Source: Escherichia coli (GTDB lineage: Bacteria > Pseudomonadota > Gammaproteobacteria > Enterobacterales > Enterobacteriaceae). From it: a DNA stretch of 42,047 bases. Positions within the stretch are counted from its first letter, which is position 1; the number at the start of each line of letters is the position of its first letter. The stretch is from the NCBI RefSeq assembly GCF_051903065.1, contig NZ_CP178441.1; one strand, 5' to 3'. Shown in pieces: positions 1 through 42,047 of this stretch. A program made the position numbers and the translations under genes. The notes beneath the pieces are model-generated. The model was not told where the DNA came from. It searched no databases and was given only the letters and a program-made list of their open reading frames with translations.

Positions 1-963
1 GATGCTGTGTACCGGTTTGAAGCCTGTATCTGGAAAATGAACGGTAAAACCTTCTTTGGGTGTAATGCCGGTGAACATGAAGCTGCTCATGTTATCAGTG
101 AATATTGCCGTGCTGATGACGGTAGCATTCCTATGTGGGGCCAGCACGGTGATTTTATCATCGAAAGTTTCAGTGGTATGCGAGCAAGGGTTAAGGTCGA
201 AGCCGGATGTATGATGGGTTATCTTTCCACCTCGTTTCATGCCGTTGATTTAAACGCCCCCTTTGTATCCGAAACAGGGTATCGTTCGCATTTTGTACAG
301 CTTTCAGATGTCAAACCTGGAGAAACCGTTGATGCACACGTATCCCGCGTATTTCAAAGCCTGATTGACGCCAGAAAGAAACCTGCTTTTATCTCTGCTG
401 ATTTCCGTGACAGGCTGGCATCTGAGCCTTTGCCTGATTGGTTAAAATCCCTTTCGCCCCCCCCTGATAGAACGCCTCTAACGCTCCCTGACGGCTTTGT
501 TAGGGTTGAGGCGTTATTACCCGCCTCTAAAGCATTTATCGCCCGTAAATGGGCTGTAGCAGCTCAGGAACGCATTACAGCTATTATGCAGAGAGAGCAG
601 GAGGCTGAAAGAGAAACTATGCGGGCCGAAAGCGAACGGCGCAAGCAACTGGCAAAGGAGCGTTCCAAAGAATACAAAGAGCGGATGATTACTGTTCAGC
701 ATTATAAAGAATTTTACGTTGGTGCTCGATGTGAAATCGTGAGTGTGCATCATCCGGTGTTTGCTAAAAATATTGGCACTATTGTAAAAATCGTTACGAT
801 ATACGATTCAGGATGTGTGGAGGCGCATGAAGATAAGCCTATACGTTATCGAATCAACCGTCGCGGAACTCAGGTAGTGGATTTTGACCCTACTTGCGTT
901 CGTACTTTTTACAATATTGATCAACTGAAATTACTGGAAGACAACAAAACAGGTGAATCGTGA
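1..963 (+). CDS. klcB: KlcB-like protein, 3' part (ORF open to window start; ORF track 7..963); carries a KorA-like C-terminal-domain motif
   Basis: Frame is open from nt 1. Internal motif LPDGFVRVEALLPASKAFIARKW matches the KorA/TrbA C-domain motif seen in 2764..3108 and 38389..38793. Position between klcA and korC matches the RK2 kilC operon. Confidence 0.55.
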   Translation, partial: DAVYRFEACIWKMNGKTFFGCNAGEHEAAHVISEYCRADDGSIPMWGQHGDFIIESFSGMRARVKVEAGCMMGYLSTSFHAVDLNAPFVSETGYRSHFVQLSDVKPGETVDAHVSRVFQSLIDARKKPAFISADFRDRLASEPLPDWLKSLSPPPDRTPLTLPDGFVRVEALLPASKAFIARKWAVAAQERITAIMQREQEAERETMRAESERRKQLAKERSKEYKERMITVQHYKEFYVGARCEIVSVHHPVFAKNIGTIVKIVTIYDSGCVEAHEDKPIRYRINRRGTQVVDFDPTCVRTFYNIDQLKLLEDNKTGES

Positions 964-1224
964 ATGCAAACTAAACCCTACCCTGTCTCAATCAGGTCAG
1001 AATGTTTTTTACCCTTTGGTGCGGGATGGGATTGTCCTACGCCAGAAGAAATTCGTACTTTGATGCAGATAGCAGAGCTAACAGGAAGCAAAGCAGCCAC
1101 ACTGACCGGTCTGAAAGACAGCCGAACCGTCAGGCGCTGGGTTGGGGGGGATACACCCATTCCTTTTTCGGCCTGGGCTATTCTGGTTGAATATGCAGGA
1201 TTGGGTAAAATCTGGAAGGTGTGA
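964..1224 (+). CDS. korC: KorC-like small transcriptional repressor (86 aa)
   Basis: ATG overlaps the klcB stop (TGAATG). Size and position match RK2 KorC. Four 17-bp palindromic operators of KorC type occur in the window. Confidence 0.55.
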   Translation: MQTKPYPVSIRSECFLPFGAGWDCPTPEEIRTLMQIAELTGSKAATLTGLKDSRTVRRWVGGDTPIPFSAWAILVEYAGLGKIWKV

Positions 1225-1231
1225 AACAGAT

Positions 1232-1244
1232 TTTAGCTGCTAAA
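1232..1244. promoter_or_regulatory. KorB-type operator (OB) TTTAGCTGCTAAA
   Basis: 13-bp palindrome with the RK2 OB consensus arms TTTAGC/GCTAAA, just upstream of a -35 hexamer. Confidence 0.6.
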
Positions 1245-1245
1245 A

Positions 1246-1275
1246 TTGCAATTATAGGACAATATGTCCTATAAT
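1246..1275 (+). promoter_or_regulatory. Sigma70-like promoter TTGCAA-18-TATAAT overlapped by KorC-type operator TAGGACAATATGTCCTA (1255..1271)
   Basis: Hexamers and spacing read directly. The 17-bp perfect-arm palindrome covers the spacer and -10, as at RK2 kleA/klcA promoters. Confidence 0.6.
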
Positions 1276-1321
1276 ATGCGTAAAGGTTTGGTAAACCACT
1301 TGAATAAAGCAGGAGGCCGGT

Positions 1322-1645
1322 ATGACCAATGTCGTTAAATTTCCTCGTCAAGAGGGAAGTAAACCGCAGCAAATTCGGGCGGTCGAGGATGTCGCTGGTC
1401 CAGCATCAGAAAACACAGTACGTAATATTCTGTATGGTGTCATTGGTGCGGTATACATGGTGCTGGTTATTCTCTGGATTCCTGTTCGCTTCCTGCTGAT
1501 CGCGAACGTTGTCATCCAGTTTTTTAAAATGCTTTTTAAATGGAGTGATGGCCCATTTGCTGCAGCCTGGCCGTTCGTGACCAGTTTCCTTGTACTGGCT
1601 ACTCTCACTTACATTATGGCAACGTGGAAACCCAAAGTGTCATAG
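1322..1645 (+). CDS. small integral membrane protein (kle-position), function unknown
   Basis: AGGAGG RBS 6 nt upstream of ATG. Product has two long hydrophobic helices. Confidence 0.6.
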   Translation: MTNVVKFPRQEGSKPQQIRAVEDVAGPASENTVRNILYGVIGAVYMVLVILWIPVRFLLIANVVIQFFKMLFKWSDGPFAAAWPFVTSFLVLATLTYIMATWKPKVS

Positions 1646-1720
1646 ATAGAATGAATGCGTTGGCATTTCTGATTATATAATGTCAGTTAATTTCTAATTG
1701 TAAATTATAGAGGGTTTAAT

Positions 1721-1972
1721 ATGAGTATGGATCTATCTCATCTGGCCGAAATGACACCTTCTGATGAAGCACGATTTTTTACCGTTTTTGATAGACAACT
1801 TGGATATGATGCAGGTGAAGAAGCCCGTGCCAATCTTCTTAGTGGCGTACCTATTTATTACGCTGAACGAAATACACCAGAAGGGTGTGTTATAAAAGAA
1901 TATCCAGATGGCCGTAAGGAACTGGTGAGTTTCATGACTGGTACAGAAAAAGTAGTTGAGGTTAAGCTCTGA
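1721..1972 (+). CDS. hypothetical 83-aa protein, putative antitoxin partner of the downstream kinase
   Basis: Stop overlaps the start of the next gene (TGATG coupling). AT-rich leader upstream. Confidence 0.5.
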   Translation: MSMDLSHLAEMTPSDEARFFTVFDRQLGYDAGEEARANLLSGVPIYYAERNTPEGCVIKEYPDGRKELVSFMTGTEKVVEVKL

Positions 1973-2562
1973 TGCGTCCTCAACTCTGGGTTATTGCTGG
2001 GCCTAATGGTGCAGGAAAATCTACCCTAGTTAAGCGACATATCCTTGGGAAAATAGAGGTTGTTAACCCTGATGATATTGCGCGGGAACAAGGTATAAGC
2101 AATCGAAAGGCAGGAGAGCAGGCACTTTTTCTGCGCACGGAAAATATCAAAAATAGATGTACTTTCGCTGTAGAAACGACACTCACAGGAATGGGGGAGA
2201 TTAAGTTAATGCAGCTTGCTGCAACTGCAGGTTACAAAATTAATTTAATCTATGTGGGGGTGAAAGATGTAGGAATGTCAGTAGCTCGCGTTAACCAGCG
2301 TGTAAGCCTTGGTGGTCATAATGTGCCTGTTGATGATATTTTCAGACGATACGAGCGTTCTGTAACCAACCTACCTAAAGCTATGGCCGTGGCTGACCGG
2401 GTATGGGTATTTGATAACAGTTATAACAGACGGCGATTACTTTTCCGCACAGAACAAGATAAAACAAAGTTCATTTCTAATGATTTGCCTGATTGGTTTA
2501 AAAAAGTCGCTGGGACAGAGATTGAGCAGGCCAGAATGAAAAAGAAGAAATTAAGTCGTTAG
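1972..2562 (+). CDS. P-loop kinase of zeta-toxin/AAA_33 type (putative toxin)
   Basis: Walker A GPNGAGKST near the N-terminus, followed by a VVNPDD segment and an HNVP...RRYERS segment typical of zeta-like kinases. Translationally coupled to the upstream small ORF. Confidence 0.55.
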   Translation: MRPQLWVIAGPNGAGKSTLVKRHILGKIEVVNPDDIAREQGISNRKAGEQALFLRTENIKNRCTFAVETTLTGMGEIKLMQLAATAGYKINLIYVGVKDVGMSVARVNQRVSLGGHNVPVDDIFRRYERSVTNLPKAMAVADRVWVFDNSYNRRRLLFRTEQDKTKFISNDLPDWFKKVAGTEIEQARMKKKKLSR

Positions 2563-2579
2563 TTAAACGTCCAAGGATA

Positions 2580-2606
2580 AACCGGCTATAAGCCGGTTTT
2601 TTTTTG
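2580..2606 (+). terminator. rho-independent terminator (AACCGGCT-ATA-AGCCGGTT plus T-run)
   Basis: 8-bp perfect stem followed by nine T residues directly after the 1972..2562 stop. Confidence 0.7.
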
Positions 2607-2660
2607 ATAATAGATGAAAAGTGAGTAGTTTTATGTTTCTTTATATCGAAAAAAGTGTAT

Positions 2661-2706
2661 TTTAGCAGCTAAAATTATTGACCTGCATACGTGGTTTAGC
2701 TAAACT
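2661..2706 (+). promoter_or_regulatory. korA-type promoter: OB (2661..2673), -35 TTGACC (2678..2683), KorA operator GTTTAGCTAAAC (2694..2705) overlapping -10 TAAACT
   Basis: Operator sequences and arrangement match the RK2 korA promoter (OA over the -10, OB just upstream of the -35). Confidence 0.7.
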
Positions 2707-2763
2707 TTGTTTGCGGTGTCATTAAGGCGTCTAGTTAAAGGTGTTGAACCGGGAAGTAAATTT

Positions 2764-3108
2764 ATGACGACTGTTAATAATAATGATCCGCATGTTGCCA
2801 AAACGGGCAATGAAAAAAAACGCCTGACTAATGAGGTATTTGCAAGAGTTACCCGAAGCCTGAATGTTGGTAAGCAAACGCTTGATATCGCTTACGGCGT
2901 ACTGGTTGAAGGAAGACCGCAGAAATATTTTGTTGAAACGCTGGATATTTCTCGCGGGGCTGTTTCTCAGGCAGTTAACAGAGTGTGGGATGCCTATAAA
3001 CAAGAAGTACCTGACGGTTTTGTGCGTATTGAAGTAGTGTTACCGGAGCGGCAGGCTTTCATTGTTAAAAAGTGGGCTGACGAGGCAAAACGTAAACAGG
3101 AAGAATAG
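2764..3108 (+). CDS. korA: KorA global repressor (ORF track start 2707 is probably an upstream extension)
   Basis: Strong similarity to recalled RP4 KorA: HTH segment GAVSQAVNRVW and C-terminal VLPERQAFIVKKWADEAKRKQEE. Confidence 0.8.
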   Translation: MTTVNNNDPHVAKTGNEKKRLTNEVFARVTRSLNVGKQTLDIAYGVLVEGRPQKYFVETLDISRGAVSQAVNRVWDAYKQEVPDGFVRIEVVLPERQAFIVKKWADEAKRKQEE

Positions 3109-3110
3109 CG

Positions 3111-3875
3111 ATGGCTATGAAAGTATTGGTTACAGCAAATCAAAAAGGTGGTGTTGGCAAGACTTCCACCCTGGTTCATCTGGCATTTGATTTTTCAGAA
3201 CGAGGCAAGCGGGTTGCTGTAATCGATATGGATACCCAGGGCAACGCCTCTTTTACCCTGAAACAGTTCTCGTCCGGCATTAAAGCGAATGAAATGTGGG
3301 GCGAGATCGAGCCAACTCGCTTTACCCAAATGCCTGAGAGCGGAATTTCTCTCATTGAGTCAGATATTCAACTAGCAAACGTAGAAAAATTAAATCTGCC
3401 GGAAATGGTGAAGCAGTTCCGCCATAACCTGCAGCAGCTGGCGGACAGTGGCTTTGACGTCTGCCTGATTGATACTGCGCCTACGGTTAACAATGCGCTT
3501 ATAGTTGCGCTGGCGAGCGCTGATTTTGTGGTATGCCCTATTGAGCTTGAGGTGTACTCAATTCAGGGTATTAAAAAAATGCTGACCACTTTCACCCAGG
3601 TGAAACGCAAAATGAACAGCAAGCTGGAATTTATTGGTATGGTTCCAAGTAAGGTAGATGGCCGCAATCCTCGCCATGTAAACCACCTGCAGGAGCTGCA
3701 GACGGCCTACCCTACGTTAATGGTTCCTGTGTCTGTCGGGTTGCGAAGCAGCATTGCTGATGCACTGGCTTCACATGTCCCTGTCTGGAAAATCAAGAAG
3801 ACAGCAGCACGTAAAGCCAGCCAGGAAATGAGAGCACTGGCCTGTCATGTTTTTACTAAGATGGAGATTGCATAA
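3111..3875 (+). CDS. incC: IncC / ParA-family partition ATPase
   Basis: Deviant Walker A KGGVGKTS and a ParA-like fold signature. Immediately precedes the ParB homolog, with stop/start overlap. Confidence 0.85.
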   Translation: MAMKVLVTANQKGGVGKTSTLVHLAFDFSERGKRVAVIDMDTQGNASFTLKQFSSGIKANEMWGEIEPTRFTQMPESGISLIESDIQLANVEKLNLPEMVKQFRHNLQQLADSGFDVCLIDTAPTVNNALIVALASADFVVCPIELEVYSIQGIKKMLTTFTQVKRKMNSKLEFIGMVPSKVDGRNPRHVNHLQELQTAYPTLMVPVSVGLRSSIADALASHVPVWKIKKTAARKASQEMRALACHVFTKMEIA

Positions 3876-4888
3876 TGACTAAAAAAAATTCTTCCGGCCT
3901 TGGCCTTGATACCGTTGGTGATCTCTCCGACTTTCTTGATGCGTCTGCAGGTGCTGAGGGTAAACCACTGATGCTGGACGTTGATGCGATTGATCCCGAT
4001 CCTGAACAACCGCGTAAGCAGGACAACCCAGGGTTCTCAGAGGAATCCATTAAGGAGCTGGCTGATACCATTAAAGCGCGTGGTGTGAAAATGCCTGTCT
4101 CCGTTCGCGAGAATCCGGAGCAAGCGGGGCGCTATATTATTAACCATGGAGAACGTCGCTGGCGAGCCAGTAAAGTGGCCGGGAAGAAACAAATTCCCGC
4201 TTTTATCGATAATGACTATAGCGACGATGATCAGGTCATTGAGAACATCCAGCGTAATGACCTGACGGCGCGTGAAATTGCCGTACACATTGGCCGCAAA
4301 CTGGCTGAGGGGGTATCAAAATCTCAGATTGCTAAACGGCTTGGCAAGTCGCCAGCGTTCGTAACCCAACACGCAGCGTTGCTGGACCTGCCGGATTGTA
4401 TAGCAGATGCTTTTAATAAAGGTTCAATCCGTGATGTTACCGTAGTTAATGAGCTGGTAACGGCTTACAAGCAAGACCCGGAAGAAGTTCAAAAACTGCT
4501 TGAAGAGAACGAGGGTGAAGACATTACCCGTAGTGCGGTGAAAGTTTTCCGTGAGTTCCTGGACGAAAAAGAATCCAGCAAGCGTGATCCAGACACCATT
4601 GACGCCTTCAATGGCCGTACCGATTCGGAAGCTGCCGAAGATGATACGGACGGCCACGATGATAACGATGTGACCGATAAGGTCCGTAAGACGCCAGAAA
4701 AGGAAACCGATCCTGATAAATTCAAAAAGGCTATTGTTATCGTTGAGTACCTGGGGGAGCAGGGCCGCCTTATCCTGACCAAGCGCCCAAGTGAAGAAGG
4801 GCTTGCCTGGATTAAGTTTGATTCAACTGGTGTAGAAGAAGAGCTAAATCTCGAAAACGTGAAAATAATTTGCCTTATTGAAGGATAA
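3875..4888 (+). CDS. korB: KorB / ParB-family DNA-binding partition and global regulator protein
   Basis: ParB box HGERRWRAS and HTH segment SKSQIAKRLGKSPAFVTQH. Eleven cognate 13-bp OB palindromes are present on the replicon. Confidence 0.85.
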   Translation: MTKKNSSGLGLDTVGDLSDFLDASAGAEGKPLMLDVDAIDPDPEQPRKQDNPGFSEESIKELADTIKARGVKMPVSVRENPEQAGRYIINHGERRWRASKVAGKKQIPAFIDNDYSDDDQVIENIQRNDLTAREIAVHIGRKLAEGVSKSQIAKRLGKSPAFVTQHAALLDLPDCIADAFNKGSIRDVTVVNELVTAYKQDPEEVQKLLEENEGEDITRSAVKVFREFLDEKESSKRDPDTIDAFNGRTDSEAAEDDTDGHDDNDVTDKVRKTPEKETDPDKFKKAIVIVEYLGEQGRLILTKRPSEEGLAWIKFDSTGVEEELNLENVKIICLIEG

Positions 4889-4909
4889 AAGGTATCAATT
4901 TCCGCTCAG

Positions 4910-4937
4910 AATCCCGCAGTCGCGGGATTTTTTTTAT
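4910..4937 (+). terminator. rho-independent terminator after korB
   Basis: Stem ATCCCGC/GCGGGAT with a 4-nt loop, followed by a run of eight T. Confidence 0.7.
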
Positions 4938-4958
4938 TAATATTATTTATTGCATAAT

Positions 4959-4971
4959 TTTAGCCGCTAAA
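4959..4971. promoter_or_regulatory. KorB-type operator TTTAGCCGCTAAA
   Basis: Perfect OB consensus. A degenerate KorA-like half site TGTAGCTAAACA lies at 4981..4992. Confidence 0.6.
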
Positions 4972-5086
4972 ATGTATAGATGTAGCTAAACAAAATTTAA
5001 CCTGAGGGCTATGTAGTTCCGTCAGGGCAGAGAATTCATGGTTCCTGGCGGCTATTTCCTAAAAACGCATCATTACCGGTGATGTT

Positions 5087-5370
5087 ACTTATGAGTAAGG
5101 TGACGCAGGGAGAGTTAAGAACCATACTCAACATGCAAAACAACATTAGGAATGAGCGGCAAAAACACCAATATCTGTATCAGAGTACTGACATCCTTAT
5201 CAACCTGGCTGGGATGAGGGATTGAGCGTGACACAATAGCTCTTAACTTATCGTAGCTGGAAGAAAGCCCTATCTTGGTCCTTTCGACAAACAGCGCCTG
5301 AAAGAAGCCCACAAACGCATTTTTAACGGCATTTATCCATAGGGCCGGAGAATACCTGGATGATGGTTAA
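5087..5370 (+). pseudogene. possible frame-disrupted gene remnant (Fic-like N-terminal helix motif) in a 0.5-kb ORF-free region
   Basis: Short frames encode ...FDKQRLKEAHKRIFNGIYP(stop) and, one frame over, AGEY.... Deleting one base near 5340 would give IYPWAGEY, which resembles the Fic N-terminal helix. No intact ORF spans 4972..5468. Confidence 0.25.
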
Positions 5371-5468
5371 AGAGTAGTTGGGTAATCAGTTGCCGATTCA
5401 ACTTAAAAATAGCAGTTAGCCCTATCTCAATACAGACGGTTGATGATAACACAAGGAGTAACACCGAC

Positions 5469-5822
5469 ATGAGCAAACAGCGTGTTCTTGTCATGAACGG
5501 CCAGCGAGTGCTGCAAAGCGAAGAAGCTGGAAAATGGAAAAATGACAATGTTGATAGAGCTGGCAGCATAAAGCCAGGCATTTACCCGCTTTATCTGTCC
5601 AAGGGGCCGGATAAAGCCAGCTCTTATAATGGGCCGATTTTACACGCAGATAAGCAATCAGTATATCAGCAGGTAGGTAAGCAGATTTTCAAGCATGATC
5701 GCCAAAATTTCGATAAACTGCCAGAAGTAGGTACGGAAAAAAGTATTTCGTATGACCAGACTTCCGGTAAAGCTCAGGTAGCAGCAGCCACAGAGAAGCA
5801 GGGCCGGAAGTTCTCCAGATAG
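5469..5822 (+). CDS. hypothetical protein (kfr/upf-position)
   Basis: GGAG RBS before the ATG. Position corresponds to the kfr/upf54 block of IncP-1. Confidence 0.5.
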   Translation: MSKQRVLVMNGQRVLQSEEAGKWKNDNVDRAGSIKPGIYPLYLSKGPDKASSYNGPILHADKQSVYQQVGKQIFKHDRQNFDKLPEVGTEKSISYDQTSGKAQVAAATEKQGRKFSR

Positions 5823-5843
5823 CGAATAGCGTAGGAGTCCCGG

Positions 5844-6524
5844 ATGAAGCCAACTACCCCATTTAAAAATCCCGGCGCGGTCCGGGATACCTCCTCCCCT
5901 CATCAGCAGCTTGATATTACACCTGATCTTCTCGCAGAGTCGGAAGCCGTAAATATCCAGGAACAGGTACAGCAACTGCATGACGAACAGCAGCAGTTGA
6001 TCAATGACCCTTCCCATTTGCAGGATTCGCAAACTGACGCCGGTAACATTGAGCAGGAATATAAGGATGCGGTAGAGGCGGCAGTAGCGGATAAAGAAAC
6101 GCAGGCAGAAAACCTTGAAAACCGGCTGGAATCGCTGATAGACAAGCAGGAGGCGGTTCTGCAGCAGATGATGAGTCGTCAGCCTGGGTTTTTGGCTCTG
6201 CCCGGCCAGAAGGCAAAATGGAAGTCACAGGTGCAACAACAACAGTCATTGCTGAGTCGCCTGCAGAACCGGCTGGAAACTGTCAAAGAGATTCATGACG
6301 GGATGGGGTTACATGGCCCGCGTATACACGAACTTGCGACGGCCAAAGTGCGGCATGATAAACCAGAGCTTGCCGAAGGATGGGATGAAATGCGGGCTGC
6401 ACAGCGAGCGCATGAGAATCTCATGCGGAAGCAGGCGAAAGAACAGAAAGAAAAGCTACAAAGAGAGCAGGCTCCATCACTAAGTAAAGGGAATGGTCTG
6501 AGCCTTACACGAACAATAACTTGA
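5844..6524 (+). CDS. Q/E-rich coiled-coil protein (Kfr-like position)
   Basis: AGGAG RBS. Highly charged, Gln/Glu-rich sequence consistent with long alpha-helical coiled coil, in the position where IncP-1 plasmids carry kfr genes. Confidence 0.5.
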   Translation: MKPTTPFKNPGAVRDTSSPHQQLDITPDLLAESEAVNIQEQVQQLHDEQQQLINDPSHLQDSQTDAGNIEQEYKDAVEAAVADKETQAENLENRLESLIDKQEAVLQQMMSRQPGFLALPGQKAKWKSQVQQQQSLLSRLQNRLETVKEIHDGMGLHGPRIHELATAKVRHDKPELAEGWDEMRAAQRAHENLMRKQAKEQKEKLQREQAPSLSKGNGLSLTRTIT

Positions 6525-6534
6525 TCCGCTACAG

Positions 6535-6560
6535 AATCCCCGTCATGCGGGGATTTTTTT
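6535..6560 (+). terminator. rho-independent terminator (AATCCCCG-TCATG-CGGGGATT plus T-run)
   Basis: 8-bp stem followed by seven T residues. Confidence 0.7.
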
Positions 6561-6652
6561 CCGCAACAATTCCTACCCCCTAAAAACAGCGAAACCCCGA
6601 TAAACGGGGTTCAGGCCGGTTGGCGATAAGGCACGCTACAACATAACAAAAT

Positions 6653-6679
6653 TTTAGCCGCTAAAACTTAGCGGCTAAT
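6653..6679. promoter_or_regulatory. tandem KorB-type operators: TTTAGCCGCTAAA (6653..6665) and degenerate CTTAGCGGCTAAT (6667..6679)
   Basis: Two adjacent copies of the OB palindrome immediately past the traM stop. Confidence 0.55.
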
Positions 6680-6681
6680 AG

Positions 6682-7122
6682 TCACTTGTAAAACGTTGCA
6701 ATGAATGCGACGGCAGCAGCCATTAAGGTGATCACCGCCGCCGCCATATTCATCATGGCAAGTTTTCTTGCCCCTTCTATGTGCGCCCGCGATTTTCTGA
6801 TCTCGTCCTGAACTTCCTTTCTGATTATGACAGCGGTTTCTGTGGCGGCAGATGTCAAAACCCGCTCCATTACTTCCGTATTCGCCTTTAGCGCGGCGTT
6901 AAGGATACGGTCAGCCTTATCCTTCGCGCTGTAATCCCATTGCATCAGGGCGCTTTGTAGCTCGGATTTAAACTCATCCAGAATTTCACCCTGTTTCTCC
7001 TGGCTTTCATCCAGCAAATAACGAAGCAGGGTAGGAACGACCATAATCGGATCGGTTTCATCCAGGGCTATACCATGCTTTTTAGCAATGAGCGCAATGA
7101 GTTCTTCCGTCTTATCATCCAT
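6682..7122 (-). CDS. traM: TraM-like transfer protein
   Basis: Last gene of the traK-traL-traM leading-region operon by synteny with RP4. Start overlaps the traL stop. Confidence 0.5.
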   Translation of the reverse strand: MDDKTEELIALIAKKHGIALDETDPIMVVPTLLRYLLDESQEKQGEILDEFKSELQSALMQWDYSAKDKADRILNAALKANTEVMERVLTSAATETAVIIRKEVQDEIRKSRAHIEGARKLAMMNMAAAVITLMAAAVAFIATFYK

Positions 7123-7907
7123 CAGATCACCGTTGCTAAATCAAGCTGTTCGAAAATAAGGGCGCGAACCTGTTTCAGACGCTGGCGAACCATAATAGAT
7201 AATGATTTATCTTCAATGGCCTCATCGAAGGTCTTGTAGTTTTCCAGCATGTCGGCAAAGTCCTGGCCGTGTAACTCCTTTTTGAGTGTAGGCAAACGGA
7301 TAAGCGCATCAACCTTGTCTTTATTCATCAGGTACGCTTCTGATTCTTCGAATGGCACTCCCTGATCGGATTCCACCGCGCCCCAATACGGGTTAAGCCA
7401 GACAACAAAACGGGTTTCTGACGGATACTGCTCCACCATGGCCTTGAACCCCTCGACGGTGTAATCATGTGCCTGCCCCCCCACAATCGAGATATGAATG
7501 ACAAGCTGTTTACCCATTTCATAAAGCAGGGCGGGGATTTGCTGGCTAATCATATAACTTGATAACGGAATAAATGACGGAGCGCCGTTATCGATAATAA
7601 CGTCCCTATCACCGGCTTCATCAATCCACTGGATGAGGGTATCCAGTTTGCGCTGATTAATTTCATCACCTTCCATGATGTTCAGCTGTCGGACGTTCAG
7701 TTTTTCATAATTAGAGAATGTAGGATTGAGCGGATCGGTATCGATGCACAGCGGTAGCTCACCTTTGCTAATCTTGTACATTGCCACCAAAGCGGTGCTA
7801 ACGGATTTACCACAACCACCTTTTCCTTGCTGGGCGCTGTGAACAGCATGGCGTACCGGCACTGATTCAGCTTCACTCTGTTTTTTATTTTTGTCTGCAG
7901 TAGGCAT
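7122..7907 (-). CDS. traL: TraL-like P-loop protein
   Basis: Nucleotide-binding motif GKGGCGKSVSTALVA. Position between traK and traM as in RP4. Confidence 0.55.
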   Translation of the reverse strand: MPTADKNKKQSEAESVPVRHAVHSAQQGKGGCGKSVSTALVAMYKISKGELPLCIDTDPLNPTFSNYEKLNVRQLNIMEGDEINQRKLDTLIQWIDEAGDRDVIIDNGAPSFIPLSSYMISQQIPALLYEMGKQLVIHISIVGGQAHDYTVEGFKAMVEQYPSETRFVVWLNPYWGAVESDQGVPFEESEAYLMNKDKVDALIRLPTLKKELHGQDFADMLENYKTFDEAIEDKSLSIMVRQRLKQVRALIFEQLDLATVI

Positions 7908-8341
7908 TAGTTAGTCCCCTTCTTTTTTCCAGGATTAAAATTGAAAGATGGCAGCTGACTGCCGGTATTCGTAGGCGGCTCTCTTTTGACCGGCGTTCTC
8001 TCCGGGATCACTGTTTCTTTCTTCGGTGACGGACCGGTTTGTTGGCTTTCTTTCTTTACCGTAGCTCCAGCAGGTGTACTTTCGCTAACAGCAGCTGCAC
8101 GTTTTCGTTCATCTATGTATCGCCGGACATGCCGACGAAAAGTTTCGTATGTGGTATTAACACGACCAGTTTCGTGCATGTGTTCCCATATCGTAGTAAG
8201 AGAGTAACCGGCTTCAATCGCATTTCTGACGTCTTCCCGGATTGCCAGGAAGACTACCCTCCCGCTGTTTGCACTCTTGCCGTTCAGCCCCTTTTTCTGC
8301 TTAACCCACTCCTGTAGGTCAGTTAAATAGTCTTTTCCCAT
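7907..8341 (-). CDS. traK: TraK-like oriT-binding relaxosome accessory protein (ORF track start 8455 is probably an extension through the promoter repeats)
   Basis: Transcribed divergently from traJ across oriT. Internal ATG at 8341 (MGKDYLTDL...) is preceded by repeat-rich non-coding-like sequence. Confidence 0.5.
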   Translation of the reverse strand: MGKDYLTDLQEWVKQKKGLNGKSANSGRVVFLAIREDVRNAIEAGYSLTTIWEHMHETGRVNTTYETFRRHVRRYIDERKRAAAVSESTPAGATVKKESQQTGPSPKKETVIPERTPVKREPPTNTGSQLPSFNFNPGKKKGTN

Positions 8342-8354
8342 CCGATAACCTGCG

Positions 8355-8396
8355 TGTGTATTTATGAGGTATTTCTGTGTATTTACGTGTGTATTT
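8355..8396. repeat. three direct repeats of TGTGTATTT (8355..8363, 8376..8384, 8388..8396) between traK and oriT
   Basis: Read directly from the sequence. Location matches the TraK-binding/promoter region of RP4 oriT. Confidence 0.5.
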
Positions 8397-8519
8397 GAGC
8401 AGGATAACAGTTGTAAACCGCCCGGAAAACCTTGGTTTTCCGGTGTATGTGGCATAGTAACGCCGTTTTTTCGTTATATCCACAGTTTTACATCAAAAAA
8501 CACGACATTCCACTTTTCT

Positions 8520-8600
8520 TTGTGTAGACTTTCCTTGGCGTAAACACCGGCGAAAGCCGGGCAGGACATGTAAAGTAGGCCCACCGTAAACGGTGCTTCT
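8520..8600 (-). other. oriT, with nic region on the minus strand (CTTTACATGTCCTG|CCCGGCT; nick predicted between 8562 and 8561) and adjacent hairpin
   Basis: Minus-strand sequence closely matches the recalled RP4 nic region CTTCACCTATCCTG|CCCGGCT, and CCAAGGAAAGTCTACA is identical. A 5-bp stem hairpin lies at 8582..8595. Confidence 0.75.
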
Positions 8601-8688
8601 ACTTTACCTTCCCTTATTCGCAGCGGGGCTGCTCAACGGGAGTCCTGCTCTGCGAGGCTAATCGGCTACCGCCTATATGGAGATCGAG

Positions 8689-9042
8689 ATGACTGACAAT
8701 CAGACGCGGAAAAATTCCACACCGATCAAGGTTTACTGCTTCCCGGAAGAGAAGATGCAGATTGAAGCAAATGCCGCCGCTGCTGGTCTGAGTGTTGCGG
8801 CCTATTTGCGTAAAGTCGGTATGGGTTACGAAGTGGAGTCAATTGTTGATATAGAACAGGTCAAAGAGTTGAGTCGGGTTAATGGAGACTTGGGCCGACT
8901 TGGGGGGTTACTGAAGTTGTGGCTTTCCAATGACGAACGTACCCGGAATTTTTCGCCAGCGTTAATTAATACTCTGCTGGGAAAAATCGACGCCACGCAA
9001 AGCGCCCTTCGTGACGTAATGGACAGGATACTGAGTAAATGA
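8689..9042 (+). CDS. traJ: TraJ relaxosome accessory protein (ORF track start 8677)
   Basis: Strong similarity to recalled RP4 TraJ (PIKVYC..., GDLGRLGGLLKLWL). GGAG RBS before the ATG at 8689. Confidence 0.8.
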   Translation: MTDNQTRKNSTPIKVYCFPEEKMQIEANAAAAGLSVAAYLRKVGMGYEVESIVDIEQVKELSRVNGDLGRLGGLLKLWLSNDERTRNFSPALINTLLGKIDATQSALRDVMDRILSK

Positions 9043-9043
9043 T

Positions 9044-9056
9044 TTTAGCTGCTAAA
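9044..9056. promoter_or_regulatory. KorB-type operator TTTAGCTGCTAAA between traJ and traI
   Basis: 13-bp palindrome two nucleotides after the traJ stop. Confidence 0.55.
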
Positions 9057-9070
9057 ATCCGGGGGGTATT

Positions 9071-11704
9071 GTGATTTCGCGTCACATCCCAATGCGTAAT
9101 GTAAAAAAAAGCAGTTTTTTTAGACTTGCTGAATATTTACAAGATTCGCAGAACAAACAGGAACGAGTTGGCGCTGTTAAGACTACAAACTGTCATCAGG
9201 AAAATATCCTTGATGCTGCTCGTTATGAGATTGAACCAACACAACGACTAAATACGCGTGCTAAGGGGGATAAAACTTATCATTTGGTTATTTCTTTTCG
9301 GCCTGGAGAAAACCCACCACAGGAGGTTTTAGATGTAATAGAAGAACGTATGTGTACAGCGTTAGGTTATGGTGAACATCAACGTGTAAGTGCAGTTCAT
9401 TACGATACAGACAATGTACATATTCAGATCGCAATAAACAAAGTTCATCCCAAAACTCACAACATTCATACTCCTTATAACGATTATAAGATTCGGACAG
9501 CCGTATGTCAGGAACTGGAAAAAGAGTTTGGCCTCGAAAAAGACAATCACCGGGCAAGTAAGACGCGATCCGAAAATAATGCGGCAGATATGGAAAGGCA
9601 TTCCGGCAGAGAAAGTTTGCTTGGCTGGATAAAGAGGGAGTGCGCAGATCAATTAAAGAGTGCGGCTAACTGGCAAGAGTTACATAAGGCAATGCGCCAG
9701 AATGGGCTTGAGTTACGCCAGAAAGGGAATGGATTCGTTATTACTGGTCCCGATGGCCTTGCTGTAAAAGCCAGCTCTGTAGATCGCTCTCTGTCCCGAG
9801 CAGCGCTTGAAAAGAAATTAGGCTCGTTTGAGTCTTCCATACCCGACACGAAACCTTCCAGACTTTCCCCGGAAGCGATTAAACAACGATTCGGTTCAGC
9901 TGTACATGTTAAGCGGCCCGGAGAACGCCCCCCACCAATTCGTGAAAACCGACAGGTTCACCTTGGGGAGATTCCCGTTATGTCGATTAACAATGGTAAA
10001 CGCTATGAGGGCAAACCGCTGGGTTCTCAGGGTGCAAGTACCTCAGTTCTTTACGGGCGCTACCAGAGTGAACAGCAACGGCTTACTGCTGCCCGTAACG
10101 AAGCACTGCGTCTGGCAAAGGTTAAACGTGATCGCCTCATTGAAAATGCCAAAAGGACAGGCCGGTTAAAGCGGGCAGCTATCAAGTTACTGAAAGGACC
10201 AGGCGTGAATAAACGCCATTTATATGGTTTGGCAAGTAAGGCGCTTGGGGAAGAACTTGAACGGGCAAATGCCATTTATAAAAAAGACCGGCAGGCAGCT
10301 TATGACATTCATAAACGCCGTACATGGGCTGACTGGCTGCAGTTCAAAGCCGCAGGTGGTGATGATGAAGCGCTGAAAATTTTACGCCAGCGGAATGCAC
10401 AACAGGCTCGTAAAGAGGCCAACATTCTGCATGGCGATAAAGTCAAAAAAGATGGCCGTATCCCTGGATTGAAACCGGACAGTGTAACGAAGGAAGGGAC
10501 GATTATTTACCGCGTGGGAGAGAGTGCTATCCGTGACGGTGGTAAACGTCTGGATGTATCACGTGATGCTGGTGATGACGGTCTTCATGCCGCACTGCTG
10601 ATGGCTAAACACCGTTACGGAGACAAACTCACCGTTAACGGCAGTTTTGAATTTAAAAAACGCATTGTAGCTGTAGCCGCTGCGCGTGAGCTGGACGTGT
10701 CATTTACCGATCCTGAACTGGAAAAGTTGAGGCAAATTCTGGCTAAGAAAGCGGCCCGCGAGCGTGAATACATCCACATCCCCTTTGAGCAAAGAGGCAA
10801 GGCCCGACAAGCCGGGGCCATGTGGGACACCGAAAAGAAATCCTGGTTTGTCGGTCCTTACGCAACCAGAGATCGGATTGAAAACTTTATCCGAATGAAT
10901 GAGGAAAAAGACAATGAGCAAAGACGACAAAGATATGCCGGAACAGAACGAACTGAGGCAGGACGAGAACGAAGCGGCAATGGCAATGCTACTGGAGCAA
11001 ATGAACCAGGAGTTACAGGACGAAGCCCCTCCGCTGATGCCGGAAACGGATATGGAACTAGCAACAGCGGAAGACGAACTGGCTCAGGCGATGGCGTTAC
11101 TACAGCAGGAAGCCAGCCAGGAAGGAGTGATGACACCCGTACAGGGAGAAGTCGAGCAGCCGAATCAAATGGTGAACGAGGACATCGTAAGCCCAACGTT
11201 GCGCGACCTGGACGCCAGCCGCCGCCCACAGCAAAAAACCGTCTGCGAGCAATGTCCGAACTCGGTATGGTTCGCATCGCCGGAGGAAGTGAAGTGTTAC
11301 TGCCGGGTAATGTTCCTGACCAGTTGGAGCACAAAACAGCCGAACGTACTGATCAACTGCGACGGGATATGGCTGGGGCAGGAGGAATAACAACACCTGC
11401 TGAGGTTAAGAAACCGCTGAGTAGTGCTGAAAAATATATCAATGAACGTGAGCAAAAACGCCTTAAAGGGTTCGATATACCGAAACATAGAGGGTATAAT
11501 TCTACTGATAAAGGTCTGTTTGAGTATGCAGGCCAACGTAAAAGCGGGCTGGAAACGTTAGCCCTGCTAAAACGGGATGATGAAATTGTTGTGATGCCTG
11601 TCAGCGATTACACCGCCCGGAGACTGAGCAATCTTAAAGTCGGGGAGTCAGTCACACTTACCCCTTCCGGTTCAGTTAGGACAACGAAAGGAAGAAGTCG
11701 ATGA
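9071..11704 (+). CDS. traI: TraI relaxase (MOB-P type), GTG start
   Basis: N-terminus matches recalled RP4 TraI, including the catalytic Tyr region (RLAEYLQD) and the His motif HYDTDNVHIQIAINKVHP. C-terminal third is a low-complexity G/S/R-rich linker. Confidence 0.85.
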   Translation: MISRHIPMRNVKKSSFFRLAEYLQDSQNKQERVGAVKTTNCHQENILDAARYEIEPTQRLNTRAKGDKTYHLVISFRPGENPPQEVLDVIEERMCTALGYGEHQRVSAVHYDTDNVHIQIAINKVHPKTHNIHTPYNDYKIRTAVCQELEKEFGLEKDNHRASKTRSENNAADMERHSGRESLLGWIKRECADQLKSAANWQELHKAMRQNGLELRQKGNGFVITGPDGLAVKASSVDRSLSRAALEKKLGSFESSIPDTKPSRLSPEAIKQRFGSAVHVKRPGERPPPIRENRQVHLGEIPVMSINNGKRYEGKPLGSQGASTSVLYGRYQSEQQRLTAARNEALRLAKVKRDRLIENAKRTGRLKRAAIKLLKGPGVNKRHLYGLASKALGEELERANAIYKKDRQAAYDIHKRRTWADWLQFKAAGGDDEALKILRQRNAQQARKEANILHGDKVKKDGRIPGLKPDSVTKEGTIIYRVGESAIRDGGKRLDVSRDAGDDGLHAALLMAKHRYGDKLTVNGSFEFKKRIVAVAAARELDVSFTDPELEKLRQILAKKAAREREYIHIPFEQRGKARQAGAMWDTEKKSWFVGPYATRDRIENFIRMNEEKDNEQRRQRYAGTERTEAGRERSGNGNATGANEPGVTGRSPSADAGNGYGTSNSGRRTGSGDGVTTAGSQPGRSDDTRTGRSRAAESNGERGHRKPNVARPGRQPPPTAKNRLRAMSELGMVRIAGGSEVLLPGNVPDQLEHKTAERTDQLRRDMAGAGGITTPAEVKKPLSSAEKYINEREQKRLKGFDIPKHRGYNSTDKGLFEYAGQRKSGLETLALLKRDDEIVVMPVSDYTARRLSNLKVGESVTLTPSGSVRTTKGRSR
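10899..11390 (+). CDS. out-of-frame gene embedded in traI: acidic N-terminal half (TraH-like) plus Cys-rich C-terminal half
   Basis: 163-aa ORF in an alternative frame, exactly over the low-complexity linker of TraI. RP4 encodes the acidic TraH inside traI. The C-terminus CEQCPNSVWFASPEEVKCYCRV...CDG has a zinc-ribbon-like Cys pattern. Confidence 0.45.
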   Translation: MRKKTMSKDDKDMPEQNELRQDENEAAMAMLLEQMNQELQDEAPPLMPETDMELATAEDELAQAMALLQQEASQEGVMTPVQGEVEQPNQMVNEDIVSPTLRDLDASRRPQQKTVCEQCPNSVWFASPEEVKCYCRVMFLTSWSTKQPNVLINCDGIWLGQEE

Positions 11705-11889
11705 AACAAAATTCCGAAGAATTAGGGCTGTTACTCGCCATGCTAAATACGGGGCATGGTGGTGCATTGGCAGGAAACCCAAACGAAGCCAGCCTGAATA
11801 CAGGCAAGGTTCAACAACTGTTAAACGTGATGGACGTCACCGCTGATGACTGGAACATAAAGGAGCAAGTCCATGAGAAAGCCAAATAA
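11701..11889 (+). CDS. small hypothetical ORF (62 aa) between traI and traG
   Basis: ATG overlaps the traI stop (ATGA). Overlaps the traG start by 17 nt. No recognisable motif. Confidence 0.3.
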   Translation: MKQNSEELGLLLAMLNTGHGGALAGNPNEASLNTGKVQQLLNVMDVTADDWNIKEQVHEKAK

Positions 11890-13816
11890 TGCCGTAGGGC
11901 CGCAGGTCCGTAATAAAAAGAAGGCAGCGAAAGGGAAACTGATCCCGGCGATGGCTATAACTTCACTGGCGGCTGGCATTCAGGCCGCCACACAGTATTT
12001 TGCTTACAGCTTTAATTATCAGGAACTGTTGGGGCCGAACTTTAATCACATCTATGCGCCGTGGTCCTATTTCAAATGGTATTCAGCATGGCATGAGCGC
12101 TTACCTGATGCGTTTTTTGCTGCTGGCAGTGTGGGGGCGGCGGTTGCTGCCGGTGGCCTAGTTCTGACCGCGCTGACAAGTATGATGAAAGCAAATTCAT
12201 CCAAGGCTAACGAATATCTTCATGGCTCTGCAAGATGGGCTGATGAGCAGGATATCAGAGATGCTGGTTTGCTGAATGATGAAGGTGTTTATGTTGGTGC
12301 GTGGGAAGACAAAAACGGTCAGTTGCGGTATCTGCGTCACAACGGCCCGGAACATGTTCTGACGTATGCACCTACCCGTTCTGGCAAAGGTGTCGGCCTG
12401 GTTGTTCCCACCTTGCTTTCCTGGAAACATTCAACGGTAGTGGCTGACCTTAAAGGTGAACTGTGGGCGATGACGGCGGGCTGGCGTAAAGAATATGCCA
12501 AGAATCTGTGTCTGAAATTCGAACCTGCTGCAGCTAATGGTTCCGTCGCCTGGAATCCTCTTGATGAAATCCGTGTGGGCACTGAAAACGAAGTTGGCGA
12601 CGTTCAGAATCTTGCCACGCTGATAGTTGACCCGGACGGTAAAGGACTAAATGACCACTGGCAGAAAACATCCCAGGCGCTTTTAGTCGGTGTGATCCTC
12701 CATGTACTTTACAAGCACAAAAATGAAGGTACGCCAGCAACGCTTCCGTATGTTGACTCCATCATGGCCGACCCGGAAAGAGGGGCAGGGGAATTGTGGA
12801 TGGAAATGACGCAATATAGTCACATAAATGGCGAGAATCATCCGGTGGTGGGGGCTGCCGGTCGTGACATGATGGACCGCCCGGAAGAAGAAGCCGGTTC
12901 CGTGCTGTCTACCGCAAAATCTTATCTCGCCCTTTTCCGTGATCCAGTTGTGGCTCGTAACGTCAGTGAGTCACATTTTAAAATAAAAGACCTGATGAAT
13001 CATGATGATCCGGTTTCGCTGTATATCGTTACTCAGCCTAATGATAAAGCTCGTCTGCGTCCGCTGGTACGAATCATGCTGAACATGATTGTTCGTTTGC
13101 TGGCTGACAAGATGGAATTTGAGCGTGTAGATAACAACCTTACGTTATGGCAGCGTTTTAAACAGGCGTTTGGTTTTTCAGTTCAGGGAACAAAAAGAGT
13201 ACAGACAAAGAAAACCTACAAACATCGTCTTCTGGGAATGATCGATGAGTTTCCAAGTCTGGGTAAACTCGAAATCATTCAGGAATCATTGGCTTTCCTT
13301 GCAGGTTATGGCATCAAGTTCTACCTCATCTGCCAGGATATTAATCAGTTGCGTAGCCGTGAAACAGGTTATGGGCCGGATGAAACAATAACCTCGAACT
13401 GCCATGTGCAGAACGCATATCCACCTAACCGTACTGAGACTGCAGAGCACCTTTCTAAGTTGACCGGACAAACAACGGTTATCAAAGAGCAGATCACAAC
13501 CAGCGGGAAACGTGCCAGTGCGATATTGGGTGGAGTATCCAAAACCATTCAGGAAGTACAGCGCCCACTTCTGACAGTGGATGAATGCCTGCGTATGCCA
13601 GGACCTAAGAAGAATGCTGAAGGTCTGATTACCGAGCGCGGCGACATGGTTATTTATGTGGCAGGTTTTCCGGCTATCTATGGAAAACAGCCGTTGTTTT
13701 TCCAAGATGAGATTTTCTCGCTTCGTGCTTCTGTACCTGCACCAAAAGTTACCGATCGGATTCGAGCTGTAGCTGCCGCGAATGATGACGCCAGTAATGA
13801 GGCTATCGCAATATGA
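11873..13816 (+). CDS. traG: TraG type IV coupling protein (VirD4 family)
   Basis: N-terminus matches recalled RP4 TraG (NNAVGPQ..., LHGSARWAD). Walker A APTRSGKGVG. Confidence 0.85.
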   Translation: MRKPNNAVGPQVRNKKKAAKGKLIPAMAITSLAAGIQAATQYFAYSFNYQELLGPNFNHIYAPWSYFKWYSAWHERLPDAFFAAGSVGAAVAAGGLVLTALTSMMKANSSKANEYLHGSARWADEQDIRDAGLLNDEGVYVGAWEDKNGQLRYLRHNGPEHVLTYAPTRSGKGVGLVVPTLLSWKHSTVVADLKGELWAMTAGWRKEYAKNLCLKFEPAAANGSVAWNPLDEIRVGTENEVGDVQNLATLIVDPDGKGLNDHWQKTSQALLVGVILHVLYKHKNEGTPATLPYVDSIMADPERGAGELWMEMTQYSHINGENHPVVGAAGRDMMDRPEEEAGSVLSTAKSYLALFRDPVVARNVSESHFKIKDLMNHDDPVSLYIVTQPNDKARLRPLVRIMLNMIVRLLADKMEFERVDNNLTLWQRFKQAFGFSVQGTKRVQTKKTYKHRLLGMIDEFPSLGKLEIIQESLAFLAGYGIKFYLICQDINQLRSRETGYGPDETITSNCHVQNAYPPNRTETAEHLSKLTGQTTVIKEQITTSGKRASAILGGVSKTIQEVQRPLLTVDECLRMPGPKKNAEGLITERGDMVIYVAGFPAIYGKQPLFFQDEIFSLRASVPAPKVTDRIRAVAAANDDASNEAIAI

Positions 13817-14346
13817 AAAAAATGACCCGCTATGCCGCCATTGGTGTTATTTCGGCTTCATTGATTGGTGCAGTTGTGTGTTGCTTTGGATATGCCGCCG
13901 GGTTACGCATCAATACCACGAAAAGTATCCCTGTTGGCTTGTACAAAATCAGCCAGAAAGCGCCAGAGAAGGGCGACTATGTAATTTTCTGCCCGCCTGA
14001 AAAGGCTATTTTCTCACTGGCACAGAAGCGTGGTTACATCGGCAGCGGCTTTTGTCCAGGGGGGTATGGCGAGATGATGAAGCGGATTTTAGCGGCTAAA
14101 GGTGATGAAGTTGCTTTTCGTGATGATGGTGTTTACGTCAACGGACAGTTATTGCCTTACAGCAAGCCGTTAAGTGTTGATCCGGGCGGGCGTAAACTGC
14201 CCGCCATTCGTGAAGTATACACGTTGGGTAAATCAGAACTGTTGCTGATGACTGACCGCAGCGCATCTTCATTTGACGGGAGATATTTCGGCGCGGTCAC
14301 AAAGTCACAGATTATTTCTACGATATTACCTGTAATGACCTGGTAA
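13813..14346 (+). CDS. traF: TraF pilin-maturation peptidase (signal peptidase-like)
   Basis: Signal peptide and S26-like motif SFDGRYFG. Synteny after traG. Confidence 0.75.
   Translation: MKKMTRYAAIGVISASLIGAVVCCFGYAAGLRINTTKSIPVGLYKISQKAPEKGDYVIFCPPEKAIFSLAQKRGYIGSGFCPGGYGEMMKRILAAKGDEVAFRDDGVYVNGQLLPYSKPLSVDPGGRKLPAIREVYTLGKSELLLMTDRSASSFDGRYFGAVTKSQIISTILPVMTW
14088..14100. promoter_or_regulatory. KorB-type operator TTTAGCGGCTAAA inside the traF coding sequence
   Basis: Perfect OB consensus located within the CDS (encodes RILAAKG). Confidence 0.55.
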
Positions 14347-14365
14347 AAAGAATAGGGGAATTGAT

Positions 14366-14695
14366 ATGGGGTTATTTCATAAGAGTGCGGAGAAGGAGAA
14401 GTTAGAGGCACTGGAAAAGGTTATTTCAAAAACCAATCGTGGCATTTTTAAACGAATTGATGAAAATCGCGAGCTACTCGAATTGTTATATGAAAAAGCA
14501 CCAGAGCTTATGGATAAATGTTTCTGGATTCGATGCTGGATTGAATCTCAGGATGAATTTTTAAGTAAGTTGGCAGAGATTTCTGGCGTGGAAAATCGAA
14601 CCTATAACCTTACTCCTGATAAACCTTATCCACGTCCTTTTCCGAAAAAACCAGATTGCCTTATGGATTCTTCGAATGAGGATAATGCCGTATGA
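14366..14695 (+). CDS. hypothetical protein (109 aa), inserted between traF and the topoisomerase gene
   Basis: Good RBS (AGGGGA) before the ATG. AT-rich codon usage unlike the flanking transfer genes. Confidence 0.5.
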   Translation: MGLFHKSAEKEKLEALEKVISKTNRGIFKRIDENRELLELLYEKAPELMDKCFWIRCWIESQDEFLSKLAEISGVENRTYNLTPDKPYPRPFPKKPDCLMDSSNEDNAV

Positions 14696-14874
14696 ATACT
14701 CTCATTATGTATGCTTTGAAAACTATTCGTTATCGCAGCCTCATTGCTGAGGCACTTTTGGGTAATTTATCAAAGTGTGAAGATACAAAAAGGCGAAGTG
14801 AAATCATCACGGTTTGTCATCGCTCCGCTGATGTCCTGATAGTGAAGAAATTAAAGTGCTTATGGCAGAAATAG
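14692..14874 (+). CDS. hypothetical small basic protein (60 aa), translationally coupled to the upstream ORF
   Basis: ATGA start/stop overlap with 14366..14695. Confidence 0.45.
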   Translation: MNTLIMYALKTIRYRSLIAEALLGNLSKCEDTKRRSEIITVCHRSADVLIVKKLKCLWQK

Positions 14875-14884
14875 GGAGTGTCAA

Positions 14885-16915
14885 ATGAGAGTATTCATTG
14901 CAGAAAAACCAAGTGTTGCGAAAGCCATCGCTGAAATATTAGGCGCAACCAATAAAAAAGACGGTTACATTGAGTGCGGCAGTGACTATGTGACCTGGTG
15001 TTTTGGTCATATGTTTGAGCAGGCTGAACCTGATGAATATACACCAGACAATGTGCCTCGTAATGAAAGCGGTAAAAAAATCTGGCGAGAAGATGAACTG
15101 CCAATTATCCCCGAAAAATGGATTATTAATCCTCGTGAAGATGCTGAGAAACAGCTGAAAACCATCCGGCATTTGGTTGAGCGAGCTGACACGATTGTAA
15201 ATGCTGGCGATCCAGATCGCGAGGGGCAGTTACTGGTTGATGAAATCCTTGATGACATGGGATGTACTAAACCGGTTCTGCGTTACTGGTGTAATGCGAA
15301 TGATACGGTAAGTGTCACAAGGGCGTTGAAAGGACTTGAGAACAACGATAAATATGTAAATTTTGGACGTGCAGCTCTTGCGCGTGGTCGGGCTGATTGG
15401 TTGGTTGGAATGAACCTTTCAAGAGGATTCACGTTGTCGGCAGCGCGTGGTGGCTCGCGTGTTCTGTTGACGGTCGGGCGAGTTCAGACACCAACGCTGG
15501 CACTTGTTGTTGCCCGCGATCTCGAAATTGAAAACTTCAAACCAATTCCTTATCACAATATTAAAGCTGTCTTTAAACATGACAAAGGAGCGTTTGTTGC
15601 GGCATGGCAGGCCAGAGAAGATCAGCCAGGGCTTGATTCAGAGGGAAGGCTTATTGACACTAAAGAAGCTGATAAGCTAGTAGCGGCTTTAACCGGAAAA
15701 TCCGGTAAGGTTGTTGAATATAAGCAAGAGCCAAAGAAAAAATATCATCCAAAAGCCTATTCTCTTGGCAGTATCACCGCTGTTGCTTCAAGTAAGTTTG
15801 GTTATTCTGGTGAGCAAGTGCTGGCTATATGCCAGTCTCTTTATGAAACGCATAAACTTACCAGTTATCCACGTTCTGATAGTTCTTATTTGCCTGAATC
15901 TCAACACGCAGATGCACCTCAAATTCTGGATTCTCTTCGGGTTACTTATCCGGGAATAGCTGCTCTAATCGATAAGGCTGATCCAAAAGTAAAATCAAAA
16001 ACTTTTGATGACTCTAAGGTTACAGCGCATCACGGCATTATCCCAACGATGCACAAAGGTAACGTTGAAAGGCTTACGCCAGAAGAGCGTAATATTTACG
16101 ACCTTATCGTAAGAACATACCTTGCTCAATTTTATCCAGTACATGAATATAAAGCGACATCAATTATTATTGATGTTAATGGTGAAACATTTGGGGCCGG
16201 TGGCCGCGTAACGACTAAAAATGGATGGAAGGATGTTTATTCAGATGGAGAGGATGAAGAAGAAAAAGAAAATGAGTCTGAACAGACTCTTCCATCAATG
16301 AGAAATGGTGACGAAATTATTTGTGCTCAGGCACAGCGGCAGGATGCTAAAACTAAAGCTCCGCGTCGTTTTAATGACGGTACACTCAACACTGCAATGG
16401 AAAATATTCATAAGTATGTTGAAGACCCGGCTCAGAAAAAATTACTGCGGGAAGGTGATGGTATTGGCACATCAGCTACCCGCGCCACAATAGTTGCTGA
16501 TTTAAAGAAACGTGGTTTTATTGAAAACAAAGGCAAAGACATTATCAGTACCAAGCTGGGAAGGGGGCTGATAGCCATTCTGCCAGAACTGGTTAAAAGC
16601 CCGGTAATGACAGCCATCAACGAACGTATGTTACTGGAAATAGAGCAGGGGAAACGTGACGTTGATTCTTTTGTGAAGATTCAGGAAAAATTTGTACGAG
16701 AGCAGATTAAGGTTATTAATGCCGGAGCTATCAAAGTTGCCGGTGGTGTGCAAATTTCTGACAAGTACAAATGCAAGGTATGTGGTAAAGGACTTATTCG
16801 TCGTCCGTCCAAAAAATCCGGTCACTTCTGGTCTTGCAGTGGTTATCCCAATTGTAAAGAGTCGTACCCAGATATTAAAGGTAGTCCAAACTATAACCCC
16901 ATAAAACGCGCTTAA
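14885..16915 (+). CDS. traE: DNA topoisomerase III (TraE-like)
   Basis: Toprim N-terminus MRVFIAEKPSVAKAIA, topoisomerase IA core, and a C-terminal zinc ribbon (CKVCGK...CSGYPNC). RP4 TraE is a topoisomerase III homolog. Confidence 0.85.
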   Translation: MRVFIAEKPSVAKAIAEILGATNKKDGYIECGSDYVTWCFGHMFEQAEPDEYTPDNVPRNESGKKIWREDELPIIPEKWIINPREDAEKQLKTIRHLVERADTIVNAGDPDREGQLLVDEILDDMGCTKPVLRYWCNANDTVSVTRALKGLENNDKYVNFGRAALARGRADWLVGMNLSRGFTLSAARGGSRVLLTVGRVQTPTLALVVARDLEIENFKPIPYHNIKAVFKHDKGAFVAAWQAREDQPGLDSEGRLIDTKEADKLVAALTGKSGKVVEYKQEPKKKYHPKAYSLGSITAVASSKFGYSGEQVLAICQSLYETHKLTSYPRSDSSYLPESQHADAPQILDSLRVTYPGIAALIDKADPKVKSKTFDDSKVTAHHGIIPTMHKGNVERLTPEERNIYDLIVRTYLAQFYPVHEYKATSIIIDVNGETFGAGGRVTTKNGWKDVYSDGEDEEEKENESEQTLPSMRNGDEIICAQAQRQDAKTKAPRRFNDGTLNTAMENIHKYVEDPAQKKLLREGDGIGTSATRATIVADLKKRGFIENKGKDIISTKLGRGLIAILPELVKSPVMTAINERMLLEIEQGKRDVDSFVKIQEKFVREQIKVINAGAIKVAGGVQISDKYKCKVCGKGLIRRPSKKSGHFWSCSGYPNCKESYPDIKGSPNYNPIKRA

Positions 16916-16930
16916 TTGTAGAGGCACTAT

Positions 16931-17116
16931 ATGACTGATACTAATGCAGTAATTCGCCCTGATGTTAACGACGCAATACAGGAAAAATATCGCGATCTGA
17001 TGACACCGGGATATGTAGTCGAATTTTCACCCGATGAGGCTGATCTTGTGGGGGCATTCGAAGATGATGCGCTGAATGTACGTGACGCATACGAAAGCGC
17101 TTTTGATGCGGAGTAA
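16931..17116 (+). CDS. small strongly acidic protein (61 aa)
   Basis: RBS GAGG before the ATG. Very high Asp/Glu content. Lies immediately upstream of the ArdC-like gene. Confidence 0.45.
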   Translation: MTDTNAVIRPDVNDAIQEKYRDLMTPGYVVEFSPDEADLVGAFEDDALNVRDAYESAFDAE

Positions 17117-17121
17117 GGGCC

Positions 17122-19239
17122 ATGGCAGAAGCTAAAGCGAAAAAACCATTTTATGAGATTGTGGCTGAAAACCTGATAGCCCAGCTTAAAGAGGGGACTG
17201 CTCCATGGCAGAAACCATGGAACCCCGGCGCTCCTGGTGTCGCATTGCCTATGAACCCTACGACGGGTAAACGTTATAAAGGCATTAACGCTATTCACCT
17301 TATGGCGCAGGGTTATAGCGATCAACGTTGGATGACCTATAAGCAGGCGACGGCTGCAAATGCGCAGGTAAGGAGAGGCGAAAAAGGCACGCCGATCCAA
17401 TACTGGAAATTTACTGAGGAACGCATCAAACGCAACGATGATGGTAGCGTTGTGCTCGATAAAGACGATAAACCGGTAAAAGAAACTGTCCAACTGGAGC
17501 GACCGAAGGTATTTAACGCAGTTGTGTTTAATGCGGAGCAGATTGACGGTCTACCGCCGATGGCCGTTCGCCAAGATAAGAGCTGGAACAGTATTGAACG
17601 TGCTGAATCTATTCTCGAAGCCTCTGGCGCGAAAATCTCTCATGACCAGGTTGACCGGGCTTTTTACCGTATGTCTACAGACAGCATTCATTTGCCGCAG
17701 CAGGCTTCCTTTCCAAGTGCTGATCGTTACTATGCCACTGCACTTCATGAATTGAGCCACTGGACAGGTCACGCATCGCGTCTTGATCGTGACCTGTCTC
17801 ATCCTTTTGGAAGTGAAGGTTACGCCAGAGAAGAACTACGCGCAGAGATTGCCAGTATGATCATTGGCGATGAACTGGGGATAGGTCATGACCCTTCCCA
17901 GCATGTTGCCTATGTAAAATCTTGGATTAAAGCCTTACAGGATGATCCGCTGGAAATTTTCCGTGCAGCAGCTGATGCTGAAAAAATCCAGGGGTTCGTG
18001 TTGGGCCTTGAACAACAGAGAATACAGGAACAACCGGTAACTCTGGAAAGAGAGCAGCGCGAAAAAGAGCATAATGAGGTAATGGCTGAGGTACAGCGGC
18101 TGACTAACCCGCAGATTTTCGATGCGGAAACAGCTCAACTCTATCATTTCACATTCATGACACTGGAGCAGACAGCTGAGGAAGCTGGTTACGTTACCTA
18201 TTACAGCCGTGGCACTGGTGAGCTGGGCGAAGAAACTATTCGGGTTAATTACGAAGACAGTAATGGAAATACTATTCCTGTTCATACTGATGTGGTTGGG
18301 CGCGGAAAAGCATTGACATATATCGGTGATGAGCGTGTCCCCGGAACGGGATTTTCATCCGATAATGAATGGCAAAGCAATGCTCTTAAAACCGCTTTCG
18401 CCAGCATGGATAACAACCTAACTTTAGTCGCTAAAAAAGTTCATAGTCAGATTGAAAATATCAGTGGAGACCCGCGAGAGTTACCGCAGGATGTTAAGTT
18501 TCCTAAAAACTGGTGGCCTAATTCCAGTTTTCTGGCGTCGACCCCAAGTGTGGAGAACTCAAAAGCAGCTGCAGAGGCTGATATGACCACTAAAACTGAA
18601 ACGTCTATTACATCAGCGCAGCAGCGCCAGTATCGTGCAGAGAAATTTATTCTTTCGAATCTCGATAGTGGTCTTTCTAAGCACGTTCAGAATATGAACC
18701 GTCGCCAGCTTACGTTGTCACGAAACGTTCTCTATGATGCTCAAAATAGCAATCAGGATAGTGATTTTTGGCAGCGTAACAAGGAATTTCATTCTTCGTT
18801 CAGTCAAAACTGGAATGAGGCTCAGGACAAGATCAAGAGCGCATACCGTGAGATTGATTTTGCATTATCACTTCTACCAGAGCCGAAATATAACATTGTG
18901 GAAAATCCTGGTCAGAATGAGCATGTGAATATAATCATGCAGACCAACAGTGCAGTTAAGGCGCTGGCCGCTGTTAACGAAGGGGATAATCGTTCAATTT
19001 ATGACTCACGTCTCATCAATAACGGTAAGGTCGATCTGAATGACCTGCAGAACAATTTTTATCAAACACTTGAAGCAGAAAAAGCAGCCTTAAAGCAAGG
19101 TATTATCAAGCCTGATGATGAGATTAGCGTGCTCCCACCAAGAGAAGCACAGGAATGGTATCAAGACCGTGTTGAAGGCTTGACGTATAGGAAATTGAAA
19201 AACCAGTCGATACCATTGTCCACGCCTTATGCCACGTGA
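17122..19239 (+). CDS. ardC: ArdC-like antirestriction protein (N-terminal ssDNA-binding domain plus HExxH metalloprotease) with a roughly 400-aa C-terminal extension
   Basis: N-terminal ...APWQKPW... ArdC-type segment and HExxH motif ALHELSHWTGH. Total length 705 aa versus about 300 aa for canonical ArdC. Confidence 0.7.
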   Translation: MAEAKAKKPFYEIVAENLIAQLKEGTAPWQKPWNPGAPGVALPMNPTTGKRYKGINAIHLMAQGYSDQRWMTYKQATAANAQVRRGEKGTPIQYWKFTEERIKRNDDGSVVLDKDDKPVKETVQLERPKVFNAVVFNAEQIDGLPPMAVRQDKSWNSIERAESILEASGAKISHDQVDRAFYRMSTDSIHLPQQASFPSADRYYATALHELSHWTGHASRLDRDLSHPFGSEGYAREELRAEIASMIIGDELGIGHDPSQHVAYVKSWIKALQDDPLEIFRAAADAEKIQGFVLGLEQQRIQEQPVTLEREQREKEHNEVMAEVQRLTNPQIFDAETAQLYHFTFMTLEQTAEEAGYVTYYSRGTGELGEETIRVNYEDSNGNTIPVHTDVVGRGKALTYIGDERVPGTGFSSDNEWQSNALKTAFASMDNNLTLVAKKVHSQIENISGDPRELPQDVKFPKNWWPNSSFLASTPSVENSKAAAEADMTTKTETSITSAQQRQYRAEKFILSNLDSGLSKHVQNMNRRQLTLSRNVLYDAQNSNQDSDFWQRNKEFHSSFSQNWNEAQDKIKSAYREIDFALSLLPEPKYNIVENPGQNEHVNIIMQTNSAVKALAAVNEGDNRSIYDSRLINNGKVDLNDLQNNFYQTLEAEKAALKQGIIKPDDEISVLPPREAQEWYQDRVEGLTYRKLKNQSIPLSTPYAT

Positions 19240-19503
19240 GCCTTTCTGCTTTTCCCACCACTCCGGTGGTTTCCCTCTCTGTATGGTCGATTTTTATACC
19301 GTAACAGGCTGTTTTTTATACTTTCACCGATTCCCGGGCACACTTAGCCTGTGTCAGGCCGGCATATACCTCAGTAGACTGATATCCCGCGCGTTTTTCT
19401 TCAGCCCTGATACATTCAGCCCCGCAATGGCCCGGCGGTATACCATCCGGCAGCCACACAGCACGCATTCGAACGGGTCACGACTCAGGAACTGTTTCAC
19501 CAT

Positions 19504-21291
19504 TTGTGCATAGCACACTTTCGCCACTGGTTCATGGAGGACGCTGACAGCCCGGATGAACTGAAAAGCGCTCTGGATGCGCTTGGCCCAGAACCGGGAG
19601 ATAATGAGGCTGTTTTCCTTGGTGAAGATGGAGGGCGAATTCTTCCAGAATTCAGTCTGAACGTTACGCAGGAAAATACTCCAATCAATGTCCCCTACAA
19701 AGAACGCAATGAAGCTAAAGCGCTTGGGGCAAAATGGGATCGAACCGAACAGACCTGGTTTGTACCAAAAGGTGTATCTCTGGATAAATTTGCAAAATGG
19801 GTTGGTGGGCCAACTGCAGAAAACAATTCATCTGTCGTATCTGTGAAAGAAGTAACGCCAAAAGTGGGTGAGCGTCAGAATCTGGCTGTCCCTTATAAAG
19901 ACCGCGCAGAAGCTAAAGCAGCTGGTGCTAAATGGGACAAAGAGAAAAAAACTTGGTATGCCGAAGCTGGGGCAGATATGCAAAAACTGGCGAAGTGGAA
20001 ACCGGAAAATGTGGTGATCGAACAGTCACCGGCCATGACGCTAAAGGAGGAAGTAGAAACCGCGCTGAAAGATATTGGGTGCATCCTTGATGCCGATACT
20101 GACAAAGGACAGAAACATCCAATTATGGATGGTAAGAAGCATCGGATCACGGTAGAGGGAGACAAGAAAGGGGAAAAGTCAGGTTTTTATATCATCTATA
20201 CTGACGGCCATCCTGCGGGCTTCATGCAGAACAACCGCACCAAAGAAGAGTTACGTTGGTCTTCCAAGGGAAATGTGATGTCCGACGAAGAAAAAGCGCT
20301 CCTGCGGGCGCAGGCTGCTCAGAAACAGGCCGAAAAAGCGGCACAGCAGCAAAAAGACCATGAGTCCTCTGCAAAGCGTGTTCAAAAGCAGCTCGCTAAA
20401 CTCAATGAACCTCAGCAGCAAACTGCTTACCTGAAGAAGAAAGGGCTGCAGGTACATAAAGGTGTGTTCACTGATAAGGACGGACAGAAAACCTTTATTC
20501 CTGCTTATGATGTCCATGGTAAGCAATGGACTATGCAGTACATCAACGAGGACGGCACAAAACGTTTTGCCAAAAATGCTCGCAAAGAGGGATGTTTCCA
20601 TGTCATTGGCGGGCTGGATGCGCTTAAAAAATCTCCGGTGTTGATTGTGGCCGAAGGTTACGCAACGGCAGGGAGCATCACAGAGGCTACTAATATACCA
20701 ACGGTCGCCGCCTTCGATTCAGGTAATCTGGAATCTGTCGCGAAAACGCTTAAAGAAGCCTACCCCGATAAGCCAATCATCATTGCCGGTGATGATGATA
20801 TTTCTCAGTCATGCAAAATGAAGGTGAAGGATAAAGCCAGTGTAAACGTCGGCAGGGAAAAAGCGCTGGAAACAGCGAAAGCTGTCGGCGGTGTGGCTGT
20901 GTTTCCAGTTTTTGCTAAAGGTGAATTACCTGGGAAAGACGAACTCAGCCAGATTAAACCGGCGGCGTATCTTGCACACCAGACCGCCTCGCGCAAACTG
21001 GAGGCCCATACGAGCGGTGATAAGCCACTCTCGGATGCCGAAGTGAAGGTTCTGCAGGCAGCACAGCTATCGGAAAAGCAGCTTGATATTATTCGCCGCG
21101 CTGATCGTTACACTGACTTTAACGATCTGGCCGTAAATAGTTCTCTTGGCCGGGAAGGTGTGGCGATGCAGTTGAAAGCCGTCATTGCTGACCAGCTGAA
21201 TAAAAAACAGCAGCAGTCACAGGTCCAGATCGAAGAGAAGAAACTCGTTCAGGAAAAAGAGAAAAAACGGACCATTCGCCACGCTATGTAA
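19504..21291 (+). CDS. traC: TraC-like DNA primase (Toprim domain); start uncertain (alternative ATG at 19534)
   Basis: Toprim segment VLIVAEGYATAGS...IIIAGDDD. Two N-terminal repeats of the ...AK..GAKWD...K.W motif. Confidence 0.75.
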   Translation: MCIAHFRHWFMEDADSPDELKSALDALGPEPGDNEAVFLGEDGGRILPEFSLNVTQENTPINVPYKERNEAKALGAKWDRTEQTWFVPKGVSLDKFAKWVGGPTAENNSSVVSVKEVTPKVGERQNLAVPYKDRAEAKAAGAKWDKEKKTWYAEAGADMQKLAKWKPENVVIEQSPAMTLKEEVETALKDIGCILDADTDKGQKHPIMDGKKHRITVEGDKKGEKSGFYIIYTDGHPAGFMQNNRTKEELRWSSKGNVMSDEEKALLRAQAAQKQAEKAAQQQKDHESSAKRVQKQLAKLNEPQQQTAYLKKKGLQVHKGVFTDKDGQKTFIPAYDVHGKQWTMQYINEDGTKRFAKNARKEGCFHVIGGLDALKKSPVLIVAEGYATAGSITEATNIPTVAAFDSGNLESVAKTLKEAYPDKPIIIAGDDDISQSCKMKVKDKASVNVGREKALETAKAVGGVAVFPVFAKGELPGKDELSQIKPAAYLAHQTASRKLEAHTSGDKPLSDAEVKVLQAAQLSEKQLDIIRRADRYTDFNDLAVNSSLGREGVAMQLKAVIADQLNKKQQQSQVQIEEKKLVQEKEKKRTIRHAM

Positions 21292-21386
21292 GATGTTCTG
21301 ACTCTGGCCTGCCTGCGGGCCAGTAAATTGCGCTCGCTTTAATGGTAAAATTAAATGCATCAAAAGATTACTTTTAAGGACAGAAA

Positions 21387-21878
21387 ATGAAAAAGATATA
21401 TACCGCAGCGTTTTTATTAATTTTTACCCCTTTAACTTATGCCACCGGATTTCCATGTGCTGGCTGTGGAATTGTTGATAATATGATAAAAGGAAAGGCT
21501 GATGAAACACCAATAATGGTGATGCTAGATACTCCGATTGAAAAAAATGACATTACGCCGAAGGAAATAAACTTAATATCACACGACGATAAATGTCTTT
21601 ACTCTGGTGTACTTACACAGACTCTTTCGAAAAATAAAGACAGCCGTATTATTGATGTCAATAAAAAGGTTTGCGGCTCGAATACTGAAAAGGTGTCTTA
21701 CTCCGTTTTGAGCATTAGTTCCAGCGAGCAATACAGCAAAGGCACACCGCTAAAGCTGTATCATGTCGCCGTAATGACTTCGGCAGGTCCGTTGTTCAGC
21801 GCTGATGTAATGAGCGAAATGATTAAAGATATTGCAGATGCAGTAGAACAGGCTAAGGCAAAAGGACTGACTAAGTGA
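21387..21878 (+). CDS. secreted/periplasmic hypothetical protein
   Basis: N-terminal signal peptide MKKIYTAAFLLIFTPLTYA. AT-rich. RBS AAGGA. Confidence 0.55.
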   Translation: MKKIYTAAFLLIFTPLTYATGFPCAGCGIVDNMIKGKADETPIMVMLDTPIEKNDITPKEINLISHDDKCLYSGVLTQTLSKNKDSRIIDVNKKVCGSNTEKVSYSVLSISSSEQYSKGTPLKLYHVAVMTSAGPLFSADVMSEMIKDIADAVEQAKAKGLTK

Positions 21879-22090
21879 GTCATTCAGATAAAAGGTCCGA
21901 GTTTTTGTATATGTTCCGGCGTTGCAGAACGATAGATACAGTTGAACGCCTTTATGAACATAAGCGGGACATTGTTTCTTCTGAACATCTTAGCGATTTT
22001 CTGAGTGCTTATGATCATCGCAAGGCAGAAATTTATCATGGAAAAATCTGGGATAAGGTTCCTGCGTCTGCCTGGCGGAATGTGAAATAA
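21875..22090 (+). CDS. hypothetical protein (71 aa), coupled to the upstream secreted protein gene
   Basis: GTGA start/stop overlap. Followed by a strong hairpin terminator. Confidence 0.4.
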   Translation: MSHSDKRSEFLYMFRRCRTIDTVERLYEHKRDIVSSEHLSDFLSAYDHRKAEIYHGKIWDKVPASAWRNVK

Positions 22091-22120
22091 AACAGCCGGG
22101 TAAACCCCGGCTGTTGTTAA
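22091..22120. terminator. bidirectional terminator hairpin (AACAGCCGGG-TAAAC-CCCGGCTGTT) between convergent operons
   Basis: 10-bp perfect stem with T-rich and A-rich flanks. Confidence 0.65.
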
Positions 22121-22122
22121 TT

Positions 22123-22135
22123 TTTAGCGGCTAAA
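22123..22135. promoter_or_regulatory. KorB-type operator TTTAGCGGCTAAA
   Basis: Perfect OB consensus between convergent genes. Confidence 0.55.
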
Positions 22136-22146
22136 ATAAATGAACG

Positions 22147-23133
22147 TTAATCATCATGGTCCAAAGGAGCTGAGTTTTTAATAGCTTCAATTTCATCAAG
22201 CAATCTTTTATTACGCTTTATTGCATCTTCAATGCGACGAATCAGCGCCTCATCACCTTTCCAGTAATTAAATTTACCTCTTTGACTTTTATCCCAAATA
22301 TCCTCCCACCACATGCTTTCATTTACACGATAATCCTTGAGAAGCATCAGTGGATAGGCTTGTTCCTCTTCTCTGATTTGCTTATAAGCAGATCGCGGCA
22401 TAAGGTAGCCTTTGACGTTTACATCAAGTTTGACAAAACTCTTGTACAGCGCCCGAAGAGTGACAAAAAAATCAGCCAAATCAGACTCGCCACCGGCTCC
22501 AATGACTTCACTTACGTGTAGGTTTGTCCAGAACGCATCAACATACCGTGTATTTTCAAACTCACGGAGTATCAGAAGTGCTCCTATATCACTATCTTCC
22601 CTTAGCAGCCTGATGTCTGTGACTTTATTACCATCACTATCAGGTCTGAGAAGGTGCTTAACAGCAGCCCGGCCTGTGCCGTGCATTCTGACGCCTGAGT
22701 TCCATTCATACACATCCCCCTCACCGTGAATTAACCAGTCGGCGCGACAACCAAATAACTTGCTTAACCGCTGCAGCTCAGTGAAGGAAGGGAGTACGTC
22801 ACCACTGAACCAGTTGGCGACAAGGCCAAGATCTTCAATCCCCAGCTCTACGGCCACATTGGACGGCACAAGAGGTTTGTAGTTACGGAATTGGTTGGTT
22901 TTCCGCAGAACTGTATTGAGGCGGCCAGACACTTCCTGCCGGTATAGTTCTTCTCCAGAATAAACCTGCTCAGGAGGTGCTATCCATTTCAACAGAGCAT
23001 AGCGGGCCTCACCTTCGACCGAACGTTGATTTTCGTTTGCTAACTGTTCTAGGGCGAAATATGCATCGTCCGGGAAATTTCTGACCTGAAATTTTTTCAT
23101 AACGCACCATTTTGGGAGAATGTGTGGCTTCAT
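22147..23133 (-). CDS. RHH (Arc/CopG-like) plus XRE-HTH-like protein with a large unknown C-terminal domain; start may be the internal ATG at 23100
   Basis: N-terminus KKFQVRNFPDDAYFALEQLANENQRSVEGEARYAL is RHH-like. A mid segment ...LQRLSKLFGCRADWLIHGEG is HTH-like. Downstream of a KorC-operator promoter region. Confidence 0.55.
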   Translation of the reverse strand: MKPHILPKWCVMKKFQVRNFPDDAYFALEQLANENQRSVEGEARYALLKWIAPPEQVYSGEELYRQEVSGRLNTVLRKTNQFRNYKPLVPSNVAVELGIEDLGLVANWFSGDVLPSFTELQRLSKLFGCRADWLIHGEGDVYEWNSGVRMHGTGRAAVKHLLRPDSDGNKVTDIRLLREDSDIGALLILREFENTRYVDAFWTNLHVSEVIGAGGESDLADFFVTLRALYKSFVKLDVNVKGYLMPRSAYKQIREEEQAYPLMLLKDYRVNESMWWEDIWDKSQRGKFNYWKGDEALIRRIEDAIKRNKRLLDEIEAIKNSAPLDHDD

Positions 23134-23207
23134 AATGAGGGCGGTTTGTCTTCATTGAAAGTTTCAAATTAATTCTATATGTATCTATTTGTTTTCAATA
23201 AGATCTA

Positions 23208-23414
23208 TTAAAAACCAATAAGTCTGCATTCATGGCTGACCATTTGGCTCAGGTAACGTGGTATCTGCTCGACCAAGTGGATGTTCGTCTCAGCGAGTTT
23301 TTCAATCTCATCAATGGTAACGGTTGGCAGAGCATGGATGAAATCTGACAGGGAAAGATGCTCCAGTGGCCGTCTGTCATATGATGCTGTTTTGCTATAG
23401 GATATACGGGACAT
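23208..23414 (-). CDS. small hypothetical protein (68 aa), first gene downstream of the KorC operators
   Basis: AAGGAA RBS upstream of the ATG. Confidence 0.5.
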   Translation of the reverse strand: MSRISYSKTASYDRRPLEHLSLSDFIHALPTVTIDEIEKLAETNIHLVEQIPRYLSQMVSHECRLIGF

Positions 23415-23445
23415 TTCAAATTCCTTGCACGGATTTTAGGTGTCG

Positions 23446-23471
23446 GATAGGGAGGTTGCAGCCTCCCTATC
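23446..23471. repeat. perfect 10-bp inverted repeat GATAGGGAGG-N6-CCTCCCTATC
   Basis: Read directly. Lies in the divergent intergenic region next to the KorC-type operators. Confidence 0.6.
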
Positions 23472-23481
23472 ATCCTTTGTA

Positions 23482-23524
23482 TAGGACATTATGTCCTGCA
23501 CCTATGATAGGACATTTTGTCCTA
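23482..23524. promoter_or_regulatory. two KorC-type operators (TAGGACATTATGTCCTG at 23482..23498; TAGGACATTTTGTCCTA at 23508..23524) in a divergent promoter region
   Basis: Same 17-bp palindrome family as at 1255..1271 and 41307..41323. Confidence 0.6.
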
Positions 23525-23567
23525 TTTGCAAGTGATTTTCAAACCGTCTAAGGATTGGGAGTGCGCC

Positions 23568-23678
23568 GTGCTATATATGTTAATCTGCAGTGTTCTGATG
23601 CTGGCACTGGTAAATGGCAAAAGTAAAGATTTGACTAAAGGCATTGATAAGCTGCAGGATGAATTTAAAGATAAATAG
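23568..23678 (+). CDS. possible small hydrophobic peptide (about 36 aa, GTG start)
   Basis: Short ORF with GGGA RBS and a hydrophobic N-terminus (LICSVLMLALV). Below the ORF-track size cutoff. Confidence 0.3.
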   Translation: MLYMLICSVLMLALVNGKSKDLTKGIDKLQDEFKDK

Positions 23679-23692
23679 AAGGAAGAGAATTA

Positions 23693-23890
23693 ATGGAAAT
23701 TTTCTTGAAGCCGCTGGGTATGGGGGCAGTGGCTGTATTTATCGGGATTGTTTTGCTCTGGCTTATTCCTGAATATAAAAAGACGCCCAGGAAAGCGGCT
23801 GTAGCTGTAATTAATATCGGAGTAGCTCTCATGCTCGCGGTGGCAGTAGGAATGATTGCAGTGATGATGATGACGCCAGCAGGAACCTGA
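23693..23890 (+). CDS. small membrane protein (65 aa, two predicted TM helices)
   Basis: AGGAAG RBS. Almost entirely hydrophobic sequence. Confidence 0.5.
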   Translation: MEIFLKPLGMGAVAVFIGIVLLWLIPEYKKTPRKAAVAVINIGVALMLAVAVGMIAVMMMTPAGT

Positions 23891-23898
23891 GAAAACTC

Positions 23899-23911
23899 TT
23901 TAGCGGCTAAA
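23899..23911. promoter_or_regulatory. KorB-type operator TTTAGCGGCTAAA
   Basis: Perfect OB consensus 9 nt after the 23693..23890 stop. Confidence 0.55.
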
Positions 23912-24060
23912 ATCGTAGCCGCTGATTTTACGAAATTTTCTTTTTCTTGGCGTAAATCGCATAGCAAATGACAGTAATCACAGCCCAGCAAATAATAAAA
24001 GGGTAGCTCTAAAAGAAGCCAAAGGGGAAATATAAAAAATAAGAGCAAATATTTTCATGT

Positions 24061-24948
24061 TTAACCCTCACCGTAAAGTAAACGTATTTGTTTGATAACG
24101 TTAGCCGCATCACCATTAACAAGTTTATGAAATTCTACAGCCATATCCTTTAGCTCGCTATCTTTCAGCAGCAGCTGCAGTCTCCCTAAGAAAAGTGACC
24201 ATGGTTTTTCGCTATCCATACGGCGGCCAAGGCGGGTATACGTACCGGCGTGGCATTTAGATTCTTCACCATTATGTACTGCGTTCATGAGCCTCACCAG
24301 TGCAATGAAAGTATCCCAATCATGGCGGGTATCAAATTGCGCGGTTTCACAGGTAAACGCCAGAACAGGAGGGCGGTTATCCTCCGGTGTATCGAAGGAA
24401 TTACTGTCATTTCCCCGGACAATAATCGTAAAGGTCTTGTTCCCAACCGTAAACGAATAATCGACGGATTGGATGCCTACCGGCGCGTGTTCGGTTGCAA
24501 ACGTCCTTCTGGATTCTTCATCACGAATATAGAAGCGATGTGCAAAGCCGAACAGATCCTGATAATAGTTAAGACTGCTTTCTATTAGGGTATTATCGAT
24601 GCGGTCACGTATTGCAAAGTAATCAGGGCCAGCCAAATGTTTGCTATCCAGTTGCTTCCTGGCCGCATCTGTCAAAAAAGCTATTTCAGCGGGAGTCAGA
24701 TCAGCAGGTTCATTTGTATTCCAAGGATCGCAAATTTTGTGATGAAGCCTTGAAAGCGTTTTGACCGGTTCAGCTACAAGCCGTGTAAGTTCATTCTGTG
24801 TTCCGTCATTAGCAATATTGTTTAGTGAGTTCTCTATCAGGTTAACCAGGAAAGCGTTAACTGACAGGTTACTTGCTTTTGCATAGGTTTTGATGCGCTC
24901 GACTTGCTCTCGCGACGTTCGCAATGAAATCTGTGTTAACTCCATCAT
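24061..24948 (-). CDS. RHH-domain protein with large unknown C-terminal domain, apparent paralog of 22147..23133 (ORF track start 25008)
   Basis: N-terminus ISLRTSREQVERIKTYAKASNLSVNAFLVNLIENSL is RHH-like. AGGAG RBS before the ATG at 24948. C-terminal region shows loose similarity to that of the 22147..23133 product. Confidence 0.55.
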   Translation of the reverse strand: MMELTQISLRTSREQVERIKTYAKASNLSVNAFLVNLIENSLNNIANDGTQNELTRLVAEPVKTLSRLHHKICDPWNTNEPADLTPAEIAFLTDAARKQLDSKHLAGPDYFAIRDRIDNTLIESSLNYYQDLFGFAHRFYIRDEESRRTFATEHAPVGIQSVDYSFTVGNKTFTIIVRGNDSNSFDTPEDNRPPVLAFTCETAQFDTRHDWDTFIALVRLMNAVHNGEESKCHAGTYTRLGRRMDSEKPWSLFLGRLQLLLKDSELKDMAVEFHKLVNGDAANVIKQIRLLYGEG

Positions 24949-24958
24949 TTCACTCCTA

Positions 24959-24985
24959 TTGAATGATTTATCATTGAATGATGCT
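24959..24985. promoter_or_regulatory. candidate operator: AATGAT-TT-ATCATT palindrome plus a third AATGAT direct copy, upstream of the RHH gene
   Basis: Repeats read directly in the leader of 24061..24948. RHH regulators commonly autoregulate through such repeats. Confidence 0.35.
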
Positions 24986-25175
24986 ACCACATCTAAAAGT
25001 GATGTCATTTCATTTTTATCACATTAATGGCTTTTTTAAGTTGCCTTGATTGACCTAGCCAGTTTAAGCTGTATTTGCAGTAAAAAAGCCATACACTTAA
25101 CGAGTGGGCTTTTAGGGTATACCTTAATTAACTAGCCTACGCATTTACTTTAAAGGCACTTGAGAAGGAGATTAA

Positions 25176-25541
25176 ATGAATTTTATTGCTTTATGGCCTT
25201 TATTGCTGGCCCAAGTGACAGTGATGTCACTGACAGTGATTTTTCTTGCTGCTGACAGGCGTTTTTTTTCATGGGACTGTTTTGTTGTTTGCACTCTGTC
25301 CATGATGATGGCAGAAGGTATTGTTATTATGAAATATGAACTGTGGCATATCCCTCCTGCCCTGCTGGGTCTGGCAGGAGGGTTGTCATGGTCGCTGCTG
25401 CTACTCCATACAGGATATTTCTCAGGCATATCAGAAGGAGCGCATAAGCGTTTGTGGCTCGCTGTCGCCGCAGTGTTTTCTGGTGCGGGAATGATTATAT
25501 TCTACTGGTTGCTCCATGCATCAGAAAACATAATTAAATAA
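25176..25541 (+). CDS. small integral membrane protein (4 predicted TM helices)
   Basis: GGAG RBS. Hydrophobic throughout. Confidence 0.5.
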   Translation: MNFIALWPLLLAQVTVMSLTVIFLAADRRFFSWDCFVVCTLSMMMAEGIVIMKYELWHIPPALLGLAGGLSWSLLLLHTGYFSGISEGAHKRLWLAVAAVFSGAGMIIFYWLLHASENIIK

Positions 25542-25624
25542 CGAATGGATAATGCGAGAAAGAGACATAACCAGAGAATATTGATAGATGATTGCGTGAT
25601 TGATTTGCTGGGGTATTTTATTAT

Positions 25625-26239
25625 ATGAAAATAGCGCGAATATATTTGCGGGTTAGTACAGACGAACAAGATTTAACCCGGCAAAATGAAATTATTGAAA
25701 ATGCCAGGAATAATGGATTCTATGTTGCCGGTATCTATAAAGAAAAGGCGTCCGGTGCAAGAGCTGACCGCCCGGAACTGCAACGTATGATTGATGATCT
25801 GCAGCTAGACGAAGTAGTTATTGCAGAACATATAGATCGTATCAGTCGTTTACCGCTCGATAGTGCGTTAGCGTTAATAAACTCTATAAAAGAGCGGGGA
25901 GCGAAGCTCGCCATTCCCGGTATTGTGGATCTTACCGAACTGGCAAACGCTCAATCCGGTGTCGCGAAGGTCGTTCTGGAATCTGTTCAGGATATGTTAC
26001 TCAAAGTTGCCCTACAGTTGGCAAGGGATGAGTATGAAAACCGTCGTAAACGCCAGAAAGAGGGTATTGAGCTGGCTAAACGGCAAGGCCGGTATCAGGG
26101 GCGAACTGCAAATCTACGGCTCCATAAACGCATCATTGAGTATCGTTCAAGGAAGACGAGTATTGCGGAAACAGCGAAACTTTGTGAATGTAGCGTTAGT
26201 CTTGTAAAAGCTGTATGGTCTAAACATAAAAATAAGTAA
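25625..26239 (+). CDS. serine recombinase (resolvase/invertase family)
   Basis: Catalytic N-terminal motif YLRVSTDEQDLTRQ and a C-terminal HTH. Typical length of about 200 aa. Confidence 0.85.
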   Translation: MKIARIYLRVSTDEQDLTRQNEIIENARNNGFYVAGIYKEKASGARADRPELQRMIDDLQLDEVVIAEHIDRISRLPLDSALALINSIKERGAKLAIPGIVDLTELANAQSGVAKVVLESVQDMLLKVALQLARDEYENRRKRQKEGIELAKRQGRYQGRTANLRLHKRIIEYRSRKTSIAETAKLCECSVSLVKAVWSKHKNK

Positions 26240-26270
26240 TTAAATTTAAATAATATAAGGTAGAGATTAA

Positions 26271-26639
26271 ATGAGCAAAGAAATTAGAGCGGAAAGAATC
26301 AAGAATGTAATTCTGGAAAACTCGACTTATGAAGAACTGGCCGAGAAGACTGGCATTAGCGTGAGTACGCTGGTCAGGATAGCGTCCGGTAAAACTGAAC
26401 CTAAGTTCAGTGATATTATTAAAATTGCGATGGTGACAGGCGTTGATTTAAATGAATTGGCACATGGAGATATTGTTAATATAAAGGAAGATGCAATGCT
26501 AAAAAATGATAAGCAAAATGACGAAGTTGTTAAGGCTCATAATTTCATCGTCTGGAATATATCCAGTTTAGATAAAAAAGATATATTATCTATATCAAGA
26601 ATAGTTTACGCACTTTCGACTTTGAAAAAAAAGCCCTAA
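26271..26639 (+). CDS. XRE-family HTH transcriptional regulator
   Basis: HTH segment YEELAEKTGISVSTLVRIASGKTEP. AT-rich codon usage. Confidence 0.6.
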   Translation: MSKEIRAERIKNVILENSTYEELAEKTGISVSTLVRIASGKTEPKFSDIIKIAMVTGVDLNELAHGDIVNIKEDAMLKNDKQNDEVVKAHNFIVWNISSLDKKDILSISRIVYALSTLKKKP

Positions 26640-26803
26640 TTATTTAATAATGCATAACAAACGTATAAATGTTTTGGTTTCTAACTTCTTTTATTAAAGG
26701 GTGAGGAATGGTCCCTCCCCGCCCTTAATACGCCAGAACAAAGCAAAAAAGAGGCATAACGACACGACCAGCATTAGCATGTTTTAGACGCTAGACGCAA
26801 AAA

Positions 26804-27577
26804 TCAACGTAGTTTGATATTTCCATATACTGCAGCCAGTGCATCAGCTGCAGCCTTGTTATAACGACCCGGTAGTTGCTGTGTGGGCTGCTGATAGTCA
26901 GCTTTTACGACGCTTTCAACCGGTATTTGTTTTACAGAAGCGGAAAAACCAATAAGTTGATTCGGTGTAGTCGGTGTTACTGTTGTTCCGTCATTTTTGG
27001 GCGGTTCTGTAGCGAGTGTGTCGCTTTGTGCAAGGTTAGTAACCAGTGTAATGTTTTTCCCTGCTCTTTCTTCTGGCGTAACTCCAACCGTCGCCTGTTG
27101 AGGCTGTGGAGTAGTCGTTCCTGCAGGTTTCGTTGTGTCAAACGTATTAAAGCGAGCTTCAATCCAGGTCTGCCATTTAGCTGCTTTTCTGATCAGGTCA
27201 GCACGATATACCTTGTTAAATTGAGGCGTTTTTGAATGATAATTTGCTGCTTTTGTCCAGATATCTCCCTTATCATTTTTGATATGGCCGCGTATACGCC
27301 ACGCAGCCAAATCATACGAATAACAGCCTGGCTGTGCTACATCTTCTTCTGTAATGCCGTATTTTTCCAGATCCTTTAAATAAACCGTATTAAACTGCAT
27401 ACGGCCTATATCATATGTGCCGTTTGAGTTACGGTTTTTATTCTCAAGTCCGGGACGACCACCCTCTTTTTCAGCTATGGCTAACATGATGTTAGCCGGA
27501 ACCTGATATTTTATCGCTGCAGTAATTGAGCAAACTACACGTTCAACCTGAGCCGGTGGAATATCTAAATACGGCAT
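26804..27577 (-). CDS. trbN: TrbN / VirB1-like lytic transglycosylase
   Basis: SLT-domain character (…AEKEGG…, …YDIGRMQFN…). Last gene of the trb operon. Confidence 0.7.
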   Translation of the reverse strand: MPYLDIPPAQVERVVCSITAAIKYQVPANIMLAIAEKEGGRPGLENKNRNSNGTYDIGRMQFNTVYLKDLEKYGITEEDVAQPGCYSYDLAAWRIRGHIKNDKGDIWTKAANYHSKTPQFNKVYRADLIRKAAKWQTWIEARFNTFDTTKPAGTTTPQPQQATVGVTPEERAGKNITLVTNLAQSDTLATEPPKNDGTTVTPTTPNQLIGFSASVKQIPVESVVKADYQQPTQQLPGRYNKAAADALAAVYGNIKLR

Positions 27578-27592
27578 ATTATTTCCCTTTTG

Positions 27593-27901
27593 TCAAAAAA
27601 AGCGTAGACGACCAAATTTATTCTGTATTTTATCTACGTAAGCAGGTGAAGCTGATGGGCAATTATTAGTTAGCCATCCTCTTCTTTTTTTCTCTGTTCG
27701 ACTTGCGCTGAATTTTCCATGCTTGAAGCTGATTTGACTGAAATAGTTGTTCACACTCCCCGAACAACCATCCTGGACACTACCTGTGGCAACCAATCCC
27801 CACATGCATAATACGGGTTGGCATGGATCTGCCGCCTTTGTTGGAATGCTGTAAATACTAATAGATAATGCCATCAATGTAACTGATAGATATTTTTTCA
27901 T
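27593..27901 (-). CDS. small secreted Cys-containing protein in the trbM position (ORF track start 27955)
   Basis: Signal peptide MKKYLSVTLMALSISIYSIPTKA from an internal ATG with GAGG RBS. Lies between trbL and trbN. Confidence 0.5.
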   Translation of the reverse strand: MKKYLSVTLMALSISIYSIPTKAADPCQPVLCMWGLVATGSVQDGCSGSVNNYFSQISFKHGKFSASRTEKKRRGWLTNNCPSASPAYVDKIQNKFGRLRFF

Positions 27902-27911
27902 ATTAATAGCC

Positions 27912-29456
27912 TCAGAACTTTGACTTGTTTTTAAATTGTTCGTATTCATCACCACTTTGTGATGTTTGTGTATCTATAGAACCAGTATTTTCTGTTTGAG
28001 TCGTTGTTTGCTCCTCCCCTCCAAGACTGTCGCCGTTGAACTTGTTACTTGTTGTTATGCTCCCGTAGCCAAAAGATTCTTCTGTGTTGTTCGATTGACG
28101 TTCAACAGTTTGCGAACGGATTTGAGAAGCGAGCTTTCCACCTGGAGTTTGTGCAATGATGTCTCTTGCCGCTCTGACTTTTGAGTCATGCTTGGCTGCA
28201 TTGCGTGCAGCCAGGCCGTTAGCCAAACTATTCGCCATATGCGAAGCCATGCGGCCAGCTCGTGAGAATGATGAAGCAAAGCCCTGGCTTCCTCCACTGG
28301 AACTACCTGTACTGTTCTCTGCAGACGAACCACCGGAACCGCCTGATGGTTGTCCTCCAGAAGTATCTACAGAACCGGTATCCTCCCCACTTCCAAATCC
28401 TCCACCTGAACCGCCTTTACTACCAGTACTAGACTCTTCGGCCATCGCTGCTTGTGCCGATTCAAATGCCGCTTTAAGTGCTGATGCACCTCCGGCAGCA
28501 TTTGCAGCACCTGCTGCCGCAGCAGCGCCAGATGCTGCTATTGCGGCTCCTGCTGCAGCAGCAGCCCCAATAATTGCACCGGCACCAAAGCCACCAATGC
28601 CTTGCATTGAAGCACCGCCTACAATACTGCCAACCATAGGAGGAACTTTATTAACAAGAACCAAAAGAACAATTGAGGCTACAAGCATTACAAACATAGA
28701 TTTCATTTGTACTGCGTCATCGCCCATTGCCTGGTAATACTGGTCTATGAAGGATTTTCCAATACCAACAATTAGAACCATTGTGAACAGCTGCAGGGCA
28801 ATTCCTAGAACTGTTTTGAAGTATGTAATGGCAATATCGGAAGTCCAACGAGCCCCCCCAAAACCGAGTAAGAAAATACCGCCGTAACTTAAAATCCAGC
28901 CGGTAATCAGCAGAAGAAGCATATTCACACCGACAAGTGCTAATACGCATAGAATAACTCCGGCTAAAATCAAGCCGACAGTGGAGTCTGCCGGGGACCA
29001 AATAGAAGACTGGTCAACGACTCTTGATACGATATCAAACCCTATATCTACAATGCCCGAAGGCGAGAATGATTTTGATAAACCAGAAGCATTAGCCGCG
29101 AGTTGACGTAATGAATCCTGAATATCTACCGATATTGCCGGGCCGTTTTTTAGCAGATAGAAGAAAAAACCTAACACAGCAAAAAAACGAACTACTTCCG
29201 CAAGAGCTGCCGATAATCCTTCGCCCTGCATTGCCATCATTGCGAATGTCCATACCATTGAAATTACCGCTAATGACCAAAATATCCAGGTCGCGTAATT
29301 TTGTATGGTTCCAGCCCAGGTGCTGGCAACATTTGCAAAGCGCTTAAGGATATCATCAAGTAACCCAGCACTATCTAATGGCGCAGCCTGTGCCTGTGTG
29401 CTGATTAATATCAGCAACACAGATAAGCAAGGATAAATTAGATGCCTGAATTTCAT
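27912..29456 (-). CDS. trbL: TrbL / VirB6-like polytopic inner-membrane protein with Gly/Ser-rich C-terminal tail (ORF track start 29507)
   Basis: Signal peptide from MKFRHLIYPC, multiple TM helices, and a low-complexity G/S/A-rich C-terminus. Confidence 0.7.
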   Translation of the reverse strand: MKFRHLIYPCLSVLLILISTQAQAAPLDSAGLLDDILKRFANVASTWAGTIQNYATWIFWSLAVISMVWTFAMMAMQGEGLSAALAEVVRFFAVLGFFFYLLKNGPAISVDIQDSLRQLAANASGLSKSFSPSGIVDIGFDIVSRVVDQSSIWSPADSTVGLILAGVILCVLALVGVNMLLLLITGWILSYGGIFLLGFGGARWTSDIAITYFKTVLGIALQLFTMVLIVGIGKSFIDQYYQAMGDDAVQMKSMFVMLVASIVLLVLVNKVPPMVGSIVGGASMQGIGGFGAGAIIGAAAAAGAAIAASGAAAAAGAANAAGGASALKAAFESAQAAMAEESSTGSKGGSGGGFGSGEDTGSVDTSGGQPSGGSGGSSAENSTGSSSGGSQGFASSFSRAGRMASHMANSLANGLAARNAAKHDSKVRAARDIIAQTPGGKLASQIRSQTVERQSNNTEESFGYGSITTSNKFNGDSLGGEEQTTTQTENTGSIDTQTSQSGDEYEQFKNKSKF

Positions 29457-29460
29457 TCTG

Positions 29461-29634
29461 TCACCATTTCTTTTCGGGGCTTTTTGTAAATTCGCCTGAT
29501 TTACCACATTGCGTTTTTTCCTGGTCAGTCATCTTTGATACTGACTTATTGCAATCAACCTGGTTGGGATCGGTTTTTGGGTCGCAAGCAGTGATAAAAA
29601 ACGCCGACAGAATGAGAGGAATGATATATTTCAT
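29461..29634 (-). CDS. trbK: TrbK-like entry-exclusion lipoprotein (57 aa; not in the ORF track because under 60 aa)
   Basis: Manual translation gives MKYIIPLILSAFFITAC... with a lipobox-like signal. Position between trbJ and trbL as in RP4. Confidence 0.55.
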   Translation of the reverse strand: MKYIIPLILSAFFITACDPKTDPNQVDCNKSVSKMTDQEKTQCGKSGEFTKSPEKKW

Positions 29635-29646
29635 AGGAGTACCACC

Positions 29647-30417
29647 TTACCAAGATTGAGCGGGGCTTTTGGTATAAGTCCCTGCCCTAAAAGTTTCTGA
29701 TGCAGCCGCTTGCTGGGCCTCTTTATCGGCCTGAGCCTGCGCCAGTGTAGTTGCAGCGTTTTGCTGGGCAACTAGAAGCGAGCGGATTTGCAGTAACTGG
29801 TTTGTTTGCGCACTGGCAAGCTGGTTAGCGGCCTGAATAGCTTCCATTTGCCCCTGTGCTCCAGTTACTTGAGTTTGTAAGTCAGCAAGGTTATCTGCAT
29901 CTCTTTGCAGTGTTTCTTGCTGTTCATCGAGAACCTTAAAAACGGCGTCATTGGCCTTTTTACGAGCCTCAGAGTTATTTTGTTCAGCTTTACGTAGTGC
30001 GCTAATTTCATCTGCAGTGCATTCAACATTACTGTTAAAGCATGGCGATGAACGGTAGTAATTAATGTCCTGATAACGTTTTAGATATGAGTCAAGACTC
30101 CCGGCCTGATTTTTGTAGTAATTAAGAGTGTCCTGTGCCTGCAATAATTTGTTGATAGTTGAATTGGCCTGATCCCATATATAGGCCGCAGGTGCGACTG
30201 TGTTTCTCAGCATGTTTTCATATTGTTGCAACTGCGTCTGATACTGTTGGATCTGTTTAGCCACAGCCTGAACGTTATTGACAGCGCTGATTGTGGTCTG
30301 CACCACATTAGTAGCATCAAAAACAGGAATACCAGCTTTCGCAGGTAGGGCCATGATTGACGCCACGAAGGAAGCTAGTAACGCTTTTTTAGCGGCTAAA
30401 ACGAAACGTGTATTCAT
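29647..30417 (-). CDS. trbJ: TrbJ / VirB5-like protein
   Basis: Signal peptide and a Q/A-rich coiled-coil body. Synteny. Confidence 0.7.
   Translation of the reverse strand: MNTRFVLAAKKALLASFVASIMALPAKAGIPVFDATNVVQTTISAVNNVQAVAKQIQQYQTQLQQYENMLRNTVAPAAYIWDQANSTINKLLQAQDTLNYYKNQAGSLDSYLKRYQDINYYRSSPCFNSNVECTADEISALRKAEQNNSEARKKANDAVFKVLDEQQETLQRDADNLADLQTQVTGAQGQMEAIQAANQLASAQTNQLLQIRSLLVAQQNAATTLAQAQADKEAQQAAASETFRAGTYTKSPAQSW
30388..30400. promoter_or_regulatory. KorB-type operator TTTAGCGGCTAAA inside the 5' end of trbJ
   Basis: Perfect OB consensus 15-29 nt downstream of the trbJ start codon. Confidence 0.55.
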
Positions 30418-30429
30418 CGTCTTCCCCTA

Positions 30430-31824
30430 TTAGTAATCAAAGGCTTGGTAAGGTTTTGTGAATGCTAAGTCTTTAGTAACCATTATATTGAAGCGATAAC
30501 CCGGTCGAATTTCGAGCGTAGGTGAGATATTCAGGTTTTTTTGTACAACCTGCGCAATAGCTTGGCCGAATACCTGACCCAGCGCTGCACTCATTTCACT
30601 GCTCATGTTCGGAGCTTGATTCGAGTTGTTATTGTTTTGGTTACGATCCTGAGAATAAGCAATTGTCGCGGTGATACCAGATAGCAGTAAGGCATTGCCA
30701 AAAATGCGGAAGTAATGGTTATTAACCTGATCTCGGAAACCAGAGTAACCGGCCATGTCTGCTCCCGGCATGGAACCTAAATCAAGAGCTTTTCCATCTG
30801 GGAACACTAGACGTTGCCAGGCAATCATGACCCCTTCCTGACCATAGGTAATATCACTTGAATATGTACCTATCACACGAGTTCCATGAGGAATAAGAAG
30901 GTATTTGCCTGTTGCTGAGTCATAAACGTCCTGAGCAACCTGACCAATAATCTGCCCTGGAAGATCCGAGTTAATGCCACTAATCATGACGCCAGGAATG
31001 ACCCAACCTGCACGAAGTTCGTATTGGCTATGTGGTGCTGAAATTTGTTCATCCAGTAACCACCTGTCACCCTGCCCTTTCTTACCGAACTGGTTGATGT
31101 CATTATGAGAAACGGATACGCCACCCACTGATGCCAATTGCATACCTGTATCGCTATTGCTATCTGTGACGCCATTCATTGAAGCCCGGATTCTCTGAAC
31201 CTGAGCGTCGTAACTTGCAGTTGCATCGCCAGCGTTGTTCTGTTCCATCTGACGGCGAACGTTAGCAATTTCTTGCAGCATTTCATCGCGGGTTTGTGGT
31301 GTATTACCTGTAGTACTCGAGCGTCCTAGTTGGTTAGGCAAATTGACTTCTGTTTTTGCTTTTACAGCTTCAATAAAATCACGCATTTTATTGCGGCGAA
31401 TCTGGTCTGCTTCTGGATCGTTTGACCGTGACGTTACCGATTGTGGCGGAACGGGGGGCTGATCTGGATCAGCTACTGGAACAATGGGGACCGATGTATA
31501 ATTCGTGCTCTGTTGGGTTTTATTATCCTGTGTCGGAATTTCTGACGGTGCTGTTGGGGCTTCAATAATGCCGGAGGTACTTCCTCCCATAACGTCCATT
31601 GCCATTGCCGAGGTATCTCGGCTGCTCCCACGCTGAATAGTTGTTTCTGCCGTATCTGACATGCCTTGGTTGGCTCGTTTATTGGCAATGTACGCCACGA
31701 GAATGCAGAATAAAGCGAAGCCACCAATAGCAATGTACATTGGTCTTTTATTAACGCGGCGTACACCAGTTTTGTTTGCGACGCCAGGAGACGCGTCGGG
31801 GGACATTTTATCTTGTTCTGCCAT
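30430..31824 (-). CDS. trbI: TrbI / VirB10
   Basis: N-terminal TM segment, Pro-rich linker, conserved VirB10 C-terminal domain. Synteny. Confidence 0.8.
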   Translation of the reverse strand: MAEQDKMSPDASPGVANKTGVRRVNKRPMYIAIGGFALFCILVAYIANKRANQGMSDTAETTIQRGSSRDTSAMAMDVMGGSTSGIIEAPTAPSEIPTQDNKTQQSTNYTSVPIVPVADPDQPPVPPQSVTSRSNDPEADQIRRNKMRDFIEAVKAKTEVNLPNQLGRSSTTGNTPQTRDEMLQEIANVRRQMEQNNAGDATASYDAQVQRIRASMNGVTDSNSDTGMQLASVGGVSVSHNDINQFGKKGQGDRWLLDEQISAPHSQYELRAGWVIPGVMISGINSDLPGQIIGQVAQDVYDSATGKYLLIPHGTRVIGTYSSDITYGQEGVMIAWQRLVFPDGKALDLGSMPGADMAGYSGFRDQVNNHYFRIFGNALLLSGITATIAYSQDRNQNNNNSNQAPNMSSEMSAALGQVFGQAIAQVVQKNLNISPTLEIRPGYRFNIMVTKDLAFTKPYQAFDY

Positions 31825-31827
31825 CTT

Positions 31828-32271
31828 TTATTCCTCGCGAGTCCATGGGCCAGCCGGGTATGCCTTGCCGTCTGTTGCCAAAACGAATCCCCGGCTTAAT
31901 TTGACGTCGCCCACAAATGCTGTGACTTGGTAGAGATTGGGAACGATAGTGTTCACAACATAACCAAGAGGTGTCCCTGAGGTGCTCTGAGGTTTGCCGT
32001 CTTTCGTGAACTCGATGACAGCATAACCGCGTGAACGCAAACGCTGAACAAGTGCTGAACCGAAAGGATCTTTAGCAGGTTGTTTCATCGTGAATGTTGT
32101 ACGTCCAGGAGGATACAGCGTTGCCAGATTAACAACGGTGTTATCAGCCATGCTTGCAGAGGCAAACATGTTAGCATTCGAATAGTTTCCATAACTCGAA
32201 GATACACAGCCAGTCGTTAACAGGCTTGCGATTAGCACCATAACGGAGGTTAATTTCATTGCTGCTTTCAT
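31828..32271 (-). CDS. trbH: TrbH lipoprotein (VirB7-like position)
   Basis: Lipoprotein signal ...LLTTGC. Position between trbG and trbI. Confidence 0.6.
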   Translation of the reverse strand: MKAAMKLTSVMVLIASLLTTGCVSSSYGNYSNANMFASASMADNTVVNLATLYPPGRTTFTMKQPAKDPFGSALVQRLRSRGYAVIEFTKDGKPQSTSGTPLGYVVNTIVPNLYQVTAFVGDVKLSRGFVLATDGKAYPAGPWTREE

Positions 32272-32273
32272 TA

Positions 32274-33164
32274 TTATCCCCTTGTGATAGTCACTTTTTC
32301 TTGGCTCGAACCGACACCAATAACCAGATATGCCTTGTCAAAAAGACCATCGACAATAGTTCTATCTCCTTGGGTTCGCAGATTAACCATTTGTGTTTCA
32401 TCTTTAGAGAACAGTCCGCCTTCTTTACGCACGACCAGAAGGATTGGGGTTTCGCCAGAAGAAATTGTTTTAGGGAATTGGATAATAGTTTTAACCCCAT
32501 CGTTATATACCCGAACGGGTTTCCAACTGGCAGAACCGCTTATTTTATAGTTGAAATCCAGATTTCCCAGGTATTCACCAGTTTGAGGAATTGTGTTATC
32601 ACGCAATTGTTTGGCTTCACGCGTCCGAATTGCATCCCATTTAGCCTTGGCATCTTCCGGGTAGGTAAAAGACACATATGGCATAAATTTGGTGCGGCTG
32701 GTTTTAACACGCATACGATACGTACGACGGTCAGTTGTCACTACTAGGGAAGTATCAAGTCCCACATCAAGTGGCTTTATAATTAGATGCAATTGCTGTG
32801 TGGCACCAGAACCAGTGATTGAAGGAGATACCGTTACGCGTGGATCACCAACATCAATGTTGTTGACGTTTTCTCCGGGTTGTAAAGCGATGTCACACAG
32901 TTGCAGTACAGCACAGACAATTTGTGTCTGCCCTGTTGTATATACGTAACTGATAGCACCGTCTGGTCCAGCAAATGGTTTACTTGTTACGCTACCAGCA
33001 CCAGTCTGCCATTTTTGGCCTATTCCGATGGCGGCTTGTTCCTGCGGTGTGAGGGATGGTTCATTATTAGAGAAATATTGATCAGCCAGCGGATCACTTC
33101 CAGGAGCCGCATTAGCCAGAAGCGGTAAGCTCAAAATTAACGCTGAGATAATTGACTTTTTCAT
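32274..33164 (-). CDS. trbG: TrbG / VirB9
   Basis: Signal peptide MKKSIISALILSLPLLANA. Synteny. Confidence 0.8.
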   Translation of the reverse strand: MKKSIISALILSLPLLANAAPGSDPLADQYFSNNEPSLTPQEQAAIGIGQKWQTGAGSVTSKPFAGPDGAISYVYTTGQTQIVCAVLQLCDIALQPGENVNNIDVGDPRVTVSPSITGSGATQQLHLIIKPLDVGLDTSLVVTTDRRTYRMRVKTSRTKFMPYVSFTYPEDAKAKWDAIRTREAKQLRDNTIPQTGEYLGNLDFNYKISGSASWKPVRVYNDGVKTIIQFPKTISSGETPILLVVRKEGGLFSKDETQMVNLRTQGDRTIVDGLFDKAYLVIGVGSSQEKVTITRG

Positions 33165-33179
33165 GTTTCGGCCCCGAAT

Positions 33180-33887
33180 TTACAGTTGTTTTGACCAGTT
33201 AAAATCTTTAATGAAAATACGATGTGGGTTTATCACGTCATTGTTTTCTTTAATATTTGCGTTCAAGTCAGTGTTCTGATAAAGATTGACCAGTGCTCTC
33301 ATTCGAACCGGTGGATTTTTTAACGTACCGTCGCGGTTACGTGTTGTCTCAATCCAGTCAACCTGCCAGGTGTCAGGTGTTTGCTGCAGAACGGAAATTA
33401 GCTCATTGCTAACCATTTCCGTTTTTGCTCGGGTGAAAGGATTACGTTCTTTCGAACTATTCAAATATTCATTCGCTTTTTTTGTGGCCGGATCATCCGG
33501 GGATAAAAATGCGTAGGTGCGTAATACGGCTTTACGTTGTAGTTCGCCATCTGGCGTAACCATTCTTATGTTATCGATAAAGTTCCATACAGCGGTACGG
33601 TAGTCGTCGATTTTGGCTGGAGACAAGCGGTCTGCCCTTGTCAGGCTGATATAGTTACCAGCCCTGTCCTGTTCATAGACCATCGGGATGATTTTCGATT
33701 GGCTTCCGATATAGGTAATTCCCCCCACAGCAGCCAGACCAATAAGCAGGCCCGCTACGCCAATGAAAATACCCAGCGTCCCGAACTGCTGCACATGTCC
33801 CATATGGATATTCCATGAACGACGTGCGTTGAGATACGGATTAGGGCTATCAGGTTGAGGGGTTTTTTTATTGTTAAAAAGTTTCAT
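33180..33887 (-). CDS. trbF: TrbF / VirB8
   Basis: Single N-terminal TM helix followed by a periplasmic domain. Synteny. Confidence 0.75.
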   Translation of the reverse strand: MKLFNNKKTPQPDSPNPYLNARRSWNIHMGHVQQFGTLGIFIGVAGLLIGLAAVGGITYIGSQSKIIPMVYEQDRAGNYISLTRADRLSPAKIDDYRTAVWNFIDNIRMVTPDGELQRKAVLRTYAFLSPDDPATKKANEYLNSSKERNPFTRAKTEMVSNELISVLQQTPDTWQVDWIETTRNRDGTLKNPPVRMRALVNLYQNTDLNANIKENNDVINPHRIFIKDFNWSKQL

Positions 33888-36427
33888 GCAGCAACCTCAT
33901 ACTCGTAATCATTTAAGTCCAGTCCCTTAGTGCGTAGCCATTCATCAACCCAGCCATCACCGTATGTTTCAGACAGTTGTTTAATTGTTGCGATTGAATC
34001 GGGATCTGTGGCTCCTACAAATGCCAACGCAAGTGGCCCTAGTGCAAGCTGATACAGGCGACGACCTTGTTCGGATACATAGTAGTAATCGCGTTTTGGT
34101 ACAGCTGACGCGATGATTTCAATTTGGCGGCGATTAAGCCCCATATTGATATACAGAGACATAGCTTCTTCCTGCAGGGCATTGCCGTTTGGCAAGAAAA
34201 ATCTGGAGGCAGTTGACTCAATAATGACATCAAGAATGCCAGAATTGGCCGCATCACTAAGCTGCTGAGTTGCCATAAGAACAGCGCAGTTTTTCTTCGC
34301 CATGGATTTAAGCCAGTCGCGGATTTTTCCCCTGAATTCTGGATGACCCAGCATGAGCCAAGCCTCATCAAGAATGATGAGTGTAGGATTACCATCCAGA
34401 GATTCTTCAATGCGACGAAAGAGATAGAGCAGCACAGGTAGTGCGTATTTCTGATCCATGTTCATAAGGTGTTCAATCTCGAACGTCATGAAATCAGAAA
34501 TATCAAGACCATCTTCCTCTGCATCAAGCAGATGCCCCATGTTGCCATCAATGGTGTATTGTTTGAGCGCCTCACGAATAACATTGTTCTGTACCGTGAC
34601 TGTAAATTCAGACAGGGTTTTGGAATGAGTCTCAGACATACTCTTAATAGCATCAGCTATAGAGTTGCGCATAGGTGCGTCAACATTGACCCCATTTAGG
34701 ATCAGAATGGCTTCAATCCATTCCATCGCCCATGTGCGGCGAGTAGGGGTATCAAGGCGTGATAAAGGTGCAAACGCCAGTTGGTTATCATCACCGGCAA
34801 TCGTGAAATGTTTTCCACCTACAGCCTTGCAGGTTGCAAACATCGACAGTCCTTTATCGAAAGTGAAAATTCGCGAATTAGAGTAACGACGCCACTGCAT
34901 AGCGGTTAACGCCAGGTGGGTAGACTTACCTGCACGGGTTGGCCCAAACATGAAAGCGTGGCCGAGATCACGAACATGTAGGTTAAGTCTGAACGGAGTG
35001 TTTCCAGAAGTAACGCAGTGTGTTAATGGCGGTGCACCTACTTCGAATAGCGGACTTGGGGCTTTATTTTCGCCCGGCCAGATAGTGCTGGTTGGCATCA
35101 GATCGGCAAGGTTAAGAGTGTTTACCAGCGGTCGCCGTACGTTTTCAACACCGTGGCCTGGTAAGGAACCAAAGTAGGCATCCACCGTATTTACTGTTTC
35201 AATTCTCGCAGCGAAGCCAGTATTGTTAACAGCCTTGCGCATAAACTCTGCGGCATCCTCGACCTTCTGGCGGTCCTCATTCATCAGGACAATGACACTG
35301 GTTATATAACCTTGGCTGACTAAACCAGAGTTAGTTTCTGCAATAGCGGAAGATGCATCGTTGACCATGGACAAGGCGTCTTCATCAACGTAACCGTTAT
35401 TGGTATTGAATAGCTGGGACATAAAGCCGCGTACTTTCTGTTTCCATTTCCTGCGGAATGCCGTCAGTTTTGATATGGCTTCGTGAGAATCAAGGAAAAT
35501 AAAGCGCGTAGACCAGCGGTATTCACATGGCTGCTCGGCCAGCTTGCTGAGAATGCCTGGATAAGATTCAGAGGGGTAGCCTTCAATCGCCACAACCTGA
35601 ATGAAGTTTTTCCCGATACGTGGCGTGATGCCAGGAATAAACTCCTGACCACCAATGAGGCTATCCAGATAAATAGGATTGTTTGGCAGACGTATAGGAT
35701 GTTGCAGCCCCGTAATGCAATACTGCAGGTACTCCAGCTGCTGATCCATCGTTGCAACGGAGCCGTCTTCCTGTTCGATTTTCACGCCGTTCAGTCGTTC
35801 AATCGAAACAGCCTGCGAAAGGTTTGCCTGAATTATGCTGATCTCATGCTTAAATTTTTCAATGAGATTCAGCGTAGTGTCTTTATCGGTAGAAACTTCG
35901 CGTTCATCATCAAACATCAGTTCCGTGAATTTACTTTCCGCCAGTGCAGGTGGAAACCAGGTGAACGTAACGATAAAGCAGCCTTCGTACAGTTGCCCCA
36001 GCTTTTCAAACAGGCGGCGACGTTCTTCATCCACGGCAGCGGAAACTCGATCAGGAAAGTGTGAAGCGTTTCGGTCACTGTATGACGGAGCCGGATTGCG
36101 AATCGCATCAACGTGCATCATCCAGCCGTTGCCGAGTCTGCCAATTGCCTTATTAATACGAAATGAGACAAGCTCTCTTTCCTGGTCTGTCGCACTCGCG
36201 TTGTCTGCACCTTTAAAAAAGAAAGACGCCATAAAAGAACCGTTCTTACATACGATTACACCATCATCAACAACAGCGGCGTAATTAAGCATGTCGGCGA
36301 AGGATTCATCCTTTGAGCGATATTTTTTAAGGTGATATTCCTTCACCATACGCTGATAGTAAGCCAGCATCATGCCAAGCAAGATCAGCCCTATCAGCGC
36401 AACTAAAACAGGAATTGCGGTATTCAT
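33884..36427 (-). CDS. trbE: TrbE / VirB4 ATPase
   Basis: Walker A GPTRAGKSTHL. 847 aa. Synteny. Confidence 0.9.
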   Translation of the reverse strand: MNTAIPVLVALIGLILLGMMLAYYQRMVKEYHLKKYRSKDESFADMLNYAAVVDDGVIVCKNGSFMASFFFKGADNASATDQERELVSFRINKAIGRLGNGWMMHVDAIRNPAPSYSDRNASHFPDRVSAAVDEERRRLFEKLGQLYEGCFIVTFTWFPPALAESKFTELMFDDEREVSTDKDTTLNLIEKFKHEISIIQANLSQAVSIERLNGVKIEQEDGSVATMDQQLEYLQYCITGLQHPIRLPNNPIYLDSLIGGQEFIPGITPRIGKNFIQVVAIEGYPSESYPGILSKLAEQPCEYRWSTRFIFLDSHEAISKLTAFRRKWKQKVRGFMSQLFNTNNGYVDEDALSMVNDASSAIAETNSGLVSQGYITSVIVLMNEDRQKVEDAAEFMRKAVNNTGFAARIETVNTVDAYFGSLPGHGVENVRRPLVNTLNLADLMPTSTIWPGENKAPSPLFEVGAPPLTHCVTSGNTPFRLNLHVRDLGHAFMFGPTRAGKSTHLALTAMQWRRYSNSRIFTFDKGLSMFATCKAVGGKHFTIAGDDNQLAFAPLSRLDTPTRRTWAMEWIEAILILNGVNVDAPMRNSIADAIKSMSETHSKTLSEFTVTVQNNVIREALKQYTIDGNMGHLLDAEEDGLDISDFMTFEIEHLMNMDQKYALPVLLYLFRRIEESLDGNPTLIILDEAWLMLGHPEFRGKIRDWLKSMAKKNCAVLMATQQLSDAANSGILDVIIESTASRFFLPNGNALQEEAMSLYINMGLNRRQIEIIASAVPKRDYYYVSEQGRRLYQLALGPLALAFVGATDPDSIATIKQLSETYGDGWVDEWLRTKGLDLNDYEYEVAA

Positions 36428-36750
36428 TTTTTCACCCTTTCATAACGTTTGCCTTGGGTTCCTGTATTTTTGCGGAACGGCGTGGCACGGGGCGCATAAT
36501 ACGGCTGGTTGTATTTGAGGCTACGTAGATAAACATGACGTAACATCGGATCTGATTTAGCCATTTTCCTTAACAGGAAAAGTGATCCCCCCCACATCAC
36601 TATGCCTATACCAACAGCGATCCAGTCTTGTGACATAAAGATAAGGACCGCTGCCAGTAGGATTGAAAACATAACCAATTCACGGTCCCCGCCCATGAAG
36701 AGGTTCGTTCTTGAAGCCGCCCTACGAATGGGGATCGTGCGTAATGCCAT
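36424..36750 (-). CDS. trbD: TrbD / VirB3
   Basis: Small membrane protein overlapping the trbE start. Synteny. Confidence 0.75.
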   Translation of the reverse strand: MALRTIPIRRAASRTNLFMGGDRELVMFSILLAAVLIFMSQDWIAVGIGIVMWGGSLFLLRKMAKSDPMLRHVYLRSLKYNQPYYAPRATPFRKNTGTQGKRYERVKK

Positions 36751-36752
36751 GG

Positions 36753-37136
36753 TTATGCCGCTCCCCCAGTTTTAGAACCAGTCAGCATTGCTACCAGTTC
36801 GGCCCCCTGCCCTGTGATTGCAGACAAAGTGTTTTGTGCTGCAACTAGAAAGCTAAGAACAAGAACGATGAAAATCAGAGTGCGAAGGAATCCGTTCATA
36901 TCACCGCCAAAGATCAACATCGCACCTGCACCGACAATGCCGATAATGGAAGCGGTAAATGCAAATGGTCCTGTAATAGAAGTACGGATATTGGTCATCC
37001 AGTCATCGAACGGCAAGCCACCGCCTGATGTGTTTGACGCCAGAGCAGGTTCAGCTGCCATGAGGAACAGCATGGCACCTAAAAATGCAATAAAGGCGTG
37101 CTTGCTCAGATTGAAGTGGAATAAACCTGTTTTCAT
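36753..37136 (-). CDS. trbC: TrbC pilin precursor (VirB2 family)
   Basis: Core closely matches recalled RP4 pilin (LIFGG..N.F.RTLIF.VLV..LV.AQN), with a cleavable C-terminal tail. Confidence 0.85.
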   Translation of the reverse strand: MKTGLFHFNLSKHAFIAFLGAMLFLMAAEPALASNTSGGGLPFDDWMTNIRTSITGPFAFTASIIGIVGAGAMLIFGGDMNGFLRTLIFIVLVLSFLVAAQNTLSAITGQGAELVAMLTGSKTGGAA

Positions 37137-37249
37137 TAAATAACCCCTTATAAAGGTTGTTCTGGAATGATTTGAATTAGGTTGAGCTTTATGGCCTGCT
37201 CAATGGCCTGAGTTTCGTTGCTGTGTGTAGTAGATATGCCCTCCATGTT

Positions 37250-38206
37250 TTAAGCCGCAATGAGTTGGGAAATATATTCCCCGTTTTCATAACCCTGAAT
37301 CTCGCGAATTTCTTTAATCCGGCGACCCTCAGAAGTTTTAGATATCTGAACGATCACGTTGACCGCTTCGCCAATTACCGGCTCAATTTCTCGCGGAGCA
37401 AAGGGGTTACGTGAGATTAAAGAACGCAGACGCGTGAGAGCAGAAAGTGTGTTGTTGGCGTGAAGTGAGGCCGCGCCGCCCTCATGACCGGTGTTCCAGG
37501 CGTCAAGCATATCGAGAGCTTCTGGACCGCGAGTCTCGCCTACGAAAATACGGTCAGGTCGCATACGCAGGATCAGACGAAGAATGTCAGTCATAGTGAC
37601 ATTAATGGTGGTGTGATATTGAACAAAATTCAGCGCGGCGCACTGCAGTTCGCCCGTATCTTCGATAATGCAGATGCGCTCGTCTGGAAACTGACGAACT
37701 ATTTCAGCAATGATGGCGTTTAACAGCGTTGTTTTTCCTGAACCAGTACCACCAATAACTAAAATATTTTTATGAGCGGCAATTGCGCGACAAATAAAAT
37801 CAGCCTGCACCCTGGTCATTACGCCTTTATCTACATATTCATCCAGAAGGAAAATACGTGAGGCTTTCTTACGAATAGCAAAGGTTGGACCTGCAACCAG
37901 TGGCGGCAGTTGACCAGCAAAACGGGAACCGTCAATAGGGAGTTCACATTCAAGAAATGGCGAGTTGGAATCGATAATCTTTTTGTGAAAGCCCGCGATA
38001 GTTTGAATAATGGTTTTTGAACGTTGTACAGGCACAGTTCCCATGCAGAACATGGGTTGACCGAATTTTTCACGCCATAACTTACCATCTGGATTCAGCA
38101 TTATTTCTAGTGTTTCAGGATCTTCTAACGCTTCCATTAGGCTTCGTCCCATGTCCCTTTTGAGCTTTTCTATCGCTCTTAAATCGACGGAATCTACAGT
38201 GTCCAT
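37250..38206 (-). CDS. trbB: TrbB / VirB11 secretion ATPase
   Basis: Walker A GGTGSGKTTLLNA. Synteny. Confidence 0.9.
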   Translation of the reverse strand: MDTVDSVDLRAIEKLKRDMGRSLMEALEDPETLEIMLNPDGKLWREKFGQPMFCMGTVPVQRSKTIIQTIAGFHKKIIDSNSPFLECELPIDGSRFAGQLPPLVAGPTFAIRKKASRIFLLDEYVDKGVMTRVQADFICRAIAAHKNILVIGGTGSGKTTLLNAIIAEIVRQFPDERICIIEDTGELQCAALNFVQYHTTINVTMTDILRLILRMRPDRIFVGETRGPEALDMLDAWNTGHEGGAASLHANNTLSALTRLRSLISRNPFAPREIEPVIGEAVNVIVQISKTSEGRRIKEIREIQGYENGEYISQLIAA

Positions 38207-38341
38207 AATTCATCCTTTATTTTTACTGCGTTTATAATAGGAATTACGACAAACGATATAACGAAACAAGTTTTCAGGCAATAGTTAAGCAAGCATTAAA
38301 GTGAAATTATTGGTAGTTCGAAGACGGGAAAGGGGATGTTT

Positions 38342-38354
38342 TTTAGCGGCTAAA
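38342..38354. promoter_or_regulatory. KorB-type operator TTTAGCGGCTAAA in the trbB promoter region
   Basis: Perfect OB consensus between trbA and trbB, as in RK2. Confidence 0.6.
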
Positions 38355-38388
38355 ATCTGCATCCCTGCAGTCCCATTCCTTTTTGGCG

Positions 38389-38793
38389 TTAACTGTTTTT
38401 CTTTTCTTGCATGATCTCCAGCATTGCTTTGGCTTCTTGCTCTAACTTCTGACGTGTATGTTCACTCCACATTCGTACCCGAAAGGCTTGCTGTTCAGAA
38501 AGAATTACGGACACTCTTACATATCCAGGAGGGAGACTTTTTACAGGTTTTCCATCAGCCATAAGCATAAGACTGTGTTCATCAAGGTCAGTTGTTTCAA
38601 GGAGAACGGGAAGGGCTACATCGAGGGCATTAGCAATGGATTCCATCACCCTTAAAGATGGGTTCGCTTTTCCATTTGTTAGGTCCGACAAAAAAGAGAT
38701 TGAAACCCCAGCTTTTTGGGATAGTTCCTGCTTTGTCATGTCTCTTTCTTCAAGAAGTCTGAGGATGTTAGTAAAAAAAATTAGGTTGTACAC
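38389..38793 (-). CDS. trbA: TrbA repressor (XRE HTH plus KorA-like C-terminal domain); likely GTG start
   Basis: HTH MTKQELSQKAGVSISFLSDLTNGK and C-terminal PPGYVRVSVILSEQQAFRVRMW, which matches the KorA C-domain motif. Confidence 0.75.
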   Translation of the reverse strand: MYNLIFFTNILRLLEERDMTKQELSQKAGVSISFLSDLTNGKANPSLRVMESIANALDVALPVLLETTDLDEHSLMLMADGKPVKSLPPGYVRVSVILSEQQAFRVRMWSEHTRQKLEQEAKAMLEIMQEKKNS

Positions 38794-38818
38794 GATACGC
38801 TTACGCCTCGATGTAAAT

Positions 38819-38863
38819 TTTAGCGGCTAAAATATTGACCGAATTAAATTGTTTAGCTAAACT
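38819..38863 (+). promoter_or_regulatory. ssb-trfA promoter region: OB (38819..38831), -35 TTGACC (38835..38840), KorA operator GTTTAGCTAAAC (38851..38862) overlapping -10 TAAACT
   Basis: Same operator/hexamer geometry as the korA promoter at 2661..2706. Corresponds to the RK2 trfA promoter, divergent from trbA. Confidence 0.7.
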
Positions 38864-38897
38864 CTGTATTCCTTAGTCACAGAAATAGAGACTGCAT

Positions 38898-39272
38898 ATG
38901 AAAAATCTTAATCGTTTTCAGTTTATCGGAAATCTAACAAAAGACACAGAGTTACGGTATACAGCAAAAAGCACACCAATCGCAATTTTCGATATAGCGG
39001 TTAACGGGAGCTATAAAGATCAGGAAACCGGTGAAATTAAGGAATATACCGACTTTTTCCGCATCAAGGTATGGGGTAAGGCTGCAGAAAACGCTGCAAA
39101 GTTCCTAGGGAAAGGCTCGCAGGTCTTTGTAGAAGGTTCTATGCGTAACACCCAGTATGAATCAAACGGCCAAAAAGTGTATGGCATCGATTACATTGCA
39201 GAGAATATTCAGTATTTAAATATAAAATCCCCGGCAAGCAGTTCCGCAGTTGCAGGTAAGAAAACTGATTGA
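38898..39272 (+). CDS. ssb: single-stranded DNA-binding protein (OB fold, no acidic tail)
   Basis: SSB-like OB-fold sequence. Position upstream of trfA as in RK2. Confidence 0.75.
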   Translation: MKNLNRFQFIGNLTKDTELRYTAKSTPIAIFDIAVNGSYKDQETGEIKEYTDFFRIKVWGKAAENAAKFLGKGSQVFVEGSMRNTQYESNGQKVYGIDYIAENIQYLNIKSPASSSAVAGKKTD

Positions 39273-39295
39273 TGGGGCAAGATGGTATAGAATGG

Positions 39296-39318
39296 AAGGC
39301 CCGATGAGGGCCTTTTCT
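39296..39318 (+). terminator. hairpin/attenuator between ssb and trfA (AAGGCCC-GATGA-GGGCCTT then TTCT)
   Basis: 7-bp stem with a short T-rich tail. Confidence 0.4.
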
Positions 39319-39346
39319 CAATGCGCTTCAAAGCGGTGAGGCACTT

Positions 39347-40225
39347 ATGAAGAATGACAATAATAATTCTGAACTTGAAAAGCTAAAAAAGGCAGCGCTT
39401 GATCAGCGCTCCAGAATGGCGAATGAAGGGCAGACAGAGAAGCAACTGACGCTATTTGACATTGCACCATGGCCGGATTCGATGCGGGCATTACCTAACG
39501 ATTATGCTCGTTCTGCTCTGTTTACTGTCAAGAATAAACGTCAGCCCCGTGAAGCACTGCAGAAGAAAGAGATTTTCCACATTAATAAAGATGTGCGGAT
39601 CACCTATACCGGGCTTGAGTTACGTGCTGATGACGATGAACTTGTGTGGCAGCAGGTTCTTGAATACGCCAAAAGGAAACCAATGGGTGAACCTATTACC
39701 TTCACGTTTTACGAACTTTGCCAGGATCTAGGCTGGTCTTATAATGGTCGTTATATAGAAAAGGCCGAGGAGTGCCTAACACGCCTACAGGCAACAGCCA
39801 TGCAATTTATTTCTGAGCGTGTCGGTCAACTGGAGTCTGTTTCATTGATTGGTCGCTTTCGCGTTCTTGACCGTGGGAAACGGTCGTCAAGATGTGAAGT
39901 CATCATTGATAAAGAGATGGTTTTGCTTTTTGCAGGTGAGCACTATTCAAAGTTTGTGTGGGAGAAATACCGTAAACTTTCACCTACAGCTCGCCGCCTC
40001 TTTGATTACTTTGGTTCTCACCGGGAGCCATATCCTATGAAATTAGATACATTCAAGATGATGTGTGGCTCGGAATCCGACCGCCTGAAAAAGTGGCGAG
40101 AGCAGGTTAATAAAGCATGTGCTGAGCTTAAAGATAGTGGGTTAATTCATAGTGCTTGGATAGATAAAGATCGTATTCATTGCAAACGAACTAACGATGC
40201 CGCAGCGAGGAATGGTGACACTTGA
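39347..40225 (+). CDS. trfA: TrfA replication initiator (iteron-binding Rep)
   Basis: Very close to recalled RK2 TrfA (LFDIAPWPD, ITFTFYELCQDLGW, KYRKLSPTARR). Cognate iterons follow immediately. Confidence 0.9.
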   Translation: MKNDNNNSELEKLKKAALDQRSRMANEGQTEKQLTLFDIAPWPDSMRALPNDYARSALFTVKNKRQPREALQKKEIFHINKDVRITYTGLELRADDDELVWQQVLEYAKRKPMGEPITFTFYELCQDLGWSYNGRYIEKAEECLTRLQATAMQFISERVGQLESVSLIGRFRVLDRGKRSSRCEVIIDKEMVLLFAGEHYSKFVWEKYRKLSPTARRLFDYFGSHREPYPMKLDTFKMMCGSESDRLKKWREQVNKACAELKDSGLIHSAWIDKDRIHCKRTNDAAARNGDT

Positions 40226-40540
40226 GGGGCACATATTTTTTTTATGACAGTTGAGGGGCGCTTTATTGCGCCCTTCTTTGTTTAGGACGAGTTTAGCCCG
40301 CACGAAATTTTGTTTAGGCGTATAGAGCTTAACCAGACGTTAGAATTATCCCCTTAATTTGTGGATAAGTCTGTTAATATCCCGGTAAAGATACGACATT
40401 TAAGGGGCGGAAAGGTGACACTTGAGGGGCGCTATTATGACATATGAAGGGCGCTATCATGATATTTGAGGGGCGGAAAGGTGACACTTGAGGGGCGCTA
40501 TTATGACATATGAAGGGCACTATCATGACATTTGAGGGGC
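40216..40540 (+). repeat. oriV iterons: nine copies of TGACA-N-TTGAGGGGC-like 15-17-mers (two at 40216..40259; seven at exact 22-bp spacing from 40394 to 40540)
   Basis: Repeat sequence matches the RK2 iteron consensus. 22-bp periodicity read directly. The first iteron overlaps the trfA stop codon. Confidence 0.85.
40360..40368 (-). promoter_or_regulatory. DnaA box (TTATCCACA on the minus strand); a second near-consensus box at 40544..40552
   Basis: Exact 9-mer consensus read between the two iteron groups. Confidence 0.55.
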
Positions 40541-40680
40541 GCTTGTGGATATGATTTTCCATGTTTTTCATATTGATACAGTTGTTTTCCACAACCCTCT
40601 AACCAGATCTTAACCGATCTTTTAACCGATCTTTTAACCATTTCTAACCAAAAGAAATAACCTGTTATTTTAACCGGCGT
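40541..40680. other. oriV A+T-rich region with tandem AACCGATCTTTT-like repeats (candidate DNA unwinding element)
   Basis: Approximately 12-13-bp direct repeats between 40601 and 40672, immediately after the iterons. Confidence 0.5.
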
Positions 40681-40800
40681 CATAGACGCCCCCGAAGGGG
40701 GGAAACCCCCCTTCTCAATCCCACCCGGCCGCAAGCGGCCTCCCATCCCCCCAGGGGCAAGCCCCTCGACCGCAAGCGGTCTTCACCCCAAATTTTTCTC
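40681..40800. other. oriV G+C-rich segment with G/C runs and two copies of CCGCAAGCGG
   Basis: Read directly. RK2 oriV has an analogous G+C-rich block after the A+T-rich region. Confidence 0.45.
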
Positions 40801-41298
40801 ACTCGCTTCGCGAGCTTAGGCCGCTTCGCTCTGCCAGAGATAAATCTCTGGCCAACCACACCAACCAACGTGCAAAACATTCAATTCTTAAAAATTCCTC
40901 ACCAAAACAGCTTGATAAGTACTCGCTTGAATTACCAAGCACACTTCGAAATTCCGTATTCGCTATAAACTCGAAAAGTTTTACACCAAGGAAAAGCCGT
41001 TTAAGGGGTTCCAAGCCGGAAACGGGGTTTGAGGGCCAACCGTACGAAAACGTACGGTAAGGGGGCCGCTTGGCATTCGGAAAATAAACCACGTTAAGAC
41101 TATTTTTTAGCCAAAAGACTTTTAGAAATCGCCAGAATGGCGGGACAACAGCAGTTTTGGTGTCCGAAATCGTACAATTTTTACGTTCAGTAAGTTAGCT
41201 GGCCTGGATGTAACCATCCGTTCAACTCAATTCTCTTGGCGTGGGAAAATTTCCGAATTCCAAGCTGATCCCTGCTACGGCTCCATCAATAATAATGC

Positions 41299-41327
41299 TT
41301 GAACAATAGGACAAAATGTCCTATTAT
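41299..41327 (+). promoter_or_regulatory. klcA promoter TTGAAC-17-TATTAT overlapped by KorC-type operator TAGGACAAAATGTCCTA (41307..41323)
   Basis: Hexamers plus a perfect-arm 17-bp palindrome. Same geometry as the promoter at 1246..1275. Confidence 0.6.
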
Positions 41328-41376
41328 GTGTTTGAAGGCCGAGTATATCACTCAGGTCAAATACCGGAGAACTCCG

Positions 41377-41844
41377 ATGAATAATGAAGTTATCGTTACT
41401 GCTCGTAAACTTACAGATTATGAAGAACGCCTGATGTTTATGCCGAAATTCTTCGGCCAATATTGGCTTTTTGTGGAAAACCACACTTATAACTGGATGC
41501 GTAAATTAAGTCCTGAAAATAAAAGCCAATATTTAAGTAGTGCGCTGGATAAAATTGAAGCCCATTACGATGGTGGTGAGTGGGATTTTTATGAACTTTC
41601 AAATGGTGGTTATTTTATGGCACCAAACAGCCGTGAACATTACCGTATTTCTGTCCAGGGTAATTACTTTGACGGTTTGTTAAGCGCAGAAGCTGCAGGT
41701 ATGGTGGCAACCAGTTTTGTGCTGGCCCAGCTTGCTAATTCTAATCTGCCATTTTCAGAAAAATGCTGTGCTTATTATCATCAGCTGTTTGATTACGCCA
41801 GCGGGCATCAAGAATATGCGCAGTTCCGTGCTGCCATCGATTAA
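41377..41844 (+). CDS. klcA: KlcA (ArdB/KlcA-family antirestriction protein); ORF track start 41299 is an extension through the promoter
   Basis: Similarity to recalled RK2 KlcA (...YELSNGGYFMAP..., AEAAGMVATSFVLAQLA). GGAGA RBS before the ATG at 41377. Confidence 0.8.
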   Translation: MNNEVIVTARKLTDYEERLMFMPKFFGQYWLFVENHTYNWMRKLSPENKSQYLSSALDKIEAHYDGGEWDFYELSNGGYFMAPNSREHYRISVQGNYFDGLLSAEAAGMVATSFVLAQLANSNLPFSEKCCAYYHQLFDYASGHQEYAQFRAAID

Positions 41845-41854
41845 GTGAGTCTTT

Positions 41855-41880
41855 ATCCCCTGCTCTGCAGGGGATTTTTC
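41855..41880 (+). terminator. hairpin plus T-run after klcA (ATCCCCTGC-TCT-GCAGGGGAT TTTT)
   Basis: 9-bp perfect stem followed by T-run. May act as an attenuator before klcB. Confidence 0.6.
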
Positions 41881-41891
41881 AGGGGGTTAAT

Positions 41892-42047
41892 ATGTCCAAA
41901 CATTATCCTGGCGATGACTCTCGCGATCAGCAAATGGAAGCCATTGCGCAGCAACTGCCGGACGACCATCGCATTCTTGACGTGGCATACTCAGCGCTAA
42001 TTGATTTGAATAAAGCCTGTATGACCGGCGATCCGCAACAGCGTCAT
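41892..42047 (+). CDS. klcB: 5' part of the klcB-like gene (runs off the window end; in frame with 1..963 if the molecule is circular)
   Basis: AGGGGG RBS and ATG at 41892. ORF is open to the last base of the window with an exact number of codons. Confidence 0.5.
   Translation, partial: MSKHYPGDDSRDQQMEAIAQQLPDDHRILDVAYSALIDLNKACMTGDPQQRH

Follow-up and report, generated by a model that had tools for sequence, protein, structure and literature searches.

The locus described here raises the question of what a serine recombinase encoded on a conjugative plasmid does there, and at which DNA site it would act. The gene lies in a 42,047-nucleotide stretch of Escherichia coli DNA (NZ_CP178441.1), which is referred to below as the window and to which all coordinates refer, with a gene for a small membrane protein before it and a gene for an XRE-type regulator after it. 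An initial annotation, made from the letters of the sequence, had proposed these three plus-strand open reading frames, and all three are found where it placed them. It had also suggested that the recombinase provides multimer resolution in the manner of the RK2 par/mrs region, while reporting that no res site could be identified. The suggestion is supported in silico by the 65% identity of the recombinase to ParA of RP4, by the gene arrangement and by a predicted res site with RP4 geometry. This res-like site, at 25028–25133, falls inside one of the two regions that had been put forward for a search (25010–25175). Taken together, it would seem very likely that an IncP/P-1 clade II plasmid has its multimer resolution system at this locus.

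The recombinase and its replicon

From position 24000 to 28000 the window matches several 41.7-kb conjugative plasmids found in Salmonella and E. coli, including pCFSA664-2, at 100% identity, and its replicon belongs to the IncP/P-1 "clade II" of conjugative plasmids from Enterobacteriaceae. Clade II, for which pCFSA664-2 serves as a reference, is an Enterobacteriaceae-restricted branch with mcr-1, blaKPC-2 and blaIMP-8 borne on its backbone (PMC9499019; Hayakawa et al, 2022). The annotation of pCFSA664-2, available as two stretches that jointly make up the whole 41.7-kb plasmid, describes an IncP-1-type backbone with ssb-trfA, klcA, kleE and a TrfB-related (KorA-like) gene, together with ParA- and ParB-family partition genes, kfr genes, traM-traF and trbB-trbL. 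Rfam detected no structured RNA near the locus, its sole match in the window being traJ-II at 8559–8659.

The recombinase gene, parA (25625–26239, plus strand), encodes a serine resolvase of 204 residues that matches the Pfam family PF00239 (Resolvase, E = 1.1e-22) and is an ortholog of ParA of RK2/RP4. The two proteins align without gaps over 199 of 204 residues with 65% identity and 80% positives (E = 1e-94), the RP4 sequence having been located through a search with ParD. When the protein is aligned with relatives, with RP4 ParA and with the gamma-delta resolvase, the catalytic residues Y7, R9, S11, D71, R72 and R75 are invariant, and the C-terminal region aligns with the helix-turn-helix of RP4 ParA and of the gamma-delta resolvase. 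The extreme C-terminus is about seven residues shorter than in the closest relatives. One relative with 84% identity carries the depositor's name "ParA resolvase". Among solved structures the best match is Sin (2r0q, E = 1.4e-11), with Gin invertase and the gamma-delta resolvase behind it.

The setting of the gene is that of parA in an IncP-1 backbone. The operon that contains it starts at a divergent intergenic region, runs from the Tra1 side towards the end of the trb operon and is convergent with trb, as in RP4; both the position and the orientation of parA are those of the RP4 gene, and the gene is retained in clade II relatives. The trb end is marked by an SLT transglycosylase gene (TrbN-like; 26804–27577, minus strand), convergent with parA-xre. 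The divergently transcribed neighbour on the other side, orf315 (24061–25008, minus strand), encodes a 315-residue protein and takes the place held by parDE in the RP4 layout. Its N-terminus has a weak ribbon-helix-helix (NikA-like) match that falls under the Pfam cut-off. A proposed paralogy of orf315 and orf328 was rejected, there being no similarity between them. RP4 also differs in its flanking genes, since in the window an unrelated membrane-protein gene precedes parA and an XRE gene follows it. Neither Pfam nor the annotation revealed a ParB nuclease (SNase), ParC or ParDE at the window locus, which therefore corresponds to a ParA-res core and not to a full par locus.

A predicted res site upstream of the operon

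The predicted res covers 106 bp (25028–25133) of the divergent intergenic region, some 40 bp ahead of the operon, and is made up of three putative subsites. Subsite I, the predicted crossover site nearest the operon, is a 28-bp element (25106–25133) with halves GGGCTTTTAGGGTA and TACCTTAATTAACT meeting at a central AT (25119–25120). The right half equals the left at just eight of 14 positions by hand count. A core motif, GGGTATACC, occurs once in the window, at 25115, which is 61 bp upstream of the codon that starts orf121, the membrane-protein gene. A 14-bp spacer (25092–25105) separates subsite I from accessory subsite II, a 35-bp inverted repeat (25057–25091) of the form AGCCAGTTTAAG-N11-GTAAAAAAGCCA that is in register with a 34-bp repeat of RP4. 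The centres of subsites I and II are 45.5 bp apart, and in RP4 and the relative L008 the corresponding distance, counted on the alignment, is 45.5–46 bp. Accessory subsite III is a 29-bp element (25028–25056) that begins with TGGCTTTTTTAAG and ends with TTGACCT, in register with the RP4 inverted repeat that runs from GGCGCATTAAGG to AAAATGCGCT. Its left half-site, TGGCTTTTTT, is conserved in the relatives L008 and L010 and its right half is weak. The heptamer GGCTTTT is present 14 times in the window, three of these copies lying inside 80 bp at res.

The assignment of subsites leans on RP4. In that plasmid multimer resolution involves the parCBA operon, the ParA resolvase and res (Eberl et al, 1994, as summarised in PMC6312765 and bioRxiv 10.1101/300236). 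The 137-bp StyI-NdeI res fragment of RP4 holds three elements, namely a 28-bp palindrome adjoining parC, with halves GGTCAAATTGGGTA and TACCCATTTGGGCC, a 34-bp inverted repeat with half-sites GGCGCATT, and a 27-bp inverted repeat in which the same half-sites GGCGCATT recur. Tn502 makes a target duplication of TTAAA in "resII IncP" (PMC7765201), and since the sole TTAAA of the RP4 fragment lies within the 34-bp repeat, this repeat corresponds to subsite II. The crossover subsite of RP4 would be the 28-bp palindrome, as judged from size, symmetry and comparison. When the window and the RP4 fragment are anchored on GGGTATACC, they align with essentially no gaps and each RP4 half-site meets a related repeat in the window, the half-sites being of the GGCTTTT type in the window, in contrast to GGCGCATT in RP4. 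An nhmmer search of the window with the RP4 res by itself gave no match, so the likeness rests on the geometry and the core and not on the overall sequence.

The position of the site was examined in three ways. The RP4 offsets were applied unchanged to the window, with all positions on both strands as background, for which shifts of ±1 were allowed. The six half-sites defined in this way at the predicted res have a mean pairwise identity of 0.558, compared with 0.335 ± 0.039 window-wide, and rank fourth of 83,694. A profile HMM was built solely on the res of two relatives, L008 and L010, whose ParA proteins are 84% and 80% identical to that of the window. It found one significant match in the window, at 25027–25132 (E = 1.7e-15), and the next (E = 0.16) was the res palindrome matched against itself on the reverse strand; there is thus a single res and no inverted second copy. 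Finally, one fixed frame, with subsite III at −92 to −64, subsite II at −63 to −29, the spacer at −28 to −15 and subsite I at −14 to +14, fits 11 ParA-family loci, among them RP4, the uncultured-bacterium plasmid pYK0709-104, Xanthomonas pXff45 and Pseudomonas syringae pPsy0462c. The spacer has the same length in all 11, its sequence being unconserved between lineages, and in every one of them the core lies a short way upstream of the gene that opens the resolvase-containing operon. The core reads exactly GGTATACC in eight of the loci and differs by one base in the other three (GCTATACC in L002, GGTATACT in L006 and GGCATACC in L010). On these grounds the predicted res is placed at 25028–25133, its position, geometry and uniqueness being established at the level of sequence.

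Two other features of the region were considered. Palindromes at 23481–23525 were rejected as resolvase subsites; each is about 15 bp and they look more like repressor operators. A scan of the plus strand inside res gave no sigma-70-like promoter at the threshold used. By eye a weak TTGCAG-17 nt-TAACGA can be seen at 25075–25103, shifted by one base relative to TTGCTG-17 nt-TAGACT of RP4; it carries no weight in the argument for res.

Variable DNA beside subsite I

The two genes that flank parA are variable cargo with separate histories. The first, orf121 (25176–25541, plus strand), lies between res and parA and encodes a small hydrophobic protein of 121 residues with four hydrophobic stretches in a 19-residue Kyte-Doolittle scan and no family match in Pfam, NCBIfam or PADLOC. 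It is absent or replaced in L005, L007, L008, L010 and L017 and truncated in L006. It is carried on a 409-bp segment (25172–25580, plus strand) that is 95.6% identical to pGE3 (IncFIA/FIB/FIC), where the copy of orf121 lies between traF and traQ. In the F gene order that position belongs to trbA (PMC5102898). Around 100 plasmids have copies resembling orf121, and many of these are large plasmids of E. coli. The second gene (26271–26639, plus strand) encodes an XRE/Cro-CI-type helix-turn-helix protein of 122 residues (HTH_3, E = 9e-12), which we regard as accessory. It is found in 33 plasmid records, one of which, pJJ1886_4, is without orf121, and most of it (26244–26558) has no counterpart in pTA13-3. 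The initial annotation had proposed that the two genes are co-acquired cargo. That they are cargo is borne out, but their separate histories, with an IncF-like segment for the one and pJJ1886_4 for the other, mean that they were not acquired together. Its description of this DNA as AT-rich likewise holds for the HTH gene, at 35.0% GC, and not for the membrane-protein gene, at 44.3% GC, which is near the 45.4% of the window; the recombinase gene has 44.2%.

Other identities for these genes were tried and rejected. The XRE protein is not a displaced TrbA, given that it aligns with RP4 TrbA over 26 residues of the helix-turn-helix alone; the actual TrbA ortholog is encoded at 38389–38793 on the minus strand, between trbB and ssb, with 64% identity to RP4 TrbA. 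A DinQ-like type I toxin, which follows the XRE gene in pJJ1886_4, was sought by tblastn, which returned no match at the locus and only chance-level ones elsewhere (E ~5). As for a defence system formed by the three genes, PADLOC had no match for the membrane protein or the recombinase and gave generic HTH matches for the XRE protein.

Comparison with relatives places the edge of the variable DNA at the predicted crossover. The left part of the intergenic region is common to about 160 related plasmids, in which the left 92 bp of res are nearly invariant, and only 22 of these plasmids run on to the membrane-protein gene. In pTA13-3 (L006) and p2-BD-14 (L007) the homology to the window ends directly after GGGTATAC; an mcr-1 plasmid (L005) stays homologous for about 14 bp more, as far as the outer limit of subsite I. 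Identity between pTA13-3 and the window is 99.6% on the left of the site and 91.3% on the right. The interval between res and parA then holds a gene remnant only in pTA13-3, a single ORF of 195 residues in L005, five small ORFs each in L007 and pEN3600, three small ORFs in L008, and a DUF2726 gene with one more gene in L010. After parA, the relatives L008, L014 and L017 have a thermonuclease gene. It is a slightly unusual aspect of these plasmids that variable cargo sits directly beside the predicted crossover point.

Within the clade five kinds of right arm of subsite I can be distinguished (TACCTTAATTAACT, TACCTTAGTTAACT, TACCATAACTGACC, TACTCAACAAAACC and TACCCTAACAGACC), all of which keep a half-site resembling TACC..A....ACC. 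The retention of this half-site suggests selection for a working subsite I. The pattern as a whole is compatible with what would be expected if subsite I were a functional crossover site with DNA exchanged alongside it, and it fits ordinary insertions and deletions too. A more speculative idea, which we put forward tentatively and hold to be rather unlikely, is that subsite I is a natural exchange point for cargo, with ParA recombining the res sites of co-resident plasmids and so shuffling modules in an integron-like manner besides resolving dimers. It is raised because the downstream genes vary by plasmid, those just beyond the crossover dinucleotide including a membrane gene from an F-type tra operon, a DUF2726 gene and groups of small uncharacterised genes, and because all five right arms keep the half-site. 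Transposons offer a comparison, the parA-res region of RP4 being a preferred target of the Tn5053/Tn402 "res site hunter" elements (PMC7765201), and the clade II plasmids similarly have variable DNA directly beside res. Resistance DNA inserted at the res of pEN3600 would mark it as a target of such res hunters, but the resistance genes listed for this plasmid (qnrS1, blaCTX-M-3 and blaTEM-1) lie elsewhere in the stretch examined.

The same variability could be read as decay. ParA would still be made, res would be impaired by the cargo beside subsite I, resolution would be weak or absent, and the region would be kept mainly as a regulatory sequence or as a target of res-hunting transposons. The degenerate right half of subsite I and the weak right half of subsite III, together with the missing RP4 companions ParB, ParC and ParDE, are points that speak against a working resolution system, and the IncF-like segment between res and parA and the replacement right at the site in pTA13-3, where part of the region is missing, point the same way. 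Against such decay, ParA is full length with every catalytic residue present, the left 92 bp of res have stayed nearly invariant across some 160 plasmids, and the half-site has been kept in five different right arms. We therefore consider a decaying remnant improbable and prefer to see the locus as a multimer resolution system.

Relation to known systems and proposed function

The closest parallel to the locus is the parA region of RK2/RP4, with which it has in common, besides the ParA protein, the three-subsite geometry with the GGGTATACC core and the placing of res in the divergent intergenic region upstream of an operon that converges with the trb end. With Sin, the Tn552 Bin3 type of resolvase, the window ParA shares an extra stretch that is missing from the gamma-delta resolvase and that, judged by inspection, falls close to where the long E helix begins. 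The res site of Sin has two subsites and a site for an architectural protein. In contrast, the predicted res of the window has three subsites that align with those of RP4. The resolvases of Tn3 and gamma-delta have the same catalytic residues, and their res is similar in that the subsites measure approximately 28, 34 and 25–29 bp and subsite I has a central AT. Subsites I and II of Tn3 res are 53 bp apart from centre to centre, unlike the distance of about 45.5 bp in the window, where subsite I is also the one nearest to the operon and not the farthest from it; the proteins are only 23% identical in the alignment, and the window gene does not appear to be part of a transposon. Background on Tn3-type res sites is given in a study of SGI1 resolution (PMC12217951).

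These comparisons bear on whether the recombinase might be a cointegrate resolvase of a transposon, or a remnant of one, in place of a plasmid backbone function. ParA-family resolvases are known on transposons as well, and a homolog with 58.6% identity is carried by several thousand resistance plasmids at the least and in pAAA83 has a Tn3-family transposase gene close by. The annotation of the identical plasmid, in the two stretches that cover all 41.7 kb, nevertheless lists no transposase gene, and the placing and orientation of parA as in RP4 and its retention in clade II relatives argue for a backbone gene, so that an origin in a transposon appears very improbable. A related proposal places res, in the Tn3 manner, directly upstream of the recombinase gene, between the membrane-protein gene and parA. 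Tn3-family transposons usually have their res there, and 25545–25624 was the second region that the initial annotation had listed for a search. The profile built from the relatives has no match there, the interval contains no GGCTTTT motif or res-type repeat, and 25542–25580 is part of the IncF-like segment; moreover, RP4 likewise has genes between res and parA. A res in this interval is accordingly less probable still. Least credible of all is a DNA invertase flipping a segment, the reading that the initial annotation had set against resolution, for which a weak Gin-type similarity (E = 8.6e-7) and a match to an Mpi model (31.8 bits, the cut-off being 272) can be cited, since RP4 ParA is a far closer relative, the site is single in the window, the remaining profile matches are weak ones of the palindromic region to itself on the reverse strand, and no inverted arrangement is seen among the relatives compared.

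As a multimer resolution system the locus most likely turns plasmid dimers back into monomers and so would contribute to stable inheritance. By analogy with RP4 and other serine resolvases, ParA dimers would occupy the three subsites of res at 25028–25133. When homologous recombination fuses two plasmid copies, the two directly repeated res sites in the resulting dimer would synapse, ParA would cut and exchange the strands at the central AT of subsite I (25119–25120), and the monomers would be freed. The directionality of the reaction, like the binding of ParA, the point of crossover and the effect on plasmid stability, is modelled here on these better-known resolvases. The IncP-1 resolution site is at the same time the region that regulates the resolvase gene (PMC6312765). 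Since the predicted res of the window lies within the divergent intergenic region immediately ahead of the operon, its binding by ParA probably represses orf121-parA-xre too, as has been described for RP4. The products of orf121 and the XRE gene would be passengers in this operon, not needed for the resolution reaction.

The locus thus appears to be a regular ParA-res module, of a kind that is already known, and what is new is the location predicted for its res. The present understanding of serine resolvases is unchanged by these results. In public records the gene is named merely "recombinase family protein" or "resolvase", no res feature is listed in the annotated plasmid stretches that were compared, and the publications consulted on these plasmids contain no discussion of a resolvase or of res; this gap in annotation is now filled. 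Knowing that a stability module lies here, with cargo-variable DNA beside its subsite I, aids the reading of mosaic plasmids, and the fixed geometry of res combined with a core resembling GGTATACC provides a simple rule for locating the res sites of ParA-family resolvases in other plasmids.

Plasmid size and conserved IncP features

The window, at 42,047 bp, is approximately 351 bp longer than several plasmids of 41,696 bp that are identical to it over the 4 kb compared, and it has no terminal overlap. A full-length Rfam match to the traJ-II RNA (RF01760) is found on the plus strand at 8559-8659, scoring 97 bits where the gathering score is 40. The RNA lies at the start of traJ or just upstream of it, as placed by offset from the annotation of pCFSA664-2, a 41.7-kb plasmid that is identical to the window over the same 4 kb. 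An open reading frame on the minus strand at 38389-38793, flanked by trbB and ssb, encodes an ortholog of TrbA with 64% identity to the RP4 protein. This frame is absent from the PLSDB gene table of pCFSA664-2, a table that is known to be incomplete.

Sequences on the divergent side of res

Divergent from res, the predicted site (25028-25133) of the ParA-type serine resolvase, is orf315, which is encoded on the minus strand at 24061-25008. Its N-terminus gives a weak match, below the cut-off, to the NikA-like ribbon-helix-helix proteins, while protein-family profile searches matched no family to the other ~240 amino acids. In RP4 the position held by orf315 is taken by parDE; ParD is also a ribbon-helix-helix protein. 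Inspection of the sequence at 23446-23525 revealed a 13-bp inverted repeat, GATAGGGAGGTTG/CAGCCTCCCTATC, followed by two palindromes of nearly the same sequence, TAGGACATTATGTCCT and TAGGACATTTTGTCCTA, spaced 26 bp apart. The palindromes look like repressor operators and are similar to the KorC operator of RK2.

The IncF-like segment and related resolvase loci

Over the stretch 25172-25580 this plasmid, itself of IncP type, shares 95.6% identity with the tra operon of IncF plasmids, in which the gene carried by the stretch sits between traF and traQ. Such a level of identity points to a recent exchange between E. coli plasmids sharing a cell as the probable source of the segment.

Among related loci on other plasmids, the ParA of L010 is 80% identical to that of the window. 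Adjoining the L010 res on its upstream side are GTTTAGCTAAAC and TTTAGCAGCTAAA, which match the KorA and KorB operators of RK2. On the side of this res away from parA (L010 1-2900) are CBASS-like genes (Cap15, mCpol, E2/ThiF and JAB). The ParA-family resolvase of pAAA83 (L003) shows 58.6% identity to the window ParA, and it is carried by at least several thousand resistance plasmids. Five CATCGCC-N6-GGCGATG inverted repeats lie upstream of its gene (L003 3620-3840), and the site architecture looks quite unlike that of the window res. In a distant relative, the P. syringae plasmid pPsy0462c (L018 2278-3624), an Arc-family/VapC toxin-antitoxin pair separates the resolvase gene from a res-like site, a further case of cargo within a ParA-type operon.

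What the first reader, a model, noticed from the sequence alone, without database searches (positions are those of the whole stretch)
27593..29634. Small trb-embedded genes: a 57-aa TrbK-like lipoprotein and a short secreted Cys-rich protein in the trbM slot
The TrbK-like ORF (29461..29634) is below the ORF-track cutoff and could be missed by annotation. Its lipobox and position suggest entry exclusion. The trbM-position protein (27593..27901) is much shorter than RP4 TrbM as I recall it, so it may be a different protein.
Basis: partly seen in the sequence, partly recalled or inferred. Interest (0 to 1): 0.35.

Follow-up and report, generated by a model that had tools for sequence, protein, structure and literature searches.

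The report
TrbK exclusion lipoprotein and short TrbM
The two small genes are real but ordinary parts of a plasmid's DNA-transfer operon (a known entry-exclusion lipoprotein and a short adhesin-like TrbM/KikA protein), though the exclusion protein's tail proves to be a copy of the tail of the neighbouring pilus-tip protein TrbJ, which hints at how exclusion works.

Summary
Both ORFs exist exactly where stated, on the minus strand of an IncP-like trb operon (trbJ-trbK-trbL-[102 aa]-trbN). The window is a ~42 kb conjugative enterobacterial plasmid, 100% identical over the 4 kb compared to pCFSA664-2.

The 57-aa ORF is a true TrbK. It passes the NCBIfam TrbK cut-off and has a lipobox, Asp+2 and the family's C-terminal motif. 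RefSeq already annotates it as trbK, so it is not missed.

The 102-aa protein is not a different protein. It is a full-length short member of the TrbM/KikA/MpfK(Pep) family, with a signal peptide and the four hallmark cysteines. About 100 aa is this family's usual size. On its own it falls below Pfam's threshold, and RefSeq calls it hypothetical.

A by-product is more interesting. The last 11-15 residues of TrbK resemble the last residues of the cognate TrbJ (VirB5). The two tails co-vary across 24 of 26 systems examined (IncP, Ti, Neisseria, IncN, IncW and others; 0 of 200,000 permutations match). In the R388 structure this VirB5 tail docks on VirB6. I found no description of this in the papers I could read. 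It suggests that TrbK excludes by mimicking the TrbJ tail.

The parts
29461..29634 (-). trbK: 57-aa entry-exclusion lipoprotein precursor (signal peptide aa 1-16, lipobox ITAC, Cys17, Asp18; 41-aa mature protein)
   Evidence: ORF. TIGR04359 TrbK_RP4 26.1 bits, above cut-off 23. RefSeq WP_019842051.1 'entry exclusion lipoprotein TrbK'. Alignment with RP4-type and R751 TrbK.
29464..29496 (-). TrbK C-terminal tail G-E-F-T-K-S-P-E-K-K-W: the TrbK family signature and a look-alike of the TrbJ tail
   Evidence: 86 of the 120 listed homologues (of 141 found) end in W, within a G.F[KT][PK]S[PE].K.W pattern. Resembles the cognate TrbJ tail.
29647..30417 (-). trbJ (VirB5 homologue), 256 aa
   Evidence: NF010452 TrbJ 382 bits; annotation.
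29650..29682 (-). TrbJ C-terminal tail G-T-Y-T-K-S-P-A-Q-S-W, which the TrbK tail copies
   Evidence: Alignment A3. Tail statistics. The homologous VirB5 tail contacts VirB6 in R388 (PMC9259494 Suppl. Table 4).
27912..29456 (-). trbL (VirB6 homologue), 514 aa. Membrane domain, then a Gly/Ala/Ser-rich region and a hydrophilic C-tail.
   Evidence: TIGR02783 TrbL_P 309 bits. Start codon as in RefSeq. hhalign to R388 TrwI.
27593..27901 (-). Short TrbM/KikA/Pep-family gene: 102-aa precursor (leader aa 1-23; mature 79 aa with Cys27, 32, 46, 81)
   Evidence: Pfam TrbM 15.4 bits, below GA 21. 61 of 72 homologues hit PF07424. hhalign 98.2% to RP4-type TrbM. Cys32 and Cys46 invariant, Cys27 and Cys81 in at least 90% of 72 sequences. 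AlphaFold2 pLDDT 88.
26804..27577 (-). trbN (lytic transglycosylase), the downstream neighbour that bounds the trbM slot
   Evidence: NF010463 TrbN 290 bits.
28560..29750 (-). Mosaic block 'E': last ~35 codons of trbJ + trbK + first ~300 codons of trbL, exchanged as one unit between related plasmids
   Evidence: 98-100% identical to pKMi029_2 (L002) but 38-70% to pHS102707 (L009), while the backbone is about 90% to both.
27595..28130 (-). Mosaic block 'A': last ~75 codons of trbL + the whole kikA-like gene, a divergent allele specific to this plasmid lineage
   Evidence: About 50% nucleotide identity and 48% amino-acid identity to L002 and L009, which are 98-99% identical to each other here. 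Flanks are 88-98%.

Best explanation
The region carries two accessory genes of an IncP-like (P-type, MPF_T) mating-pair-formation operon.

(1) trbK encodes a 41-residue mature lipoprotein. Asp+2 should keep it in the inner membrane, facing the periplasm. In a cell that already holds the plasmid it blocks entry of the same or a related plasmid (entry exclusion).

Proposed mechanism (inferred): the active part is its C-terminal peptide (..GEFTKSPEKKW). This peptide is a copy of the C-terminal tail of the plasmid's own TrbJ (..GTYTKSPAQSW). In the homologous R388 machine the VirB5 tail is the segment that docks between VirB6 subunits. TrbK would therefore act as a membrane-tethered decoy of the TrbJ tail. 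It would occupy or compete for the tail's partner on the incoming donor apparatus, most likely TrbL/VirB6, and stall the transfer channel.

(2) The 102-aa gene encodes a Sec-exported, disulfide-stabilised, mostly helical domain of the TrbM/KikA/MpfK (pKM101 Pep) family in its common short form. By homology it is a donor-side, surface or periplasmic adhesin-like accessory factor that raises mating efficiency and conjugation-associated killing. It is not a core channel part.

What is shown: gene identity, family membership, tail resemblance and tail co-variation. What is inferred: exclusion activity, the decoy mechanism and its target, and the adhesin role.

My confidence is about 0.9 for the gene identities and about 0.45-0.5 for the decoy mechanism.
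For: TrbK identity:
- HMM score above cut-off; the identical protein is annotated TrbK in RefSeq.
- Lipobox, Cys and Asp+2 are conserved with RP4 and R751.
- The family-wide C-terminal motif is present.

Function of relatives:
- RP4 trbK and trbJ are the only tra2 genes that protect a recipient (PMC11045733).
- Ti TrbJ and TrbK exclude synergistically (Cho 2009, as cited in PMC3907764).
- The TrbK C-terminus is essential in pKPC_UVA01, and reportedly in RP4 (PMC8923210).

Tail mimicry:
- In 26 TrbJ/TrbK (VirB5/Eex) pairs the cognate tail scores sum to 1186, against 545 +/- 46 for shuffled pairings. None of 200,000 permutations reaches the observed sum, and the cognate partner ranks first in 15 of 26.
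- Very different tails match within each system:
  - pTiC58: DIRGGQTMEPRW / DVRGGQEMKPRW.
  - Sphingomonas: KMGTKPTPVGTYQN / KMKTKPTPIGNYQN.
  - pA56: GLDKPTNRAKSKGY / GMDQPTDRTKSKEY.
  - Neisseria: DILKHPYRR / DVLKRPYKR (all three).
  - IncN: FVFGTGGDVTASPSIN / FVFGKKDGEINSPKI.
  - R388: NQGMPTIQ / GDGMPKIR.
- 43 of 101 identical tail residues use different codons, so the likeness is kept at the protein level.

Structure:
- R388 VirB5 residues 207-228 of a 229-aa chain make the VirB5-VirB6 contacts and co-evolving pairs with VirB6 residues 124-147.
- The TrbJ tail, trbK and the TrbL membrane domain are exchanged as one block between related plasmids.

102-aa protein: plus family function in PMC13311141.
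Against: - No experiment exists on this plasmid.
- The RP4 pair itself shows only the generic motif: the cognate ranks 11th of 26, because all classical IncP tails look alike.
- Two systems show no tail similarity: Variovorax and the pKPC_UVA01-like plasmid.
- Co-inheritance of the TrbJ tail, trbK and trbL can be explained by simple physical linkage.
- A decoy that binds donor TrbL needs that site to be reachable from the recipient's periplasm, which has not been shown for P-type systems.
- A mimic could instead bind neighbouring TrbJ subunits or the pilin.
- The TrbL-TrwI alignment used to place the docking segment is weak (hhalign probability 50%).
- The 102-aa protein is below the Pfam gathering score on its own. 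The localisation of TrbM-like proteins in PMC13311141 is computational; only pKM101 Pep is described there as previously shown to localise to the cell surface.
Confidence: 0.75

Rival explanations
1. The TrbJ/TrbK tail likeness is a by-product of ancestry (trbK arose by duplicating the 3' end of trbJ) and of occasional gene conversion between neighbouring genes. It would have no role in exclusion; TrbK would act through another part or simply as a membrane plug.
For: The genes are adjacent. In Verminephrobacter 13 tail residues are identical. 58 of 101 identical tail residues use the same codon.
Against: 43 of 101 identical residues use different codons. The likeness persists in lineages as far apart as Ti, Neisseria, Sphingomonas, IncN and IncW while the rest of TrbK is unalignable. 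The tail is the most conserved part of the TrbK family. C-terminal truncations abolish exclusion in a relative.
Confidence: 0.2
2. TrbK's main role is in the donor. By mimicking the TrbJ tail it would regulate stalk assembly (TrbJ docking on TrbL) in its own cell, and exclusion would be a side effect.
For: The tail corresponds to the VirB6-docking segment of VirB5. In pKPC_UVA01 exclusion requires trbK in the donor as well.
Against: Deleting trbK does not impair killing by RP4 or transfer of pKPC_UVA01, and PMC2848598 calls trbK the only non-essential trb gene. Per PMC11045733, trbK on a cloning vector in the recipient protects it.
Confidence: 0.15
3. The 102-aa gene is a truncated remnant of a long trbM, or an unrelated small secreted protein that happens to sit in the slot.
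For: It is half the length of RP4 and R751 TrbM. It scores below the Pfam TrbM threshold. RefSeq names it 'hypothetical protein'.
Against: The ORF fills the slot exactly and has its own ribosome-binding site. Nearly all of the 150 listed representative clusters (of 157 found) are about 100 aa and align end to end. The four Cys are conserved. hhalign gives 98.2%. The confident AlphaFold2 model forms a complete compact domain. 29 plasmids carry it at >=99% identity.
Confidence: 0.05
4. The 57-aa ORF is a chance ORF that is not translated.
For: It is short, and ORFs of this size are common by chance (many are listed).
Against: HMM score above cut-off. 141 homologues with conserved lipobox and tail. 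Tight spacing between trbJ and trbL, typical of the operon. Conserved position in all P-type systems checked except one.
Confidence: 0.02

Closest known systems
RP4/RK2 TrbK (IncP-1alpha entry-exclusion lipoprotein, 69 aa) and R751 TrbK (75 aa)
   Same: Same slot between trbJ and trbL. Lipobox, Cys and Asp+2. C-terminal G.F..S[PE].K.W-COOH motif. Matches the same NCBIfam model.
   Different: Shorter (57 aa, 41 mature). Only 32% identical, with a shorter and different middle part. Tail 'TKSP' rather than 'KPS[EP]'. tblastn from this protein reaches only 88 plasmids of its own clade.
EexN-type lipoproteins of IncN (pKM101 Eex) and IncW (R388 Eex), and Ti-plasmid TrbK
   Same: Small exclusion proteins encoded between virB5 and virB6 homologues. 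Each ends in a look-alike of its own VirB5 tail. Weak NF033894 hit (15.7 bits).
   Different: Below the EexN cut-off of 33 bits. Ti TrbK has a transmembrane anchor instead of a lipobox. The tails are unrelated in sequence between systems.
F TraS / SXT Eex acting on donor TraG (a VirB6-like protein)
   Same: An inner-membrane protein of the recipient that recognises a VirB6-family protein of the donor (PMC12624023). This is the same logic as the proposed TrbK-TrbL contact.
   Different: No sequence relationship. For TrbK the target is only inferred.
Tpf (XAC2611, DUF4189) of the Xanthomonas X-T4SS
   Same: A recipient-side periplasmic protein that blocks an incoming T4SS through the VirB5 module (bioRxiv 10.64898/2026.05.09.723464).
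   Different: Tpf is a 164-aa globular protein that binds VirB5. TrbK is a short lipoprotein that resembles VirB5's tail, so it should bind VirB5's partner.
RP4 TrbM (199 aa) and R751 TrbM (195 aa)
   Same: Same slot (trbL-trbM-trbN). Sec leader. Four conserved Cys. Homologous over TrbM residues 2-104.
   Different: Lacks the C-terminal ~95 residues. 34% and 29% identical. Fails the equivalog model NF010468 (16 bits against 259).
IncN KikA (104 aa; called pKM101 Pep in PMC13311141) and R388 KikA
   Same: Same length class (~100 aa). Collinear over the full length, 29% identity, E 1e-12. The family is reported to be an adhesin-like enhancer of conjugation and killing.
   Different: In IncN the gene lies outside the T4SS operon, in the kikA/korB region. 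Here it sits in the trbM slot. It is 48% identical to the 'KikA' allele of sister plasmids.

Membership tests
TrbK entry-exclusion lipoprotein (NCBIfam TIGR04359) | HMM score at or above the curated cut-off | tested here: met
   26.1 bits against cut-off 23, E 6e-6, covering residues 7-57.
TrbK entry-exclusion lipoprotein (NCBIfam TIGR04359) | Gene lies between trbJ and trbL in a P-type trb operon | tested here: met
   trbJ 29647-30417, trbK 29461-29634, trbL 27912-29456, all on the minus strand.
TrbK entry-exclusion lipoprotein (NCBIfam TIGR04359) | Lipoprotein signal peptide with lipobox Cys, and Asp at +2 (inner-membrane retention) | tested here: met
   ..FFITA|C17-D18. Cys and Asp are invariant with RP4-type and R751 TrbK. 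The Asp+2 rule is as discussed in PMC8923210. No dedicated predictor was run.
TrbK entry-exclusion lipoprotein (NCBIfam TIGR04359) | Conserved C-terminal motif G-x-[FY]-x-x-S-[PE]-x-K-x-W at the extreme C-terminus | tested here: met
   ..GEFTKSPEKKW. 86 of 120 family members end in W within this motif.
TrbK entry-exclusion lipoprotein (NCBIfam TIGR04359) | Excludes the cognate plasmid when expressed in the recipient | not testable with these tools
   Needs a mating assay.
EexN family lipoprotein (NF033894) | HMM score at or above the cut-off | tested here: not met
   15.7 bits against cut-off 33.
TrbM/KikA/MpfK family (Pfam PF07424) | Pfam gathering score | tested here: not met
   15.4 bits against GA 21, matching model positions 10-58 only. 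However, 61 of 72 of its homologues hit PF07424, and profile-profile probability to RP4-type TrbM is 98.2%.
TrbM/KikA/MpfK family (Pfam PF07424) | Four conserved cysteines (the two disulfides called the family hallmark in PMC13311141) | tested here: met
   C27, C32, C46 and C81 align with the four Cys of RP4-type and R751 TrbM. C32 and C46 are invariant, and C27 and C81 are present in at least 90% of 72 sequences. Disulfide formation itself was not tested.
TrbM/KikA/MpfK family (Pfam PF07424) | N-terminal Sec signal peptide, no transmembrane segment | tested here: inconclusive
   The sequence shows a positively charged start, a hydrophobic core and T-K-A|A. Low pLDDT for residues 1-25 and then a compact domain. 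No signal-peptide predictor was available.
TrbM/KikA/MpfK family (Pfam PF07424) | Helical globular TrbM-like domain | tested here: met
   AlphaFold2 model: mean pLDDT 88, above 95 over the mature part, four helices plus a short hairpin. No solved structural neighbour (Foldseek PDB best E 3.9).
TrbM/KikA/MpfK family (Pfam PF07424) | Enhances conjugation or killing by its T4SS | not testable with these tools
   Needs deletion and complementation.
RP4-type TrbM equivalog (NF010468, ~194 aa) | Full-length match at or above the cut-off | tested here: not met
   16 bits against cut-off 259. Only model positions 36-84 match, and the protein lacks the C-terminal half.

The most novel reading that the evidence does not exclude
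Entry-exclusion proteins encoded between virB5 and virB6 homologues (TrbK, EexN-type Eex, Ti TrbK) work by molecular mimicry. Each carries, on a membrane anchor, a copy of the C-terminal tail of its own VirB5/TrbJ. That tail is the segment that docks on VirB6/TrbL in the T4SS stalk. Exclusion specificity would then be set by this co-evolving tail and its VirB6 groove. This would explain three things: why TrbJ and TrbK each exclude, why the TrbK C-terminus is essential, and why the TrbJ tail, trbK and trbL are swapped as one cassette.
Probability: 0.45. Interest if true: 0.75.

Novelty: new member of a known kind. Interest (0 to 1): 0.45.

Why it matters
The finding as written is routine annotation. 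One gene is already named in RefSeq. The other can be renamed from 'hypothetical' to a short TrbM/KikA-family protein.

Its value lies in what the comparison exposed. The molecular target of IncP TrbK has been unknown since 1996. A 2025 review still lists only TraS-TraG as a mapped entry-exclusion contact (PMC12624023), and a 2026 preprint calls its Tpf-VirB5 contact the first direct one shown (10.64898/2026.05.09.723464). A co-varying TrbJ-tail copy on TrbK gives a simple hypothesis that tail swaps and peptide binding can test. It also points to an 11-15-residue peptide as the specificity determinant.

This plasmid group spreads among E. coli, Salmonella and Klebsiella. Exclusion type and the variable adhesin-like allele probably help decide which relatives can co-infect a cell and how well the plasmids transfer.

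Tried and rejected
- **Frameshifted or truncated long trbM:** rejected. There is no spare DNA in the slot, and the family is mostly about 100 aa.
- **'Lipoprotein' label on the sister-plasmid allele:** rejected for the window protein. Its first Cys follows A-D-P after an AXA-type cleavage site, which is not a lipobox.
- **Word-index protein search with the 102-aa protein:** only 3 hits. The exhaustive HMMER search and tblastn were needed.
- **Foldseek against PDB for the 102-aa model:** nothing (best E 3.9). The afdb50 library was unavailable.
- **AlphaFold2 of TrbJ alone:** poor (pLDDT 60, tail below 50), so it says nothing about where the tail packs.
- **Primary papers on RP4 and Ti exclusion** (Haase 1996, PMC178567; Cho 2009, PMC2687180): not held. 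I could not check whether they mention the tail likeness. Lyras 1994 was not looked up. Five full-text searches and the related reviews showed no such description.
- **pKPC_UVA01-like 'TrbJ/TrbK' pair and a Variovorax pair:** no tail likeness. Both were kept in the statistics as negatives.
- **Costly genome-wide locus scan for more pairs:** considered and not run. The 26 pairs already give 0 of 200,000 permutations.
Full report
**What the window is.** The 4 kb around the finding is 100% identical to five deposited ~41-43 kb conjugative plasmids, including pCFSA664-2 of Salmonella. It is 92-93% identical to larger plasmids that MOB-suite types as IncP (MOBP relaxase, MPF_T). In all, 111 plasmid records from E. 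coli, Klebsiella, Salmonella and Enterobacter match. The minus strand carries a P-type trb operon. HMM assignments are clear for the neighbours:
- trbG 32274-33164
- trbH 31828-32271
- trbI 30430-31824
- trbJ 29647-30417
- the 57-aa ORF 29461-29634
- trbL 27912-29456
- the 102-aa ORF 27593-27901
- trbN 26804-27577

The 57-aa product begins MKYIIPLILSAFFITA|CD: a short charged start, a hydrophobic core, lipobox I-T-A-C, and Asp at +2. The gene sits 12 nt after the trbJ stop and 4 nt before the trbL ATG.

The 102-aa product begins MKKYLSVTLMALSISIYSIPTKA|ADPC and has four cysteines in its 79-residue mature part. Its ATG follows a GAGG by 8 nt. The ORF occupies the whole 334-bp space between trbL and trbN, so no remnant of a longer gene can be hidden there.

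**The 57-aa ORF is TrbK, and it is already annotated.** It scores 26.1 bits on NCBIfam TIGR04359 (entry exclusion lipoprotein TrbK, cut-off 23). The identical protein, WP_019842051.1, is named 'entry exclusion lipoprotein TrbK' in the RefSeq records. It is 32% identical to the RP4-type (pBS228) and R751 TrbK proteins, with the lipobox Cys, Asp+2 and the terminal Trp invariant.

A profile search found 141 relatives. Their best-conserved part is the extreme C-terminus, G-x-F-K-P-S-[PE]-x-K-x-W, and 86 of the 120 listed end in W. The window protein has this motif as GEFTKSPEKKW. So the family assignment holds, and the fear that annotation would miss the gene does not apply here. It does apply elsewhere: a chromosomal element (L007) has an uncalled trbK ORF between trbJ and trbL.

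**The 102-aa ORF is a short TrbM/KikA/Pep-family protein.**
- On its own it is below Pfam's TrbM threshold (15.4 against 21 bits), and RefSeq calls it hypothetical.
- tblastn finds relatives in 2,941 plasmids, mostly named 'TrbM/KikA/MpfK family conjugal transfer protein' and about 100 aa long, in 33-kb, 60-kb and IncN plasmids.
- An exhaustive HMMER search gives 157 representative clusters. Nearly all are 95-125 aa and align from about residue 5 to 100.
- 61 of 72 of these hit PF07424.
- In the 72-sequence alignment Cys32, Cys46, Thr69, Arg73 and Gly97 are invariant, and Cys27 and Cys81 are present in at least 90%.
- The family profile matches RP4-type TrbM residues 2-104 with 98.2% probability. 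The four Cys align with the four Cys of the RP4-type sequence in my alignment. PMC13311141 numbers these C38, C43, C53 and C82, describes them as forming disulfide bonds, and reports that mutating them impairs function.
- The protein is collinear with IncN KikA (104 aa; 29% identity, E 1e-12).
- AlphaFold2 gives a confident compact domain (pLDDT 88, four helices and a hairpin) with no solved structural neighbour.

So it is not 'a different protein'. It is the common short architecture of the family, whereas classical IncP-1 plasmids carry a long form with an extra C-terminal half. Published work reports that RP4 TrbM, R751 TrbM and pKM101 Pep enhance conjugation. Those three and R388 KikA also enhance conjugation-associated killing, and the paper describes Pep as a previously reported cell-surface adhesin (PMC13311141 and PMC11045733). 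That is the function I assign by homology.

**A local mosaic.** Against sister plasmid pKMi029_2 (L002) the backbone genes are 84-91% identical at the DNA level, but the 102-aa gene is only 57% (48% at the protein level). Sliding windows against L002 and pHS102707 (L009) show two blocks with sharp edges.
- *Block E (about 29750-28560):* the last ~35 codons of trbJ, trbK, and the first ~300 codons of trbL. It is 98-100% identical to L002 but only 38-70% to L009.
- *Block A (about 28130-27595):* the last ~75 codons of trbL and the whole 102-aa gene. It is about 50% identical to both, although L002 and L009 are 98-99% identical to each other there.

So an exclusion cassette and an adhesin-like cassette are shuffled independently within this plasmid group. 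Physical linkage alone could produce such blocks, so I treat the functional reading as a lead only.

**The TrbK tail copies the TrbJ tail.** While aligning the neighbours I saw that TrbJ and TrbK end alike:
- Window: ..GTYTKSPAQSW and ..GEFTKSPEKKW.
- RP4 type: ..GSYRASPSKTW and ..GGFKPSEKKEW.
- R751..GSYRASPARTW and ..GDFKPSPKREW.

I then collected pairs from the same contig or plasmid, chosen for diversity and not for outcome. Wherever the TrbJ tail departs from the classical form, the small protein encoded between trbJ and trbL departs in the same way:

| System | TrbJ/VirB5 tail | TrbK/Eex tail |
|---|---|---|
| Verminephrobacter | RRGSFKPSTGRTW | RRGSFKPSTGRTW |
| E. coli contig L005 | SPKNWLELTR | KPMNWLELADPK.. 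|
| L006 | NITKSTPKTWTFN | NIKRSEPKKWSFG.. |
| L008 | SYSHGTNKSW | HFSSGENKKW |
| ICE L007 | NTPSPKRIW | NKPSPKREW |
| pA56 | GLDKPTNRAKSKGY | GMDQPTDRTKSKEY |
| pTE_C_2 | MTKGTYNMPTPQTF | MTKGQYRAAEPQTF |
| Neisseria | DILKHPYRR | DVLKRPYKR |
| Sphingomonas | KMGTKPTPVGTYQN | KMKTKPTPIGNYQN |
| Acinetobacter pAB3 | MRTWTFRPSPADNY | MRQWEFKPSPKDDY |
| pTiC58 | DIRGGQTMEPRW | DVRGGQEMKPRW |
| IncN TraC/Eex | FVFGTGGDVTASPSIN | FVFGKKDGEINSPKI |
| R388 TrwJ/Eex | NQGMPTIQ | GDGMPKIR |

Statistics over 26 pairs:
- The summed local score of cognate tails is 1186, against 545 +/- 46 for shuffled pairings. None of 200,000 shuffles reaches it.
- The cognate partner is the best match in 15 of 26. The lower ranks fall within the classical IncP class, where all tails look alike.
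- An internal TrbJ 20-mer scores 12.9 on average against the cognate TrbK tail, compared with 45.6 for the true tail.
- Two pairs (Variovorax and a pKPC_UVA01-like plasmid) show no likeness. One Pasteurella plasmid has no gene in the slot.

Of 101 identical tail residues, 43 use different codons. The likeness is therefore maintained on the protein and is not just recent DNA copying.

**What the tail does in a solved machine.** In the R388 cryo-EM structure a VirB5 pentamer sits on a VirB6 pentamer, each VirB5 binding between two VirB6 subunits (PMC9259494). The paper's Supplementary Table 4 lists the contacting and co-evolving VirB5-VirB6 pairs. Nearly all involve VirB5 residues 207-228 and VirB6 residues 124-147, at distances of 2.3-8 angstroms. 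The deposited TrwJ chain is 229 residues long. So the contact element is the C-terminal tail, which is the segment that the R388 and IncN Eex proteins copy.

A weak profile alignment (probability 50%) maps VirB6 124-147 to window TrbL ~140-163, which lies inside block E.

**Proposed mechanism.** TrbK is a recipient-side, inner-membrane-tethered decoy of the TrbJ tail. It would compete for the tail's partner on the incoming apparatus, most plausibly the TrbL/VirB6 groove. This fits several published results:
- TrbJ and TrbK each protect a recipient in RP4, and they exclude together in Ti.
- The TrbK C-terminus is essential.
- Exclusion is specific to the cognate system.
- F and SXT exclusion proteins recognise the VirB6-like TraG of the donor.
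- A recipient periplasmic protein blocks the Xanthomonas T4SS through VirB5.

Shown here: the likeness, its co-variation, and the block structure. Inferred: binding, the identity of the partner, and how a donor site becomes reachable from the recipient periplasm. I put about 0.45-0.5 on the decoy mechanism.

I found no description of the tail likeness in the papers I could search or read. The key older papers (Haase 1996, Cho 2009) could not be read, and Lyras 1994 was not looked up, so prior notice cannot be excluded.

**Verdict.** The finding itself is correct in observation and ordinary in content: a known, already annotated trbK, and a divergent short member of a known accessory family. 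I rate it 'new member of a known kind'. Interest is moderate only because the comparison yields a testable mechanism for a long-open question.

Noticed in passing
window 29464-29496 and 29650-29682 (-); loci L003-L024: The C-terminal tails of TrbJ (VirB5) and of the exclusion protein encoded next to it are alike, and they co-vary across IncP, Ti, Neisseria, Sphingomonas, Acinetobacter, IncN and IncW systems. In R388 this VirB5 tail is the VirB6-docking segment.
   Followed up: yes
window 28560-29750 and 27595-28130: There are two independently exchanged mosaic blocks with sharp edges inside genes. One holds the TrbJ tail, trbK and the TrbL membrane domain. The other holds the TrbL C-tail and the kikA-like gene. 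The latter allele is only 48% identical to that of sister plasmids, whose flanks are about 90% identical.
   Followed up: partly
proteins P0006 (2817 aa), P0031 (1569 aa), P0105 (1175 aa), P0066 (476 aa): A few very long proteins contain 5-17 matched stretches to the 102-aa TrbM-like protein, that is, apparent tandem arrays of the Cys-containing domain. Their origin and meaning are unknown.
   Followed up: no
L010 (pTE_C_2) 2281-2454 and 2451-2666: Two tandem genes are both annotated trbK. The second ends with the TrbJ-like tail (..MTKGQYRAAEPQTF). The first stops just before it (..LVEACMTR).
   Followed up: no
L007 3789-3980 (chromosomal element, GCA_007285885.1): A trbK-like lipoprotein ORF between trbJ and trbL was not called by the gene finder of that assembly. 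Small trbK genes are therefore missed in some records, though not in this plasmid's.
   Followed up: partly
L012 (Pasteurella multocida plasmid) 2235-2247: trbJ and trbL are only 11 nt apart with no trbK gene. This would be a natural test case for a P-type system without the exclusion gene.
   Followed up: no
window 28156-28737 (+): A 193-aa ORF lies antisense to the Gly/Ala/Ser-rich part of trbL. It is most likely an artefact of the biased composition, not a gene.
   Followed up: no
L016 (pKPC_UVA01-like plasmid) 2270-3540: The experimentally studied 'TrbK' of pKPC_UVA01-type plasmids (152 aa here) shows no tail likeness to its 'TrbJ'. This may relate to its unusual need for trbK in the donor and its cross-exclusion of IncP and IncN plasmids (PMC8923210).
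   Followed up: partly

Follow-up and report, generated by a model that had tools for sequence, protein, structure and literature searches.

An RK2-type oriV adjoining trfA and a transposon-scarred spacer upstream of klcA in an IncP/P-1 clade II plasmid of Escherichia coli

Among the IncP plasmids, the replication origins (oriV) of RK2 (RP4) and of the R751 type (represented here by pLME1) provide the classical references. In RK2, iterons 1–4 act in copy-number control and the DnaA boxes form a cluster of four. IncP iterons follow the consensus TGACA(G/C)(A/T)TGAGGGGC, as given in the accessible part of the study by Hayakawa et al. (2022, PMC9499019), which lists pCFSA664-2, pMCR_1511, pHS102707, pEN3600 and pDS1 as members of IncP/P-1 clade II. 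According to the same part of that work, pCFSA664-2 is assigned to clade II and carries only trfA2, and ssb-trfA-oriV mini-replicons of the clade II plasmids pDS1, pMNCG080-1 and pMNCG082-1 are able to replicate in E. coli (PMC9499019). A stop-codon overlap, a 66-bp iteron duplication and transposon remnants, all of which are described below, find no mention in this part of the paper. A second group of elements relevant to the present locus are the inverted-repeat miniature elements derived from Tn3 (TIMEs), known members of which fold as long stem-loops and occur in at most 2.3% of Enterobacteriaceae genomes (PMC13367494, PMC4133298).

Plasmid type and general layout of oriV

The analysed stretch of DNA (42,047 bp; hereafter the window) is a complete circle, cut within klcB. 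It is a pCFSA664-2-type plasmid of the published IncP/P-1 clade II, displaying 100% identity to pCFSA664-2 across the 2.1 kb compared; IncP plasmids of this kind from E. coli/Salmonella have already been sequenced and classified. The trfA2-only trait and the enterobacterial host range are likewise those of clade II plasmids, and TrfA, SSB and Antirestrict were identified by Pfam search. The window differs in size from pCFSA664-2 (42,047 vs 41,696 bp); the idea that the window merely wraps around a 41,696-bp circle was rejected, its ends being without overlap at that period.

The region downstream of trfA represents with high confidence the clade II oriV of a pCFSA664-2-type plasmid, after which a spacer scarred by transposons leads up to the klcA promoter. 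An RK2-type oriV directly abutting trfA had been proposed in the initial annotation, and the order of iterons, DnaA box, A+T-rich region and G+C-rich block indeed matches that of RP4 and pLME1, with the DnaA box at 40360, the main iterons at 40395–40542, the A+T-rich region at 40596–40680 and the G+C-rich block at 40681–40795. Shared with RK2/RP4 and pLME1 are the TGACA(C/G)(A/T)TGAGGGGC iterons in direct orientation (nine in the window), their 22–23-bp spacing, a DnaA box before the cluster, an A+T-rich region with TAACC motifs, a G+C-rich block of 81–90% identity, a distal flank with two hairpins and the GTTTTACNCCAAGG box, and the neighbouring genes, i.e. ssb-trfA at one border and klcA plus the KorC operator at the other. 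In contrast to RK2/RP4, the window possesses 2+7 rather than 1+3+5 iterons, a single perfect DnaA box and no inverted iteron 10. Furthermore, iteron 1 overlaps the trfA stop codon, whereas that of RK2 and R751-type plasmids is located at least ~270 bp further downstream, the plasmid encodes the short TrfA only, and the overall GC content is 45%.

Iterons, DnaA boxes and the 3' end of trfA

The nine iteron copies were used to build a position matrix, which, scanned over the whole 42,047-bp window, retrieved exactly nine matches of ≥8 bits, all of which are located on the plus strand and score 22–28 bits; no other match of this strength was found anywhere in the 42-kb window, and mononucleotide shuffles yielded 0.77 matches of ≥12 bits per window. 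The 17-bp direct iterons fit TGACA(G/C)(A/T)TGAGGGGC and are arranged as 2+7 (matrix matches starting at 40217 and 40246, then 40395, 40417, 40439, 40461, 40483, 40505 and 40527), the seven from 40395 onward being spaced by exactly 22 bp. Count and spacing agree with the earlier reading of nine RK2-type iterons, seven of them in 22-bp register. The repeats are a genuine RK2-type oriV beside the initiator gene, located where they had been placed and far beyond chance. Applied to RP4, the same matrix detected 1+3+5 iterons and one inverted copy with scores of 20–27 bits.

The seven-iteron cluster (40395–40542, plus strand), recognized by the matrix scan as well as by Tandem Repeats Finder (period 22, 6.7 copies; period 66, 2.2 copies at 95%), is the putative core TrfA-binding array and harbours a 66-bp duplication (95% identical) spanning three iterons. 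The upstream pair (40216–40261, plus strand) consists of iteron 1 (40216–40232, 25.3 bits), which includes the trfA TGA, and iteron 2 (40245–40261, 25.6 bits), and may be regarded as a positional analogue of RK2 iterons 1–4. The same 2+7 layout was observed in pPN143 and pMCR16_P053.

The only perfect DnaA box of the 42-kb window (TTATCCACA, 40360–40368, minus strand) precedes the seven-iteron cluster by 27 bp, a relative position equivalent to that of the RK2 boxes. Two further boxes with one mismatch each, ATATCCACA at 40544 (minus strand) and TTTTCCACA at 40585 (plus strand), reside between the iterons and the A+T-rich region (40544–40593); DnaA boxes had also been mentioned in the initial annotation.

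The A+T-rich region (40596–40680, plus strand, ~34% GC), delimited by composition and motif count, contains seven TAACC repeats of ~12 nt and is a putative unwinding site. Its repeat unit TTAACCGATCTT is present in 2.5 perfect copies, and the seven TAACC motifs are spaced by 10–13 nt within 40600–40675, compared to 0.11 motifs expected; in RP4, the corresponding position is occupied by five TAA(A)CC motifs. The region is homologous to the stretch of repeated TAA(A)CC 13-mers in RK2, from which the putative unwinding role is adopted. The adjoining G+C-rich block (40681–40795, plus strand, 67% GC vs 45% in the window), which ends with CACCCCA, is the most conserved part of the IncP oriV and shares, over ~105 nt, 81% identity with RP4 and 90.5% with pLME1. 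Both the repeats and the G+C-rich block had been noted before and are confirmed here.

Based on homology with RK2, the short TrfA produced from the adjacent gene would bind the seven in-phase iterons (40395–40542), while host DnaA would bind the 40360 box as well as its weaker counterparts at 40544 and 40585. TrfA and DnaA would together open the TAACC-repeat region (40596–40680), leading to DnaB loading, and the G+C-rich block would delimit the opened stretch. At the trfA 3' end, the pair of upstream iterons would most likely serve copy-number control via TrfA-mediated origin pairing, like RK2 iterons 1–4. RK2 thus serves as the model for the roles suggested for DnaA boxes, A+T-rich region and upstream iterons.

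The trfA gene (39347–40225, plus strand) codes for a short (TrfA2/TrfA-33-type) replication initiator of 292 aa, which contains the Pfam TrfA domain (PF07042, E = 1.2e-144, residues 26–281), shares 66% identity with IncP-1beta TrfA and is encoded by an ORF annotated as trfA in identical plasmids. Its TGA stop codon (40223–40225) is located inside iteron 1 (TGACACTTGAGGGGCAC, 40216–40232), which corroborates the previously claimed overlap of the first iteron with the last trfA codons. In the alignment, TrfA reads 11 codons beyond the ...HCKR end of its IncP-1beta counterpart, into iteron 1; this C-terminal extension of 11 aa is poorly conserved except for the last three residues (G-D-T), which are kept because the iteron sequence encodes them. 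The overlap also occurs in pPN143 and pMCR16_P053, relatives of ~80% identity, and is, on the sequences compared, a clade II lineage trait; in pLME1 the first iteron is located 272 nt past the trfA stop. The proposal in the initial annotation that the overlap would couple binding of the initiator to the end of its own gene gains no support from these data; instead, the alignment points to the overlap as a by-product of compaction, in the course of which an ancestral trfA-iteron 1 gap of ~270 bp would have been lost and the reading frame would have run on to the TGA present in every iteron.

Downstream of the stop codon, a consensus terminator scan revealed a terminator-like hairpin (GAGGGGCGC-TTTATT-GCGCCCTTC followed by TTTGTTT; 40253–40286, plus strand), in which the 3' half of iteron 2 forms the 5' arm. 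The hairpin probably marks the end of the ssb-trfA transcript, a call that is suggestive only, since the regional match count was not above that of shuffles. One could envisage that TrfA bound to iterons 1 and 2 feeds back on trfA as a roadblock or terminator modulator, establishing an autoregulatory loop absent from classical IncP-1 plasmids. The maintenance of the stop/iteron overlap in lineages ~20% diverged and the contribution of iteron 2 to the 5' arm of the hairpin would agree with such a loop, which is nevertheless unlikely: TrfA located at the extreme 3' end cannot much alter the amount of full-length TrfA message, the extension is unconserved except for iteron-encoded residues, as fits neutral read-through, the trfA promoter is already controlled by the KorA and KorB operators situated there, and the terminator call is no commoner than in shuffles.

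The distal oriV flank

The G+C-rich block is followed by a conserved distal flank (40796–41018, plus strand), defined by alignment across clade II and by comparison with classical IncP-1 plasmids. It comprises hairpin 1 (CTCGC-TTC-GCGAG, 40802–40814), hairpin 2 (GCCAGAGA-TAAA-TCTCTGGC, 40833–40852), the box GTTTTACACCAAGGA (40978–40992) and a degenerate iteron-like motif (GCCGTTTAAGGGGTTC, 40996–41011, 4.4 bits). This order of elements is common to RP4, pLME1, pMLUA4, pYKBL037, pSM0227-02 and pCCBH28525_KPC, the GTTTTACNCCAAGG box is conserved in RK2, R751-type, other IncP-1 and clade II plasmids, and hairpin 2 keeps its 8-bp stem across at least four unrelated sequences. Conservation of the hairpins was judged by eye from the sequences rather than by a formal covariation count, because automatic alignment across IncP subgroups was out of register.

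The segment is homologous to its RK2/R751-type counterpart, which is normally closed by inverted iteron 10, an element missing here: no minus-strand matrix match of ≥2 bits was obtained in 40000–41400. Extra iterons or an inverted iteron 10 in the tail were likewise rejected, the best candidate reaching 4.4 bits. Inverted iteron 10 is present in RP4, pLME1, pMLUA4, pYKBL037 and pSM0227-02 and is also missing in three clade II relatives. Iteron 10 lies outside the minimal origin. The distal flank is conserved without an assigned function, and a portion of the tail may thus still contribute to the activity of the origin. It is possible, if doubtful, that the flank is a functional, uncharacterised IncP origin module, e.g. 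a priming or fork-handling signal, and that clade II dispensed with iteron 10.

Additional origin or regulatory functions had been suggested for 40880–41290; this notion retains its basis only up to 41018, where the backbone is conserved, and fails for most of the stretch, which is composed of an IS101 end and a TIME and in sibling plasmids gives way to other cargo. That the whole tail extends oriV with additional initiator-binding or regulatory sites is therefore very unlikely. The conservation of 40796–41018 in clade II, with a layout homologous to that of RP4, pLME1, pMLUA4, pYKBL037 and pSM0227-02, and the weak iteron-like motif at 40996–41011 (4.4 bits) speak for such an extension, against which stand the transposon-derived sequence from 41019 onward, the lack of iteron matches of ≥8 bits beyond the nine, and the unrelated cargo found in its place in close relatives with the same trfA and oriV. 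Moreover, the minimal RK2 oriV ends at the G+C-rich block. In agreement with the earlier assessment, 40880–41290 contains no convincing ORF but only mechanical ones of ≤97 aa, and 100%-identical RefSeq plasmids have no annotated CDS there. Four ORFs spanning 40377–41092 (iterons, G+C-rich block and tail) yielded no Pfam matches.

Miniature transposon remnants and the klcA promoter

Directly after the distal flank, a sequence match revealed a remnant (41019–41061, minus strand) of IS101, a 209-bp TIME of pSC101 mobilised by Tn1000/gamma-delta. It consists of the target GAAAC (41019–41023) and the 38-bp right inverted repeat (41024–41061), which is identical in 37/38 positions (97.4% over 38 nt) to positions 209–172 of IS101 (reference sequence from PMC13367494 Table S2). 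The CCGTACG-AAAA-CGTACGG hairpin pointed out earlier is present at 41040–41057 and is the internal palindrome of this repeat, CCGTACG-NNNN-CGTACGG being common to IS101 and 41024–41061. While IS101 has two terminal repeats, the window keeps one. The defining combination of 209 bp, two gamma-delta-type 38-bp repeats and a 5-bp duplication is absent from the window but found in the sibling plasmid pSTEC2018_607-e, which at the same junction harbours an intact 209-bp IS101-like element (187/209, 89.5% identical to canonical IS101) flanked by GAAAC on both sides. With only the right repeat left, the window contains a remnant of IS101 rather than a member. In a reconstructed order of events, IS101 would have inserted at GAAAC, and the arrival or rearrangement of the neighbouring TIME would have removed the rest of it together with ~0.2 kb of backbone, the 38-bp end at 41024–41061 surviving.

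The neighbouring element is a decayed TIME of 212 bp (41061–41272, plus strand), recognized by common borders in unrelated plasmids. It carries Tn3-family repeats (GGGG...TAAG, ~38 bp) at both ends, falls within the 50–500 bp typical of such short elements and is devoid of a transposase, no tnpA being present in the window. The left repeat is intact (GGGGGCCGCTTGGCATTCGGAAAATAAACCACGTTAAG), whereas the right one, intact in family copies, is recognisable but mutated (GGGA...CAGC); compared to the 286–288-bp family copies, 74 nt of the interior are deleted, and one resolvase-type half-site (TGTCCGAAA, 41161–41169), the sole one in the plasmid, is left. With its mutated right end and deleted res-like core, the window copy would now be immobile. 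Repeat motifs of the form GGGG...ACGNTAAG occur only twice in the window (at 41024 and 41061), and the TIME repeat is 92–95% identical over 19–27 nt to those of IMU and TIME244. Homology with an IRL-res-tnpR element ends at the centre of TGTCCGAAATCG. An autonomous Tn3-family transposon in pKpVSI78_1, the terminal repeat of which is 95% identical to that of the TIME, is a candidate helper for mobilisation in trans.

The family is represented in >5000 PLSDB records, and fragments of it were detected in 1558 of 5426 complete E. coli genomes. Its borders are sharp and identical in at least six unrelated contexts, including those of ColBM/ColV, IncI-type, IncFII, IncFIB and IncFIA/FIC plasmids. 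Matching flanks indicative of a 5-bp target duplication were found in none of eight contexts, which would be consistent with later recombination at the element; transposition, as distinct from dissemination through recombination, is putative for this family. Like known TIMEs, the element is small, possesses 38-bp repeats (GGGG...ACGTTAAG), lacks a transposase, contains res-like interior motifs, folds as a long stem-loop and has its copies almost exclusively on plasmids, and an 853-bp relative built as IR-res-tnpR-IR parallels TIME-RES. Unlike known TIMEs, the family is far commoner and without target duplications in the eight contexts. Identity with named TIMEs was discarded, the interior being unrelated to IS101, IMU, TIME244, MITESen1 and MITEKpn1; a known RNA family was dismissed as well, since Rfam (tail and IncF copy, E ≤1) returned only chance matches to microRNA and BLV entries, and so was a coding function, the 58-aa ORF of the IncF copy being frame-broken in the window copy.

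Past the oriV region, klcA (41377–41844, plus strand) is the first gene of the backbone; it is an ArdB/KlcA-type antirestriction gene (Pfam Antirestrict, E = 1.4e-25) annotated as antirestriction protein in identical plasmids. The promoter scan identified TTGAAC-N17-TATTAT at 41299–41327 (plus strand), the spacer of which is filled by the KorC-type operator palindrome TAGGACAAAATGTCCTA (41307–41323). This stretch is the KorC-operated (repressed) klcA promoter: as in KorC-regulated klcAp-type promoters, a 17-bp palindrome overlies a sigma-70 promoter and korC is on the plasmid (964–1224, 98% identical to annotated KorC). The palindrome occurs at four sites of the plasmid vs 0.09 expected, the conservation among relatives starts exactly at the KorC operator, and the RK2 OC sequence is readable in the RP4 sequence.

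Upstream of this promoter, the TIME underlies a long predicted hairpin (41060–41273), the ssDNA fold of which is strong (-49.5 kcal/mol, z = -5.7; minus strand z = -4.7) and simply reflects pairing of the terminal inverted repeats. A different reading would take this hairpin for an Frpo/ssi-type ssDNA promoter, allowing early klcA expression from the transferred strand after conjugation. The Frpo/ssi elements of F and ColIb-P9 are, like the tail element, long hairpins with imperfect pairing that precede an anti-defence gene, the strongly folding hairpin is located 26 bp upstream of the klcA promoter, and klcA would, as we assume from synteny with RP4 on RK2 maps, be templated on the transferred strand. 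The TIME also has matches in IncF plasmids, and Frpo elements are documented upstream of anti-defence genes (PMC11541004). However, ColIb Frpo1 and Frpo2 and F ssiD and ssiE (PMC11541004 supplement) are without similarity to the tail, BLAST of these four sequences against it yielding no match at E ≤1 and only chance matches of 13–19 nt in other parts of the window. The arms of the hairpin are terminal repeats of the Tn3 family, the same module is often not upstream of any gene or is convergent with genes, siblings with the same klcA do not have the element, no -35/-10 pair was found by the promoter scan within 41061–41272, and klcA is far from oriT and outside the leading region. A role as ssDNA promoter is thus highly improbable. 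The TIME can hardly supply a res site for plasmid multimer resolution either, for although family copies hold repeated TGTMCGRAA half-sites like those upstream of related tnpR, res sites are known from IS101 and TIME-RES elements and the plasmid encodes a serine recombinase homologue (25643–26005), the window copy lost 74 nt including most half-sites with one left, the recombinase is only 36% identical to related TnpR and the element is absent from sibling plasmids.

The interpretation as clade II oriV followed by a transposon-scarred spacer adds little to replication biology, the origin being a textbook RK2-type one on a known plasmid type, and the finding is real but ordinary, as the tail is in part conserved origin flank and otherwise two broken miniature transposons. 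At the tail site, sibling plasmids contain different cargo or insertions of the IS1294 type, and the oriV-klcA gap emerges as a cargo-insertion hot spot of clade II (IS101, TIME, IS1294-blaCMY-2, higBA-ardR, DUF905/DUF2543 cassettes). The analysis also flags an apparently uncatalogued, very common Tn3-derived miniature element of enterobacterial plasmids, which is left blank by annotation pipelines and, owing to its fold as a long hairpin, can misguide screens that rely on structure. Finally, a base-level map of the clade II origin is provided, comprising the 2+7 iterons, a recent 66-bp duplication, the loss of iteron 10 and the trfA stop codon in iteron 1, which could guide incompatibility or curing designs against enterobacterial IncP plasmids with mcr-1, blaKPC and blaCMY-2.

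The IncP/P-1 clade II replicon and its origin

Nothing in the region falls outside known kinds of element: the origin is that of an IncP/P-1 clade II plasmid, and it is accompanied by the remains of an IS101, by a TIME (Tn3-derived inverted-repeat miniature element) and by a KorC promoter. Across 2.1 kb around oriV, the sequence is 100 % identical to pCFSA664-2 of Salmonella; about ten plasmids of 41-42 kb from E. coli and E. fergusonii show the same identity, and every plasmid of this set is conjugative (MOBP relaxase, MPF_T mating-pair formation). In Hayakawa et al. 2022 (PMC9499019), pCFSA664-2 is assigned to IncP/P-1 clade II, an enterobacterial, lower-GC branch with the short TrfA (trfA2) only, and ssb-trfA-oriV mini-replicons of three other clade II plasmids replicate in E. 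coli, not in P. putida. Since klcB is split over the window ends (1-963 and 41892-42047), the window represents the whole of a circular plasmid; at 42,047 bp, it exceeds pCFSA664-2 by 351 bp.

The gene order around oriV follows the IncP canon: trbB and a trbA-like gene (minus strand) precede a KorB operator (38819), a KorA operator (38851), ssb (38898-39272) and trfA (39347-40225), and oriV is followed by klcA (41377-41844), klcB and korC (964-1224). Overall, eight perfect KorB operators (TTTAGCSGCTAAA; 4959, 6653, 14088, 22123, 23899, 30388, 38342, 38819) and two perfect KorA operators (GTTTAGCTAAAC; 2694, 38851) were identified, indicating that this low-GC enterobacterial clade has kept the global regulatory network of IncP in full.

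The initial annotation had called an RK2-type oriV adjoining trfA, and this call was correct. A matrix derived from the nine repeats matched just these nine places in the window, each on the plus strand and at 22-28 bits, with fewer than one match at 12 bits or more in shuffled windows. These are an iteron pair (40216-40232, 40245-40261) and a cluster of seven spaced at exactly 22 bp (40395-40542), i.e. the nine iterons and the spacing originally described. The DnaA boxes, short repeats and G+C-rich block reported alongside were likewise recovered: a single perfect DnaA box exists in the 42 kb (40360-40368, 27 bp ahead of the seven-iteron cluster), boxes with one mismatch lie past the cluster at 40544 and 40585, a stretch of 34 % GC (40596-40680) carries seven TAACC motifs spaced by 10-13 nt (0.11 expected), and the adjacent block (40681-40795; 67 % GC) shares 81 % identity with RP4 and 90.5 % with the IncP-1beta (R751-type) representative pLME1, much more than the rest of the region does. 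Scanned with the same matrix, RP4 possesses 1+3+5 iterons plus an inverted one, pLME1 has a similar layout, and five TAA(A)CC motifs occupy the equivalent place in RP4. Iterons, DnaA box, TAACC motifs and G+C block match RP4 and pLME1, whereas the inverted iteron 10 of these two origins is absent from the window and from the clade II relatives examined. By every sequence-testable feature except inverted iteron 10, the region is an RK2-type oriV; its base-level map is one of few new details, and a minor one. Within the seven-iteron array, a 66-bp duplication covers three iterons (95 % identity), whereas the array of the pPN143/pMCR16_P053 lineage (L012, 1679-1826) is built of alternating iteron pairs with a 44-bp period. 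The different periods indicate that each lineage arrived at, or kept, seven copies through duplications of its own, with the 22-bp spacing unchanged.

Iteron 1 indeed overlaps the end of trfA, the TGA stop codon (40223-40225) being the TGA within TGACACTTGAGGGGC. The approximately 80 % identical relatives pPN143 and pMCR16_P053 share the 2+7 layout and the overlap, whereas the first iteron of pLME1 begins 272 nt past the trfA stop. Protein alignment revealed 11 extra residues in clade II TrfA beyond the ...HCKR end of the beta protein, which are unconserved save for the final G-D-T, itself encoded by iteron sequence. The simplest reading would be that the overlap arose when the spacer was lost and trfA read on to the stop codon present, by chance, in every iteron; a feedback role of TrfA bound at iterons 1-2 would be conceivable, though none of the observations supports it. 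A terminator-like hairpin (40253-40276) followed by a T-run takes its 5' arm from iteron 2 and is a plausible end of the ssb-trfA transcript, such matches being no commoner than in shuffled sequences.

Distal flank of oriV

The ORF-poor tail between oriV and klcA (40880-41290, treated here from 40796) had been proposed to hold additional origin or regulatory functions. This proposal is mostly unsupported: an origin-related role may exist for 40796-41018 only, and from 41019 onward the tail is made up of an IS101 end and the TIME. This flank is 99-100 % conserved among sibling plasmids and recognisably kept across clade II, with invariant blocks in the clade II alignment (A3). It was read by eye beside RP4 (L010, 1860-2070), pLME1, pMLUA4, pYKBL037, pSM0227-02 and pCCBH28525_KPC (loci L011 and L026-L029 included). 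Past the CACCCCA end of the G+C block, the first five of these display the same order of elements: a short GC hairpin (CTCGC-TTC-GCGAG, 40802-40814; loop of 3-4 nt across the plasmids compared), a second hairpin with an 8-bp stem (hairpin pair 40802-40852) and, downstream of both, the box GTTTTAC(N)CCAAGG (40978-40992), which in clade I plasmids is followed after about 25 nt by inverted iteron 10. The more divergent pCCBH28525_KPC contains the second hairpin and the box variant GTTTTTACGCCACAAGG; iteron 10 was not found in its flank.

The stem of the second hairpin is retained through at least four unrelated sequences: RP4, pLME1 and pMLUA4 share the arms CCAGGCGC/GCGCCTGG, the window has GCCAGAGA/TCTCTGGC, other clade II plasmids carry CGGCAAAG/CTTTGCCG, and pCCBH28525_KPC has GCAAAGGG/CCCTTTGC; this conservation was judged by inspection of the sequences. 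A weak iteron-like site lies at 40996. The homologue of 40796-41018 is the distal part of the extended IncP oriV, and the segment falls beyond the minimal RK2 origin. To our knowledge, no function has been assigned to the two hairpins and the box after the G+C block. The structure-conserved distal hairpins represent a new, minor detail.

IS101 remnant and miniature element

Within 41019-41061, GGGGTTTGAGGGCCAACCGTACGAAAACGTACGGTAAG matches the right inverted repeat of IS101 at 37 of 38 positions; this 209-bp element of pSC101 is non-autonomous and belongs to the Tn3 family (sequence in PMC13367494, Table S2). The CCGTACG-AAAA-CGTACGG hairpin noted initially is present and is the palindrome inside this repeat. 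Up to the IS101 junction, the window and its sibling pSTEC2018_607-e are collinear; beyond it, the sibling has an entire IS101-like element of 209 bp (identity to IS101, 187/209) with GAAAC on both flanks. Both plasmids share the left junction agccgGAAAC/GGGG, and the window keeps the first 38 bp of the element only.

Comparison of the tail with plasmids matched approximately 1,800 records, and the longest matches, on 41057-41179, revealed a discrete, sharp-bordered module (41061-41272 in the window). It measures 286-288 bp in ColBM/ColV, IncI-type, IncFII, IncFIB and IncFIA/FIC plasmids. Family copies always start with GGGG(T/G)CCGCTTGGAATTCGGAAAATAAACCACGTTAAG and end with the inverted counterpart ...CCAAGCGGACCCC. 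These termini are Tn3-family repeats, the closest among those compared being IMU and TIME244 (92-95 % over 19-27 nt), and the interior is unrelated to IS101, IMU, TIME244, MITESen1 and MITEKpn1. Only two GGGG...ACGNTAAG motifs occur in the window (41024 and 41061).

The same left end lies ahead of a serine resolvase gene (Pfam Resolvase, E = 8e-38) on E. coli plasmid NZ_CP146668.1 (L019). Inverted TGTCCGAAA...TTTCGGACA sites lie in the interval that separates the repeat from the gene, and homology to the miniature element ends at the centre of the first of these, directly after TGTCCGAAATCG. On the K. pneumoniae plasmid pKpVSI78_1 (L025), an autonomous Tn3-family transposon (tnpR, res, tnpA) has a terminal repeat 95 % identical to that of the module and a res region with the same half-site. 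Tn3-type termini, sharp borders and res-tnpR relatives together identify the module as a TIME, a known class, with a res-like core. Folding as a long stem-loop is an established property of TIMEs (PMC4133298), which accounts for the strong fold of the tail (z = -5.7). The copy in the window is degenerate: 74 nt of the core are missing, one half-site is left (41161-41169, the sole one in the plasmid), and the right terminus is mutated (GGGG to GGGA, CCGC to CAGC). The window lacks a gene for a Tn3-family transposase. A 5-bp target duplication was found in none of eight module copies examined, and we therefore infer past transposition only from the termini and the many contexts.

In PLSDB, more than 5,000 of 72,556 records match the module (740 hold at least 80 % of it), and all module-bearing genera listed belong to the Enterobacterales. 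Matches were also obtained in 1,558 of 5,426 complete E. coli genomes (2,070 plasmid and 37 chromosomal places), nearly all of these places being without annotation in RefSeq. This abundant TIME family is apparently uncatalogued, a minor new detail.

Several neighbouring features were observed. The resolvase-bearing unit of NZ_CP146668.1 (4992-5844; 853 bp, IR-res-tnpR-IR) comprises only Tn3-type repeats, a res-like region and a gene for a 196-aa serine resolvase, and corresponds, in enterobacteria, to TIME-RES, the portable recombination module of Pseudomonas. A serine recombinase homologue of the window (25643-26005; 36 % identity to this resolvase) presumably acts as the ParA-type multimer resolvase of the plasmid itself. 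On IncI/IncFIB-type plasmids (L007/L008, ~3860-3900), tandem GATAACAA octamers (at least four copies) adjoin the miniature element 3' of a parA-like operon and may constitute a partition site.

The klcA promoter and probable history of the oriV-klcA gap

The klcA promoter (TTGAAC at 41299, 17-bp spacer, TATTAT at 41322-41327) has its spacer spanned by the palindrome TAGGACAAAATGTCCTA, which resembles the operator TAGGGCATAATGCCCTA upstream of RP4 klcA and is found again at 1255, 23482 and 23508, a total of four sites versus 0.09 expected. Conservation among relatives starts exactly at this palindrome. The -35 hexamer differs among lineages, and the 25 bp between it and the miniature element (41274-41298) match neither pSTEC2018_607-e nor other clade II plasmids. 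An Frpo-type single-strand promoter for klcA was rejected: four known Frpo/ssi sequences (PMC11541004 supplement) are dissimilar to the tail, the stem is devoid of promoter hexamers, the element is also found where no gene follows, and siblings sharing the same klcA lack it.

From a backbone state, IS101 would have inserted at GAAAC, yielding the state of pSTEC2018_607-e, and a TIME-associated rearrangement would then have deleted about 0.2 kb of backbone together with 171 bp of IS101 to give the state of the window, which is common to 16 records. In some siblings, an IS91/IS1294-type element would subsequently have entered the TIME after CTTG (41072) or GTTC (41223). Such insertions lie directly after CTTG or GTTC inside the miniature element in two siblings (L016, 4273/5959; L017, 4130); both are tetranucleotides targeted by the IS91/IS1294 family. 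In other clade II plasmids, the gap contains DUF905/DUF2543 genes or higBA and ardR, and pLME1 harbours a relBE-type pair at the equivalent place. The oriV-klcA gap is the cargo site of clade II, and with blaCMY-2 located next to the IS91/IS1294-type element in L017, resistance cargo enters the backbone via a transposon scar.
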